From Thermodesulfovibrionia bacterium (GTDB taxonomy: Bacteria; Nitrospirota; Thermodesulfovibrionia; UBA6902), in contig CALZMZ010000009.1 of assembly GCA_945788685.1 (NCBI GenBank), forward strand, positions 1 through 50,393: a stretch of DNA of 50,393 bases, read 5' to 3'. Within the stretch, counting starts at the first letter, position 1. Each line of letters opens with the position of its first letter. The translations under genes and the position numbers were made by a program. Below, in pieces: positions 1-50,393 of this stretch. The notes under the pieces are model-generated. The model did not search any database and had not been told where the DNA came from. It saw only the letters and a list, made by a program, of their open reading frames with translations.

Positions 1-387
1 AGGACCTTTGGCAGCGATAAGTTCATACAGCATTCTTAATTTTCCGGGCCATGAAATAATGTTTGACTTGAGAAAGGCCGGCGGTGATTCAGGGAGGGCA
101 TTCAGGCTGTTATTCATAAATATAAATCTTTTCTTTGAATTCTCATTGCTTCTGACCGGATCTATACCAAGGCTGGAGCACAGCTCAAGTGTTTTTGGTT
201 TACTGTCAAGGAAACCATTCGGGCCTTTTTCACAAAGAAATCCATCTGATTTGTCTGTCCACACCTTGCCGCCCGCTCGGTTGTCAGATTCGATAACAGA
301 AATATCAAGGTCCTTATTTTTATTGAGCAGGACATAGGCCAGGGTAAGTCCTGAGAGCCCTCCGCCGATGATTGTTATTTTTTTCAT
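1..387 (-). CDS. hemY: Protoporphyrinogen/coproporphyrinogen oxidase HemY family, N-terminal part (runs off window start)
   Basis: Manually translated, not in the ORF track: MKKITIIGGGLSGLTLAY...ESDNRAGGKVWT...GFLCEKGPNGFL. It shows the FAD-binding GxGxxG, the GG motif and ExGPN, and lies in a heme cluster. Confidence 0.9.
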   Translation of the reverse strand, partial: MKKITIIGGGLSGLTLAYVLLNKNKDLDISVIESDNRAGGKVWTDKSDGFLCEKGPNGFLDSKPKTLELCSSLGIDPVRSNENSKKRFIFMNNSLNALPESPPAFLKSNIISWPGKLRMLYELIAAKGP

Positions 388-570
388 ATTAATATGACGC
401 TTTCCTTATTACATAACTAACTATGGTCTCATAAATAATATCATATTAATCAATAAAACAATGATCGGCAGACAAGCGCCCTTAGCCTGGCCGGGACATA
501 TCCCGGGGAATCAGTCGAAAGTCCGAAATAATCCAATCAATGAAATACGTATGCCAGAAATTGTCTTCAA

Positions 571-598
571 TAAAGGATGGGGTTTTAAATACCGATAT
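571..598 (+). promoter_or_regulatory. Sigma28 (FliA)-like promoter
   Basis: TAAA-N16-ACCGATAT upstream of a flagellar-cap-like gene, followed by a GGAGG RBS. Confidence 0.55.
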
Positions 599-634
599 GA
601 TAATTAGGGACTAATAAATGACTACGGAGGAATT

Positions 635-1660
635 GTGCAGGTAAGTAGCTCCAGTGAATCCGCATCTGCCGGATTAAATATAAGTTTTGGCACTGCATCA
701 CAGCGTATACAGGCCAGGGAAACGGAAGAACAGCTTCGTTCAAATCTTGACTATATATATCAGGAGATTGTAAAAATTCGCAGTGCTTTTGAGCAGATTA
801 ATAATCCGCTGGATCTTGATTCAACAAAGATCAACAATATGAAGGTTGCATCTGCCGGTTCAAGTGCTGATCTGGGTCTGACCAGGGGTACTACAGACGA
901 CGCGGACAAGACACTTTCCTCTATAGCCCAATTCTCTTCCATGTCAAGCGGCACCGTAACTATTAACAATGTTGATATTTCCATTGATGTTACTGTTGAT
1001 TCTCTTAATGACGTAATTGCACGGATAAATGCTTCAGCAGCAGGAGTTACATCCAGTCTGTTTAATGTTGATCAGCGGTTTATGATAAATGCAAACAGTG
1101 CCGGCCAGTCTCTGACACTTAATAGTGGATCAACAGGATTTTTTCCAGCGCTTAACATGGATGACGGTGCAAGCGGATCATCGTTCGGTGCAAAAGAATC
1201 TCTGGAAAAGACTGTAATGCCGCAAGCAAGGGCTGCAAGAATAGCCGAAGCAATTGAGGATTTTGCAGTTGCATTTAATAAGCTTTTTGATGAAAACAAA
1301 CTGAAGGCTGAGAACGACAGTCCTTTTGAAGATTTTCTCGAAACTTTGAGAGATGACCTGAAAACCGCAGTGCAGGAAGGCTTTGGATCAACCATGACAG
1401 ACGTGGACAGCGGTTACGGGCTTGCGTTTGACTTCGGGAGCACTGCCAACCGGGTCTTTGATTTTACACTGCTAGATAAAATGGATTTAGTGAAAAAACT
1501 GTCAAAAGAAGGCAGCGAAGTAAATGAACTGTTTTTTGGACTGGCAAGGAAAGACGATGATGGACTGATCGAAAAAATATTGAAGTCTCTGGAAACTCAT
1601 GAGGATTTTCTGAAGGGCATCAAAGGCACAACAGGTATTTTTGTTGATACGTCAGCTTAG
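635..1660 (+). CDS. Flagellin hook IN-motif / FliD-like protein, stand-alone
   Basis: GTVTINNVDISID..DSLNDVIARINASAAGVTSS is the flagellin IN motif. The C-terminal half resembles the FliD C-domain (IEDFAVAFNKL, VNELFFG). Confidence 0.65.
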   Translation: MQVSSSSESASAGLNISFGTASQRIQARETEEQLRSNLDYIYQEIVKIRSAFEQINNPLDLDSTKINNMKVASAGSSADLGLTRGTTDDADKTLSSIAQFSSMSSGTVTINNVDISIDVTVDSLNDVIARINASAAGVTSSLFNVDQRFMINANSAGQSLTLNSGSTGFFPALNMDDGASGSSFGAKESLEKTVMPQARAARIAEAIEDFAVAFNKLFDENKLKAENDSPFEDFLETLRDDLKTAVQEGFGSTMTDVDSGYGLAFDFGSTANRVFDFTLLDKMDLVKKLSKEGSEVNELFFGLARKDDDGLIEKILKSLETHEDFLKGIKGTTGIFVDTSA

Positions 1661-1666
1661 ACAGAA

Positions 1667-1701
1667 AATTACAAATTTCGAATTACCAATATCAAATTAA
1701 A
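1667..1701 (+). repeat. Degenerate heptamer tandem array
   Basis: AATTACA AATTTCG AATTACC AATATCA AATTAAA directly after the stop codon. Confidence 0.6.
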
Positions 1702-1711
1702 AAAAAACGGC

Positions 1712-2755
1712 TCACCTGGCACCCTGAAATCCCTTATCCCCTGGATCATGTTCTTTCATATTATCCAGAACGAGTTGTTCCATTGCATGAATAAACGTCT
1801 CTGATGTGTTCAGAGCTTTGCACCTGCGAAGTTTTATGCCATATTTATCAGCAAGTTCCTTATACAGAATGTCTATTTCATACAGTGTTTCTATATGGTC
1901 AGAGACAAAACTGATCGGAACCACGAAAAGATTTCTGCATTCTGATTCAGCAAGTTTTTCTATTGCCTCTTCTGTTGAAGGTTCCAGCCATTTTACCGGG
2001 CCTGTCTTGCTCTGGAAGGAAAGCTGATATTGCAGGCCGGCATAATTATAGGGTTTGCTGCCAAGCCGCTTTATTACCATCTCAATTGTTGATTTTATAT
2101 GGTCAAGGTAAGGATCTCCTTCATCAATAAATGACTGCGGCAGGCTGTGAGCGCTGAAGAGTAGATGAAAATCTTCTCCTTTGTATTCGGATATCCCTTC
2201 TGCCATAAGCCCGGCAAGTGCATCAATATATAACGGGAAGTCATACCACTCGTTTATGTACATAACATCAAGATCACTATTCTTAATATATGTATTCAAA
2301 TCAGAAACAGATGAGCCGGTCGTGGCTTTTGAGTAATGGGGATAGAGGGTAAGAACAATGAGGCGGTCAACATTATCTTCAAGAATCTGAGCAACTGTGG
2401 TTTCAGTAAATGGACGCCAGTAACGCATGCCGATATACACTTTAAAACGTGTTCCGGGTTCCGTGATCCGTGTTTCATCTTCTCTGTTCAATGCTTTCTC
2501 GAGAGCCTCAGCCTGGGCAGTTGTTAAGTCAAGTATTGGCGACTTGTTCCCTATCTGCCTGTACATGGCTATTGTTTTTTTTGAACGGAACGTAGAGATA
2601 AGCCACGCTATGGGTTTCTGGAGAAAAGACGGACCCAGTCTTATTATCTCCCTGTCAGAGAAGAGATTGTACAGGAAAGGCCTGACAGCTTCGAGAGAAT
2701 CCGGACCCCCAAGGTTAAGAAGCAGTACACCTGTTTTATTGTCAATAATATTCAC
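1712..2755 (-). CDS. hemH: Ferrochelatase
   Basis: Motifs LLLNLGGP, MRYW.P, LYPHYS.ATTGSS, FSAHSLP, FQSK.GP..WL.P, FVSDHIETLYEID. Confidence 0.97.
   Translation of the reverse strand: MNIIDNKTGVLLLNLGGPDSLEAVRPFLYNLFSDREIIRLGPSFLQKPIAWLISTFRSKKTIAMYRQIGNKSPILDLTTAQAEALEKALNREDETRITEPGTRFKVYIGMRYWRPFTETTVAQILEDNVDRLIVLTLYPHYSKATTGSSVSDLNTYIKNSDLDVMYINEWYDFPLYIDALAGLMAEGISEYKGEDFHLLFSAHSLPQSFIDEGDPYLDHIKSTIEMVIKRLGSKPYNYAGLQYQLSFQSKTGPVKWLEPSTEEAIEKLAESECRNLFVVPISFVSDHIETLYEIDILYKELADKYGIKLRRCKALNTSETFIHAMEQLVLDNMKEHDPGDKGFQGAR
2448..2474 (-). repeat. Heptamer array in-frame inside hemH
   Basis: Minus strand AACACGG ATCACGG AACCCGG AACACG encodes TRITEPGTR just before FKVYIGMRY. Confidence 0.6.
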
Positions 2756-2783
2756 TGGTAATCTACAGTATTAATTCAATGGG

Positions 2784-2812
2784 ATTCTAAGTAATTTAAT
2801 AAAAAAATGCAA
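2784..2812 (-). promoter_or_regulatory. Sigma70-like promoter for hemH
   Basis: TTGCAT-N17-TAGAAT on the minus strand. Confidence 0.5.
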
Positions 2813-2832
2813 ATGAAGTTGTCCGGTTACAT

Positions 2833-4116
2833 CTATTGGACAGGCTGTCGATTTGACTGATGCTGGACAGCAGTTTCACTTCCATTGCCCAGGATATTTA
2901 AAAAAACATCAGTAACATCTTTGTCAAAATGTCTGCCAGCATATTTCCTCAGTTCTGTTATGGCATAATCTTTACCCAGTGAAAAGCGGTATGGCCTGTT
3001 GGAAATCATTGCATCATATGAATCAGCAACACATAATATCCTTGCCAGAAGGGGGATGTTATCTCCTTTAATACCATCTGGATAGCCTGAACCATCAATC
3101 TTTTCGTGGTGCGACCTCACGATGGGAAGTATATTTCTTAATCCATTTATAGGTCTTAAAATATCTTCACCCTTAACAGGATGCTGCCTGACAATCGTTG
3201 ATTCAAATCCTGAAAGCTGACTGGGCTTATCCAGTATCAAATCAAAAGTCCCGATTTTTCCTATGTCATGCAGGAGCCCTGCGGTTTTCAGGTTCTTGAT
3301 ATCCCTGTCAGGCAATCCCATTTCATCTGCTATTAAAACAGAGTACTCAGTGACTCTTTCTGAATGTCCAAGTGTCCAGGGGCTCTTTGCATCAATTGCT
3401 ATTGAAAACGCGGTGATGAGATCATTGTATAGCAATTTAAGCTCTTTATTGTTTGTGTTCAGGTCTTTAAGCATATTAAGAAAAGCATCCTTGCTCTGAA
3501 CAAGTTTTTGTTCTTTTTCCTTGATATTTGTAATATCGATAAGAGGATGAGAATAGGCAATAATAGAGCCACTTTCATCAGTTATCGGGGATATGGATGC
3601 CAAAAAATGTTTCTTGTGTTCCCTGTCATAATATTCAAAGGATTTTGCATCTCCGGATTTCCAGGACCCGCTAATGGGACATCTGTCCAATGTGCCTTCT
3701 AATCTATGTATTACTTCATAGCATTTTTTTGATTTAAGTTCTTTCAATGGGACATCAGCCAGTTCAGAGATATACCTGTTCGCTCGTATAATGTTGAATT
3801 CCTTATCAATCAGCATTACGCCATATGGCATGGAATCAAGTGTTACTTTCCATTCCTGTAACATTTGAAACAGCTTCTGCTCGGACGTGTGGGATTTGAT
3901 CAGCAGTTTTTTCCTGTCGTTTATAAGATATCCGGCCACGAGCGAACCTGCAGGAGCGATTAAAATGAGAATATGAAAGACCAGAAAAAAGGGACGACCA
4001 GGATCAAGCAGGTGGCTGAGCACAGCATTACCATGCGAACCGTACATGTATATTAAATACGTCAATGAAAGTACACACCCAAATACTGATACGTTAATGG
4101 CCAATATTGATTTCAT
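2833..4116 (-). CDS. Membrane PAS / HD-GYP cyclic-dinucleotide phosphodiesterase
   Basis: Two N-terminal TM segments, a PAS domain, GHSERV, LLHDIGK and HHEKIDGSGYPDG. Confidence 0.9.
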   Translation of the reverse strand: MKSILAINVSVFGCVLSLTYLIYMYGSHGNAVLSHLLDPGRPFFLVFHILILIAPAGSLVAGYLINDRKKLLIKSHTSEQKLFQMLQEWKVTLDSMPYGVMLIDKEFNIIRANRYISELADVPLKELKSKKCYEVIHRLEGTLDRCPISGSWKSGDAKSFEYYDREHKKHFLASISPITDESGSIIAYSHPLIDITNIKEKEQKLVQSKDAFLNMLKDLNTNNKELKLLYNDLITAFSIAIDAKSPWTLGHSERVTEYSVLIADEMGLPDRDIKNLKTAGLLHDIGKIGTFDLILDKPSQLSGFESTIVRQHPVKGEDILRPINGLRNILPIVRSHHEKIDGSGYPDGIKGDNIPLLARILCVADSYDAMISNRPYRFSLGKDYAITELRKYAGRHFDKDVTDVFLNILGNGSETAVQHQSNRQPVQ

Positions 4117-4119
4117 ATC

Positions 4120-5022
4120 TTACCTGTTCAGCTTATCTTCTAAAAGCGCTATATCATGTTTCAGTTCAACCATCTTTAATTCGCGTTCAACCGCCATATC
4201 ATAAAACTCCTCAAGTTCATGTATCCTTTTTTTCAATTCTTCCTCAAGGTTGTATTTCTCCGTGATATCACTGACGACCTCTATTACCCGGGTTACATTT
4301 CCAGAGCTGTCTTTCAGAGGAAATGATTTTGTTTCAACATAGACAGGATCCGGTCCATGTTCCCCATATTTGTGAACAGCTATCCCGGGTTTACCTGTTG
4401 AGAAGGAACGCCTGACTGCACAATCTTCCCCAGCTAAATAACACGGCTTCTTAAGGTTATGAGAAAGAGAATAACAATGTTTCCCAATAACTTCATTGAT
4501 AGTTTTCCCGACCTGTTTCAGATACCCTTTATTTGCAGAAAGAATTTCAAAATTACTGTTCAGAACCACAACCCCGTCACCGATGCCTTCCAGAACAGAA
4601 GAGAGGAAAGCCTGATGGTCAAGGATAGTTTTTTCCGCTTCCTGCCTGCCAGAAATATCTCTGATTATCTCTATCACCTGATGCACTTCTCCGTTACTGT
4701 TTTTTAAAGGTGAGGCTGTTATCTCATATGTTTTCTGAATCCCGTCAGATAACACGTATGAATGAGAAACTGTTTTTGTTTGTTCTGATCGTTTCACTTC
4801 ATCATAGAGACAGGGATAAGATGCATCTTTTTTTTGACAGGGGAAAGACATATCTGATGAAACCTGATAACATTTTTTGCCTATAACATCATCGATTTGT
4901 CGATTAAAGAAAGCACTTGATGCTTCATTTGCAAATAATATCGTATGATGTATATCCAGGACTACAATACAATCGCTTGTTTTATCACTAATAATGCTGA
5001 AATTTAGCTGACGCATAGCCAT
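4120..5022 (-). CDS. Tandem PAS domain protein without output domain
   Basis: Two Cys-rich PAS domains (GKKCY, GKHCY..H...PC). It ends in the coiled coil ELEEFYDMAVERELKMVELK. Confidence 0.85.
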   Translation of the reverse strand: MAMRQLNFSIISDKTSDCIVVLDIHHTILFANEASSAFFNRQIDDVIGKKCYQVSSDMSFPCQKKDASYPCLYDEVKRSEQTKTVSHSYVLSDGIQKTYEITASPLKNSNGEVHQVIEIIRDISGRQEAEKTILDHQAFLSSVLEGIGDGVVVLNSNFEILSANKGYLKQVGKTINEVIGKHCYSLSHNLKKPCYLAGEDCAVRRSFSTGKPGIAVHKYGEHGPDPVYVETKSFPLKDSSGNVTRVIEVVSDITEKYNLEEELKKRIHELEEFYDMAVERELKMVELKHDIALLEDKLNR

Positions 5023-5176
5023 CTTATATCCATCCTGATTATATAAAACAGAGTCATAGTGATAGCAAGTACAAGTGCTTATCAGGCATTACCTTATAAA
5101 GTAAGATGATGTTTCATACAGATTCCAGCTCAAATGCTTACTTCACTAATGGAGGTAAAACCCCCGCTGAAATAAA

Positions 5177-5193
5177 AGCAAACAAGGTGCCAG
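5177..5193 (-). promoter_or_regulatory. Sigma54 (-24/-12) promoter for the PAS/HD-GYP operon
   Basis: Minus strand CTGGCACCTTGTTTGCT is a perfect TGGCAC-N5-TTGCW. Confidence 0.8.
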
Positions 5194-5235
5194 AAATATA
5201 ATGTATATTAATCAGGAAGATAGAATGGATGGTCT

Positions 5236-5266
5236 ATGTCAAATTGTCTGTAAATGTCAAAATGAC
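5236..5266. promoter_or_regulatory. Putative tandem enhancer (bEBP) sites
   Basis: ATGTCAAATTGTC and ATGTCAAAATGAC, 18 bp apart, upstream of the sigma54 promoter. Confidence 0.45.
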
Positions 5267-5301
5267 GTCACTTTACGAATTTACTGTAAAATCCGGTGTC
5301 T

Positions 5302-6351
5302 TTATTTTTTGCTTAGTCTATGGACCATTTCAACCAGGGCTATCACATTGTCCCTTGGAGTTTGCGGAACAACACCATGACCGAGATTGAAAATATGGCC
5401 TTCAGCTGATATGGCCCTTTTCAGGACATCTTGAACTCTCTCTTCTATTTTATCTTGTGGTAAAAACATGGCAAGAGGATCGAGATTGCCCTGCACAACA
5501 GCATTATCACCAAGCCTTGATATGGCGTCATCAAGATTTATACGCCAGTCAACACCATGCACATCAGCACCTGAAGTTTTAATCTCTTCGAGAAGACCTG
5601 CTGTTTCACCGACAAAATAAATAATCGGAACCTCTTTGATATTGCCTGAAGACATTGCGCCCTTCAGGTCTTTTATGATTCTCTGAACATATTTTAAAGC
5701 ATGTTCCCTGAAATCTTCAGGACTGAAAATACCGCCCCATGTATCAAAAATCTGGACTGCCTGGACGCCAGCACTGATTTGTGCTTTGAGATAATCTGTT
5801 ATGGTTGCTGTTACTTTATCCATGAACGCACTGTAAAGATGCGGGGCCTCAAATATCATTCTTTTCGTATTGAGAAAATTTTTAGATGTGCCTCCTTCAA
5901 TCATATACGTCGCAGTAGTAAGAGGGGCGCCTGCAAATCCTATCAGGGGCACACGGTCAGCAAGTTCTTTTCTCAGCATGCGGATCGCATCCATAACAAA
6001 CTTCATAGTGTCTTCAGGATCAGGCACAAATAATGTATTAACAGTTTCCTCGTCCCGGATTTCCGGAAACAGTATCGGTCCTTTTCCTTCATGAAATTCG
6101 AGACCCTGTCCCATCGCTTCACACGGGATAAGAATATCGCAGAAAAGAATTGCTGCGTCAACGTTCAGTATATCAATGGGCTGTAACGTGACCTCGGTAG
6201 TAAGTTCCGGTGTTTTGCACATGGTCAGAAAATCAGCCTTGCCCCTTATCGCCCTGTACTCTTCAAGATATCTCCCGGCCTGGCGCATAATCCATATCGG
6301 TGTGTAAGGGACTTCTTCACCTCTGCATGCTTTTAAGAATGTATCGTTCAT
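5302..6351 (-). CDS. hemE: Uroporphyrinogen decarboxylase
   Basis: PIWIMRQAGRYL, QGNLDP, HIFNLGHG. Confidence 0.97.
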   Translation of the reverse strand: MNDTFLKACRGEEVPYTPIWIMRQAGRYLEEYRAIRGKADFLTMCKTPELTTEVTLQPIDILNVDAAILFCDILIPCEAMGQGLEFHEGKGPILFPEIRDEETVNTLFVPDPEDTMKFVMDAIRMLRKELADRVPLIGFAGAPLTTATYMIEGGTSKNFLNTKRMIFEAPHLYSAFMDKVTATITDYLKAQISAGVQAVQIFDTWGGIFSPEDFREHALKYVQRIIKDLKGAMSSGNIKEVPIIYFVGETAGLLEEIKTSGADVHGVDWRINLDDAISRLGDNAVVQGNLDPLAMFLPQDKIEERVQDVLKRAISAEGHIFNLGHGVVPQTPRDNVIALVEMVHRLSKK

Positions 6352-6365
6352 TATTCCTCCGTAAT

Positions 6366-6552
6366 AAGTTGAAAGTAGGAAGTTAAAAGTTAAAAGTACA
6401 ATAATGATTAATATTTATTTATCATTTGAAACTATATTTAAAGCAAAGTTGTAAAACCTTTCATTTAAGTCAGTATTCATGTCCCCTGCTTACTTACTTT
6501 CTTGCTGGCTCTTGTTTTTTACTTCTTCGTTCCAGGTTCCAACTTCTCACTT
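6366..6552. repeat. Inverted pair of heptamer arrays (AAGTNRR), right arm inside the radical SAM 3' end
   Basis: Plus strand 6366-6400: AAGTTGA AAGTAGG AAGTTAA AAGTTAA AAGTACA. Minus strand 6552-6519: AAGTGAG AAGTTGG AACCTGG AACGAAG AAGTAA. Confidence 0.65.
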
Positions 6553-7616
6553 TTCCTTACTCTGTAAGGAACATATCCGCAAAATGGCTCTTCCTCAAGA
6601 TAATCGCCCGAAACGGAATAAGCCCTTGCCCTGCATCCGCCGCAGACATTTATAAATTCGCAAGATCCGCATTTATTTTTATATTTTTTGAAATCTCTCA
6701 AATCGTGAAACAGTTCCGAGTTTTCCCATATGTCCTTGAATGACTGTTCTCTTACATTTCCGGCGTACTTGGGAAAGTAACTACAGGGCAGCACGTTGCC
6801 GTCAACGTCTATTAAGGCTATGACCTGTCCGGCGATGCAGCCTTTTGAACCGCCTGTGGAAAATTTTAGTGTCCTCTGTTTAAATTTCGCTCCCTGTTCT
6901 TTCTGTTTCTGAAGCACAATGCGGTAATAATGCGGAGCACATGTAGGTCTTACCAGGAGTTCATCTTCCTCCTTTTCCATCTCGTAGTGCCAGTCCAGAA
7001 TCTCTTCATAGTCTTCTTTTGATATGAGTTCGTTCATGATATCTTCGCCTCTTCCTGTCGGAACGATCATGAACATGTACCAGGCAGTGGCCCCGAGTTC
7101 CTTTGCCAGCTTATAGACTCTGGGTATTTCTTCCTGGTTTCTTTTTGTAAAAGAGGAATTAATGAGAAATGGTATTTCATGTTTATTGAATAGTCGTGCT
7201 GCATTTTCAACTGCTGCAAAGGCGCCTTTTACTTTTCTGAAATCATCATGGACTTCTTCTGAAGAGCCGTCCAGACTGAGCGAAACCATCCTTACACTGG
7301 AGTCTTTCATCTTTTTACATATATCTTCAGTGACCAGCATTCCGTTAGTAGCGATACACATTCTCAGGCCTTTTTCAGTTCCGTACTTTGCAAAATCAAA
7401 TATATCTTTGCGCAATAGCGGTTCACCGCCTGAAAGTACTACCACCGGTTTTGCATAGCTGGCTATGTCATCAATAACCCTGAATCCTTCTTCAGTCGAG
7501 AAATCAGGATGGCCATCTATCTCCATTTCAGAAGAGGAACGGCAGTGCACACAGTTAAGGTTACACCTTCTTGTGATTTCCCATGCAATCCATTTTGGTT
7601 CAAACTTATCAATCAT
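6519..7616 (-). CDS. Radical SAM/SPASM enzyme, AhbD/NirJ-like (putative heme b synthase)
   Basis: [31 protein letters not shown] motifs [23 protein letters not shown]. Directly upstream of hemE. Confidence 0.8.
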
Positions 7617-7697
7617 ATTTAACCTTTTTCCTGTAAATATTTACGTAAAATGGCGTTCAAGTATTTATTTTACCTATTTTTACTTACTTATGCCATT

Positions 7698-8840
7698 TCA
7701 GAGAAATTTCACAAAAACCTCGTTAGAAAGCAGTAATCCCCTGTCTGTAAGTCGGAGAATTTTTTCATTTAAACTGTCAGAGCCTGTGATTTCGATCAGT
7801 CCTTCTTTCTTCATGTCCTGGATAGCTTCTTCATACACGCTCAACATATTTTTACCAAATGCTTTTGATAACATATCAAAGCTGATACCACTGGTTTTTC
7901 TCAGCCCCAGAAACAGGGCCTCTGACAGGGCCATATCTTTTGTGATTTTTTCGATAGCATCAACAGGTGACAGATTGTCCTGTAGTAACCTGATATACCG
8001 GTCAAGCTCTTTTATATTAAAATGCCTTCTGCTGTCTATAAATGAATGTGCTCCGAGGCCGGCTCCATAGTAGTTGCCTCTTTCCCAGTAGTTAAGGTTG
8101 TGCCTGCATTCAAATCCGGGTAAGGCAAAGTTGGATATTTCATAATGAGGAAACCCTTTTGACTTCAGAAAGTCAATTGCATATTCATACATCTCCACAA
8201 TCCGGTCTTCTTCAGGGAGGTTAATGATCCTGTTATCTTCGAACATGTTATAAAGCACAGTCCCTTTTTCATAGGTAAGCTCATACGTAGATATGTGAGC
8301 AGGTTCCAGGCTGACCGCTTTATCAAGGGTCTCCTGCCAGATGTCCAGGGTCTGTCCCGGAATCCCATAGATGAGATCAATACTGATATTTCGAAAGCCC
8401 GCTTCTATGGCCATATTGACAGCCTGCACAGCTTCTTTACTGCTATGAATTCTGCCCAGAAATTCCAGCAGATCATTATTAAAAGACTGAACACCAATGC
8501 TTATTCTGTTTATCCCTGATGATAAGAGAGACTCAAGCTTTTCCCTGTTGAGTGTTCCAGGATTTGCCTCAACGGTAGCTTCATAATTGCTATTAATATC
8601 AAAGTGTTTAAAGGTAATTGTTAATAAACTGCATAATGTTTCTGTGTCAAGTGAAGTAGGCGTGCCTCCTCCGATATATAGAGTTTCAAGTGGATCCTTA
8701 TTTTGATATGTAGTGATCTCTTTCTTAAGAGCGTTAACATATTCTTTCGCCCTTTCAGGTTCGTATATTCCTGATACAAAGTCACAGTAAATGCATCTTT
8801 TCTGACAAAAAGGTATATGTACATAGAGAGATGTTGCCAT
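7698..8840 (-). CDS. hemW: Radical SAM heme chaperone HemW
   Basis: LYVHIPFCQKRCIYCDF, GGGTP and the HemW-type HNLNYW motif. Confidence 0.9.
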   Translation of the reverse strand: MATSLYVHIPFCQKRCIYCDFVSGIYEPERAKEYVNALKKEITTYQNKDPLETLYIGGGTPTSLDTETLCSLLTITFKHFDINSNYEATVEANPGTLNREKLESLLSSGINRISIGVQSFNNDLLEFLGRIHSSKEAVQAVNMAIEAGFRNISIDLIYGIPGQTLDIWQETLDKAVSLEPAHISTYELTYEKGTVLYNMFEDNRIINLPEEDRIVEMYEYAIDFLKSKGFPHYEISNFALPGFECRHNLNYWERGNYYGAGLGAHSFIDSRRHFNIKELDRYIRLLQDNLSPVDAIEKITKDMALSEALFLGLRKTSGISFDMLSKAFGKNMLSVYEEAIQDMKKEGLIEITGSDSLNEKILRLTDRGLLLSNEVFVKFL

Positions 8841-8859
8841 AAATAATTGTAGCAGAGAT

Positions 8860-8888
8860 TACATATCGAGGTTGAACCTCGATATGTA
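8860..8888. repeat. Perfect 29-bp palindrome (REP-like or operator)
   Basis: TACATATCGAGGTT-G-AACCTCGATATGTA, 14-bp arms, between divergent hemW and the efflux operon. Confidence 0.8.
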
Positions 8889-8987
8889 CAATATTCTTTT
8901 TGACCAGTTCAGTCGATATGGAAAACCTTTTAGACCCCCTTTTCAATATTCTTACTAAAGTAGTCAGGAATAAAGTAAAATTACTAT

Positions 8988-10436
8988 ATGTCCGCATTAA
9001 TAATATTTATTGATTCAAAAGCAAAATTTTATTTCATACTCAAATTAGGAGTATTGATGCTTCTCCTGGTTATCATCAGCTGTAATCCTCATAACACCAA
9101 TGAGAACATCACTCCTCTTGTGACCGGCGATGAGTCCTATTCACTCACGTCCGGGGGTATTCAATCTCAAAACCGATGGTGGGAAGCACTGAATGATCCT
9201 GATCTCGGATCGCTTATTGAAGAATCTCTCACTGCCAATCTTACCCTTAAGCAGATCCTTGCCAGGATCGAACAGATTGTTGCTGCTGACAAACAGGCCG
9301 CCTCATTCATGTTTCCGGAACTTAACGCAGGGGTATCAGTTAAGGAAGAATGGCAAGCCGACAATAAAGTGGAAAATACTTACAGCACTTCACTGTCGCT
9401 TTCATGGGAAATAGATGTATGGGGCCGTATCTCTTCAGCACAAAAGGCCGCATGGCATGATATAATGGCCACCCGCGAAGAACTTGAGGCAGCCGCTCTG
9501 ATCCTTAGCGCCGGGGTGGCTGATACATATTTCCAAATAGTTGAGCAAAACCTTCAGTTATCACTGCTTGATCAGCAGATAAAAGCTGGTGAAACATTTC
9601 TTGAGCTTATTGAACTGCGATTCGGTTATGGAGAGTCTTCTGTTGTTGATGTGTATCAGCAGCGTCAGCAGCTCGCTTCAACACGTTCGCAGGTGCCGGT
9701 TGTCAAGTCGCGTTTAAGGACTTTGGAAAACCGCCTGCAGGTCCAGCTTGGACGCTCACCCGGTGATCTGACTATGAAGGTTGCGAGTGAGTTTCCGGAA
9801 CTTCCTGAATTGCCATTGGCAGGCATCCCGGTTGATCTTTTGCAAAACAGGCCTGACCTGAGACGCATATATAATGAAATGACCGCGATTGACTATCGTG
9901 TTGCCGAAGCTGTAGCAGACCGTTTTCCAAAAGTCCAGCTTGGCGGCAGCGCGGGATTCACGGACGGTTTTTCTACATCTGACAGGCTGATTAATCTTCT
10001 GATGCAGGTAGTAGCCCCGGTCATTGACTGGGACAGGCGCAGTTCTGAAGTCAGAAGGCAGGAGGCCATGTTCAGGGAAGAGCTGGCCCGATACTCAGAG
10101 TCGTACCTGGTCGCAATAGAGGAAGTGGAAAATGCACTATGGCAGGAGAAGTATCAGCGTGACCTGCTTCAGGCACTTGATGACCAGATAATCATTGCAA
10201 GATCAAACCTGAATGAAACCCGTAACCGTTACCAGCAGGGCCTGACCGATTATCTGCCGGTCCTTACTGCCCTGCAGTCCCTTCAGCGTCTTGAGCGGGA
10301 CATCCTGTCAGGCAGGAGGCAGTTAATATCAATCCGGATACTTCTTCACAGGTCAATAGGAGGAACAAGGTTAATGGCACGTGCAGAGTCTGTTGAGAGT
10401 GCAAAAACAAATATATACGAAGGGATTGTCAAATGA
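8988..10436 (+). CDS. Outer membrane efflux lipoprotein (NodT/TolC family); true start may be downstream
   Basis: Lipobox IISC, WWEALNDP, SWEIDVWG, LLQNRPDL, terminal RSIGG. Confidence 0.92.
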   Translation: MSALIIFIDSKAKFYFILKLGVLMLLLVIISCNPHNTNENITPLVTGDESYSLTSGGIQSQNRWWEALNDPDLGSLIEESLTANLTLKQILARIEQIVAADKQAASFMFPELNAGVSVKEEWQADNKVENTYSTSLSLSWEIDVWGRISSAQKAAWHDIMATREELEAAALILSAGVADTYFQIVEQNLQLSLLDQQIKAGETFLELIELRFGYGESSVVDVYQQRQQLASTRSQVPVVKSRLRTLENRLQVQLGRSPGDLTMKVASEFPELPELPLAGIPVDLLQNRPDLRRIYNEMTAIDYRVAEAVADRFPKVQLGGSAGFTDGFSTSDRLINLLMQVVAPVIDWDRRSSEVRRQEAMFREELARYSESYLVAIEEVENALWQEKYQRDLLQALDDQIIIARSNLNETRNRYQQGLTDYLPVLTALQSLQRLERDILSGRRQLISIRILLHRSIGGTRLMARAESVESAKTNIYEGIVK

Positions 10437-11611
10437 AATACATTATTTCTTTTCTTATTATTCTTCTGGCTGTAGGGGCTGCTGTCGGACTTTACAGGAC
10501 AAGTCCCGAGACAAAGAGGACCGTCCCCAAACGCCCGGTTCCACTGGTTGAGACAGTGAACATACACCCGGGCAATGAGAATGTTTTTATAGAAGCATTC
10601 GGCACGGTTGTCCCGGCCATGAGCATAACACTGCAGTCCGAGGTTGAAGGGCGGATTATCAGTCAGAACCCTGACCTGATTCCCGGAGGGCTGATTAAAA
10701 GAGATGAAATGCTGGTCCAGGTCGATCCGGCTGATTATGAACTGGCGGTCCATGAATACAGGGCTGAGCTTGAAGAGGCTAATTTCGAACTCGATCTTGA
10801 AAAAGGGAAACAGGTCATTGCCGGACGGGAATGGGCATTAATGGAAAAAGAGATCAAGACAGCTGAAGCCGGTAAAAGCCTTGCCCTTCGTGAACCTCAT
10901 TTAAGACTGGCAAAGGCAAAAGTAGACAAGGCACAGAGCCGCCTTGCTACGGCAGAGCTGGCATTAAAAAGGACAACCCTCAAAGCACCTTTTAATGCTC
11001 TTGTACTTGAAGAGTTCATTGACAAGGGCCAACTGGTCAACAGGCAGACACCACTTGCAACAATTGTGGGTGCTGATCAGTTTCGGGTACAGGCATCAGT
11101 CCCGGTAGCAGTTCTTCAGCGAATCTCTGTGCCGGAAAAGACCGGACAGCGCGGTCCGTCTGTAAAGATCATATTTGAACCGGTCAGCGGCCCGCCTGTT
11201 GTTCGTTCAGGCCATGTATTGAGGATTATGGGAGACCTTGATCCTGAAGGGCGAATGGCACGGCTGCTTATCGTCATTGATGATCCGCTTAACCTTCATT
11301 CTGCTCATGCATCAGGCCGGACAAAAGGGAAGATTCTTCTGGGCAGTTATGTGAAGGTAATAATTAATGCCGGATCATTTAATAATGTATTCACTATCCC
11401 CAGGCAGGCCCTGCGGGAAGGTGACGTTATCTGGGTAAAAGACAGTGACGATACTTTACAGTTGCGGCAGGTCAATGTGGTTTGGCGCCGCAAAGATGAC
11501 GTTCTTGCAAAAATCAAACTTAAACCAGGTGAGGAATTAATACTGAGCAGGCTTCAGTCTCCATTGCCGGGAATAAAAGTGAAAGCAAGGGACAAAGGGG
11601 GAAAACCCTAG
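10433..11611 (+). CDS. RND periplasmic adaptor (membrane fusion protein)
   Basis: N-terminal TM, lipoyl motifs EVEGRI and LKAPFNA, coiled hairpin. Confidence 0.92.
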   Translation: MKYIISFLIILLAVGAAVGLYRTSPETKRTVPKRPVPLVETVNIHPGNENVFIEAFGTVVPAMSITLQSEVEGRIISQNPDLIPGGLIKRDEMLVQVDPADYELAVHEYRAELEEANFELDLEKGKQVIAGREWALMEKEIKTAEAGKSLALREPHLRLAKAKVDKAQSRLATAELALKRTTLKAPFNALVLEEFIDKGQLVNRQTPLATIVGADQFRVQASVPVAVLQRISVPEKTGQRGPSVKIIFEPVSGPPVVRSGHVLRIMGDLDPEGRMARLLIVIDDPLNLHSAHASGRTKGKILLGSYVKVIINAGSFNNVFTIPRQALREGDVIWVKDSDDTLQLRQVNVVWRRKDDVLAKIKLKPGEELILSRLQSPLPGIKVKARDKGGKP

Positions 11612-11642
11612 AACCCTGGACCCCTCGAATTCTGGAACCCTT
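11603..11642 (+). repeat. Degenerate octamer tandem array supplying the MFP stop codon
   Basis: AAACCCTA GAACCCTG GACCCCTC GAATTCTG GAACCCTT. Confidence 0.7.
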
Positions 11643-11649
11643 ACTTATT

Positions 11650-14600
11650 ATGGATACAAACAAAAACAGCGGCTTACTGGCTTGGATGACGAAGAACCAT
11701 GTGGCAGCCAACATTCTCATGCTGGCCCTTGTCATTGGCGGGCTGATCGTTATGTCTGATATCAAACAGGAGGTATTCCCGGAGTATGAGCTTGATATTG
11801 TGGATGTCACTGTCTCCTATCCCGGGGCAAGCCCTGAGGAAGTTGAAGAAGGTATCATCCTTGCAATTGAAGAAGAGGTCCGCGACCTTGAGAACGTTGA
11901 GCGGATGACAGCTGTAGCGACTGAGGGCAGGGCTTCAGTTACGGTTGAACTTCTCTCCGAAGCAAATCCGGACAAAACAGTTCAGGACATAAAGAATGGG
12001 GTAGACCGGGTCACGTCCTTCCCCGAAGATGCGGAGCGTCCTTCGATCAGCCTTAAAAAGCGCAGGCGCGGGGTTATGAGGCTCGCGCTCCATGGGGACA
12101 TTGAGGAACGCACACTATTTTACTTTGCCCAGAACATCCGGGAAGAACTCCTCGGGCTTGCTTCGGTTACGCAGGTGGAAATAAGGGGCGTAAGGAACCC
12201 TGAGATAAGCATTGAGATACCCCAGTCCGTCTTACGTTCATATGGCCTGACACTTGGGGAAGTCTCGGATATCATAAGTAAAAGCGCTGTAGATGTTCCT
12301 GCAGGGGGTATAAAGGCAGAGGGCGGAGAAGTACTGCTCCGAACATCAGAACGCCGTGACTATGCCAGTGAATTTATGGGCCTGCCGTTACTGAACAAGC
12401 CCGACGGCACAGAAGTGAAGATAGGGGACATAGCGCAAATCGTAGACGGGTTTGCCGATTCCGAACGTGAAGCATATTACAATGGTCAGCGTTCAGTCCT
12501 GTTCTTTATCTACCGGACAGGGGAGCAGACACCAATGGATATATCAAAGGCGGTCAGGGAATATGTTGATGCGCTTATCCCGACACTGCCGGAAGGAGTA
12601 AGCTTCAGTATTTACAGCGACAGGTCCGACCTGTACAAACAGCGGCTCGAGCTGCTCCTTCGCAACGGGACGTTCGGACTGATACTTGTCCTGCTGCTAC
12701 TTGGGCTGTTCATGGAACCAAGGCTGGCATTCTGGGTTGCAATGGGAATTCCCATCTCAATCTCCGGTTCATTCCTGATCCTGCAGTACGCAGGAGGCAG
12801 TATTAATATGGTCTCGCTTTTTGCATTTATTATTACGATCGGCATTATCGTTGATGATGCAATAGTAGTCGGTGAAAACATTTATTATAAGCGTGAAAGC
12901 GGTATCCCTCCCCTGCAGGCATCCATCGAAGGCGTCAGGGAAATGTCCTCAGTCGTTACCCTGGCTGTTCTGACTAATATCATTGCCTTTATCCCCCTGC
13001 TCTATGTACCGGGCGGTATCGGCAAGTTCTTTTCAATATTGCCGGCAGTGGTTGTTGCTGTCTTTCTTATCTCACTCGTTGAATGTCTCTTTGTCCTGCC
13101 TGCGCATCTCACGTACAGTTATAAAAGAAACAACAGCAGACTCATGCACGTACTGAACAAAGTCCCGCATTCCTGTGAAAGGGGGCTGGCCTGGTTTATC
13201 AAAAGGTGCTATACTCCCCTGCTTAACGCGGCAATATCAAACCGATACATTACAGCGCTTGCATTTCTTGCTGTGCTGGTCGTTGCATACGCATACTGGG
13301 ACAGCGGCCGTATTGACTTTTCATTCAGACCGAGGATACAGACCGACAGGATCGATGCTGAGGTCACACTTCCATACGGTGCTCCGATCAAAGATGTAAG
13401 ACGGATTGCAAAAATCATCGAGCAGGGCGGGCTTCGCGCCATAGAAAAGTCGGGCGGCATGAAGATACTGGAAGGTTCCATGACTGACATCGGACGCCGC
13501 GGGGCCAATACGGCTGAGATCACATTCTCCCTTGTCCCGCAAAATGACCGCGAGATAACTACCCGAGACTTCAGTATCCAATGGCGCAAAGAAGTCGGTG
13601 AGATTGCCGGTCTCGAGAGTCTCTTTTTTGATTACCTTGTGGGTCCCGGCGGATCAGCCGCCATTAATGTTGAATTAACGCATCCTGACCCTGAAACACT
13701 CGAACTTGCTGCAACCGAGCTTTCTGCCGCAATAGCAGAGTATGAAGGCACAACAGATATCAACGATGGATTTGCACAGGGCAAACTCCAGTATGATTTC
13801 AGAATGCACTCCGAAGGAAGGAGTTTAGGTCTGACCGCGCGTGACCTGGGAACACAGGTAAGGCACGCGTTTTATGGTGCGGAGGCAATGAGACAGCAGA
13901 GGGGCCGCGATGAGGTAAGAGTAAAAGTACGCCTTCCTGAATCAGAGAGAAAGTCGATTTACAATATGGAGCAGCTTATGATACGGACGCCGGAGGGCGG
14001 CGAGATTCCCCTGACAAGGGCGGCAGAATTAAAGAGCGGAAGGGCATATACAGAGATCATTCGCGTTGACGGAAAACGTGTTCTCAACGTAACAGCAAAC
14101 GTTATCCCGGGATTTGCCAATGAGCACAAGATAATGGCCGGTCTCAGAACAAACCAGCTGCCCCGGATCCTTGCCAGTTACCCCGGTCTTAAGTACTCAT
14201 TTGAGGGGAGGCAGAGGGAAACACGCAAGGCCCTCAATCACTTGCTGTACGGGCTCGTCTTTGCCCTTCTCGGCATATACACTATCCTTGCCGTCATGTT
14301 CAGAAGCTATACACAGACCATATTTGTAATGGTCAGCATCCTTTTCGGTCTTGCAAGTGCGCTGGCAGGGCATGTTATTATGGGCTATGATCTGAGCATT
14401 ATAAGCATATTCGGAATGATCGCCCTTTGCGGTATTGTCATCAACGGGGGACTTGTGCTGACAGTCACAGCCAACCGGATGAGAGACAAAGGTGAGGACC
14501 CTGTACAGTCAGCAATCAACGCAGGCATCCGCCGCTTCCGCCCGATAATGCTGACCGCGTTCACTACATTTATCGGCCTGGCGCCAATGATATTCGAAAC

Positions 14601-14754
14601 ATCAGTACAGGCGCGTTTCCTCATTCCCATGGCGATCTCACTCGGCTACGGCATTCTGTTTTCAACATTTGTCATACTGCTTCTGATACCAGCGCTTTAT
14701 GTAATTCATCAGGATGTTTATGCTTTTTTCAGGAAAAGTAAAGGAAGTCATTAA
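11650..14754 (+). CDS. RND efflux permease (AcrB/D/F family)
   Basis: 1034 aa; YPGASPEEVE, GIIVDDAIVVGENI, RFRPIMLT. Confidence 0.95.
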   Translation: MDTNKNSGLLAWMTKNHVAANILMLALVIGGLIVMSDIKQEVFPEYELDIVDVTVSYPGASPEEVEEGIILAIEEEVRDLENVERMTAVATEGRASVTVELLSEANPDKTVQDIKNGVDRVTSFPEDAERPSISLKKRRRGVMRLALHGDIEERTLFYFAQNIREELLGLASVTQVEIRGVRNPEISIEIPQSVLRSYGLTLGEVSDIISKSAVDVPAGGIKAEGGEVLLRTSERRDYASEFMGLPLLNKPDGTEVKIGDIAQIVDGFADSEREAYYNGQRSVLFFIYRTGEQTPMDISKAVREYVDALIPTLPEGVSFSIYSDRSDLYKQRLELLLRNGTFGLILVLLLLGLFMEPRLAFWVAMGIPISISGSFLILQYAGGSINMVSLFAFIITIGIIVDDAIVVGENIYYKRESGIPPLQASIEGVREMSSVVTLAVLTNIIAFIPLLYVPGGIGKFFSILPAVVVAVFLISLVECLFVLPAHLTYSYKRNNSRLMHVLNKVPHSCERGLAWFIKRCYTPLLNAAISNRYITALAFLAVLVVAYAYWDSGRIDFSFRPRIQTDRIDAEVTLPYGAPIKDVRRIAKIIEQGGLRAIEKSGGMKILEGSMTDIGRRGANTAEITFSLVPQNDREITTRDFSIQWRKEVGEIAGLESLFFDYLVGPGGSAAINVELTHPDPETLELAATELSAAIAEYEGTTDINDGFAQGKLQYDFRMHSEGRSLGLTARDLGTQVRHAFYGAEAMRQQRGRDEVRVKVRLPESERKSIYNMEQLMIRTPEGGEIPLTRAAELKSGRAYTEIIRVDGKRVLNVTANVIPGFANEHKIMAGLRTNQLPRILASYPGLKYSFEGRQRETRKALNHLLYGLVFALLGIYTILAVMFRSYTQTIFVMVSILFGLASALAGHVIMGYDLSIISIFGMIALCGIVINGGLVLTVTANRMRDKGEDPVQSAINAGIRRFRPIMLTAFTTFIGLAPMIFETSVQARFLIPMAISLGYGILFSTFVILLLIPALYVIHQDVYAFFRKSKGSH

Positions 14755-15073
14755 TTATTTCCAAAGAGACTTCGCAGAATAGATTTTTCGAAGAAAGTAG
14801 ACCAGACACAGCCTACTGAAAATTATTTATTATCTTGATGCTGGGAATTACTTTAAATCTGAAACTGCTTTCTAATAGTCAATAATCTGCAGTGAACTTC
14901 ATTTTTTATGATAAATCAGTGGACTTTCCCCTCTAATAAAGAATTTAATATCAGGCAGAAATTCATTTATGTATTGAAGTTATCGTGATTATTGATGCGG
15001 GCTTAAACTTACAGATTTAACTTTTTTATTGACAATCTCGATAAATGTAATAACTGAAATTAAGGGGTGACTA

Positions 15074-15835
15074 ATGAAGAAATTTACGTTTATCTTGTTG
15101 GTTGTTGTATCTGTGCTTACTTTTACAATATACGTTGGCGCAAGCACAAAAACACTGAAAATTGCAGGTTCACCTACAGTTCAAAAGAGAATAGTAGAGC
15201 CTGCTAAGCGTGCGATTGAGGATGCAACAGGTATTATTGTCAAAATTAGAGGGATTAACGCAGGAAATGGTTTTAAGGAACTTAGAAGAGGCAGAGTCCC
15301 TGCATTTATATCTTCAAGTCCCCTTAAATCACTTTTAGAGAAAGCAGGAATAGCAGGTAGTAAGAGATATCAAGAGCATGTAATAGCAGAAGAAGTAATA
15401 GTGCCGATAGTCCATCCTTCTAATCCTGTATCAGAACTTACATGGGAACAACTTTCTGCTATTAATACAGGAAAGATAAGCAACTGGAAAGATGTTGGTG
15501 GTCCTGGCATGTTAATTTCCGTTATTACTTCACAGCCAACAGCAGCAACAAGAACAGTTTTTCAAAAACAAGTCATGAAGATGCAACCATATGTCAAAAC
15601 TATAACTGAAGTGAAATCCACAAGAGACAAAATTGCTATGGTTACAAATGACAAAGGCGCAATAGGGGCAGTATCAGAAGGATTTGTCAAAATGTTTCCT
15701 GATATGGTCAAGGTTGTAAAGACAGCAAGGATTTCCAGACCATTAAGTTTTATTACTAATGGCGATCCTAATCCTGATGTAAAAGCTGTTATTGATTTCC
15801 TTAGAACTCCTGACGCAAAAAAACTCTATAAATAA
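15074..15835 (+). CDS. PstS-like periplasmic binding protein, orphan
   Basis: Signal peptide, LKIAGS.TV, IVHPSNPVSELT..QL..I.TGKI.NWKDVGG. Confidence 0.85.
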   Translation: MKKFTFILLVVVSVLTFTIYVGASTKTLKIAGSPTVQKRIVEPAKRAIEDATGIIVKIRGINAGNGFKELRRGRVPAFISSSPLKSLLEKAGIAGSKRYQEHVIAEEVIVPIVHPSNPVSELTWEQLSAINTGKISNWKDVGGPGMLISVITSQPTAATRTVFQKQVMKMQPYVKTITEVKSTRDKIAMVTNDKGAIGAVSEGFVKMFPDMVKVVKTARISRPLSFITNGDPNPDVKAVIDFLRTPDAKKLYK

Positions 15836-16178
15836 ACTATACAAAATTAATTCCTTCACAGATTATTGATAGCAGATATGAATCCTCACCTTTGACTTCA
15901 TGCCAGAATCATTAATAACATGAATGATACAGTGTTTTTTACGATATGTATCGTTTGTGAACATAATATGTATAAGTCAGTTACCATATAACCTCTCTCA
16001 TTTTGAAGCTAAGTCGGTAAAGCATCATAAGCATTCTTGCTCTTATTTTATTGAGAATCCGGCGTTATCAATATTCGGACAATAAATTTCTTCTTTTAAT
16101 AACTTGATGAAGTTTTTCCTGCAGAATCTATGCATATCATAAATAACTCTCCTCTTTTTTCCATGTATAGTTATTAAA

Positions 16179-16205
16179 GTTGAAGAATTTCATGAATTGC
16201 CGTAC
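16179..16205. repeat. Decayed REP-like palindrome
   Basis: GTTGAAGAATTTCATGAATTGCCGTAC resembles the reconstructed REP at 18453. Confidence 0.35.
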
Positions 16206-16237
16206 ATTAGAACTTACTTCTAGATTGGGAAAGGTGT

Positions 16238-17413
16238 TTGCTCATGCAGACCGGACTGGATATATGTAACAAAAGATGGCCTAAAAAGTTAAATGGTGCA
16301 CGTGTTGGTCTTGTAGTTCATCCTGCTTCTGTTAACAGCAGTTTTGAGCATGCAGTTGACTGTTGTGCCAGTTCAAACAGGTTTAAGTTAAAGGCACTCT
16401 TTGGGCCCCAGCATGGAATCAGGGGTGAGACACAGGACAACATGATCGAGTGGGCAGGGTTTAAAGACGGAAAAACCGGCCTTCCTGTGTACAGCCTGTA
16501 CAGTGATCAGAGAAAGCCGGTACCTGAAATGCTAAAAAACATTGATGTGATGCTCATTGATATGCAGGATGTTGGGGCACGTTACTATACATTTATTTGG
16601 ACCATGGAGTTGTGTATGCAGGCATGTCATGAGTTGGGAAAATCTGTAGTCATCCTTGATCGTCCCAACCCTCTTGGCGGTAACCTTACGGAAGGTACTG
16701 TACTTGATATGGAGTTCACATCATTTGTAGGACTGAGACCTTTGCCAGTGCGTCACGGCATGACCATTGCTGAGATAGCATGCTATATAAAAGATACATT
16801 TTATTCATCACTTGATTTGCATGTCATACCTATGAAGGGATGGGAAAGAAAGACGTGGTATGATCAAACAAGACTGCCCTGGATCATACCTTCCCCGAAT
16901 ATGCCAACACTGGATACAGCCATTGTATATCCCGGCATGTGTCTTCTGGAAGGCACCGAGTTAAGTGAGGGCAGGGGGACTACAAGACCGTTTGAGCTGT
17001 TTGGAGCGCCTTTTATTGATCCTGAAGTCCTTGTAAAGCGGCTGATGACCTTAAACCTGCCGGGGGTTGCTTTCAGGCCTGTTTACTTTCAGCCCACATT
17101 TCAGAAATTTGCAGATGAATTATGCGGAGGGGCACAGATTCATATCATTAACAGAAAGAAATATAAATCATTTAAAACCGGGGTAGCTGTTATTAAAACA
17201 GTTTATGATCTTTATAACAGTGAGTTTGAATGGAAAAACCCTCCCTATGAGTATGAAGAAAAGAAGATGCCCTTAGATATTCTTGCCGGGACAGACAGGC
17301 TGAGAAATGATATAGAAGCAGGCGAAAAAATTAATCATATGGAGGACTGGTGGAAACAAGAGTGTCTTGAGTTTGGAAAGAATGTCAGAAAGAAATATCT
17401 TATTTATAAATAA
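16238..17413 (+). CDS. namZ: Exo-beta-N-acetylmuramidase NamZ (DUF1343)
   Basis: LFGPQHGIRG, DMQDVGARYYTF, LDRPNP, PSPNMP, SEGRGTTRPFE. Confidence 0.9.
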   Translation: MLMQTGLDICNKRWPKKLNGARVGLVVHPASVNSSFEHAVDCCASSNRFKLKALFGPQHGIRGETQDNMIEWAGFKDGKTGLPVYSLYSDQRKPVPEMLKNIDVMLIDMQDVGARYYTFIWTMELCMQACHELGKSVVILDRPNPLGGNLTEGTVLDMEFTSFVGLRPLPVRHGMTIAEIACYIKDTFYSSLDLHVIPMKGWERKTWYDQTRLPWIIPSPNMPTLDTAIVYPGMCLLEGTELSEGRGTTRPFELFGAPFIDPEVLVKRLMTLNLPGVAFRPVYFQPTFQKFADELCGGAQIHIINRKKYKSFKTGVAVIKTVYDLYNSEFEWKNPPYEYEEKKMPLDILAGTDRLRNDIEAGEKINHMEDWWKQECLEFGKNVRKKYLIYK

Positions 17414-17428
17414 AAATTCAAACATTTC

Positions 17429-17535
17429 TGTCATTCCGCACTTGATGCGGAATCCATGGTTCAGCAAGTATGGATTCTCGATGCGAGTCTTTGCGAGAGT
17501 CGCTCCGACCGGCTCAAAAGACTACCGGAATGACA
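17429..17535. repeat. GTCATTCC...GGAATGAC double-hairpin MITE/REP-like element carrying a 32-bp insertion
   Basis: Terminal inverted repeat TGTCATTCCG/CGGAATGACA; homologous to the copies at 20760 and 41016. Confidence 0.85.
17478..17509 (-). mobile_element. 32-bp hairpin micro-insertion
   Basis: Absent from sibling repeat copies. Reverse complement is GTCGGAGCGACTCTCGCAAAGACTCGCATCGA followed by GAATC; 23/33 identical to 18468-18500. Confidence 0.7.
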
Positions 17536-17615
17536 AACGTGGCGAGCCATGGGGAATAATATCCCAAATGATTTAACATCAATAATATCTCTTTGAAAAA
17601 AGCTGTTTTGTACAT

Positions 17616-19520
17616 ATGCTAACCAACCAATCATTAAACATCTTTATCCCTGCTGCAGGACGCGGTGAGCGACTGCGGCCGATTACTGATCATATTCCAA
17701 AACCTCTTATGCCGGTCCTTGGAAAACCGGTCCTGCAGCATGTGCTTGAAAGAGTATCAACATTATCATTTAATCTGATCGGCATCAATCTTCATTATAA
17801 AAGCAGGGAACTCTCTGAATGGATAGGCCGGTGTCCCTTTAATCATGAAATCGATCTGTTTCATGAAGATGAAGTGCTCGGGACCGGCGGGGCATTAAAA
17901 AATGCTGAGGGATTACTAAAGCAGGGGCCTTTCCTCGTGCACAATTCTGACGTGCTAAGTGATATTGATCTTGATAGCCTTGTTGAACACCACAGGAAAT
18001 CAGGAAATTTCATCACCCTTGCAGTGCATGACTTTACTAAATTTAACAGCCTGGTCCTTGATAAAAACGGCTGTCTGATTAAAGTGGACAGGAAATCTTC
18101 CGGAAAGCTGATGGCTTATACAGGCATTGCAGTATACGAGCCTGAGTTTTTGAAGTTTCTTCCTGCCGGCAGGTCAAGTGTAGTTGATTCATGGATGACA
18201 GCTATTTATGAGGGACATTGCATAGGGACCCTTGACATAAGCGGAAGCTGCTGGAGCGATATAGGTACTGCTGACTCTTATGCTGCTTCAGTATTCCATG
18301 CATTGCGGCGTGAAGGAGAAACGGTTTATATCCATCCTGCGGTGCAGGGATGCGAAGATATCGATTATAAGGGGAATGTAATCATTGAAGAAGGGTGTTC
18401 TTTTAGAGGTCCGGTTACACTTCAGAACTGTATTGTCCTTCCCGGTACCAGGGTAGGGGTAATTAATGTCGGAGTGGCCCTTCGCGGAGATCCGCTTCGG
18501 GAATCACCCCTGCATGCAAACTGCATTACAGGACCGGACTTTACCATACCTCTGAATGAAGCAGAATTCTATCAGCTGTCAGGACCGGATAAAAGACAGC
18601 TTATAGGAACAGGCGGGTCTGACAGGCAATATTTCAGGATTACAAATGACAGCAGTAGTGTTGTTCTTATGGAATGCAATGAAAATGATCCAGACTTTAT
18701 GCGTCATATAGAATATACAAAGTTCTTCAGGAGCAATAATATTCCTGTTCCAGAGCTCAAAAGCTCAGACCCGGACCAGATGCAGGCCGTGTTTGAAGAT
18801 GCAGGGGACATATCGCTCTACAGTTATCTTCAATGCAGTCGCACAAAACAGGAATTAGAAGATATTTATAAAAAAGTCCTTGATGTTGCAGCATCAATTC
18901 ACTGCTTAAAAAAGGACCAGGTCAAAGAATGTCCTTTACTTGAAAAGCGGGTGTTTGACCATGATTATTTCAGATGGGAAACAGGTTATTTCCTATTGGA
19001 ATTTATACAGGGTGTTAAGCATATTAAAGTTGAAAATGTTCAGGCCTTGGATAAAGAGCTTGATCTTATTGCCTGTCAGGCTGATGCAATCCCCAAAACA
19101 GTAATTCACAGGGATTTTCAGTCACAGAACATTATGATCATGAAAGACAGGGAATTGAGAGTAATCGATTTCCAGGGTGCAAGGATTGGACCGCCTGCTT
19201 ACGATATTGCATCAATATTATGGGATCCCTATTTTCGACTTGATGATGGTATGCGTGATAAACTCCTTGCATACTATATTACTGAAATGAAGGAAAGAGT
19301 TAATGATGGTTTTGATGCTCAAAAATTTACAGAAACATTAATATGTTGCCGGTTACAGAGACATATGCAGGCTTTGGGAGCATATGGATTTCTCTCAAGG
19401 GTAAAGGGGAAAAAATATTTTATGAAATTCATGCCAGAAGGAATAAGGCTGTTAAGGGATGATATTCGTTCTTCAGGTGATAACTATCATGTACTGGGCA
19501 GACTGGCAAATAGACTTTAG
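17616..19520 (+). CDS. Fused MurU-like nucleotidyltransferase and AmgK-like anomeric kinase
   Basis: N-terminal PAAGRGERLRPITDHIPKPL and GTGGAL. C-terminal GGSDRQYFR, HRDFQSQNIM, IDFQGAR.GP..YD.AS, LQRHMQALGAY. Adjacent to namZ. Confidence 0.88.
   Translation: MLTNQSLNIFIPAAGRGERLRPITDHIPKPLMPVLGKPVLQHVLERVSTLSFNLIGINLHYKSRELSEWIGRCPFNHEIDLFHEDEVLGTGGALKNAEGLLKQGPFLVHNSDVLSDIDLDSLVEHHRKSGNFITLAVHDFTKFNSLVLDKNGCLIKVDRKSSGKLMAYTGIAVYEPEFLKFLPAGRSSVVDSWMTAIYEGHCIGTLDISGSCWSDIGTADSYAASVFHALRREGETVYIHPAVQGCEDIDYKGNVIIEEGCSFRGPVTLQNCIVLPGTRVGVINVGVALRGDPLRESPLHANCITGPDFTIPLNEAEFYQLSGPDKRQLIGTGGSDRQYFRITNDSSSVVLMECNENDPDFMRHIEYTKFFRSNNIPVPELKSSDPDQMQAVFEDAGDISLYSYLQCSRTKQELEDIYKKVLDVAASIHCLKKDQVKECPLLEKRVFDHDYFRWETGYFLLEFIQGVKHIKVENVQALDKELDLIACQADAIPKTVIHRDFQSQNIMIMKDRELRVIDFQGARIGPPAYDIASILWDPYFRLDDGMRDKLLAYYITEMKERVNDGFDAQKFTETLICCRLQRHMQALGAYGFLSRVKGKKYFMKFMPEGIRLLRDDIRSSGDNYHVLGRLANRL
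18453..18513 (+). repeat. GTAG-family REP inside the CDS, interrupted by a 33-bp insertion
   Basis: GTAGGGGTAATTAAT[33 bp]GAATCACCCCTGC, encoding VGVINVGVALRGDPLRESPL. Confidence 0.7.
18468..18500 (+). mobile_element. 33-bp hairpin micro-insertion (in-frame)
   Basis: GTCGGAGTGGCCCTTCGCGGAGATCCGCTTCGG followed by GAATC. Confidence 0.65.
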
Positions 19521-19556
19521 TTGAAATTTGTAACTTGAAATTTTATCGGAAAGAAC

Positions 19557-19760
19557 TTATCTCTTCATATTGTCGATCGCTTCCGTGAACAGCCCATCCA
19601 GTTTTTTGCTTTCATCTGCAATCCGTCTGAGTATCTCTGCCAACCTGTGTTCTCCCATAGCTTCGGCCCTGTCAGCCCACTCATTGTAACTTTTCACATG
19701 GTCTTTATTATGATCTATCCAGTGAGTTATAAGATGATTTATTTTTTCAAGCTCATTCAT
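19557..19760 (-). CDS. Small His-rich helical protein, putative metal binding
   Basis: HWIDHNKDH motif, helical hairpin pattern. Confidence 0.75.
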   Translation of the reverse strand: MNELEKINHLITHWIDHNKDHVKSYNEWADRAEAMGEHRLAEILRRIADESKKLDGLFTEAIDNMKR

Positions 19761-19862
19761 AATCTCTTGTAATATCTTTAATTAGAAGTAATTATATCAA
19801 ATAAACCAGAAGGTTTTTGCATTTTTTTGATACGAGCTGCTTTTCCTGAATGAGCAGCGGAA

Positions 19863-20663
19863 TTAAAATTCCAGGTAGTTATTGTCCTGTTTAATTTTGA
19901 TACGTCCGGCTGGTATGCGGGGAGTGACAGGTTTTTTATTTTTTATGACGAGTGCTGCGTCAGGAGGCTTGATATCAAATTTGCTTTCTGACAATGTTCC
20001 GGAAATGAAAAAATCATGTTTGAACTGGTTTACTAATCTGTCAAGAGAAAAAATAGCAGTTTCACCGGCTGTTTGAACAAACAGACGTGAAAAATCAGTC
20101 ACACCGTTGTATGCGTCCTGTGCTCTCCAGAAGGTCACACCATTCCGCTTATTAATAAGAACTCTCATATTACTTTTCTGCAGATAGAACATCCCGATTG
20201 GACTGCTGCCTGATTCGGAAGATGAGAATCCGGAGCCTTTACTTATAGAGGTTTCTCCTGTGTACCATTTATTACCATATACAACATTGTTTTTATATCC
20301 GGGCGATGAACCAGTAATCCCTCTCTTTGCGGTGCTGATGAAAGTTATGTCAATCGTACCGGTAATTGGTTCCTGTCCGGATACAGGAAGATACTTGCCA
20401 AATTTTTTTGTTGCTGCCTCATAAATTATTTTATCAAGCGACACGTTTCCGCTTCTTACCCTTACCTGATAACTGTTGTTATGAGTAACATCTGAATATG
20501 AAACAGGCTGTGTATTGGTCTTTATCGAAGAACAGGCGGTGAGAAAACTGAAGATGATTACAATGAGCAAAAACAGATTGAATGTTGAAACCGTGAAATG
20601 TTTACTGGCCATTGTTTTCATGTCGCCGGACATATTTCTCCTTTTATTTGCTTTTCGGCACAA
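19863..20663 (-). CDS. Hypothetical lipoprotein (true start likely a downstream Met)
   Basis: Hydrophobic stretch followed by lipobox LTAC. Confidence 0.7.
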   Translation of the reverse strand: MCRKANKRRNMSGDMKTMASKHFTVSTFNLFLLIVIIFSFLTACSSIKTNTQPVSYSDVTHNNSYQVRVRSGNVSLDKIIYEAATKKFGKYLPVSGQEPITGTIDITFISTAKRGITGSSPGYKNNVVYGNKWYTGETSISKGSGFSSSESGSSPIGMFYLQKSNMRVLINKRNGVTFWRAQDAYNGVTDFSRLFVQTAGETAIFSLDRLVNQFKHDFFISGTLSESKFDIKPPDAALVIKNKKPVTPRIPAGRIKIKQDNNYLEF

Positions 20664-20708
20664 GACGGGAAAAAATTAAATGTTATTGAACGTAACCCAT
20701 GGAGATTT

Positions 20709-20888
20709 AATGAAAAGCATTCCTCGAAGCTCTGCTTCGGGGTTAATCACATATTCCTTTGTCATTCCCGTGGTCAGTTGAGCGGGAATCCAGAGTCTTT
20801 TCGCAGGGGGCTAGATTCCGGCTAAAGGACTGCCGGAATGACATACTTATGTTTGATACCTCGCAGTTCTGCTACGCAGGTGTTCATT
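20709..20888. repeat. Composite repeat: AATGAA/TTCATT-bounded hairpin pair enclosing a GTCATTCC element (20760-20843)
   Basis: Left hairpin CCTCGAAGC-TCT-GCTTCGGGG, inner TGTCATTCCCG...CCGGAATGACA, right GATACCTCGCAGTTCTGCTACGCAGGTGTTCATT. Confidence 0.8.
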
Positions 20889-20928
20889 TAAATAAGATTT
20901 GACAGAAGGAAGGGTAATAACAGTCAGG

Positions 20929-21282
20929 TTACTTCATTTTTTTTATGATACTGCTGCCGCTTAAATTACTTATCCACTCTTTATACTCTGATTCAGGATT
21001 GATTATTTTCAATCCCAGGGTAAGTTCATTATCTCCTGCAGGCGACCTTGAAAACCAGACTATTTCACATTCAAGTTTGATATTCTCATCAGTTGACGTC
21101 GGGAATTTAACCTCAATCTTTTTCCTGGGAACAAAATCTGAGGAGTCCTTGATAGACGATTTAATTAAATAACCTACTCCCCCTTCAGATACATTTTCTA
21201 TGGACCCTTTAAATGTTTTGCCACCAGAGATAATCTCGGCCTCCAGATTAACCTGTGTTCTTTTATAAAATCTATTATTCAT
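20929..21282 (-). CDS. PilZ domain protein
   Basis: RFYKR (RxxxR) and NVSEGG (D/NxSxxG). Confidence 0.9.
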   Translation of the reverse strand: MNNRFYKRTQVNLEAEIISGGKTFKGSIENVSEGGVGYLIKSSIKDSSDFVPRKKIEVKFPTSTDENIKLECEIVWFSRSPAGDNELTLGLKIINPESEYKEWISNLSGSSIIKKMK

Positions 21283-21390
21283 GCAGGCGATATCATAACA
21301 TTTTTTTGATAATAATAATTTGTAACTATTTGTGATGACAAGAATATTGTGAGTTAATTAAAGCAGGAGATGTACCGGGATTAATAATAA

Positions 21391-21426
21391 AAAAGGAAAA
21401 CAGGGGGAACAGTTGTTCCCCCTGTT
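21391..21426 (-). terminator. Rho-independent terminator of hcp
   Basis: 13-bp arms AACAGGGGGAACA/TGTTCCCCCTGTT followed by a T-rich tract on the minus strand. Confidence 0.8.
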
Positions 21427-21437
21427 CTCATGACGAA

Positions 21438-23081
21438 CTAAGCGTCAACAGCTTCTTTATTCAGAATTGCTGCAATGTCCTCGTCAGGTGTGGTGATCGG
21501 TTTGATATTATATTTTTCAACAAGGAAATTGAGCACATTGGGAGTTATAAACGAGGGCAGTGTAGGCCCAAGCCTTATGTCTTTGATCCCTAAATGCAAC
21601 AATGAAAGCAGAATTGCCACGGCCTTCTGTTCATACCATGACAGAACCATGGACAGGGGCAGATCATTTACGCCCACTCCAAATGCCTTTGAAAGTGCTA
21701 CAGCAATCTGGACAGCTGAATATGCATCGTTGCACTGACCGATGTCCAGAAGTCGAGGGATTCCACCAATGTCTCCGAGGTCTTTATCAAAGAACCTGAA
21801 CTTGCCGCATGCCAGTGTGAGGACGACGCTGTCCTGAGGTACTTTTTCAACAAACTCAGTGTAATAATTTCTGCCCGGCTTGGCCCCGTCACACCCTGCA
21901 ACCAGGAAGAAGTGCTTTATCGCTCCGCTTTTTACGCCTTCAATTACTGTATCCGCTACTCCCATGACAGCGTTTCTACCAAAACCAGTCATAATGTTCT
22001 TGCCCGGTTTGTCTTCCATGAAACCCGGAAGCTCAAGGGCCCTCTTGATTGCAGGTTCGTAATTCTGTCCCTGGATATGTGCTATTCCCGGCCAACCAAC
22101 GAGCCCGCATGTAAATATGTTGTCTTTATATGAGTCATGTGGTTTCTGGATACAATTTGTCGTCATGACGATTGAGCCGGGGAACTCTGCAAATTCCTTT
22201 GCCTGGTTTTGCCAGGCTGTCCCGTAATGACCATAGAAATGTGGATACTTCTTTAATTGTGGATAGCCGTGCGTCGGGAGCATTTCGCCGTGAGTATAGA
22301 CATATATCCCTTTGTCCGCTGTCTGTTTGAGTATCTGTTCCATGTCATAGAGATCATGTCCTGAAACAAGCAGCGCTTTCCCCTTTTTGACTCCAAGGGG
22401 AACCTCTGTCGGAACAGGGTGTCCGTATGTTTCCGTATGAGCGGCGTCAAGGATTTCCATAACTTTGAGATTAATTTCACCGCACTTGAGGGTCATTGCT
22501 ATCCAGTCTTCGAGTGAGAGGTCTGTTCTGAGCATTGTACTTAGTGCTTCATGCGTATAATTGTAAACAGCTTCATCTTTATATCCAAGAATCTGGGCAT
22601 GGTATGCATATGCTGCAATCCCCTTAAGACCATAAAGCGTCGTCAGCTTCAGAGACTTTATATCTTCATTTACCTCTTCAGGATAATTTGACAGTTCCTC
22701 ACTCTGTCTGATTAAACCGTCAATTGATTCCTCAGGAGTAAAGGCAGCCGGTGCCTCTGAAAAATCAGCAATGCCGCCAGCTGCTTTTAGTTTGCTCTTG
22801 AGATCTTCCCTCCTTTTTACGCACTCGTTTATAAGGTCTACAAATCTTTCAGGATCAAAGTCCACATTTGTCAGGGTCGAAAAAAGGGCGCTTACTGAGA
22901 ATTTATCAATCTCTTCATCAACGACTTTCATTTTTCCGGCCTCTACAGCAACCAGCGAAAGTCCCTTCAGTGCATAGACCAGAAGATCCTGTAATGCAGC
23001 AACATCTGACTTCTTGCCGCATGTGCCGATTGTTGAACAACTTCCTCCTTTTGCTACCTGTTCACATTGATTGCAAAACAT
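21438..23081 (-). CDS. hcp: Hybrid cluster protein (hydroxylamine/NO reductase)
   Basis: MFCNQCEQ...CGK, THGEMLP, GCDG, GQCNDAYS, SWYEQKA. Confidence 0.97.
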   Translation of the reverse strand: MFCNQCEQVAKGGSCSTIGTCGKKSDVAALQDLLVYALKGLSLVAVEAGKMKVVDEEIDKFSVSALFSTLTNVDFDPERFVDLINECVKRREDLKSKLKAAGGIADFSEAPAAFTPEESIDGLIRQSEELSNYPEEVNEDIKSLKLTTLYGLKGIAAYAYHAQILGYKDEAVYNYTHEALSTMLRTDLSLEDWIAMTLKCGEINLKVMEILDAAHTETYGHPVPTEVPLGVKKGKALLVSGHDLYDMEQILKQTADKGIYVYTHGEMLPTHGYPQLKKYPHFYGHYGTAWQNQAKEFAEFPGSIVMTTNCIQKPHDSYKDNIFTCGLVGWPGIAHIQGQNYEPAIKRALELPGFMEDKPGKNIMTGFGRNAVMGVADTVIEGVKSGAIKHFFLVAGCDGAKPGRNYYTEFVEKVPQDSVVLTLACGKFRFFDKDLGDIGGIPRLLDIGQCNDAYSAVQIAVALSKAFGVGVNDLPLSMVLSWYEQKAVAILLSLLHLGIKDIRLGPTLPSFITPNVLNFLVEKYNIKPITTPDEDIAAILNKEAVDA

Positions 23082-23141
23082 GATATGCCTCCTTGGTTAT
23101 TATACGATTACCCTTATGTAATCCTTGTATCATCATTTGCT

Positions 23142-23184
23142 ATCTTAATCAAGTCCTGTGAACATATCCTTGACTTATGTCAAG
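23142..23184 (-). promoter_or_regulatory. HcpR/Fnr-type operator and -10 of hcp
   Basis: CTTGAC-TTAT-GTCAAG at 23169-23184. A minus-strand -10 TAAGAT at 23147-23142 places the site at -41.5. Confidence 0.85.
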
Positions 23185-23216
23185 AAATAAGAAAAAGAGT
23201 CTTTTGACAGAAATAT

Positions 23217-23933
23217 ATGATTCATGTTATTAAAATCGTTATGACCGGCCACACAAATGATAATCTGCTTTTAATGTCCAAAATGCCTATTTTCCAGAAC
23301 CTTACCGAGAAGACCCTGAAGATGCTTGAGGGAATTCTTGTAAAAAAAACCTTTGCCAGGGGTGAAAATATTTTCTCTGATGGAGATGAATCTACAGGCT
23401 TTTACATTTTAATCAAGGGCAGGGTAAAGGTCTTTAAACTCTCTATGGACGGTAAAGAGCAGATCCTTCACATTGTTGAGGCAAAAGAGCTCCTTGGAGC
23501 GGTATCCGCCTTTGCCGGAAATCCATTTCTTGCTAATGCTGATGCAATAGAAAAAACAGAAGCCTTTTTTTTCCCCAGAAATGAATTTGTAAGTTTAATT
23601 AAGCATGAACCTTCTGTTGTGATGAACATCATGGCAAACCTGTCCATGAGGCTCCAGCATTTCACAAAAATGATAGAGAACCTGTCTCTTAAAGAAGTAC
23701 CGGGAAGGCTGGGGGCCTATCTGCTGTATTTATGCAAGAAGACAGGTTGCAGCGATACCGTTGAAATGGACATATCAAAGGGTCAGCTCGCAAGTTTTTT
23801 AGGAACATCACCTGAAACTCTTTCAAGAATTCTGAAGAAAATGAGCGAGAATAAAATACTTGAGGTTAAAGGGCGTAACATTAGAATATTAAAAAGAAAA
23901 GAACTTAAGAATATCGTCGACGGTGAAAAATAA
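23217..23933 (+). CDS. hcpR: Crp/Fnr family regulator, HcpR-like (start may be 23241 or later)
   Basis: cNMP-binding fold, HTH recognition helix GTSPETLSR, divergent from hcp. Confidence 0.85.
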   Translation: MIHVIKIVMTGHTNDNLLLMSKMPIFQNLTEKTLKMLEGILVKKTFARGENIFSDGDESTGFYILIKGRVKVFKLSMDGKEQILHIVEAKELLGAVSAFAGNPFLANADAIEKTEAFFFPRNEFVSLIKHEPSVVMNIMANLSMRLQHFTKMIENLSLKEVPGRLGAYLLYLCKKTGCSDTVEMDISKGQLASFLGTSPETLSRILKKMSENKILEVKGRNIRILKRKELKNIVDGEK

Positions 23934-24155
23934 AGTCTAATGAGCATTGCATCTGTCATTATCCTTCATATCCCGGGATAACATCTATTTCCAGCATTCA
24001 TCCGGTTTCTGCATCATAAGCTGACCTCTATCAGAGAATTCCCTATATTATTTCCATAATAAATAATTTATATTATTGTAAGTAAATGGTTCCCTGTGAT
24101 ATATTTTTTATTGAGGGTTTTGTCGATGCGTTAACCGTTGAAAGGGAGACATGGA

Positions 24156-25502
24156 ATGAAAGAATTTCAAAGCGAATCGTCAGCAGAGGATGCCATCCAG
24201 GAGCAAAATCATTACGCGAAACATCTTGCTGAAGTAAACAAGGAAATCGATGTAATATCAAAAGATGATATACATAATGATAGCGGACATCTGCTTGTTC
24301 CAAAGCAAACGCGTATTGATAATGCCATTGCTGAGAAAATATTAAAACACAGGTTGTTGGCCCCACTTGAAAAACAGGTCGAACTTGAAGATACGATAAA
24401 TGCCAACAGTCTGAGGCAGAACATCACGTCATTAATTCAGAAACACAGTGATCTCGGGCAAATCAACTCTGTACATTCTTATGAAAAAATTATTCACATG
24501 GTAATTGATGAAGACCTGATTCATCCAATCCTTCTCCAGGAATTAACTGTGATGCAGCAGAGACTGCCTGATGAATACGAAAGGTCGTTGTTCTGTGCCT
24601 GGCTTTCAACTATTTTAGCCAAGGAAATGGAGATGCCTTTTCAGATGATCAGGGTAGCATTTGTTGCAGGACTGGTGCATGACGTAGGTCTTCTACATAT
24701 TTCGCCGTCAGTGATCGAAAAGCAGGGAGAGCTTACACCCGGCGAATGGAGGATGATGAAGAGCCATGTAATAATCGGTCACTTTCTGCTTAAGGAACTG
24801 GATGGCGCTGCCTTTCAGGCGGCGAGGGCTGTTATGGAACATCATGAATGCTGCGACGGGAGCGGATATCCCACGGGCAAGACCGACAGGCAGCTTGACG
24901 TTATGGGTCAGGTAGTTGCTATGGCTGACAGTTTACAGTCTATACGACTAAGACAGTTTTCAAAATGCGGTCGCAACCTGAGAGACACCATGCCATATTT
25001 GAACATGAATGCCAAAAGTCATTTTCCTGATGTTTATAAAGCAGTGTGCTCAATACTTCATATATCCGATCTGAAACCGTCTGGTGTAAATCCTCATGGC
25101 GACTTAAAAACACTCGTCTCTCAACTTTTACAGAGGGGAATGCAATTACAGAAAGCATCCCTGTCGCTTAAACAGGTACCTGAAATTAGTAAATCGATTG
25201 AGGAAGGAAATAAAAAGGAAAAGATGCTGAAGATTATCAGGCCGGTTGTTTCAATGATAGTATCTTCCGGTCTTGTAAATGATGATATCCTGAGCTGGCT
25301 TGAGTCACTGCAGGATAATACCGCAGACCCGGATTTGACACATCTAACAGAATTGGAACTTATGCAGAATGAACTCTACTGGCAGTTACATAAGGCCCAC
25401 AGGGCACTCAGTGATTATCTTGACGAGGAAGGATTAATAATCCAACATCGTGGCGCTGCATCAATCATGTTGCGATCGTTATCTGATCATAGAACCGGGT
25501 AA
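24156..25502 (+). CDS. HD-GYP domain protein
   Basis: LVHDVG and HHECCDGSGYP. ATG at 24156 follows AAAGGGAG (the ORF track starts at 24138). Confidence 0.85.
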   Translation: MKEFQSESSAEDAIQEQNHYAKHLAEVNKEIDVISKDDIHNDSGHLLVPKQTRIDNAIAEKILKHRLLAPLEKQVELEDTINANSLRQNITSLIQKHSDLGQINSVHSYEKIIHMVIDEDLIHPILLQELTVMQQRLPDEYERSLFCAWLSTILAKEMEMPFQMIRVAFVAGLVHDVGLLHISPSVIEKQGELTPGEWRMMKSHVIIGHFLLKELDGAAFQAARAVMEHHECCDGSGYPTGKTDRQLDVMGQVVAMADSLQSIRLRQFSKCGRNLRDTMPYLNMNAKSHFPDVYKAVCSILHISDLKPSGVNPHGDLKTLVSQLLQRGMQLQKASLSLKQVPEISKSIEEGNKKEKMLKIIRPVVSMIVSSGLVNDDILSWLESLQDNTADPDLTHLTELELMQNELYWQLHKAHRALSDYLDEEGLIIQHRGAASIMLRSLSDHRTG

Positions 25503-26406
25503 CTTTATTCTTATCTTCAGAATCCATATGGGCCATCGCTGCCCGGGGATGCTGGTTCATTGTACCTGTGATCATGTAAGGTATGTAATATCCCCAGTCA
25601 ATTTTATCAGCCCATGGAAGTATCTCATCCTCTATTGCTTCGACAAGAGGACGCACTTTGAACTTTGGATTTTTCAGGAATGATATCAGCAGTTCCAGGG
25701 GACAATTGCCTGCACCGCGACCAATGCCATATAAACTTCCGTCAAGATAATTAATACCTGAGATAATGGCTGATATTGTATTTGCGAATGCAAGCTGCTG
25801 ATTATTATGACAGTGAATACCGATTTCCTTGCCTGGCAGGCGTTCCATATATTTTTTTGCGAGTGTCTCTATGTCCTCAGAGTAAAATGAGCCGAAACTG
25901 TCAACCAGATAGATAATAGGAACTTTACATTTTGAGAGGTCATCAAGCGCTTCATTTAATTCACGGAGACCGACTGTGGACACTGCCATAACATTTATGG
26001 TCGTCTCATAACCCTTGTCAATACAGTGATGTGCAAGGTCAATTGCAGCATCAACCTGGTGTGCATAACAGGCAACCCTGATCAGGTCAAGGGAGCTGTC
26101 GGATTTAAGAGGTATATCATCGTAATCGATCCTGCCTATATCTGCCATTGCAGAGAGTTTAATCTTTTTCTCTTTATCACCTGTTATGCGCTTTATGTCT
26201 TCCTCAGCACAGAATTTCCATGGACCGACTTCATCCCTTGAAAAGGCTGACTCTGAACTCAGGTATCCGATTTCCATATAATCAACGCCGGCCTCTGTCA
26301 GTGCGTTATATACTTTGCATACAAAAGCGTCGTCAAACTGCCACTTGTTCATTAAACCCCCGTCCCTGACAGAACAGTCAATAACTTTAATTTCCGGTCT
26401 ATACAT
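25465..26406 (-). CDS. DRE-TIM metallolyase, 4-hydroxy-2-oxovalerate aldolase-like
   Basis: DCSVRDGG, IHCHNN, GRGAGN. Confidence 0.8.
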   Translation of the reverse strand: MYRPEIKVIDCSVRDGGLMNKWQFDDAFVCKVYNALTEAGVDYMEIGYLSSESAFSRDEVGPWKFCAEEDIKRITGDKEKKIKLSAMADIGRIDYDDIPLKSDSSLDLIRVACYAHQVDAAIDLAHHCIDKGYETTINVMAVSTVGLRELNEALDDLSKCKVPIIYLVDSFGSFYSEDIETLAKKYMERLPGKEIGIHCHNNQQLAFANTISAIISGINYLDGSLYGIGRGAGNCPLELLISFLKNPKFKVRPLVEAIEDEILPWADKIDWGYYIPYMITGTMNQHPRAAMAHMDSEDKNKVTRFYDQITIAT

Positions 26407-26475
26407 TTTTTAACTCTCCTTAAAATATATGTACTGGGTTTAGATTGAAGTGGATATTATAAATTATTTATCCCA

Positions 26476-27084
26476 CTATGGGCAAAGGCGGATGAAATTT
26501 TTTACATTGCAAGCTATTTTATTTATATCACGGTCTTTCAATGCTTTCTTTCCGAACAATGTTGTGCTTGCTCCCACAGCACTGGCTCCTGCATCGAAAT
26601 AGTCAGTAATATTGTCCAAATCTACTCCACCGACCGCAACCAGAGCGACCTGTTCAAAGGGCCCACGCAGTTCTTTTATGTAGCCAGGACCAAAGGGTCT
26701 GCAGGGAAAGATCTTTACCATATCCGCACCTGCAGCCCATGCATTGTATACTTCTGTCGGGGTAAGCGCTCCGGCAACAATCGGGACAGAGTGTGTTTTT
26801 GCATATTCGATCACATCAGTGTCTGTATGTGGAGTCACCAGAAACATTGCTCCGGCATCTACAGCTTTCTTTGCTTCTTCAAGATTCCTTATAGTCCCCA
26901 TGCCCAACATTTTTCCTTCAGGAACGGTTGGTATATTTGATGAGACGATTTTCAATGCGTCATCAGTATTCATTGTGAGCTCGATGGCTTGCAGTCCTGA
27001 AGTAAATGAGGTGTCCATCACGCTTTTAAATAAAGCTGAATCAACACCCCGTAAAATTCCTATGACAGGTATTTTTAAATTCAT
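26476..27084 (-). CDS. eda: KDPG/KHG aldolase
   Basis: ILRG, IELT, GMGT, GALTPTE, VKIFP, VGGV. Confidence 0.88.
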   Translation of the reverse strand: MNLKIPVIGILRGVDSALFKSVMDTSFTSGLQAIELTMNTDDALKIVSSNIPTVPEGKMLGMGTIRNLEEAKKAVDAGAMFLVTPHTDTDVIEYAKTHSVPIVAGALTPTEVYNAWAAGADMVKIFPCRPFGPGYIKELRGPFEQVALVAVGGVDLDNITDYFDAGASAVGASTTLFGKKALKDRDINKIACNVKNFIRLCP

Positions 27085-27200
27085 GTTTTACAATAAGGGA
27101 CAATTCCCTCAGGAAGAGTCCCCGGGTCTAGTGATTAGATTATTAATAGAATACATCAAAGGAGGTTCTAAATACAGCACTGCCTAATAGAGGATATACA

Positions 27201-28103
27201 TCAAGCCAGCCTTTTTAATCCTGCATCATTTGCCGCCTTTACAGCTTTTCTGAATTCTTTGCCGGTTAATCTTCTGTCAAGCGGAGGATGGTCCTGTGCT
27301 TTGTAACAGGGATAATACTGGTCCATAATATTTGTATATGTTTCAGGAGAAATTTCACCAGCAAGAAATGTTACAATTTCTTCTGTCCCTGCCAGACCTT
27401 CAGGCAGGACAAGATGTCTGACCAGTAATCCTCTTTGGGCAACACCTTTTTCATCCATAACCAGATCACCAACCTGTCTGTGCATCTCTTTAATCGCTGC
27501 TTTTGCAACAGCTGGATAGTCTTCAGCCTTTGAATACTTCTGGGCAACTTCAGGGCTGGAATATTTGAAATCAGGCATGTATATATCAAAAACACCATCA
27601 AGCAGCCTTATCGTTTCCAGTGATTCGTATCCTCCACAGTTATATACCAGAGGCACTTTCAGACCCCTGTCAATTGCTATCTCAAGAGATGTAAGTATCA
27701 TCGGGACCTGGTGAGTTGGAGTTACGAAATTAATATTATGACAGCCGTAGTTCTGTAAGGTTGTCATTATATCTGCCAGCGCTTCAAAAGACATTTCGTG
27801 TCCCTCATCACCGTGGCTTATTGTCCAGTTTTGGCAGAAAAGACAGCCCAGGCTGCAGTGTGTTAAAAAAATAGTCCCTGAACCGTGAGATCCGACAAGA
27901 GGGGCCTCTTCACCGAAATGGGCGTTCCAGCTTGAGACAAAGGGTTTGTCACCTGTGCGGCAGAAACCAGTTTCACCTCTGGTCCGGTCAACGTTGCAAT
28001 TTCTTGGGCACAACGTGCAGCTTCTTAAAATATCTTCCGCAGTATGGATTTTCTCTTTGAGGGCTTTTTTAGTAAGTCTTAAGTATGAAGGCTGAAAATT
28101 CAT
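27201..28103 (-). CDS. Radical SAM protein, PflX-like
   Basis: CTLCPRNC, HFGEE, CSLGCLFCQN, YMPDFKY, VRHLVLP. Confidence 0.88.
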   Translation of the reverse strand: MNFQPSYLRLTKKALKEKIHTAEDILRSCTLCPRNCNVDRTRGETGFCRTGDKPFVSSWNAHFGEEAPLVGSHGSGTIFLTHCSLGCLFCQNWTISHGDEGHEMSFEALADIMTTLQNYGCHNINFVTPTHQVPMILTSLEIAIDRGLKVPLVYNCGGYESLETIRLLDGVFDIYMPDFKYSSPEVAQKYSKAEDYPAVAKAAIKEMHRQVGDLVMDEKGVAQRGLLVRHLVLPEGLAGTEEIVTFLAGEISPETYTNIMDQYYPCYKAQDHPPLDRRLTGKEFRKAVKAANDAGLKRLA

Positions 28104-28118
28104 GTCTGAAATAATTTC

Positions 28119-28146
28119 TTGACTTGTCTTTCGTATTTGTTATATT
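28119..28146 (+). promoter_or_regulatory. Sigma70-like promoter of the sigma54 activator
   Basis: TTGACT-N16-TATATT with an extended TG. Confidence 0.5.
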
Positions 28147-28223
28147 AAGTATGTTCTTATGATACATATCGGTTCATGCAATTCTTTAATAATATATAGT
28201 ATTTTTCATATCAAGGTGAAGTA

Positions 28224-29696
28224 ATGGGACATAATACTGCTTCAGGAAAAACGACATCCTGTAATCAGACAAACAGGAATGGTAAAGCCATCGAGGCAAA
28301 AGCATGTCAAAAGGAGCTACCAGACCCTGACAAGGTTTATAGGCATTTTTTTGATAGTTCCGATGATATGCTTTGCATAGCAGGACTGGACGGATTTTTC
28401 AAACTCATTAACCCGGCATTTGAGAAGATGCTCGGATTTTCAAAAGAAGAACTCTTTTCAAAACCCTTTTATGAATTTGTTCATCCTGATGATCGTGAGG
28501 CAAATATCTCAGAAGTCCGCAGTTTAAGTGAAGGTGAGCAACTTACTTTTTGTGAGCACAGATATATATGCAAAGACGGTTCTTATAAGTGGCTTGCATG
28601 GGCATCAAAAACTGATGTTAAAGAAGGGCTTGTATATGCTGTTGCAAAAGACATCACAGAGAGAAAGGAACTTGAAGACGAAATCCATTCTCTGAAGAAA
28701 CATTTCTTTGCACCAGAACTTGAACATAAAGCGGCATTTACTCCGATTATCACACGAAGTAAAAAAATGATAACTGTCTTCCATTATATCGAAGCAGTTG
28801 CAAGGTCGCAGCGGCCTGTATTGATAACCGGTGAAACCGGTGTTGGAAAAGAGCTGATTGTTAAGGTTCTTCATCAAATCAGTGGTTTGAATGGGGAACT
28901 TGTTTCAGTAAATATTGCCGGGCTTGACGATATGATGTTTTCTGATACTCTTTTTGGGCATAAAAAAGGGGCCTATACCGGAGCTGAAACAGAACGGAAT
29001 GGACTCATACACAAGGCTTCTGAAGGGACTCTGCATCTGGATGAAATAGGAGACCTGAATGAACAATCGCAGGTAAAACTCCTTCGCCTTCTGGAAGAGA
29101 AAACGTATTATCCGCTTGGTTCTGATACGCCCCTGAAAAGCCGGACACGTATTATTGCCAGTTCTAATAAGGATATCGCAAAGCAGGTGGCTGAAAGCAA
29201 ATTAAGGCAGGACCTTTATTACAGGCTCTGTACACACCATATTCATATTCCGTCTCTGCGTGCAAGGATTGAGGATATTCCTTTACTGCTTGATTACTTT
29301 ATTGAAGAGGCATCAAAATCCATGGATAAGAGGAAACCTCAATTATCACGTGAATTGATTATGCTTCTCTCCAATTATCAATTTCCAGGAAATATCCGCG
29401 AGCTTCAGGCAATGGTACACGATGCTATTGCACAGCATGATAAAGGGGATTCTTTTCTGGATCACTTTAAGCGGTATATAAAACAAAAAGGTGCGGCATT
29501 TCAAAGTGATCAGAAGATAACGGAACGTAATGAGGCATTATTTGATTTTTTTGGACATTTCCCAACATTGAAAGACGCAGAGAATTACCTTATATCAGAT
29601 GCATTAAAGCGTTCTGAAGGAAACCAGGGCATTGCCGCATCATTGCTGGGTATTTCACGTCAGGCACTCAACCGCAGATTAAAGCGAAAAGATTAA
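28224..29696 (+). CDS. PAS-domain sigma54-dependent activator (bEBP, Fis HTH)
   Basis: GETGVGKE, GAYTGA, LDEIG, FPGNIREL, C-terminal AASLLGISR. Confidence 0.93.
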   Translation: MGHNTASGKTTSCNQTNRNGKAIEAKACQKELPDPDKVYRHFFDSSDDMLCIAGLDGFFKLINPAFEKMLGFSKEELFSKPFYEFVHPDDREANISEVRSLSEGEQLTFCEHRYICKDGSYKWLAWASKTDVKEGLVYAVAKDITERKELEDEIHSLKKHFFAPELEHKAAFTPIITRSKKMITVFHYIEAVARSQRPVLITGETGVGKELIVKVLHQISGLNGELVSVNIAGLDDMMFSDTLFGHKKGAYTGAETERNGLIHKASEGTLHLDEIGDLNEQSQVKLLRLLEEKTYYPLGSDTPLKSRTRIIASSNKDIAKQVAESKLRQDLYYRLCTHHIHIPSLRARIEDIPLLLDYFIEEASKSMDKRKPQLSRELIMLLSNYQFPGNIRELQAMVHDAIAQHDKGDSFLDHFKRYIKQKGAAFQSDQKITERNEALFDFFGHFPTLKDAENYLISDALKRSEGNQGIAASLLGISRQALNRRLKRKD

Positions 29697-29707
29697 ACCT
29701 CAAGACC

Positions 29708-29741
29708 TGCAACAATTGTTTCATCTGCAACATTTGCTTCT
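29708..29741. promoter_or_regulatory. Putative tandem UAS for the bEBP
   Basis: TGCAACAATTGTTTCA (near palindrome) and TGCAACATTTGCTTCT, 18 bp apart. Confidence 0.6.
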
Positions 29742-29845
29742 GTCTAAACAGTTCTTTTATTACAGTTCATTTCCCATTTATAACCTGATTTGTCTGTTCA
29801 TATCAATACAACCCCGACATAAAGAAAGTTATTTGAATGGTGATG

Positions 29846-29858
29846 TAACGTATTGAAA
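29846..29858 (-). promoter_or_regulatory. IHF-like site
   Basis: Minus strand TTTCAATACGTTA against WATCAANNNNTTR (1 mismatch), between the UAS and the promoter. Confidence 0.45.
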
Positions 29859-29893
29859 TTAAGGAGAAATGAATATGGCTATTTGTTCAAGTT

Positions 29894-29910
29894 CTGGTAG
29901 GTTTTTTGCA
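29894..29910 (+). promoter_or_regulatory. Sigma54 promoter
   Basis: CTGGTAGGTTTTTTGCA, GG-N10-GC. Confidence 0.65.
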
Positions 29911-29957
29911 ATATGTCCATCAAACAGATTGATAATCATAAAGTTGTGGGTAAATGA

Positions 29958-31133
29958 GTGACCATGAATAAACATGTAAGAATGAACATCTTAGTCTTTA
30001 TAAGAATTCTCACCATATTCATCCTTATCACATCGGGGTGTGGAAGCAATGACAGTGAAAAAATTTGGTTAGATGATAGTTTTGGAAAAGATGGAATAGT
30101 TACCACTTTTTTAGAAGAGCCCTTTAGCATAGGCAAAGCAATCGCAGTTCAGTCAGATGGGAAAATTGTATTAGCAGGTTCTGTAGTCTTTAGCAGTGAA
30201 ATTTCCATTGTTAGATATAACACAGACGGCAGTCTTGATACGACCTTTGGTACAAATGGGATAGTAACAATTCCTGAAACATCATTGTTAGCTAATAACA
30301 TTGTAGTTCAGCTGGATGGAAAAATAATTATAGGAGCATCAGACCTCTTCAGATTTAATACAGATGGCAGTACGGATACGACCTTTGGCGATAAAGGAGT
30401 TGTGAAACTGCCAAAAGGATTGGTTGAAGTTATTGCAATACAGTCCGATGAAAAGATAATTGTTGGAGGCTCTGATTCTGCTCTTGTCAGATATAATGAA
30501 GATGGAAGTCTGGATGTAAGTTTTGGCTCAAATGGTATTGTCACGATGACTTCGCTAGTAAGCATTCCCAATGATATTGTGCTTCAGTCAGATGGAAAAA
30601 TAGTAATTACCGGATATACTGGATCTACTCCTGGAGACTTCAGTGTCGTGAGGTATAACACAGATGGTAATGTTGATACAAGTTTCGGTTCGAACGGAAT
30701 AGTCAATTCATATATAGATGGCAGCTATGCCACAAACCTTGCGATACAAGCAGATGGAAGAATAATAGTTGCGGGTAATCATGCCATCTTAGTGAGATAT
30801 AAAGCTGATGGAAGTCTGGATACCGCCTTTGGTACAGACGGGATAGTCACTATGACCGAAGAGCTAAACTCTATAACTGATTTTGTTTTGCAGTCTGATG
30901 GAAAGGTTGTTATAACAGGATATACTGGAAATTTTGGCGTTGCAAGATATCACACAAACGGAGAAATTGATACAGAATTCGGTGAGGGTGGGATTATAGT
31001 CACTGATATTCAAGAATACAGGGACAAGCCTGCAGATATTATTATACAATCGGATGGGAAAATTTTAGTGGGAGGGACAAGTTGTTATGAACGATATGGT
31101 TGTGGTTTTGCACTCGTCCGCTATTTGCCATAG
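29958..31133 (+). CDS. Delta-60 repeat beta-propeller lipoprotein
   Basis: Lipobox TSGC, seven QxDGK(I/V)-type repeats with RYNxDGSLDTTFG. Confidence 0.9.
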   Translation: MTMNKHVRMNILVFIRILTIFILITSGCGSNDSEKIWLDDSFGKDGIVTTFLEEPFSIGKAIAVQSDGKIVLAGSVVFSSEISIVRYNTDGSLDTTFGTNGIVTIPETSLLANNIVVQLDGKIIIGASDLFRFNTDGSTDTTFGDKGVVKLPKGLVEVIAIQSDEKIIVGGSDSALVRYNEDGSLDVSFGSNGIVTMTSLVSIPNDIVLQSDGKIVITGYTGSTPGDFSVVRYNTDGNVDTSFGSNGIVNSYIDGSYATNLAIQADGRIIVAGNHAILVRYKADGSLDTAFGTDGIVTMTEELNSITDFVLQSDGKVVITGYTGNFGVARYHTNGEIDTEFGEGGIIVTDIQEYRDKPADIIIQSDGKILVGGTSCYERYGCGFALVRYLP

Positions 31134-31257
31134 AATTACTGATTATGATCTATCAATATGGCCGGAATTATAATTGGATTGTAAATGAGTTGAGTAATAA
31201 TATCCTGGAATGGTTATGAGAAACTTAGACATTATGAATTAATTGGGGGGTGGTTAT

Positions 31258-31362
31258 ATGCTTGTACTGGTTGTCCTTTTCATACTGATTCTGGTTTGCG
31301 GAATATGGATATTCATCTCAAGCATGTCCAAAATTGAACCTCCGACATGCGGGCGAACATGA
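31258..31362 (+). CDS. Small single-TM protein (34 aa)
   Basis: MLVLVVLFILILVCGIWIFISSMSKIEPPTCGRT with a G-rich RBS; its stop abuts the next gene's AAGGAG. Confidence 0.5.
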   Translation: MLVLVVLFILILVCGIWIFISSMSKIEPPTCGRT

Positions 31363-31374
31363 AAGGAGAATGTT

Positions 31375-31890
31375 ATGAAAAAAGCATCATTAAGTTTTCT
31401 GATAATGATTTTATTAACCATAATTATTTACTCACTATCTGACATAGTGCATGCAATCCCTGGTCTAGGAAATTTGGGGCCTGGACCCAGGGTACGAATT
31501 AATCATGTAATCAGAATAGCACCACGGCCTCCGGGCTGGCCCCAAATGTGGCTGGCAAGAGAGATCATTAAGTCATTTAATGAACATGAATTGATAGAAG
31601 AAAGCTCAGCGAGTGAAACAGAGGATGAACTGTTTGACTTTCCGGCAAATACAAATGATGTGATAAAGTTTTCAGTCTCATTTAACAAAAGAAAACTTAA
31701 GGGGTGTGTTCTTGAATTTGAAAAGAAGAAGGACTTTGAGACAATTCAGGAGCATTATCTTGATCTGAATAAAAACAATGAACTTCACACATGGTCTTTG
31801 GTTAAAGATAACATCCTTGTAGTAATTGATGGCGCTATGCCTTATAAAGAGATCCAGGATTATGAAGCTATGCTAAAGGACATGAAATAG
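31375..31890 (+). CDS. Hypothetical exported protein
   Basis: Signal peptide ending VHA, Pro/Gly-rich N-terminus, AAGGAG RBS. Confidence 0.75.
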   Translation: MKKASLSFLIMILLTIIIYSLSDIVHAIPGLGNLGPGPRVRINHVIRIAPRPPGWPQMWLAREIIKSFNEHELIEESSASETEDELFDFPANTNDVIKFSVSFNKRKLKGCVLEFEKKKDFETIQEHYLDLNKNNELHTWSLVKDNILVVIDGAMPYKEIQDYEAMLKDMK

Positions 31891-32209
31891 CTGAAAAATT
31901 AACCAAATACAAGGCACCTTCTTCTTTCCTACCGGTGGCAAGGTCATATAATCACTTTCCCCATTCTCCATTTTCTCATAACCACACGCCGTAAGTAATA
32001 TAGGTCGGAAAATATTAATTTAACCCGTTATTTATCAGGCAGTTACCTGAATATTATTTAAAATTAAAGTCTTATGCAGAATATCTCGTATATATATATA
32101 GGGATATTCATATGATGTATTTTGTTGATTGCTCAGTAATTTCTTAGAGATTACCAAAAAGGGGCAATTACGATTTCTGCCTGATGCATTTATGAGGTCA
32201 GGTTAAATA

Positions 32210-34606
32210 ATGGGAATGTCAACTGTGGATAAAGATAATATGAAAACAATAACAAAGGGAAGCATATTCCTGTCGCCTTTGTTCAGACGCTTCCTCATGC
32301 CGATCATCCTGACCATGATGGGCTTTACTTTTGCAGTTTATTTCTTTGCTGTACCGTATTTAAAAAATCTTGTCTACTCACTTGAAGAAAGATCGGTAAA
32401 GACCAATCTTCAAAACATTCACAAACTTATTGAAGCGAACTCGCTGGCTATTGATGCATATAAGCAGTCGGTTACATCTGCTCACAAACGACAGCTGAAG
32501 AACATAACCCTTTTTATGGACACGTATCTGAACAATAAATTGAAACAGGTTCAGTATGGAATAATCTCAGAGGACGAAGCGCAGATGACTGCACTGGAAG
32601 AGCTCAGGACGTTCAGATATGGCAAAAACGACTACGTATGGGTGGCCGATTACCAGAGTTTTTATCTATCCCATCCGGACCCCAAAATGAATATGGAAGA
32701 TTTCTCAGAGGTGAGGGACGTTTTCGGCAATTATGTTCTTGCTCCCCTGGTCCAGCACGCAATAGAAAACGGGGAAGGGTATAATTCATTCTGGTGGCAG
32801 CGTCTTGAAAACGATTTGCCTGCTGAAAAACTTACCTATGCAAAATTATTTCCCGAGTGGGAATGGGTGATCGGTACAGGTGTTTATCTGGATGATCTGG
32901 AAATTGAAGTTATAATGCGTAAGGAGAAAATGATTGAGGAATTACGGCAGATTCTTAAACAGATCACGATTGCCAAAACCGGTTACATGTATATTTTTGA
33001 TGCGTGGCACAATATCATTATTCATCCGGATTCTGAACTTGAAAATATGAATATGTCATCATGGGAAAATCCGATCACAGGTAATAAACTCGCAATGGAC
33101 CTGATAGCGGCAACGCACAGCGATAATAATAAAGTTGAATATAAGTGGAACCGGCCTACTGATCAAGGAAGCTATATCTATGACAAAATTGACTGGGTTA
33201 CCCATGTGGATGATTTTGACTGGTACGTGGTGGCCTCGGTGTATACGGATGAACTGAACACCTCATCAATTCTTCTCAGAAATCGAATTTTTATCCTGGC
33301 TGCGGGGGTAGTTATACTTTCGATCATAATTGTTTCCCTGCTTATGAGCAGACTGCTTAATCCCATCCGTCGGCTCTCATACACGGCTGGTAAGGTTAAA
33401 GCCGGGGACCTGACTGCACAAAGCGATGTAAAAGGAAATGATGAGATCGGTTTTCTTGCAAAGGCATTTAATGCTATGATTTCCCAGCTACGTGAAACAA
33501 TCGAGAATCTGGACTATAAGGTGATGGAGCGAACCACGGACCTTAACAGGGCGAATGAGGAATTAATTGTGACTGTTGGAGAACTTGAACAGCATAATCA
33601 GGAAGTGACACAGTTGAACTGGATGGCGGAAAAACTTAATGCCTGTGATACTCTGGATGAGATGTACCTGGTTATTGTGGAATGCATGTCTGCATTGTTC
33701 CATATGGCAAACGGGGTACTCTACATGTCTTTCACTGATGATTATAAAGAAGAGTATCTCCGACCTGTTGCAAAATGGGGAAAGCACCACCATCCTGTTT
33801 CTGAGCATCCATTAGACATATGCAGGTCTTTCCAGAAAGGCAAAGTAATTTTATCTGATGTAAAGCAGGAGACTGATAGAACCTGTCATCATATTCATGG
33901 TGAACCGCCTTATGTATCGCTCTGCGTGCCTCTCATCGGAAAGAATGAAATAATCGGCCTGATTCATCTGCAGTTTTCCGGTACAGAGCAGGAAGTGCAT
34001 ACCATGAGGAACAAGAATATATTTGAACACTGGAAGACTCTTGCAAAATCAGCCTCTGACCATATTGCCATGGCTCTGTCCAACACCAAACTGAGAGAGA
34101 AACTACAGTACCTCTCGGTGAGAGATGGTTTGACTGGTCTGTATAACCGGCGTTACATGGAAGAAACACTGGAACGTGAATTCAAACATGCAGAACGAAA
34201 CACAAGACCGGTCAGCATCATAATCCTGGATGTCGATTTCTTTAAGAAATTTAATGACACCTATGGACACAAAATAGGGGACATTGTTCTGATTGAACTG
34301 GCGAATCTGCTCACTAATACCATTCGTAAAGGGGATGTTGTTTGTCGGTATGGCGGCGAGGAATTCCTGATTATCCTTCCGGGAATACCTGCGGATAAGG
34401 CCAGTGACCGGGCTGAGAAGATACGGAAAGAGGTGGAATTTGGTTTAAAGATAGAGCACAATAAGAAATCGCTGCCAATAACAATTTCTCTGGGTACGGC
34501 AGCATTCCCTGAAAACGGCAACTCTCACGAAGAAGTTCTGAAAGCTGCAGATGATGCTCTTTATAAAGCAAAAGCGCAGGGCAGAAACATTGCTGTATTG
34601 GCATAA
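32210..34606 (+). CDS. Diguanylate cyclase with Cache x2, HAMP, GAF, GGDEF
   Basis: FRYGKNDYVWV, WEWVIGTGVY, HAMP DEIGFLA..FN.M, DGLTGLYNRRY, RKGD I-site and RYGGEEF. Confidence 0.93.
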   Translation: MGMSTVDKDNMKTITKGSIFLSPLFRRFLMPIILTMMGFTFAVYFFAVPYLKNLVYSLEERSVKTNLQNIHKLIEANSLAIDAYKQSVTSAHKRQLKNITLFMDTYLNNKLKQVQYGIISEDEAQMTALEELRTFRYGKNDYVWVADYQSFYLSHPDPKMNMEDFSEVRDVFGNYVLAPLVQHAIENGEGYNSFWWQRLENDLPAEKLTYAKLFPEWEWVIGTGVYLDDLEIEVIMRKEKMIEELRQILKQITIAKTGYMYIFDAWHNIIIHPDSELENMNMSSWENPITGNKLAMDLIAATHSDNNKVEYKWNRPTDQGSYIYDKIDWVTHVDDFDWYVVASVYTDELNTSSILLRNRIFILAAGVVILSIIIVSLLMSRLLNPIRRLSYTAGKVKAGDLTAQSDVKGNDEIGFLAKAFNAMISQLRETIENLDYKVMERTTDLNRANEELIVTVGELEQHNQEVTQLNWMAEKLNACDTLDEMYLVIVECMSALFHMANGVLYMSFTDDYKEEYLRPVAKWGKHHHPVSEHPLDICRSFQKGKVILSDVKQETDRTCHHIHGEPPYVSLCVPLIGKNEIIGLIHLQFSGTEQEVHTMRNKNIFEHWKTLAKSASDHIAMALSNTKLREKLQYLSVRDGLTGLYNRRYMEETLEREFKHAERNTRPVSIIILDVDFFKKFNDTYGHKIGDIVLIELANLLTNTIRKGDVVCRYGGEEFLIILPGIPADKASDRAEKIRKEVEFGLKIEHNKKSLPITISLGTAAFPENGNSHEEVLKAADDALYKAKAQGRNIAVLA

Positions 34607-34662
34607 TATTCATATAAAAAAGTGATCGAGAGTCCCAGGGGATATGAGGTAAATAAGCGCTG

Positions 34663-35409
34663 TCAGTAAATACGTAGTCCCAGAGCTTTTACTTTTTCCT
34701 GCCAGGTATCTGAAACGGCCATTTTTTGTGCCCTGGATATGAGAGGATGATCCGAGTTTTTCAGGTTATATACCAACCCTACCGGTACACCAATCTCTTG
34801 CATGCCGTTAATATCAAGAATTTTTATATTCCGGCCTGTAAAATTGGGCAATGCACCAAATCCGATATATCCCTTGCCATCTAATGCCCCCTGCATAAGA
34901 GTCATGGTCACATGATTATCTTTTTTTCGAATAACGTCAAATGTAATTTTATTAAATACAGGATACGCTTTTTTAAGAAAACCTAACATGGCCTCGGACG
35001 GTTCACGTCCTATTGTTATTATCGGAAGATTGACTTTATCGTCTATCTCTGACCAGTTTTTAATTTTTTTTGTGAACATATCTTTCAATTGCTGATAACT
35101 TATGGAAGAAATACCGATATGCTCAGAAATTGCGAAAGCGAGAGGAACCCTTGCGAGAAAAATCTCTCCTCTCCCATCGAGCTCTTCTTTTGTGCATGGT
35201 CTGCCTGTCCTGCCAAACAGATAAAGGTCACTCCATTGAAGGCCCCCTGCATGTTTTATGGAATTTTCCGGTGATTCTCCGCCTCCAATAAGAGGCAGAA
35301 ATGCTCTGACAACTTTGGCGCTTGGTCCTGCTCCCTGAATCATCAGATCCTGAGCATGAACACAAACCGGTATGAACAAAAAAAACAGAATAACAGAATT
35401 CTTTACCAT
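34663..35409 (-). CDS. PstS-like periplasmic binding protein
   Basis: Signal peptide ending VHA, QGAGPS, QLKDMFTKKIKNWSEI. ATG at 35409 follows GGGAG (the ORF track starts at 35460). Confidence 0.75.
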   Translation of the reverse strand: MVKNSVILFFLFIPVCVHAQDLMIQGAGPSAKVVRAFLPLIGGGESPENSIKHAGGLQWSDLYLFGRTGRPCTKEELDGRGEIFLARVPLAFAISEHIGISSISYQQLKDMFTKKIKNWSEIDDKVNLPIITIGREPSEAMLGFLKKAYPVFNKITFDVIRKKDNHVTMTLMQGALDGKGYIGFGALPNFTGRNIKILDINGMQEIGVPVGLVYNLKNSDHPLISRAQKMAVSDTWQEKVKALGLRIY

Positions 35410-35557
35410 TGCTCCCACCACTCTTCGTGAGAAGAACAAAGTTCTTCTCATGGAGTTCACATGAATTCAGCATTATGTGAACAGTTAAATATAACACATC
35501 ATGTAAAAAATGATATAAATAATTATATATATGGAGATCGGAGCATATGGATGTGCA

Positions 35558-36628
35558 TTATTTCCATCGTTGCTTATACGTGGCCATAAGCCTTGTGACA
35601 GCCAGTTTATTTAATCTGTTTGCTTTTTTATTCATCCCCTTTTGCTCATATATTTCAGCCAGTGCAATTATAACTTCAATATCTGGATCAGGAGCAATAA
35701 AGGCTTTTTCCAGCTCTGTTAATGCCAAGTCAATTTTCCCCTGCCTGTAATAGGTCAGACCAAGTCCTGATATGGCTTCATCTGAATCCGGGTTGATTTT
35801 TAATGCCTTCCTGAACGCAGTTTCAGCCATACCATATTTTTCAGATCCGTGCAGGGCAAAACCCAGTCCGATCTGGGCGCTGGTTATGTCCGGCATCAGT
35901 TTCGCAGCACTGGAAAATTCTCTGACGGCCGGTCCATACATTTTCTTCGACAGCATGATCCTGCCGTAATTAATCCTTCTGATGTATTCTTTCTCTTCTT
36001 TGCTCTTTATGGCTGTTTCTTTTGGCTTAAGCGACTTTATAAACGCAGTCTTGTCCCACTCTTTAAGAAGGAGTTTTATGTTACCCTCAACAAGTTCCCT
36101 GATACGATAGGTGTAGGGTATGACTTCATGGAGTCTGCCGTCTGAGTCTGAAATAACGACCAGTGGCATCATAAAGACACCGTATCGATTATATATGTTT
36201 TTTTCTCTGTCATTATAGACCTTAATGTTTTTGGCAGACTTGTTTATATACGTCTTCACTGTATCGGTCTCCCTGTTGTCGCTGTAAATGCCGATAATGT
36301 TGATTTTTGACTTATATACGTCTGCCAGATCAGACAGGGTTGAAAGAAGGGCGAGAGAACGTTTTTTTCTAAAGTCGGGTCTGATTGAAAAAAACATGAT
36401 AACACCGGGTTTCCCTTTACCAGGTGTAAAGTCCTGTAGTGCAGAACCATTTATGGTAGACAGGTTTATTGGCGGCAGTATATCACCGCTTTTAAAATTG
36501 CGAAGTGTGGCAGATTCTTCGGCCCAGGCGAAATTATTGGTGACCGATACTATACATAGCACGGTTATTATAACAATAAGGCCGGCTGTTAACCTGTTCC
36601 TGCTTATATTCACGATGTCCTGGCTCAT
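35558..36628 (-). CDS. Exported thioredoxin-fold (no CXXC) + TPR protein, paralog 2
   Basis: Signal peptide AWA; G..LP...L, IMFFS, IYNRYGVFMMP..VI.D.DGR (redoxin fold); C-terminal TPRs (ALKINPDSDEA). Confidence 0.85.
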   Translation of the reverse strand: MSQDIVNISRNRLTAGLIVIITVLCIVSVTNNFAWAEESATLRNFKSGDILPPINLSTINGSALQDFTPGKGKPGVIMFFSIRPDFRKKRSLALLSTLSDLADVYKSKINIIGIYSDNRETDTVKTYINKSAKNIKVYNDREKNIYNRYGVFMMPLVVISDSDGRLHEVIPYTYRIRELVEGNIKLLLKEWDKTAFIKSLKPKETAIKSKEEKEYIRRINYGRIMLSKKMYGPAVREFSSAAKLMPDITSAQIGLGFALHGSEKYGMAETAFRKALKINPDSDEAISGLGLTYYRQGKIDLALTELEKAFIAPDPDIEVIIALAEIYEQKGMNKKANRLNKLAVTRLMATYKQRWK

Positions 36629-36803
36629 TTCTCTTGCTCTATAAAAACATGTTAGTTCCCGGGTTTAACCGGTTATAATTCTCAGCAAAATTCCCTGCCA
36701 GGTAATGATTTCTGCCGTCTCCGCTTCAATCATTAATGCTGCCCCGAAACATTCATCACCCTGTTAATTAAATGAATTTCTCCAAGCGCCGCTTCAGGGT
36801 TGT

Positions 36804-37973
36804 TTATTTTGTATTGTTCCCATTAATATGACACCTGATGCAGAGCATCATCATTTCATCTGCTGCCAGAAATTTATCAAATTCGGATGAGTGAGGGTTA
36901 TGACAGCTGACACATGTAAATTGACGGTCATGATTGACCGGATCTTCCGGGCCGGATACAGGATGTCCCATGATCGGATGATTGTTTCCCAGTTTCTCAA
37001 TTTTCGGATGGCATATATAACATGTACTGATAATATCCCTGGGTAGAAAAACCCGGGAATTACTGCCATGTGGATCATGACAGCCCGTACATCCATCCTT
37101 AATTAGTGGTTTGTGCACTTTGTTTTTCTCCATCATCTCCTGCAGATCATGGCAATTGATACACATGGTGGAGACTTCCATTAGCAGAAGATTCTTATCA
37201 TTAGATCCATGCGGGTCATGGCACATGATACATCCCTGCATCGCCACAGGTCCATGAACATATTTATATTGATCGTGTTCCTGTTTTTTATCTTTATGGC
37301 AATCGTAGCATAACGGAGCAACTGCCATTCCTTCCATGATAACAAATTTGATCGGGCCGTTAATTGAATAGTCGGTCTCCACAGCTTCAGCCTGATGGCA
37401 GTTCAGGCATTCCCAGTTAACTCCGGCTGCCTTATGTTGAAATTCAATGCCTGAAAACTTCTGTTTATGGCATGGAAAACAGATGCTTTCTGCAGGTGAG
37501 ACCGGTTGTTTATCATTTTCCTGTACCTCCAGGCGGTGACAGGCAAGACAGGGCTCTTCATTTCTTTCAGTATGAAAGGTATTAAATTCATATTCTTCAG
37601 GTACGAGTTCCTCTTCGAACGTCGATGCATAAAACAGATCTTCCTTAAAAAGGAGATGGTCTCCGTCTACAACACTCACCAGGCTGCTAACCCCATATTC
37701 AAGAGGTATGCGGACATGGACCGATTCAGTATATTCATTCAGGATGAGTTTATCAGATGCCACAGGCTTATTGTTGATCGTTATGATGAGGTTTTCAATA
37801 GGTCCGGCTATTGTCCCTATCCAGGTAATGTGAGACTCAGAAGACCAGATTTTCCGTATTTCCCGGTGTTCAGCATTTGCTGTAGAATCAGACATGAAAA
37901 ATATTATTACGGTGAAAACAATAAGAAGCACCTTCACCATCATACGTACAGACCTTTCAGAGTGTTTATTCAT
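36804..37973 (-). CDS. Decaheme c-type cytochrome (doubled CXXCH, DmsE/cytochrome c3-like)
   Basis: 10 CXXCH counted, repeated HxPV..GC..CHDPHGS, signal peptide. Confidence 0.92.
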   Translation of the reverse strand: MNKHSERSVRMMVKVLLIVFTVIIFFMSDSTANAEHREIRKIWSSESHITWIGTIAGPIENLIITINNKPVASDKLILNEYTESVHVRIPLEYGVSSLVSVVDGDHLLFKEDLFYASTFEEELVPEEYEFNTFHTERNEEPCLACHRLEVQENDKQPVSPAESICFPCHKQKFSGIEFQHKAAGVNWECLNCHQAEAVETDYSINGPIKFVIMEGMAVAPLCYDCHKDKKQEHDQYKYVHGPVAMQGCIMCHDPHGSNDKNLLLMEVSTMCINCHDLQEMMEKNKVHKPLIKDGCTGCHDPHGSNSRVFLPRDIISTCYICHPKIEKLGNNHPIMGHPVSGPEDPVNHDRQFTCVSCHNPHSSEFDKFLAADEMMMLCIRCHINGNNTK

Positions 37974-38027
37974 GATGTGCAGCGCCTTCTTGTGGCGAGG
38001 TTGGTAATCTTAATGATTTTATATGAT

Positions 38028-39098
38028 TCATTTCCATCTTTGATCATACATGGTCATCAACCTGGTGATGGCCAGTTTATTTAATCTGTTGGCTTTTTTA
38101 TTATCTCCCTTAAGTTCATATATTTCAGCCAGGGCGATGATAACTTCAAGACGCGGGTTCGTAGTGATAAAAGCGTCTTCCAGTTCGTTTAATGCAGTGT
38201 CTATTTTCCCCTGTTTGTAATGGATCAGGCCGGTTCCGGCAATAGCCTCATCTGAATCCGGATTGATTCTTAATGCCTCCATGAACGAAGCTTCAGCCCT
38301 GTCATATTCTTCAGATGTAAGCAGGGCAAAACCCAGCTCCAGGTGGGCACTTATTAAATTGGGCATCAGTGTCACAGCATTGGAAAATTCCCTGGCTGCC
38401 TGCCCTAACATTTTCTTCGACATCATTATCCTGCCGTAATTGATCCTCCTGATGTATTCTTTCTCCTTCTCACTCTTTATTTCGGGCTGTTTCGGTTTGA
38501 GCGACTTGACAAAAGTGTCCCTGTCCCACTCTCCCAGCAGGAGCTTTATATTGCTCTCAATGATTTCCCTGATACGGAAGGTATATGGTATGACTTCATG
38601 GAGTCTGCCGTCTGTATCTGTTATAACAACCAGGGGCATCATAAAGACGCCGTACTGATTATGTATACTTTTATCTCTGTCATTATAGACCTTTATTTTT
38701 ATGGAAGACTTTTCAATATAGGTCTTCACAATATCTGTCTTTATCTTGTCACTGTAAATGCCAAAGATGTCGATCTTTGTCTTATACGTGTCTGCCAGGT
38801 CGGACAGCGTTGAAAGAAGGGCAAGAGAGCGTTTTTTTCGAAAATCAGGTCGTATTGAAAAAAACATGATAACGCCCGGTTTCCCTTTGCCGGGGGTAAA
38901 GGCCTGCGGCGCCGGATCATTTATGGTAGACAGATTAACAGGCGGCAGTTTTTCCCCATGTTTGAAATTGCGAAGAGTGGCAGTTTCTTCAGCACCGGCA
39001 AAATTAATGGTGAATATTACGATAAACAGGGCAGCAATAACAACAAACAGTCCGGCCGTCAATCTGTTCCATACTGTGCCCCCTGTATGTTCCTTCAT
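38028..39098 (-). CDS. Exported thioredoxin-fold (no CXXC) + TPR protein, paralog 1
   Basis: Same length (356 aa) as 35558-36628, with long identical blocks such as FTPGKGKPGVIMFFSIRPDFRKKRSLALLSTLSDLAD. Confidence 0.85.
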   Translation of the reverse strand: MKEHTGGTVWNRLTAGLFVVIAALFIVIFTINFAGAEETATLRNFKHGEKLPPVNLSTINDPAPQAFTPGKGKPGVIMFFSIRPDFRKKRSLALLSTLSDLADTYKTKIDIFGIYSDKIKTDIVKTYIEKSSIKIKVYNDRDKSIHNQYGVFMMPLVVITDTDGRLHEVIPYTFRIREIIESNIKLLLGEWDRDTFVKSLKPKQPEIKSEKEKEYIRRINYGRIMMSKKMLGQAAREFSNAVTLMPNLISAHLELGFALLTSEEYDRAEASFMEALRINPDSDEAIAGTGLIHYKQGKIDTALNELEDAFITTNPRLEVIIALAEIYELKGDNKKANRLNKLAITRLMTMYDQRWK

Positions 39099-39114
39099 TA
39101 TTTCCTCCTGATAA

Positions 39115-40842
39115 TTAATTATTCTTTACCGGACCCAGCCGGTCATATTTTTTTGGTTTATGGCAACCCACCACACAACCTCCGCCTGTATCTGTTTTTG
39201 TATACTTAAGCGAAATAGTGAACCTTTTCTTAAACGGAATTTTCTCCCGAATATGTTTTTCCTGATCAGAGGCATGAATGTTATGGCATGTATTGCAGTT
39301 TCTGCCGTTCTTTTTGCGGTTCACATGGAGAAAATGGAGGTTCTCTCTGCCGTTTCTAAAGCCAGTAAAAGTGGATTTGCTTTTAAGGACGGTTTCCGGA
39401 GCATGACAACTGAAGCAGAGGGAGAAATTCTCAATATTAAATTCGTTGGCATATTTTTTTGAAAATTTGGCTCTCAGAAGGTCATGGTTATCAGAGCCAT
39501 GAGGCAGGTGGCATTGAGCACAGTCGTCAGTGCGGATAGGTCCGTGCTTGTACATGCTGCCGGTTATCAGCTCTTTCATTTTTTGATGGCATGTGTAACA
39601 GATGTCGGATAAAGGAGCTTTAAGCTGTTTTTTGTTGTTTGTCGAATGAGGAGTATGACAGACTGTGCAATCGCCTTTGAGAACAGGATCATGCTGGACC
39701 GTCCCCTCTTCAATCCAGTAAACAACCTCGGGGTCAAGTTTTCTGTGACATTCCAGACATAATTCCTTGATGGGCTTCTCTACTGGTACATAACTGCCAT
39801 TTTCGTCCTTTTCGCTGCGCAGGTGATTGATGGTTTCAGACCCGTGCGGGTCGTGGCAGATTTTACAGTCTTTTGCTACCGGTTCATGGACATGATCATT
39901 CTGAAATTCATCTTTTCTAACGGAGTGACAGTTAAAGCAGAGGTCATTTCCGCTATCTGATAATAACCACTTATTCTCTGATATATGAGGTACGTGACAG
40001 ACAGTACAGTCTCCTGATTCAACCGGTTCATGCAATACCTTGTGGCTGGTAAAGACTTCCCCATGGCACCCTGCACAAAGTCCCGCTATGGTCTCCCTTT
40101 TCAGGTGGTACTCAAGATTTGATTTATGCGGATCGTGGCAGGATGTGCATTCCCCTTTCAACACCGGAAAGTGCACAACTGCCTTCTCTTTGGTCATTTC
40201 CTCAGCCTCGGTATGACATGAAAAACAGAGGGTGGCCCCAAAGTGTTTGAGGAAGTTTTTTTGCTCACTGCCATGCGGATTATGACATTCAACACAGAGA
40301 CCTGCCTGAAACGGACCGTGAAGGAATTTGCCCTCGTCAAATCCGGGATGGCATTCATTTGTGATACAAGTTATTTGCTGGGTTACTTTTTTATACGAAT
40401 ATATATTGTTCTTAGCAGGGTGACAGAGCGCGCAATCTCTGGTTAAATTACTTTCGCTGTGCAGGTAATAAGGGGTAAAATCATCAGGATAGGCAGTTTC
40501 AGAATCTTTATCCGTAACTAATATTTCAATAGTGTCGAATGTACCTGATGCATCTGACAGGCTTATGGTGTTCCTGCCCTTTGTCAGCTTTACTTCGAGT
40601 TGAAAGTAATTGTCAGCAGGAGTTACTTCATGTTTTCTTTTACCTGCACTGTTTTCTACAGTAACAGAATGATTCTGCTTATCATCTGTTTTTCCTATGA
40701 TGCCGATCTCTGAAGCAGTTACAACAGATTTATCGGCAGGGTAGATAAAATATGCTGATTTTGCGTTAACTGTCTGAACATAAACAATACTGATAGCAAA
40801 GACCAGTGTTAAAAAGATAATTAATTGTTTTATTTTAATCAT
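39115..40842 (-). CDS. About 16-heme c-type cytochrome with N-terminal Ig-like domain
   Basis: 14 CXXCH plus CITNECH (CX4CH) and CVVGCH (CX3CH); signal peptide VNA; beta-rich N-domain YPADKSVV..LTKGRNTI. Confidence 0.92.
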   Translation of the reverse strand: MIKIKQLIIFLTLVFAISIVYVQTVNAKSAYFIYPADKSVVTASEIGIIGKTDDKQNHSVTVENSAGKRKHEVTPADNYFQLEVKLTKGRNTISLSDASGTFDTIEILVTDKDSETAYPDDFTPYYLHSESNLTRDCALCHPAKNNIYSYKKVTQQITCITNECHPGFDEGKFLHGPFQAGLCVECHNPHGSEQKNFLKHFGATLCFSCHTEAEEMTKEKAVVHFPVLKGECTSCHDPHKSNLEYHLKRETIAGLCAGCHGEVFTSHKVLHEPVESGDCTVCHVPHISENKWLLSDSGNDLCFNCHSVRKDEFQNDHVHEPVAKDCKICHDPHGSETINHLRSEKDENGSYVPVEKPIKELCLECHRKLDPEVVYWIEEGTVQHDPVLKGDCTVCHTPHSTNNKKQLKAPLSDICYTCHQKMKELITGSMYKHGPIRTDDCAQCHLPHGSDNHDLLRAKFSKKYANEFNIENFSLCFSCHAPETVLKSKSTFTGFRNGRENLHFLHVNRKKNGRNCNTCHNIHASDQEKHIREKIPFKKRFTISLKYTKTDTGGGCVVGCHKPKKYDRLGPVKNN

Positions 40843-40872
40843 GATAATAAGTAATACGTAATGTATATATAT

Positions 40873-40899
40873 ATATCGGCTATTTGCAGAAAATATTGA
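40873..40899 (-). promoter_or_regulatory. Sigma28-like promoter of the cytochrome operon
   Basis: Minus strand TCAA-N15-GCCGATAT, 30 bp upstream of the ATG. Confidence 0.65.
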
Positions 40900-40955
40900 G
40901 AAAGACCGGAAAGAAAAAAGATTATCTGCTAATTGTTTGATAAAAAAGAGAAATT

Positions 40956-41190
40956 AAGGATTTAAGGATTCAAGTGAATGCAAGAATGATACAGAATAAT
41001 TAATAAAATGCGTCAGACATTCCCGTGGTCTGTTAAGCGGGAATTCAGAGTGTATAAATACAGGGCTAGATTCCGGCTAAAGGATTGCCGGAATGACATA
41101 TTTGTTTTGGACACCTGGCAGCTCTTCTGCGGGGTGCTCGATTTTTATCAGTTTACTCGGACCCTTGAATCCTGGAATCCTAGAACCCTT
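40956..41190. repeat. Nested repeats: inverted octamer arrays around a GTCATTCC element (41016-41098) plus its downstream hairpin
   Basis: Left AAGGATTT AAGGATTC AAGTGAA; right GACCCTT GAATCCTG GAATCCTA GAACCCTT; the inner element is highly similar to 20760-20843. Confidence 0.8.
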
Positions 41191-41207
41191 TTTAAACAAT
41201 TTATTGT

Positions 41208-41702
41208 TTAACCGGCAAGCCGTTTTTTCGTCCATTCAATCAGCCCTCCGGCCGAGATGAGTTCCTGCATGAAAGGAGGAATCGGTTTGGCAGTGTATTG
41301 CTCGCCTTTGGTAATATTCTTTATTAGACCATTGTCTGCATCAATTTCAATTTCATCACCTTCGCTTATATTATCAGCTGCATCTTCAGACTCAAATATT
41401 GGCAGACCGATGTTAAATGAATTTCTGTAAAAGATACGGGCAAAGCTTTTTGCAATAACCGCCTGCATGCCAGCAGCCTTGATCGCGATAGGCGCATGTT
41501 CTCTTGAGGAACCGCAGCCGAAATTGGCCCGGGCTATTATCATGTCGCCCTGTTTCACCTTTGAAGGAAAATCCTTATCTGCATCTTCCATGACATGTTT
41601 CGCAAGTTCTGCAGGATCAGACGTATTTAGGTAACGTGCAGGGATAATCGCATCTGTATCTATGTTGTCACCGAATTTCCATACCTTACCTTTGAATATC
41701 AA
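41208..41702 (-). CDS. leuD: 3-isopropylmalate dehydratase small subunit
   Basis: [31 protein letters not shown]. Confidence 0.95.
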
Positions 41703-41722
41703 TTTATATCCTCCGGAAAAAT

Positions 41723-41822
41723 AAGTTAGAAGTAAGAACCAAGAAGTAAGAACTTCTGACTCCTAACTATTTAAATTTCTCACGTTTAATTTCTAACTTC
41801 TCACTTTAAACTTCACACTTCA
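41723..41822. repeat. Inverted heptamer arrays between leuC and leuD
   Basis: AAGTTAG AAGTAAG AACCAAG AAGTAAG, then AACTTCT GACTCCT ... AATTTCT AACTTCT CACTTTA AACTTCA. Confidence 0.75.
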
Positions 41823-43066
41823 TCAGGTAATGCTATTCTGCCCTTTACCGCAGTGGCAGCTGCAACCGCAGGATTGGAGAGATACACTTCACTGCCCGGA
41901 TCTCCCATCCTGCCAACGAAATTTCTGTTAGTCGTGGCTATTGCCTTTTCACCTTTGGCAAGGATACCCATATGGCCGCCAAGGCAGGGTCCGCATGTGG
42001 GCGTTGAAAATACCGCTTCAGCATTTACAAATATCTCTGCCAGACCTTCTTTCATGGCCTGCAAATAAATCTCCTGTGTAGCAGGAATGACTATCATTCT
42101 TGTATTGGGACTGACTTTCTTGCCCTTGATTACTTCAGCAGCTTCACGCATGTCCTCAATCCTGCCGTTTGTGCAGGACCCAACAACAACCTGGTCGATT
42201 GTTACTTCTGCGAGCTCAGATGCCGGTTTTGTATTTGAGGGCAGGTGAGGGCAGGACACTGTCGGCTCAATCCCTGAGCAGTCATATTCCCTGACATCAA
42301 CATATTCAGCATCTTTGTCAGATGTATAAAATGTATATTTTCTTTTTGCCCTCCCTTTAACATACTCTTCAGTAACATCATCAGGCACGATGATCCCGTT
42401 TTTACCGCCTGCCTCAATTGCCATATTGCACATGGTCAATCTGCCTGACATTGGCAGAGAGCTGATGGCTTCACCCTCTATCTCCATGGCCCTGTACAGA
42501 GCTCCGTCAACACCTATATCACCTATGGTGTGGAGGATGAGGTCTTTGCCGCTGACCCATTTATTTAATTTTCCGTAATACACAAACTTCATTGACTCAG
42601 GGACCTTGAACCAGCATTCACCTGTTGCCATTGCCGATGCTACATCAGTTGAACCTACACCGGTTGAAAAGGCCCCGAGAGCACCGTACGTGCATGTATG
42701 ACTGTCAGCGCCAATAACCAGATCACCGGGCAGCACGATACCCTGTTCAGGGAGCAGGGCATGTTCAACTCCCATCCTGCCCACTTCAAAATACAGGCTA
42801 AGATCATGTTCCCTTGAAAATTCCCTCAACATCTTGCACTGTTCAGCTGCCTTGATATCTTTCTGCGGAGCAAAATGGTCAGGAATGAAAGCTATTTTAT
42901 CCTTGTCAAAAACATCCTTAGCGCCGATCTTTTTAAACTCCTTAATCGAGATCGGTGCAGTAATGTCATTGGCAAGAACTACATCCAGTTTTGCATTTAT
43001 AAGCTCTCCGGCTGAGACTCGGTCTTTACCTGAATGCGCAGACAGAATTTTTTCTGTTATGGTCAC
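41813..43066 (-). CDS. leuC: 3-isopropylmalate dehydratase large subunit
   Basis: [30 protein letters not shown]. Confidence 0.95.
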
Positions 43067-43120
43067 GTATCCTCCAGCTTACTGATAACTGATTCAATTT
43101 ATTGAGAAATGTGAATAAAA

Positions 43121-43150
43121 ATATTACCTGAAATTATTGGGAATAGTCAA
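43121..43150 (-). promoter_or_regulatory. Sigma70-like promoter for leuCD
   Basis: TTGACT-N18-TAATAT on the minus strand. Confidence 0.5.
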
Positions 43151-43164
43151 ATAATTTACAGACG

Positions 43165-43204
43165 AACAGGGACACATCCCTTGGGATGTGTCCCTGTTTT
43201 TTTT
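43165..43204. terminator. Perfect 16-bp-arm hairpin after leuA
   Basis: AACAGGGACACATCCC-TT-GGGATGTGTCCCTGTT. The stronger T-tract is on the plus strand. Confidence 0.7.
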
Positions 43205-43210
43205 GTTAAA

Positions 43211-44725
43211 TTATGGATGTTTTTTCCCTGCGGCAAGTTTGTTTAACGCATTAATATAAGCCTTCGCAGATGCGGTAATAATGTCCGTGTCAGCACCATG
43301 TCCACTCACTGATCTGTCAGCCTCTTCAAGAGTACACACCACTTCACCCAAAGCGTCTGTTCCTCCGGTAATGGCCTTGACCTCGTATTTCTGAAGCCTG
43401 CTTTTTGTTTCTGAAATTGATGCTATGGCCATAAACACAGCATCAACAGGGCCGTCTCCCTGCATGGTTTTTTCTATGACCTGATCACCAACTTGAAGTT
43501 TGACCGTGCCTTCTGGTTTTTTGCCCATTCCGGCTGAAACAAACATATCAATTAAACTGTAGGTCTCAGGGACCATGGTAAATTCTTCAGATACAATGGC
43601 CTCAAGGTCCTCATCGAATATTTCCTTTTTCTGGTCTGCAACTTTTTTAAACCTTTCAAATGCGCTGTTAATTTCATCATCGGTAAGTTCATATCCAATC
43701 TCTTTCAGTCTTGTCCTGAACGCATGTCTGCCTGAATGTTTTCCCAGTACAAACCGTGTTTTATGAAGACCGATAGTTTCGGGAGTGATGATTTCATACG
43801 TTGTTTTCTCTTTTAACAGCCCGTCCTGATGAATTCCTGATTCATGGGCAAAGGCGTTTGCACCTACTATTGCCTTATTTGGCTGTACACTCATGCCCGT
43901 TATTTTTGTCACAAGTCTGCTGCTGCGCATTATTTCTTCTGTCTTTATATTTGTAACAGCGTTGAATATGTCTTTCCTTGTCTTTATGGCCATAACCACT
44001 TCTTCCATGGAGCAGTTGCCGGCCCGTTCACCTATACCATTAATTGTACATTCAATCTGCCCTGCACCGTTCAGCACGGCAGAAAGTGAATTGGAAGCAG
44101 CAAGCCCCAGATCGTTATGACAATGGACTGCAATCACGGCCTTATCAATATTCTTCACGCGGTCATGAATTTCCTTAATCATTGCCCCGAATTCACTCGG
44201 GATGATATATCCAACAGTGTCCGGAATATTGACTGTCAAAGCTCCTGCTTCAATCACTGCCTCAACCACATCACACAGATACCCAATTTCTGTGCGGGTG
44301 GCATCCATTGGTGAAAATTCAACGTCATCCACAAAGCTCTTTGCCAGCTGCACCATCTCAACAGACTTCTTCAGGGCTGTTTCACGATCTACCTTAAACT
44401 GATATTTCAGGTGTATATCTGAAGTGGAGTGAAAAGTATGTATCCTTTTCCTGGGGGCATCCTTGACCGACTCCCATGCCCTGTTAATGTCCTCTTCCTT
44501 TGCCCTTGCAAGGCTGCAGATCACCGGGCCTTCAACTTCACCTCCAATGGTTTTGATGGCCTCAAAATCGCCGGGAGAAGCTATGGCAAACCCTGCCTCT
44601 ATTATGTCTACCCCGAGACGTGCAAGCTGTTTGGCAACCTGGAGCTTCTCTCCAGTGTTCATCGATGCTCCGGGTGACTGCTCTCCGTCTCTTAAGGTTG
44701 TATCAAATATTCTGATCGTTCTCAT
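43211..44725 (-). CDS. leuA: 2-isopropylmalate synthase
   Basis: [47 protein letters not shown]. Confidence 0.96.
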
Positions 44726-45444
44726 TTCACGGCTTCCTTTTGTTTCCTTTTCTTTCGAAATAAATATGTTCCTTCAATCAGGCCCCATAAAATGTATGAC
44801 AGTGCAAACAGAAATAGTACTATTTCAGGATACATAAATATGAGAACAAAAGCCACTACTATGGCTACAAGCAGCCAGAAGGGTTTTCTTTTTTTGAAAT
44901 CCAGTTCCTTAAGACTATGGAAACGGACTGTGCTCACCATCAGAACTGCCAGTAGAAAAGGCAAGCACAGTACAAATATATTTTTTTCGCCTATGCCTCC
45001 CCATATCTCATGAATAAATAAAACCAGGCAGGCAATGGATGAACCTGCTGCAGGGATGGGCAGGCCTGTAAACGCCTTGCTTTCGGTAGTGCCCATCTGT
45101 ACGTTATACCGTGCAAGTCTCAATGCTCCGCAAATGACAAAAAAGAATGTAGCTCCCCATCCCAGTCTCCCAAAAGGATTTAATGCCCAGCTGTATAAGA
45201 GCACCGAAGGAGCCACTCCAAAGGCTACAAGATCAGAGAGAGAGTCAAGTTCGATACCAAATTTTGTAGTACTGTTGGTCAATCTCGCGACCCATCCGTC
45301 CAGTCCGTCAAATATATTTGCGACCAATATTGCCCAGGCGCTGTGAATATAGTCACCTTTGAATGCAGCAAGGATAGCATAGAACCCGCAGAACATCCCT
45401 CCCAGTGTGAGAGTGTTCGGTAATATGTAAATGCCTTTTCTCAT
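44722..45444 (-). CDS. pssA: CDP-diacylglycerol--serine O-phosphatidyltransferase
   Basis: DGLDGWVAR...[24 protein letters not shown]. Confidence 0.95.
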
Positions 45445-45641
45445 TTTTAGCTTTAAGCTTTTAGCAATTAGCTGTAAGCTCCGTGGTTTTTCTTCTGTTG
45501 CTGATAGCTTGCCGCTTACCGCTAATTCGGTAATATGTAAATGCCTTTTCTCATTATTAGCTCTAAGCTAGCAGCAATCAGCTGTAAGCTCTGTATCTTT
45601 TTTTTAGTTGCTAATCGCTTACTGCTTACTGCTTACCGCTA
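45416..45641. repeat. 110-bp-period tandem duplication: pssA 5' end plus an inverted heptamer cassette
   Basis: TTCGGTAATATGTAAATGCCTTTTCTCATT is identical at 45416-45445 and 45526-45555; the adjoining AGCTNTA/GCTTACT arrays are diverged. Confidence 0.9.
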
Positions 45642-46254
45642 TTAAACTTTCTCCCGCTTTTACCTTGTCACCTAATTGTACCTTAACTTCGGTACCTAAC
45701 GGTAGAAAAATATCCACTCTTGAACTGAACTTTATAATTCCGTATCTTTCTCCCTGGTCAAGAGTGTCTCCAGGTTTTACCCTGCATACAGCTCTTCTTG
45801 CAAGCAGACCTGCCACCTGTCTCATCATGACATGGCCATGTTTGCATTCCATGACCATGTTGATATGTTCATTTGCCTTTGACGCCTCTTCTTTAAATGC
45901 AGCCATAAATCTTCCGGGATAATATTGTACGTCTTTAACAGTGCCCTCACAAGGTACCCTGTTGACATGCACATCAAATGCATTCATGAAAATGCTTACC
46001 TCAATCATCTGCTCCTTCAGCAGCTCATCTTCATAGGTTTCTCTTATCTGAATAATTTTTCCATCAGCAGGGGAGTAGAATGAATTGATGTCAGGCATGG
46101 CATGCCTGTCAGGGTCCCTGAAGAAATACAACATGAACAGGGTAAGAACAAGCGCTACAACCGTTACCCAGTTTGCACGGAAGATAAGCGACAGGACTGT
46201 AATAACGGCAAAAAAGATAATGAAGGGATAACCTTCTTTAGCGAACTGAAACAT
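45619..46254 (-). CDS. psd: Phosphatidylserine decarboxylase proenzyme
   Basis: FFRDPDR, SPADG, DVHVNR, KFSSRVD cleavage motif. Start reassigned to MFQFAKEG at 46254. Confidence 0.93.
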   Translation of the reverse strand: MFQFAKEGYPFIIFFAVITVLSLIFRANWVTVVALVLTLFMLYFFRDPDRHAMPDINSFYSPADGKIIQIRETYEDELLKEQMIEVSIFMNAFDVHVNRVPCEGTVKDVQYYPGRFMAAFKEEASKANEHINMVMECKHGHVMMRQVAGLLARRAVCRVKPGDTLDQGERYGIIKFSSRVDIFLPLGTEVKVQLGDKVKAGESLIAVSSKQ

Positions 46255-46262
46255 TATCTGGG

Positions 46263-46357
46263 AGACATAAGAGTAAAGACATAAGAGCAAAGACAAAACA
46301 GAAATTCTTTCCTGTTTTTATTAATATCTTTTATCTTTAATCTTTGTTCTTTTGTCT
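46263..46357. repeat. Inverted heptamer arrays between ilvC and psd
   Basis: AGACATA AGAGTAA AGACATA AGAGCAA AGACAAA ACAGAAA ... TATCTTT TATCTTT AATCTTT GTTCTTT TGTCT. Confidence 0.8.
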
Positions 46358-46366
46358 GATAAATTA

Positions 46367-47392
<1,026 letters not shown>

Positions 47393-47395
47393 TTA

Positions 47396-47530
47396 AATTA
47401 GAAATTCCAGTATTCAATTAACAATATCCAAAAAATACTAACTAAAACACAATAAAACATAGTGCATTTAGCATTTTGGATTTTGTTGTTAGAAATTTAT
47501 TTGGTAATTGGTATTTGTTTATTGCAATTT
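47396..47530. repeat. Inverted heptamer arrays between ilvN and ilvC
   Basis: AATTAGA AATTCCA GTATTCA ATTAACA ATATCCA ... TTGGTAA TTGGTAT TTGTTTA TTGCAAT. Confidence 0.65.
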
Positions 47531-48017
47531 ATTTCTTTTTTAGTCCTTCACGTGCTATTGCAACTTTGCCTGTTCTCACAAATTCCTTTATGCCGTAAGG
47601 TTTGATAATTTCGATAAAAGCGGCTATTTTTTTCTCATCTCCGGTAATTTCAACAGTAAAAGTCTGCGTTCCTGAATCGATAATCCTGCCCCGGAAGATC
47701 TCCGCGATTTTTAGAAATTCAGCCTTGTCAGATTTTCTGGGAGAGACCTTAATAAGCACCAGTTCTCTCTCCACATGGTCGATCTCCATGAAATCAACAA
47801 CCTTGATAATATCTATCAGTTTGTTAAGCTGCTTTGTAATCTGCTCAACGATCCTGTCATCACCAGTTGTTATAATCGTCATAAGAGATACCGCAGGATC
47901 TATGGTCTCACCGACTGAAAGACTTTCAATATTAAACCCTCTGCCGCTGAAAAGCCCTGAAACTCTTGAAAGTACCCCGAATTTGTTTTCTACAAGAACT
48001 GATATTGTATGTTTCAT
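47529..48017 (-). CDS. ilvN: Acetolactate synthase small subunit
   Basis: MKHTISVLVEN..GVLSRV.GLFS.RGFNIESL. Start reassigned to 48017 after GGAGGAG. Confidence 0.95.
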   Translation of the reverse strand: MKHTISVLVENKFGVLSRVSGLFSGRGFNIESLSVGETIDPAVSLMTIITTGDDRIVEQITKQLNKLIDIIKVVDFMEIDHVERELVLIKVSPRKSDKAEFLKIAEIFRGRIIDSGTQTFTVEITGDEKKIAAFIEIIKPYGIKEFVRTGKVAIAREGLKKK

Positions 48018-48023
48018 TGCTCC

Positions 48024-48100
48024 TCCGAGATCTGTTATCCGTAATCCATTATCCGTTATTCTGATAAACAACGGTCAACGGACACCGGTCACGGATGCCG
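48024..48100. repeat. Inverted heptamer arrays between ilvB and ilvN
   Basis: TCCGAGA TCTGTTA TCCGTAA TCCATTA TCCGTTA ... ACAACGG TCAACGG ACACCGG TCACGG. Confidence 0.8.
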
Positions 48101-48106
48101 ACTAAT

Positions 48107-49840
48107 TTATTTCACAGCCTTTAATTTCCTTTTTGGTGTCTTCTTTTCTTCATCAAAAATCATCTCGTCAATAGCTGCACCTGCCGGGACCATGGGATAA
48201 ACTTTTGATTTCCAGTCAACAACAAAGTCCATCATGACCGGTTTATCCTTGACTTTCAGGGATTCTTTTAAAACTGGTACTACTTCATCAGGAGTTGCTG
48301 CCCGAAGACCAACAGCTCCATATGCTTCAGCCAGCTTAACAAAGTCCGGTGTTACATCAAGGCCTGTATGTGAATAGCGCTCATTGAAAAACAGCTCCTG
48401 CCACTGTCGTACCATGCCCAGAAATCTGTTGTTCAGAATGGCTATTTTTACAGGAAGTTTATTTATAACAGCAGTAGCAAGCTCCTGTATGTTCATCTGG
48501 ATGCTTCCGTCACCTGCAATATCAAAAACTGTCTCATCTGGACAGGCCATCTGGGCGCCGATTGCAGCAGGGAACCCATATCCCATGGTCCCCAGACCAC
48601 CTGACGAAAGCCATGTTCTCGGTTTGTCATAATGATAATACTGGGCCGCCCACATCTGGTTTTGCCCAACTTCAGTACAGATTATTGCATTGCCCTTTGT
48701 GACTTCATAGATCTTTTCTACAACAAATTCAGGTTTGATTATCTTTTTATCAAACCTGTATTCAAGGGGCCTTTCTTTTTTCCATTTGTCAATCTGTTTA
48801 AGCCATGAACTCCTTACAGCACCCCACTGCTCCTTGTGCTTCTTCATCTCTGAAAGCAGATCCTTCAAAACATTTCTTACATCTCCTACCACAGGAAGGT
48901 CTACTTCAACATTTTTCCTGATCGATGTGGGATCAATATCAATATGAATGACTTTGGCATCAGGTGCAAATGACTCAGTCCTGCCCGTAACACGATCATC
49001 GAAGCGGACGCCAATCCCTATTATCAGGTCTGAATCCTGAACTGCTTTATTAGCATAATAGGTACCGTGCATTCCAAGCATTCCCATGGATAACTTATGA
49101 GTTCCCGGAAATCCTCCCAGGCCCATCATGGTCATGGTAACAGGTATCTTTGCTTTTTCGGCAAGTTCCTTCAGTTCCTTTGCAGCACCTGAGAGAATTA
49201 CTCCACCTCCGGCCATGATAACCGGCTTTTTTGCCTTTGATATCATCTGGATGGATTGCTTGATCATCCATTTGTTGCCATGATAGGTCGGATTGTAACT
49301 TCTGATGTTTACCTGTTTCGGCCATACAAAATCAGCCATCCCTGTTGTAACATCTTTGGGTAAATCGATCAGTACCGGACCGGGTCTTCCTGTAGAGGCT
49401 ATATGGAAGGCCTCCCTCACTGTCTGTGCGAGGTCTTTTACATCTTTCACAAGATAGTTGTGCTTTGTACATGGTCTCGTGATCCCAACGATGTCAGCTT
49501 CCTGAAAGGCATCATTACCAATGAGCATGGTTGGTACCTGTCCGGAAAATACAACCAGAGGAATTGAATCCATGTATGCAGTTGCTATACCTGTAACCGT
49601 GTTTGTCGCGCCCGGACCGGACGTAACGATTGCAACACCAACCTTGCCGCTGGCCCTTGCATATCCATCAGCAGCATGAACAGCTGCCTGCTCGTGGCGG
49701 GTCAGGATAAGTTCCATCCCCTTTTCATCATAAAGGTGGTCGAATATGTTGAGTACAACACCGCCGGGATACCCGTATATATGTTTAATACCTTCTTTTT
49801 TCAGGCATTCTATTAATATTTTTGAACCGTTTATTTTCAT
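48107..49840 (-). CDS. ilvB: Acetolactate synthase large subunit
   Basis: GYPGG, RHEQ, TSGPGATN, GDGS..MN, GMVRQWQ. Confidence 0.97.
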   Translation of the reverse strand: MKINGSKILIECLKKEGIKHIYGYPGGVVLNIFDHLYDEKGMELILTRHEQAAVHAADGYARASGKVGVAIVTSGPGATNTVTGIATAYMDSIPLVVFSGQVPTMLIGNDAFQEADIVGITRPCTKHNYLVKDVKDLAQTVREAFHIASTGRPGPVLIDLPKDVTTGMADFVWPKQVNIRSYNPTYHGNKWMIKQSIQMISKAKKPVIMAGGGVILSGAAKELKELAEKAKIPVTMTMMGLGGFPGTHKLSMGMLGMHGTYYANKAVQDSDLIIGIGVRFDDRVTGRTESFAPDAKVIHIDIDPTSIRKNVEVDLPVVGDVRNVLKDLLSEMKKHKEQWGAVRSSWLKQIDKWKKERPLEYRFDKKIIKPEFVVEKIYEVTKGNAIICTEVGQNQMWAAQYYHYDKPRTWLSSGGLGTMGYGFPAAIGAQMACPDETVFDIAGDGSIQMNIQELATAVINKLPVKIAILNNRFLGMVRQWQELFFNERYSHTGLDVTPDFVKLAEAYGAVGLRAATPDEVVPVLKESLKVKDKPVMMDFVVDWKSKVYPMVPAGAAIDEMIFDEEKKTPKRKLKAVK

Positions 49841-49853
49841 GTTTACTCCATTT

Positions 49854-50393
49854 TTATTTAACTTTCATTATAGCGCCTGTGCTTGCCGATGTTACAGCAG
49901 ATGCATAGCGGGCAAGCCAGCCCGTAGTAATCTTGGGCCTGATAGGCTTATGTTTATTCATTCTATCTTCAACTTCTTTTTTGCTCAAAAGAAGATCGAG
50001 TTTCCTTTTTGTGATATCGATGCTTATCAGGTCTCCATCCCTGACAATGGCGATGGTACCGCCTTCCATTGCTTCAGGCGAGACATGGCCGATACAGGGA
50101 CCTCTGGTACCGCCTGAGAAACGGCCGTCTGTGATCAGGGCAACAGAGTCTGCCAGTCCCATACCTGCCAGTGCAGATGTGGGGCTGAGCATTTCTCTCA
50201 TTCCCGGCCCTCCCTTGGGCCCTTCATACCGTATGATTACGACATCACCGGATGTAATCTTACCTGCAAGAATGGCTTTCATTCCCGCTTCTTCCGAGTT
50301 AAATACCTTTGCCTTGCCCTTAAATTTCATCATTTTTTTACTCACTGCGCTCTGTTTTACAACCGCGCCGTCCGGTGCAAGGCTGCCCCGCAG
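49854..50393 (-). CDS. ilvD: Dihydroxy-acid dehydratase, C-terminal part (starts beyond the window)
   Basis: [28 protein letters not shown]. The frame stays open to the window end ([17 protein letters not shown]). Confidence 0.95.

Follow-up and report, generated by a model that had tools for sequence, protein, structure and literature searches.

A 32- to 33-nt near-palindromic repeat of Thermodesulfovibrionia that probably enters other repeats as a unit

We examined a 50,393-nt stretch of DNA from a Thermodesulfovibrionia bacterium (the window; contig CALZMZ010000009.1 of assembly GCA_945788685.1), in which two related sequences of 32 and 33 nt each interrupt another repeat. We call the sequence E and its two occurrences copies A and B. 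The question raised by this locus is whether so short a sequence moves as a unit of its own and, if it does, what moves it. A preliminary description of the window had proposed a very small non-autonomous element that enters other repeats in a fixed orientation through an HUH (IS200/IS605-type) transposase.

The coordinates and sequences of both copies in that description are exact (Table 1). In a global alignment, A and B are identical in 23 of 33 columns, and none of 2,000 shuffles of B reached the score. GAATC follows each copy directly on its 3' side, and neither has a flanking duplication; a duplication of a single G is possible because the E unit and its 3' flank both begin with G. As proposed, removal of B restores GATTC^CGGCT...GGAATGAC (carets mark junctions throughout), the same junction found in two sibling repeats of the window that lack E. 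Removal of A restores GTAGGGGTAATTAAT^GAATCACCCCTGC, which is indeed a palindrome, although an imperfect one, and the orthologous gene of congener G002 contains it without the 33 bases. As hairpins, the two copies fall short of what had been claimed: their folding energies are -3.6 and -4.9 kcal/mol for A and B, and 170 and 53 of 200 shuffles, respectively, fold as well.

Table 1. Features of the window associated with E
Feature	Position	Strand	Remarks
E copy A	18468..18500	+	33 nt, C-type with GATCC; 46.4 bits with E model R1
Gene with copy A	17616..19520	+	NTP_transferase (aa 13-223) and APH-type phosphotransferase (aa 328-557) fusion
Host GTAG-headed REP palindrome of A, 5' arm (GTAGGGGTAATTAAT)	18453..18467	+	
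Host REP palindrome of A, 3' arm (GAATCACCCCTGC)	18501..18513	+	E directly 5' of the GA of this arm
E copy B	17478..17509	-	32 nt, T-type; 50.3 bits with E model R1
Host mosaic repeat of B	17430..17534	.	bounds GTCATTCCG...CGGAATGAC; Ssn-type (NTS/SRM-like) hairpins
Left hairpin of the host repeat of B, GTCATTCCGCACTTGATGCGGAATCC	17430..17455	+	empty in the window
Sibling mosaic repeat without E	20761..20842	+	empty junction GATTC^CGGCT between 20818 and 20819
Second sibling without E	41016..41097	+	empty junction between 41073 and 41074

Copy A and its REP host lie in the interdomain linker of a nucleotidyltransferase-kinase fusion gene. The copy is in frame and adds 11 codons to this linker, encoding residues 285-295 (VGVALRGDPLR). 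The palindrome that hosts it is empty at contigs C50 and C76 of the window's genome (G000) and filled at C55, at C30, and in other genomes. Copy B, read on the minus strand, interrupts its host within the 3' arm of the right-hand hairpin, at GCCG^GAATC. The host hairpins of copy B show the SRM-like form GTCATTCC...GGAATC, and the mosaic element as a whole folds at -22.3 kcal/mol (z = -3.0). At the B locus, congener G001 has a 67-bp spacer and G002 a different insert. In other genomes, the left hairpin of this host repeat carries E in its loop, at CACTT^GATGCGG (loci L030, L034, L058, L136, and L139).

E proved to be a family of 32- to 33-base near-palindromes with the consensus GTCGGAGCGACTCTnCGCGnAGACTCGCTTCGA; individual copies range from 31 to 35 nt, and a long form has 52 to 54 nt. 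The layout is GTCGRAGCGACYC-(loop)-GAGACYCGCWTCGR, with inverted termini (TCGRAGCG/CGCWTCGR) and one constant C/C mismatch that gives E a direction. Two subfamilies, T-type and C-type, coexist and are set by three linked positions, 12, 25, and 33, which read T-T-A or C-C-G within the signature GACYC...GACYC...R. In an alignment of 65 copies, the GTCG head, which is fixed by the selecting pattern, is invariant, and 12 palindromic pairs are paired in 88% of cases. Compensatory changes give the hairpin no support: the 88.3% of cells that pair equal the value for shuffles, and the common variants break pairs. The consensus fold is likewise weak (-8.0 kcal/mol, z = -1.2). An 18- to 21-nt loop insert of the GTCGATACGACTAAACTC type is treated here as a long form of E, rather than as a demonstrated element of its own, because all four of its copies in G000 sit inside E.

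The 2.6-Mb genome G000 contains 31 copies of E as counted with nhmmer (expectation value of at most 0.5) and 25 as counted with a covariance model. Related genomes, most of the set being metagenome bins, carry E in 26 of 41 cases, with 1 to 33 copies each; a strict pattern matches 21 of the 41 and its reversed control none. Identical copies, as in G028, suggest recent bursts. In a wider sample of the phylum, E was present in 5 of 250 other genomes, all of the same class, and in none of the sampled genomes of other classes. Among the genomes sampled, E is thus known only from Thermodesulfovibrionia, the class of the window. Its spread within this class is patchy (congener G003 has no copies) and only 1 of the 31 copies in G000 is genic; E is dispensable. 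Rfam gave no match at or near E, the only two matches being below threshold at 21385-21500. Across the whole collection of viral contigs there was a single E match, and E is therefore not a phage feature. Among sequencing runs, one DNA run contained a fraction of 0.05 of the words, and no RNA run was listed.

To describe where E sits, we grouped 104 copies from a contig scan of other genomes by their flanks, six matches in GC-rich non-Nitrospirota contigs having been dropped beforehand, and obtained 24 flank classes. It is important to note that both the flank table and the E model were built on pattern-picked copies; the pattern fixed both ends, so that end variation is not visible in them. 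E occupies hairpins of the Ssn-type GTCATTCC and C-rich/G-rich kinds, GTAG REP palindromes, heptamer arrays, other copies of E, and also unique sequence. The two largest classes, with long common flanks, hold 27 and 25 of the copies, and composites of the form GTCATTCCGGCTTGTCCG-E-GAATCTT recur across many genera. For SRM-like hairpins in G000, two regular expressions found 7 filled with E and 117 empty.

The insertion site is less specific than the invariant 3' GAATC first suggested. GAATC follows E in only 27 of the 104 copies, and the usual 3' flank is GA, present in 79 copies, or in 88 if nine cases of TCGG^AC are read as TCG^GAC. The base preceding E is G in 50 copies and T in 35. After in silico removal of E, 48 of the 104 junctions fell in the loop of a predicted hairpin, compared with 24% of control positions, and 13 fell outside any helix, compared with 25%. 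In the nested cases (L128, L133, L142, and L063; compare L034 and L122), taking out the inner C-type copy at GCGAA^GACTCGC leaves a T-type sequence that is found intact elsewhere.

Empty orthologous sites, which the preliminary description had named as a check, exist at two places in G002, with the host palindrome kept and E absent. At copy A the gap relative to G000 is exactly 33 nt within a conserved palindrome, and at C55:9425-9454 of G000, compared with C99 of G002, it is exactly 31 nt within GCAGGGGTAATT/CATGA. Further, at the mirror site of copy A's palindrome, congener G001 carries 33 nt that resemble a degenerate E in reverse orientation; 22 of 36 columns match, a score reached by 9 of 2,000 shuffles. 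A third comparison, at C61, matched repeats only, and there was no alignable ortholog.

Because E occupies 24 flank classes, is nested in E, and is missing from two orthologous sites, we regard it as probably an independently inserted mini-element, that is, a non-coding, non-autonomous mobile DNA unit with exact ends that enters host repeats on its own. The core of the preliminary description, a very small non-autonomous unit entering other repeats in a fixed orientation, is upheld by the same three observations. The direction of the events appears to be insertion rather than excision, although precise excision would fit both empty sites equally well. In the process we propose, E would be inserted or removed as a whole, with exact ends and a duplication of at most 1 nt, usually directly 5' of GA and with a preference for the loop or 3' arm of hairpin-capable DNA. 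Once inside a host repeat, E may also travel passively with that repeat, which would account for many copies; since many copies would then be passengers in composite repeats, independent events should be far fewer than copies. Cutting and joining may be the work of a trans-encoded factor acting on single-stranded or extruded hairpin DNA, and both this substrate and the enzyme are inferred.

The surroundings of E contain no obvious source of such a factor. Across 116 loci, no ORF family recurs in the 1 kb around E, and the top ORF clusters there are spurious frames across repeats and housekeeping genes. Nor did G000 yield the longer, gene-carrying copy that had been suggested: no copy is split by a long insert, and a search spanning 4 kb paired none of the 5' halves of E with a matching 3' half more than 49 nt away. 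The 5' halves in G000 that lack a nearby 3' half resemble chance matches. In the contigs compared, E is not found beside a Y1_Tnp or small GIY-YIG gene. Two inverted E pairs were considered and rejected. One, at L022 (G028), surrounds a Y1 gene at a distance of 3.3 kb between copies, and this gene has inverted repeats of its own; the other, at L062, lies within C-rich/G-rich hairpins on either side of a DUF559-like gene fragment. These associations belong to the host repeats and not to E. All 41 genomes have a GIY-YIG match through uvrC, so a phylogenetic profile of these genes carried no information.

The HUH enzyme originally named is one candidate for this factor, a possible but rather doubtful one that nothing we found singles out. 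A Y1 transposase, IS200/IS605-like or RAYT-like, would cut and rejoin single-stranded E in trans. Seen from the complementary strand, it would place E 3' of ..TC, and seen from the strand of E itself, 5' of GA. Such an enzyme is consistent with the absence of a duplication beyond 1 nt, with an orientation fixed relative to asymmetric hosts, with a hairpin of REP-like size that has a conserved mismatch, and with Y1_Tnp matches in G000 (three) and in 35 of the 41 relatives. E occurs in 24 of these 35 Y1-positive genomes versus 2 of 6 Y1-negative ones, but the association is not significant (Fisher p = 0.17). The two genomes that carry E while lacking a Y1_Tnp match are G024 (97% complete, 13 E copies) and G014 (92% complete, 4 copies). 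Moreover, no Y1_Tnp gene is flanked by E, and the earlier attribution is not borne out. The Y1 genes of G000 (on C64 and C114, both encoding Y1-DnaA_C proteins) and of G028 bear inverted repeats of their own, 25 to 28 nt long and starting with GGGGTCA, rather than E. G001, a complete genome, has approximately 36 E copies, all of them more than 80 kb from both of its Y1 matches. In that genome, E orientation relative to replication is 22 versus 14, which is not significant (p = 0.24) and assumes an origin at dnaA.

E can also be compared with known elements linked to transposases. IS200/IS605 derivatives (IS608) have two separate end hairpins, for which 33 nt is too short. E is a single 33-nt hairpin, unlike the distinct left and right subterminal hairpins of IS200/IS605 derivatives (PATEs), and its target on the complementary strand is only ..TC instead of a fixed tetra- or pentanucleotide. 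These derivatives also favor the lagging-strand template; for E, the strand bias in G001 is, as given above, not significant. With IS-derived MITEs it shares non-autonomy, inverted termini, and many copies; however, E is several-fold shorter than typical MITEs, shows no duplication beyond the possible single G, and has no parent IS with E ends in G000 or at the 116 loci. With REP/REPIN elements and the RAYT (TnpA_REP) transposases that go with them (Bertels and Rainey 2011, PMC3116915), E has in common an imperfect palindrome of roughly 35 nt, inside the 20- to 40-nt range of REPs, and a 5' tetranucleotide that is fixed (GTCG in E, GTAG in classical REPs), together with a dispersed, mostly intergenic distribution and tens of copies. 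E differs in that no RAYT gene in G000, G028, or G001 is flanked by it, as such a gene would be by inverted copies of its own REP, and in that E occurs as singletons in other repeats, even in GTAG REPs, rather than as inverted doublets as in REPINs, with its GTCG within the stem.

An unlikely source of the movement is an activity that has so far gone unrecognized, belonging to some conserved protein of the host or to an integrase of single-stranded DNA that would form a class of its own, which would read GACYC...GACYC...R and splice the 33-mer into extruded hairpin loops 5' of GA. It is quite improbable that no dedicated enzyme is involved and that E is copied by template switching (copy-choice) when replication stalls on a hairpin, the nascent strand jumping to another E and returning via GA, or via the longer GAATC/GACTC, as microhomology. 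Consistent with this, the targets are hairpin-forming DNA, and no partner gene is found near E; the prevalence of G or T before E and of GA after it means that donor and acceptor share short identities at both joints. One or two bases is nonetheless very little homology, copy-choice usually produces variable ends whereas the two ends are identical in 24 flank classes, and near-identical E across orders of the class calls for steady activity.

Less probable still, E could be immobile alone, an optional module of mosaic repeats comparable to boxB (BOX) or BIME linkers that spreads only with its hosts and by gene conversion between copies of one host family. The two large groups with long common flanks and the recurrent composites are what such a module would produce, but it would not account for E in roughly two dozen contexts that are unrelated, heptamer arrays and unique sequence among them, for E inside E, or for the mirror-image copy in G001.

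The remaining alternative relates E to the NTS/SRM hairpins that Chenal et al. (2025, PMC11893778) describe for the Ssn GIY-YIG single-strand nucleases. The published SRM pattern has 55 matches in G000, versus 11 in shuffled contigs, and one of four small GIY-YIG genes of this genome is Ssn-like with canonical SRMs on both sides, a putative ssn; genes of this kind are small GIY-YIG genes of cd10448 with the motif in their flanks. E resembles NTS/SRM hairpins in its many dispersed copies and in its GTC head followed by a palindrome. It fails the pattern HGTCWY..YYVSBRH..WNVSBRG..RNCYNB, however, and no ssn gene adjoins it. The reported SsnA cut lies upstream of the NTS by a few bases; the SRMs here, by contrast, are hosts that E interrupts in the loop or 3' arm. 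It is very improbable that E is itself a divergent SRM, the recognition hairpin of a second Ssn-type nuclease that drives its spread or function, since the SRM head requires GTCWY and E has GTCGR, no E lies within 600 bp on either side of the four small GIY-YIG genes of G000, no strict E is near such a gene in the 41 genomes (the only co-location being uvrC on C55 of G000), and Ssn enzymes are nucleases for which the portions of Chenal et al. considered here report no joining activity.

As an independently inserted mini-element, E has its closest known counterpart in another phylum. The preliminary description did not recognize the element as one already described, and for the E family itself this stands: we did not find it in the papers searched, where literal E words matched primers only. 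For the kind of element it does not stand, because very small repeats precisely inserted into other repeats are already on record as the small dispersed repeats (SDRs, e.g., SDR5) of Nostocaceae (Elhai et al. 2008, Genome Res 18:1484). E being from another phylum, we claim a likeness of behavior and no membership in SDR families 1-8. SDR5, with 21 nt, sits between the third and fourth base of HIP1 according to accounts in PMC4390886, PMC5861425, and PMC13756078. SDRs reportedly lie within heptamer arrays and further repeats as well. E and SDRs are alike in being very short non-coding modules precisely inserted into another repeat, restricted to one lineage, and with no transposase known; E differs in phylum, sequence, and length (32-33 nt), is near-palindromic, and targets ^GA in hairpin-forming DNA instead of HIP1.

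Copy A offers a second parallel, with the palindromic elements of Rickettsia (RPEs). Ogata et al. reportedly described these in 2000 as sequences of 100-150 bp lying in frame in genes. Like RPEs, copy A together with its REP host is translated as part of a conserved gene, in frame and within a tolerant linker, but E is far from 100-150 bp and is rarely genic in G000. The in-frame copy indicates that such units can lengthen proteins by loops.

Should E indeed move as a unit of 33 nt, it would rank with the smallest mobile DNAs known, and its class would be the second lineage after the Nostocaceae with such units nested in repeats and no known enzyme. Bacterial mosaic repeats would then be built in layers, a hairpin within a hairpin within a MITE-like element, with Ssn-type hairpins and REPs being targets themselves. 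Clean ends, two subfamilies that differ at three linked positions, and genomes with and without E provide an entry point to the enzyme, and a site-specific inserter of single-stranded DNA would be of practical interest. If the unrecognized activity proves real, E would be a "parasite of parasites" in its smallest form and would offer access to new DNA-insertion chemistry.

The two copies of E, the 32- to 33-nt near-palindromic unit under study, lie in the window where the preliminary description placed them and have the sequences it gave. They are identical in 23 of 33 aligned columns, a score reached by none of 2,000 shuffles, and both are followed directly by GAATC without a flanking duplication, apart from a possible single duplicated G. 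Taking out copy B leaves the junction GATTC/CGGCT, as in the sibling elements at 20761-20842 and 41016-41097, and taking out copy A leaves a GTAG-headed palindrome, albeit an imperfect one. Both copies do fold into hairpins, at -3.6 and -4.9 kcal/mol, but these are weak and no better than those of shuffles. Unmentioned in that description, copy A sits in frame within the ORF at 17616-19520, where it encodes residues 285-295 of a fusion protein with an NTP_transferase domain at aa 13-223 and an APH phosphotransferase domain at aa 328-557. It is the only genic copy among the 31 in the window's genome (G000); two further long frames over copies there, both upstream of gene starts, reflect chance read-through. 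Elsewhere in the window, diverged tandem repeats at 30137-31075 (period, ~138-162 nt; families of 69 and 52 nt) resemble a protein domain repeated within a gene, and a 108-nt unit occurs in two adjacent copies with 83% identity at 45416-45633. Rfam matches at 21385-21500 were below threshold (CsrC, 25.1 bits versus a gathering score of 61; STnc320, 25.1 versus 50), and this stretch is probably a repeat-rich spacer, not an sRNA.

Window copies of E, repeats that host E (caret, insertion point), and Y1- or RAYT-like genes (C, contig; L, locus)
Feature	Location	Strand	Locus	Remark
Copy A of E	18468-18500	+		
Copy B of E	17509-17478	-		
GTCATTCC...GGAATC hairpin	3' arm, G^GAATC			E host
GTCATTCC...GGAATC-type hairpin	loop, CACTT^GATGCGG			E host
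GTAG REP palindrome	TTCAT^GAATT			E host
C-rich/G-rich hairpins	CCCTT^GGAGGGG and GCAAA^GAGGGG			E host
Heptamer and octamer arrays	in phase			E host
Unique sequence				E host, a few cases
E itself	GCGAA^GACTCGC			E host
Y1_Tnp + Bac_DnaA_C gene, ~320 residues	G000 C64:15100-16056		L001 or L002 (listed jointly)	
Y1_Tnp + Bac_DnaA_C gene, ~320 residues	G000 C114:12991-13962		L001 or L002 (listed jointly)	
Y1_Tnp + Bac_DnaA_C gene, ~320 residues	G028 (related genome) C51		L022	
Truncated RAYT-like remnant	G000 C33, L003:1438-1797	-	L003	HUH motif and catalytic Tyr region retained

As the preliminary description anticipated, there were further copies: BLAST and nhmmer gave 31 matches (E value <= 0.5) in the 2.6-Mb, 84% complete assembly of the window's genome, and a covariance model trained on 65 copies detected 25. 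The same model found 1 to 33 copies in 26 of 41 related genomes; a strict pattern was present in 21 of the 41, and a reversed control pattern was present in none. The complete 3.2-Mb chromosome of congener G001 carries 31 copies at an E value of <= 1e-4 and ~36 at <= 0.01 with opposite-strand duplicates removed, and congener G003 (one contig, 78% complete) carries none. In G001, four copies lie inside 3 kb (C1:2184837-2187618) and two inside 0.4 kb (C1:2214580-2214919), making the region at ~2.18-2.24 Mb repeat-dense. Within a sample of the phylum, E was found in 5 of 250 other genomes, all 5 of the window's class, and was absent from every sampled genome of other classes. At least 116 E-bearing stretches were found in public genome contigs, nearly all, among the matches listed, under the labels Thermodesulfovibrionia, Nitrospirae, or Nitrospirota. 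Contigs of other phyla, GC-rich in composition, held a few listed matches, six of which were excluded as probable chance or binning matches. A viral collection gave one match. The sequence of E is strongly conserved across orders.

The consensus of E, GTCGGAGCGACTCTnCGCGnAGACTCGCTTCGA, is a near-perfect palindrome with a single constant C/C mismatch at columns 11 and 24, and thus its two strands differ. Invariant columns number 17 of 33, many of them fixed beforehand by the selecting pattern. Pairing across the alignment (88.3%) equals that of shuffles, only one compensatory cell is present, and frequent variants disrupt pairs (A/A at 6-29 in 31 of 65 copies, A/C at 10-25 in 27, and C/A at 12-23 in 25). 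Columns 12, 25, and 33 covary (T-T-A in 36 of 65, C-C-G in 25, other in 4). The resulting subfamilies, T-type (GACTC...GACTC...A) and C-type (GACCC...GACCC...G), occur together in many genomes and could stem from two master lineages or differ in recognition specificity. The folding energy of the T-type consensus is about -8 kcal/mol (z = -1.2 to -1.4), and the C-type has a minimum-energy fold other than the full-length hairpin. A long form of 52 to 54 nt, with an additional 18 to 21 nt in the loop, makes up 4 copies in the window's genome, where the loop insert is always inside E, and about 9 of ~36 in G001. Next to a small GIY-YIG gene of the window's genome (C26:3095-3304, L023) lies a palindrome, GTCGTATCGAC, that is the core of this insert in reverse complement. 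The gene directly follows a tRNA gene, and a second copy of the tRNA 3' end (GGTCGTCGGTTCGATCCCGATCAGCTCCACCA) comes after it; it resembles a mobile gene targeting tRNA.

E is a real, class-wide family with many hosts: its insertions interrupt Ssn hairpins, REPs, and E itself. Among the matches listed, 24 flank classes were distinguished for 104 copies from other genomes; GA stands directly 3' of E in 79 (88 if TCGG/AC is read alternatively), and the 5' base is G in 50, T in 35, A in 17, and C in 2. GAATC, which had been expected to be invariant, follows only 27 of these 104 listed copies. With E deleted in silico, 48 of 104 joints fall in a predicted hairpin loop, versus 24% of control positions, and 13 lie outside every helix, versus 25% of controls; because the copies are not independent, this loop preference is a tendency only. 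In a REP host, the stem of E stacked on the host stem forms one long predicted hairpin (-19.4 kcal/mol, z = -4.5). Where E interrupts E, the sequence left on taking out the inner copy is of T-type and is found intact elsewhere. Host hairpins of the form GTCATTCC(C/G)G...C(G/C)GGAATC fit the NTS/SRM hairpins as described in the accessible text of Chenal et al. 2025 (PMC11893778), and regular-expression counts of SRM-like hairpins in the window's genome gave 117 empty and 7 carrying E. According to the same text, SRM hairpins flank ssn genes (ssnA/SRM) on both sides in inverted orientation (PMC11893778). Outside the window, a small GIY-YIG gene with a 92-codon open frame (C108:9597-9818, L026) has a GTCATTCCCGC...GCGGGAATCC hairpin upstream and an inverted copy downstream; it is Ssn-like, its arrangement matching ssnA/SRM.

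Two clean orthologous empty sites were found in congener G002. At the copy A locus, where the gene ortholog has ~79% identity over a 401-nt segment and 83% over a longer match, the palindrome is kept and precisely 33 nt are missing, so that GGGGTGATTCAC is joined to GAATCAACCC. At the locus of a second E of the window's genome (C55:9425-9454, upstream of uvrC), G002 keeps the palindrome without exactly 31 nt. At the copy A site, G001 has a 33-nt insert, E-like in reverse complement, at the mirror site, where it adjoins GAATCACCCC of the opposite strand. The protein there reads VGVALRGDPLR in the window's genome and PEADRRSVDPA in G001, with no such residues in G002, and the frame is open in all three. 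The spacer with copy B (17414-17615) holds an SRM mosaic plus E in the window's genome, 67 bp and no insert in G001 (L020), and a DUF559-like gene between C-rich/G-rich hairpins in G002 (L019:1914-2428). These three contents in three congeners mean that the whole host is variable there, an insertion hot spot. At another locus, L062, a DUF559-like fragment lies between C-rich/G-rich hairpins, with E in each hairpin.

E is most likely an independently inserted, trans-dependent mini-element. We favor this reading because no other accounts jointly for the exact ends (kept in about two dozen contexts among the matches listed), E within E, the mirror-site copy, and the two empty sites. Much of the copy number can be put down to passive spread within composite repeats, which, however, leaves the entry of E into new hosts unexplained. 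Template switching at stalled hairpins via GA microhomology is possible, but it would give ragged ends.

As to what would move such a mini-element, the preliminary description proposed an HUH enzyme and suggested looking for a longer copy with a nuclease gene. In the window's genome we found no such copy: no 5' half of E has a matching 3' half more than 49 nt away within the 4 kb searched, and thus no copy there is interrupted by a long insert. At 116 loci among the matches listed, the ORFs within 1 kb of E include no recurrent family. The full-length Y1_Tnp genes of the window's genome and that of G028 have their own 25- to 28-nt inverted repeats, which start with GGGGTCA. An 81 to 83% identical stretch on contig C40 of the same genome as the C114 unit lacks that unit, so either the unit looks mobile or C40 represents a second strain in the bin. 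In the RAYT-like remnant, GTAG-headed REP sequences are translated within. Of the 41 genomes, 35 have a Y1_Tnp match; E occurs in 24 of them and in two of the 6 that lack one (Fisher p = 0.17), namely G024 (13 copies) and G014 (4 copies). In G001, two Y1 matches and a small GIY-YIG gene all lie tens of kb from any E, and 22 of 36 copies of E run against replication and 14 with it (p = 0.24; origin taken at dnaA, 1.825 Mb). These results lend no support to an HUH/Y1 mover, which is possible but unlikely given the separate GGGGTCA repeats and the presence of E in two genomes without a Y1 match. A host function for E is unlikely in view of E-free congeners and a patchy distribution, and a second Ssn-type nuclease, likewise unsupported, is improbable.

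In its behavior, E comes nearest to the small dispersed repeats (SDRs) of Nostocaceae, which the accessible text of the sources describes as including a 21-nt module placed precisely within HIP1, without a known enzyme, and reported absent beyond Nostocaceae (PMC4390886, PMC5861425, PMC13756078). E is like REPs in shape but departs from them in the RAYT test, and its layout, "GTC + hairpin", is that of SRMs, from which it differs in both the SRM pattern and gene association. Neither the sequence of E nor such a unit in Nitrospirota appeared in the open-access main texts searched; to that extent E is undescribed, as first proposed, but the Nostocaceae SDRs are a known repeat of similar kind. 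E is a new case of a rare known kind of precisely inserted small repeat.
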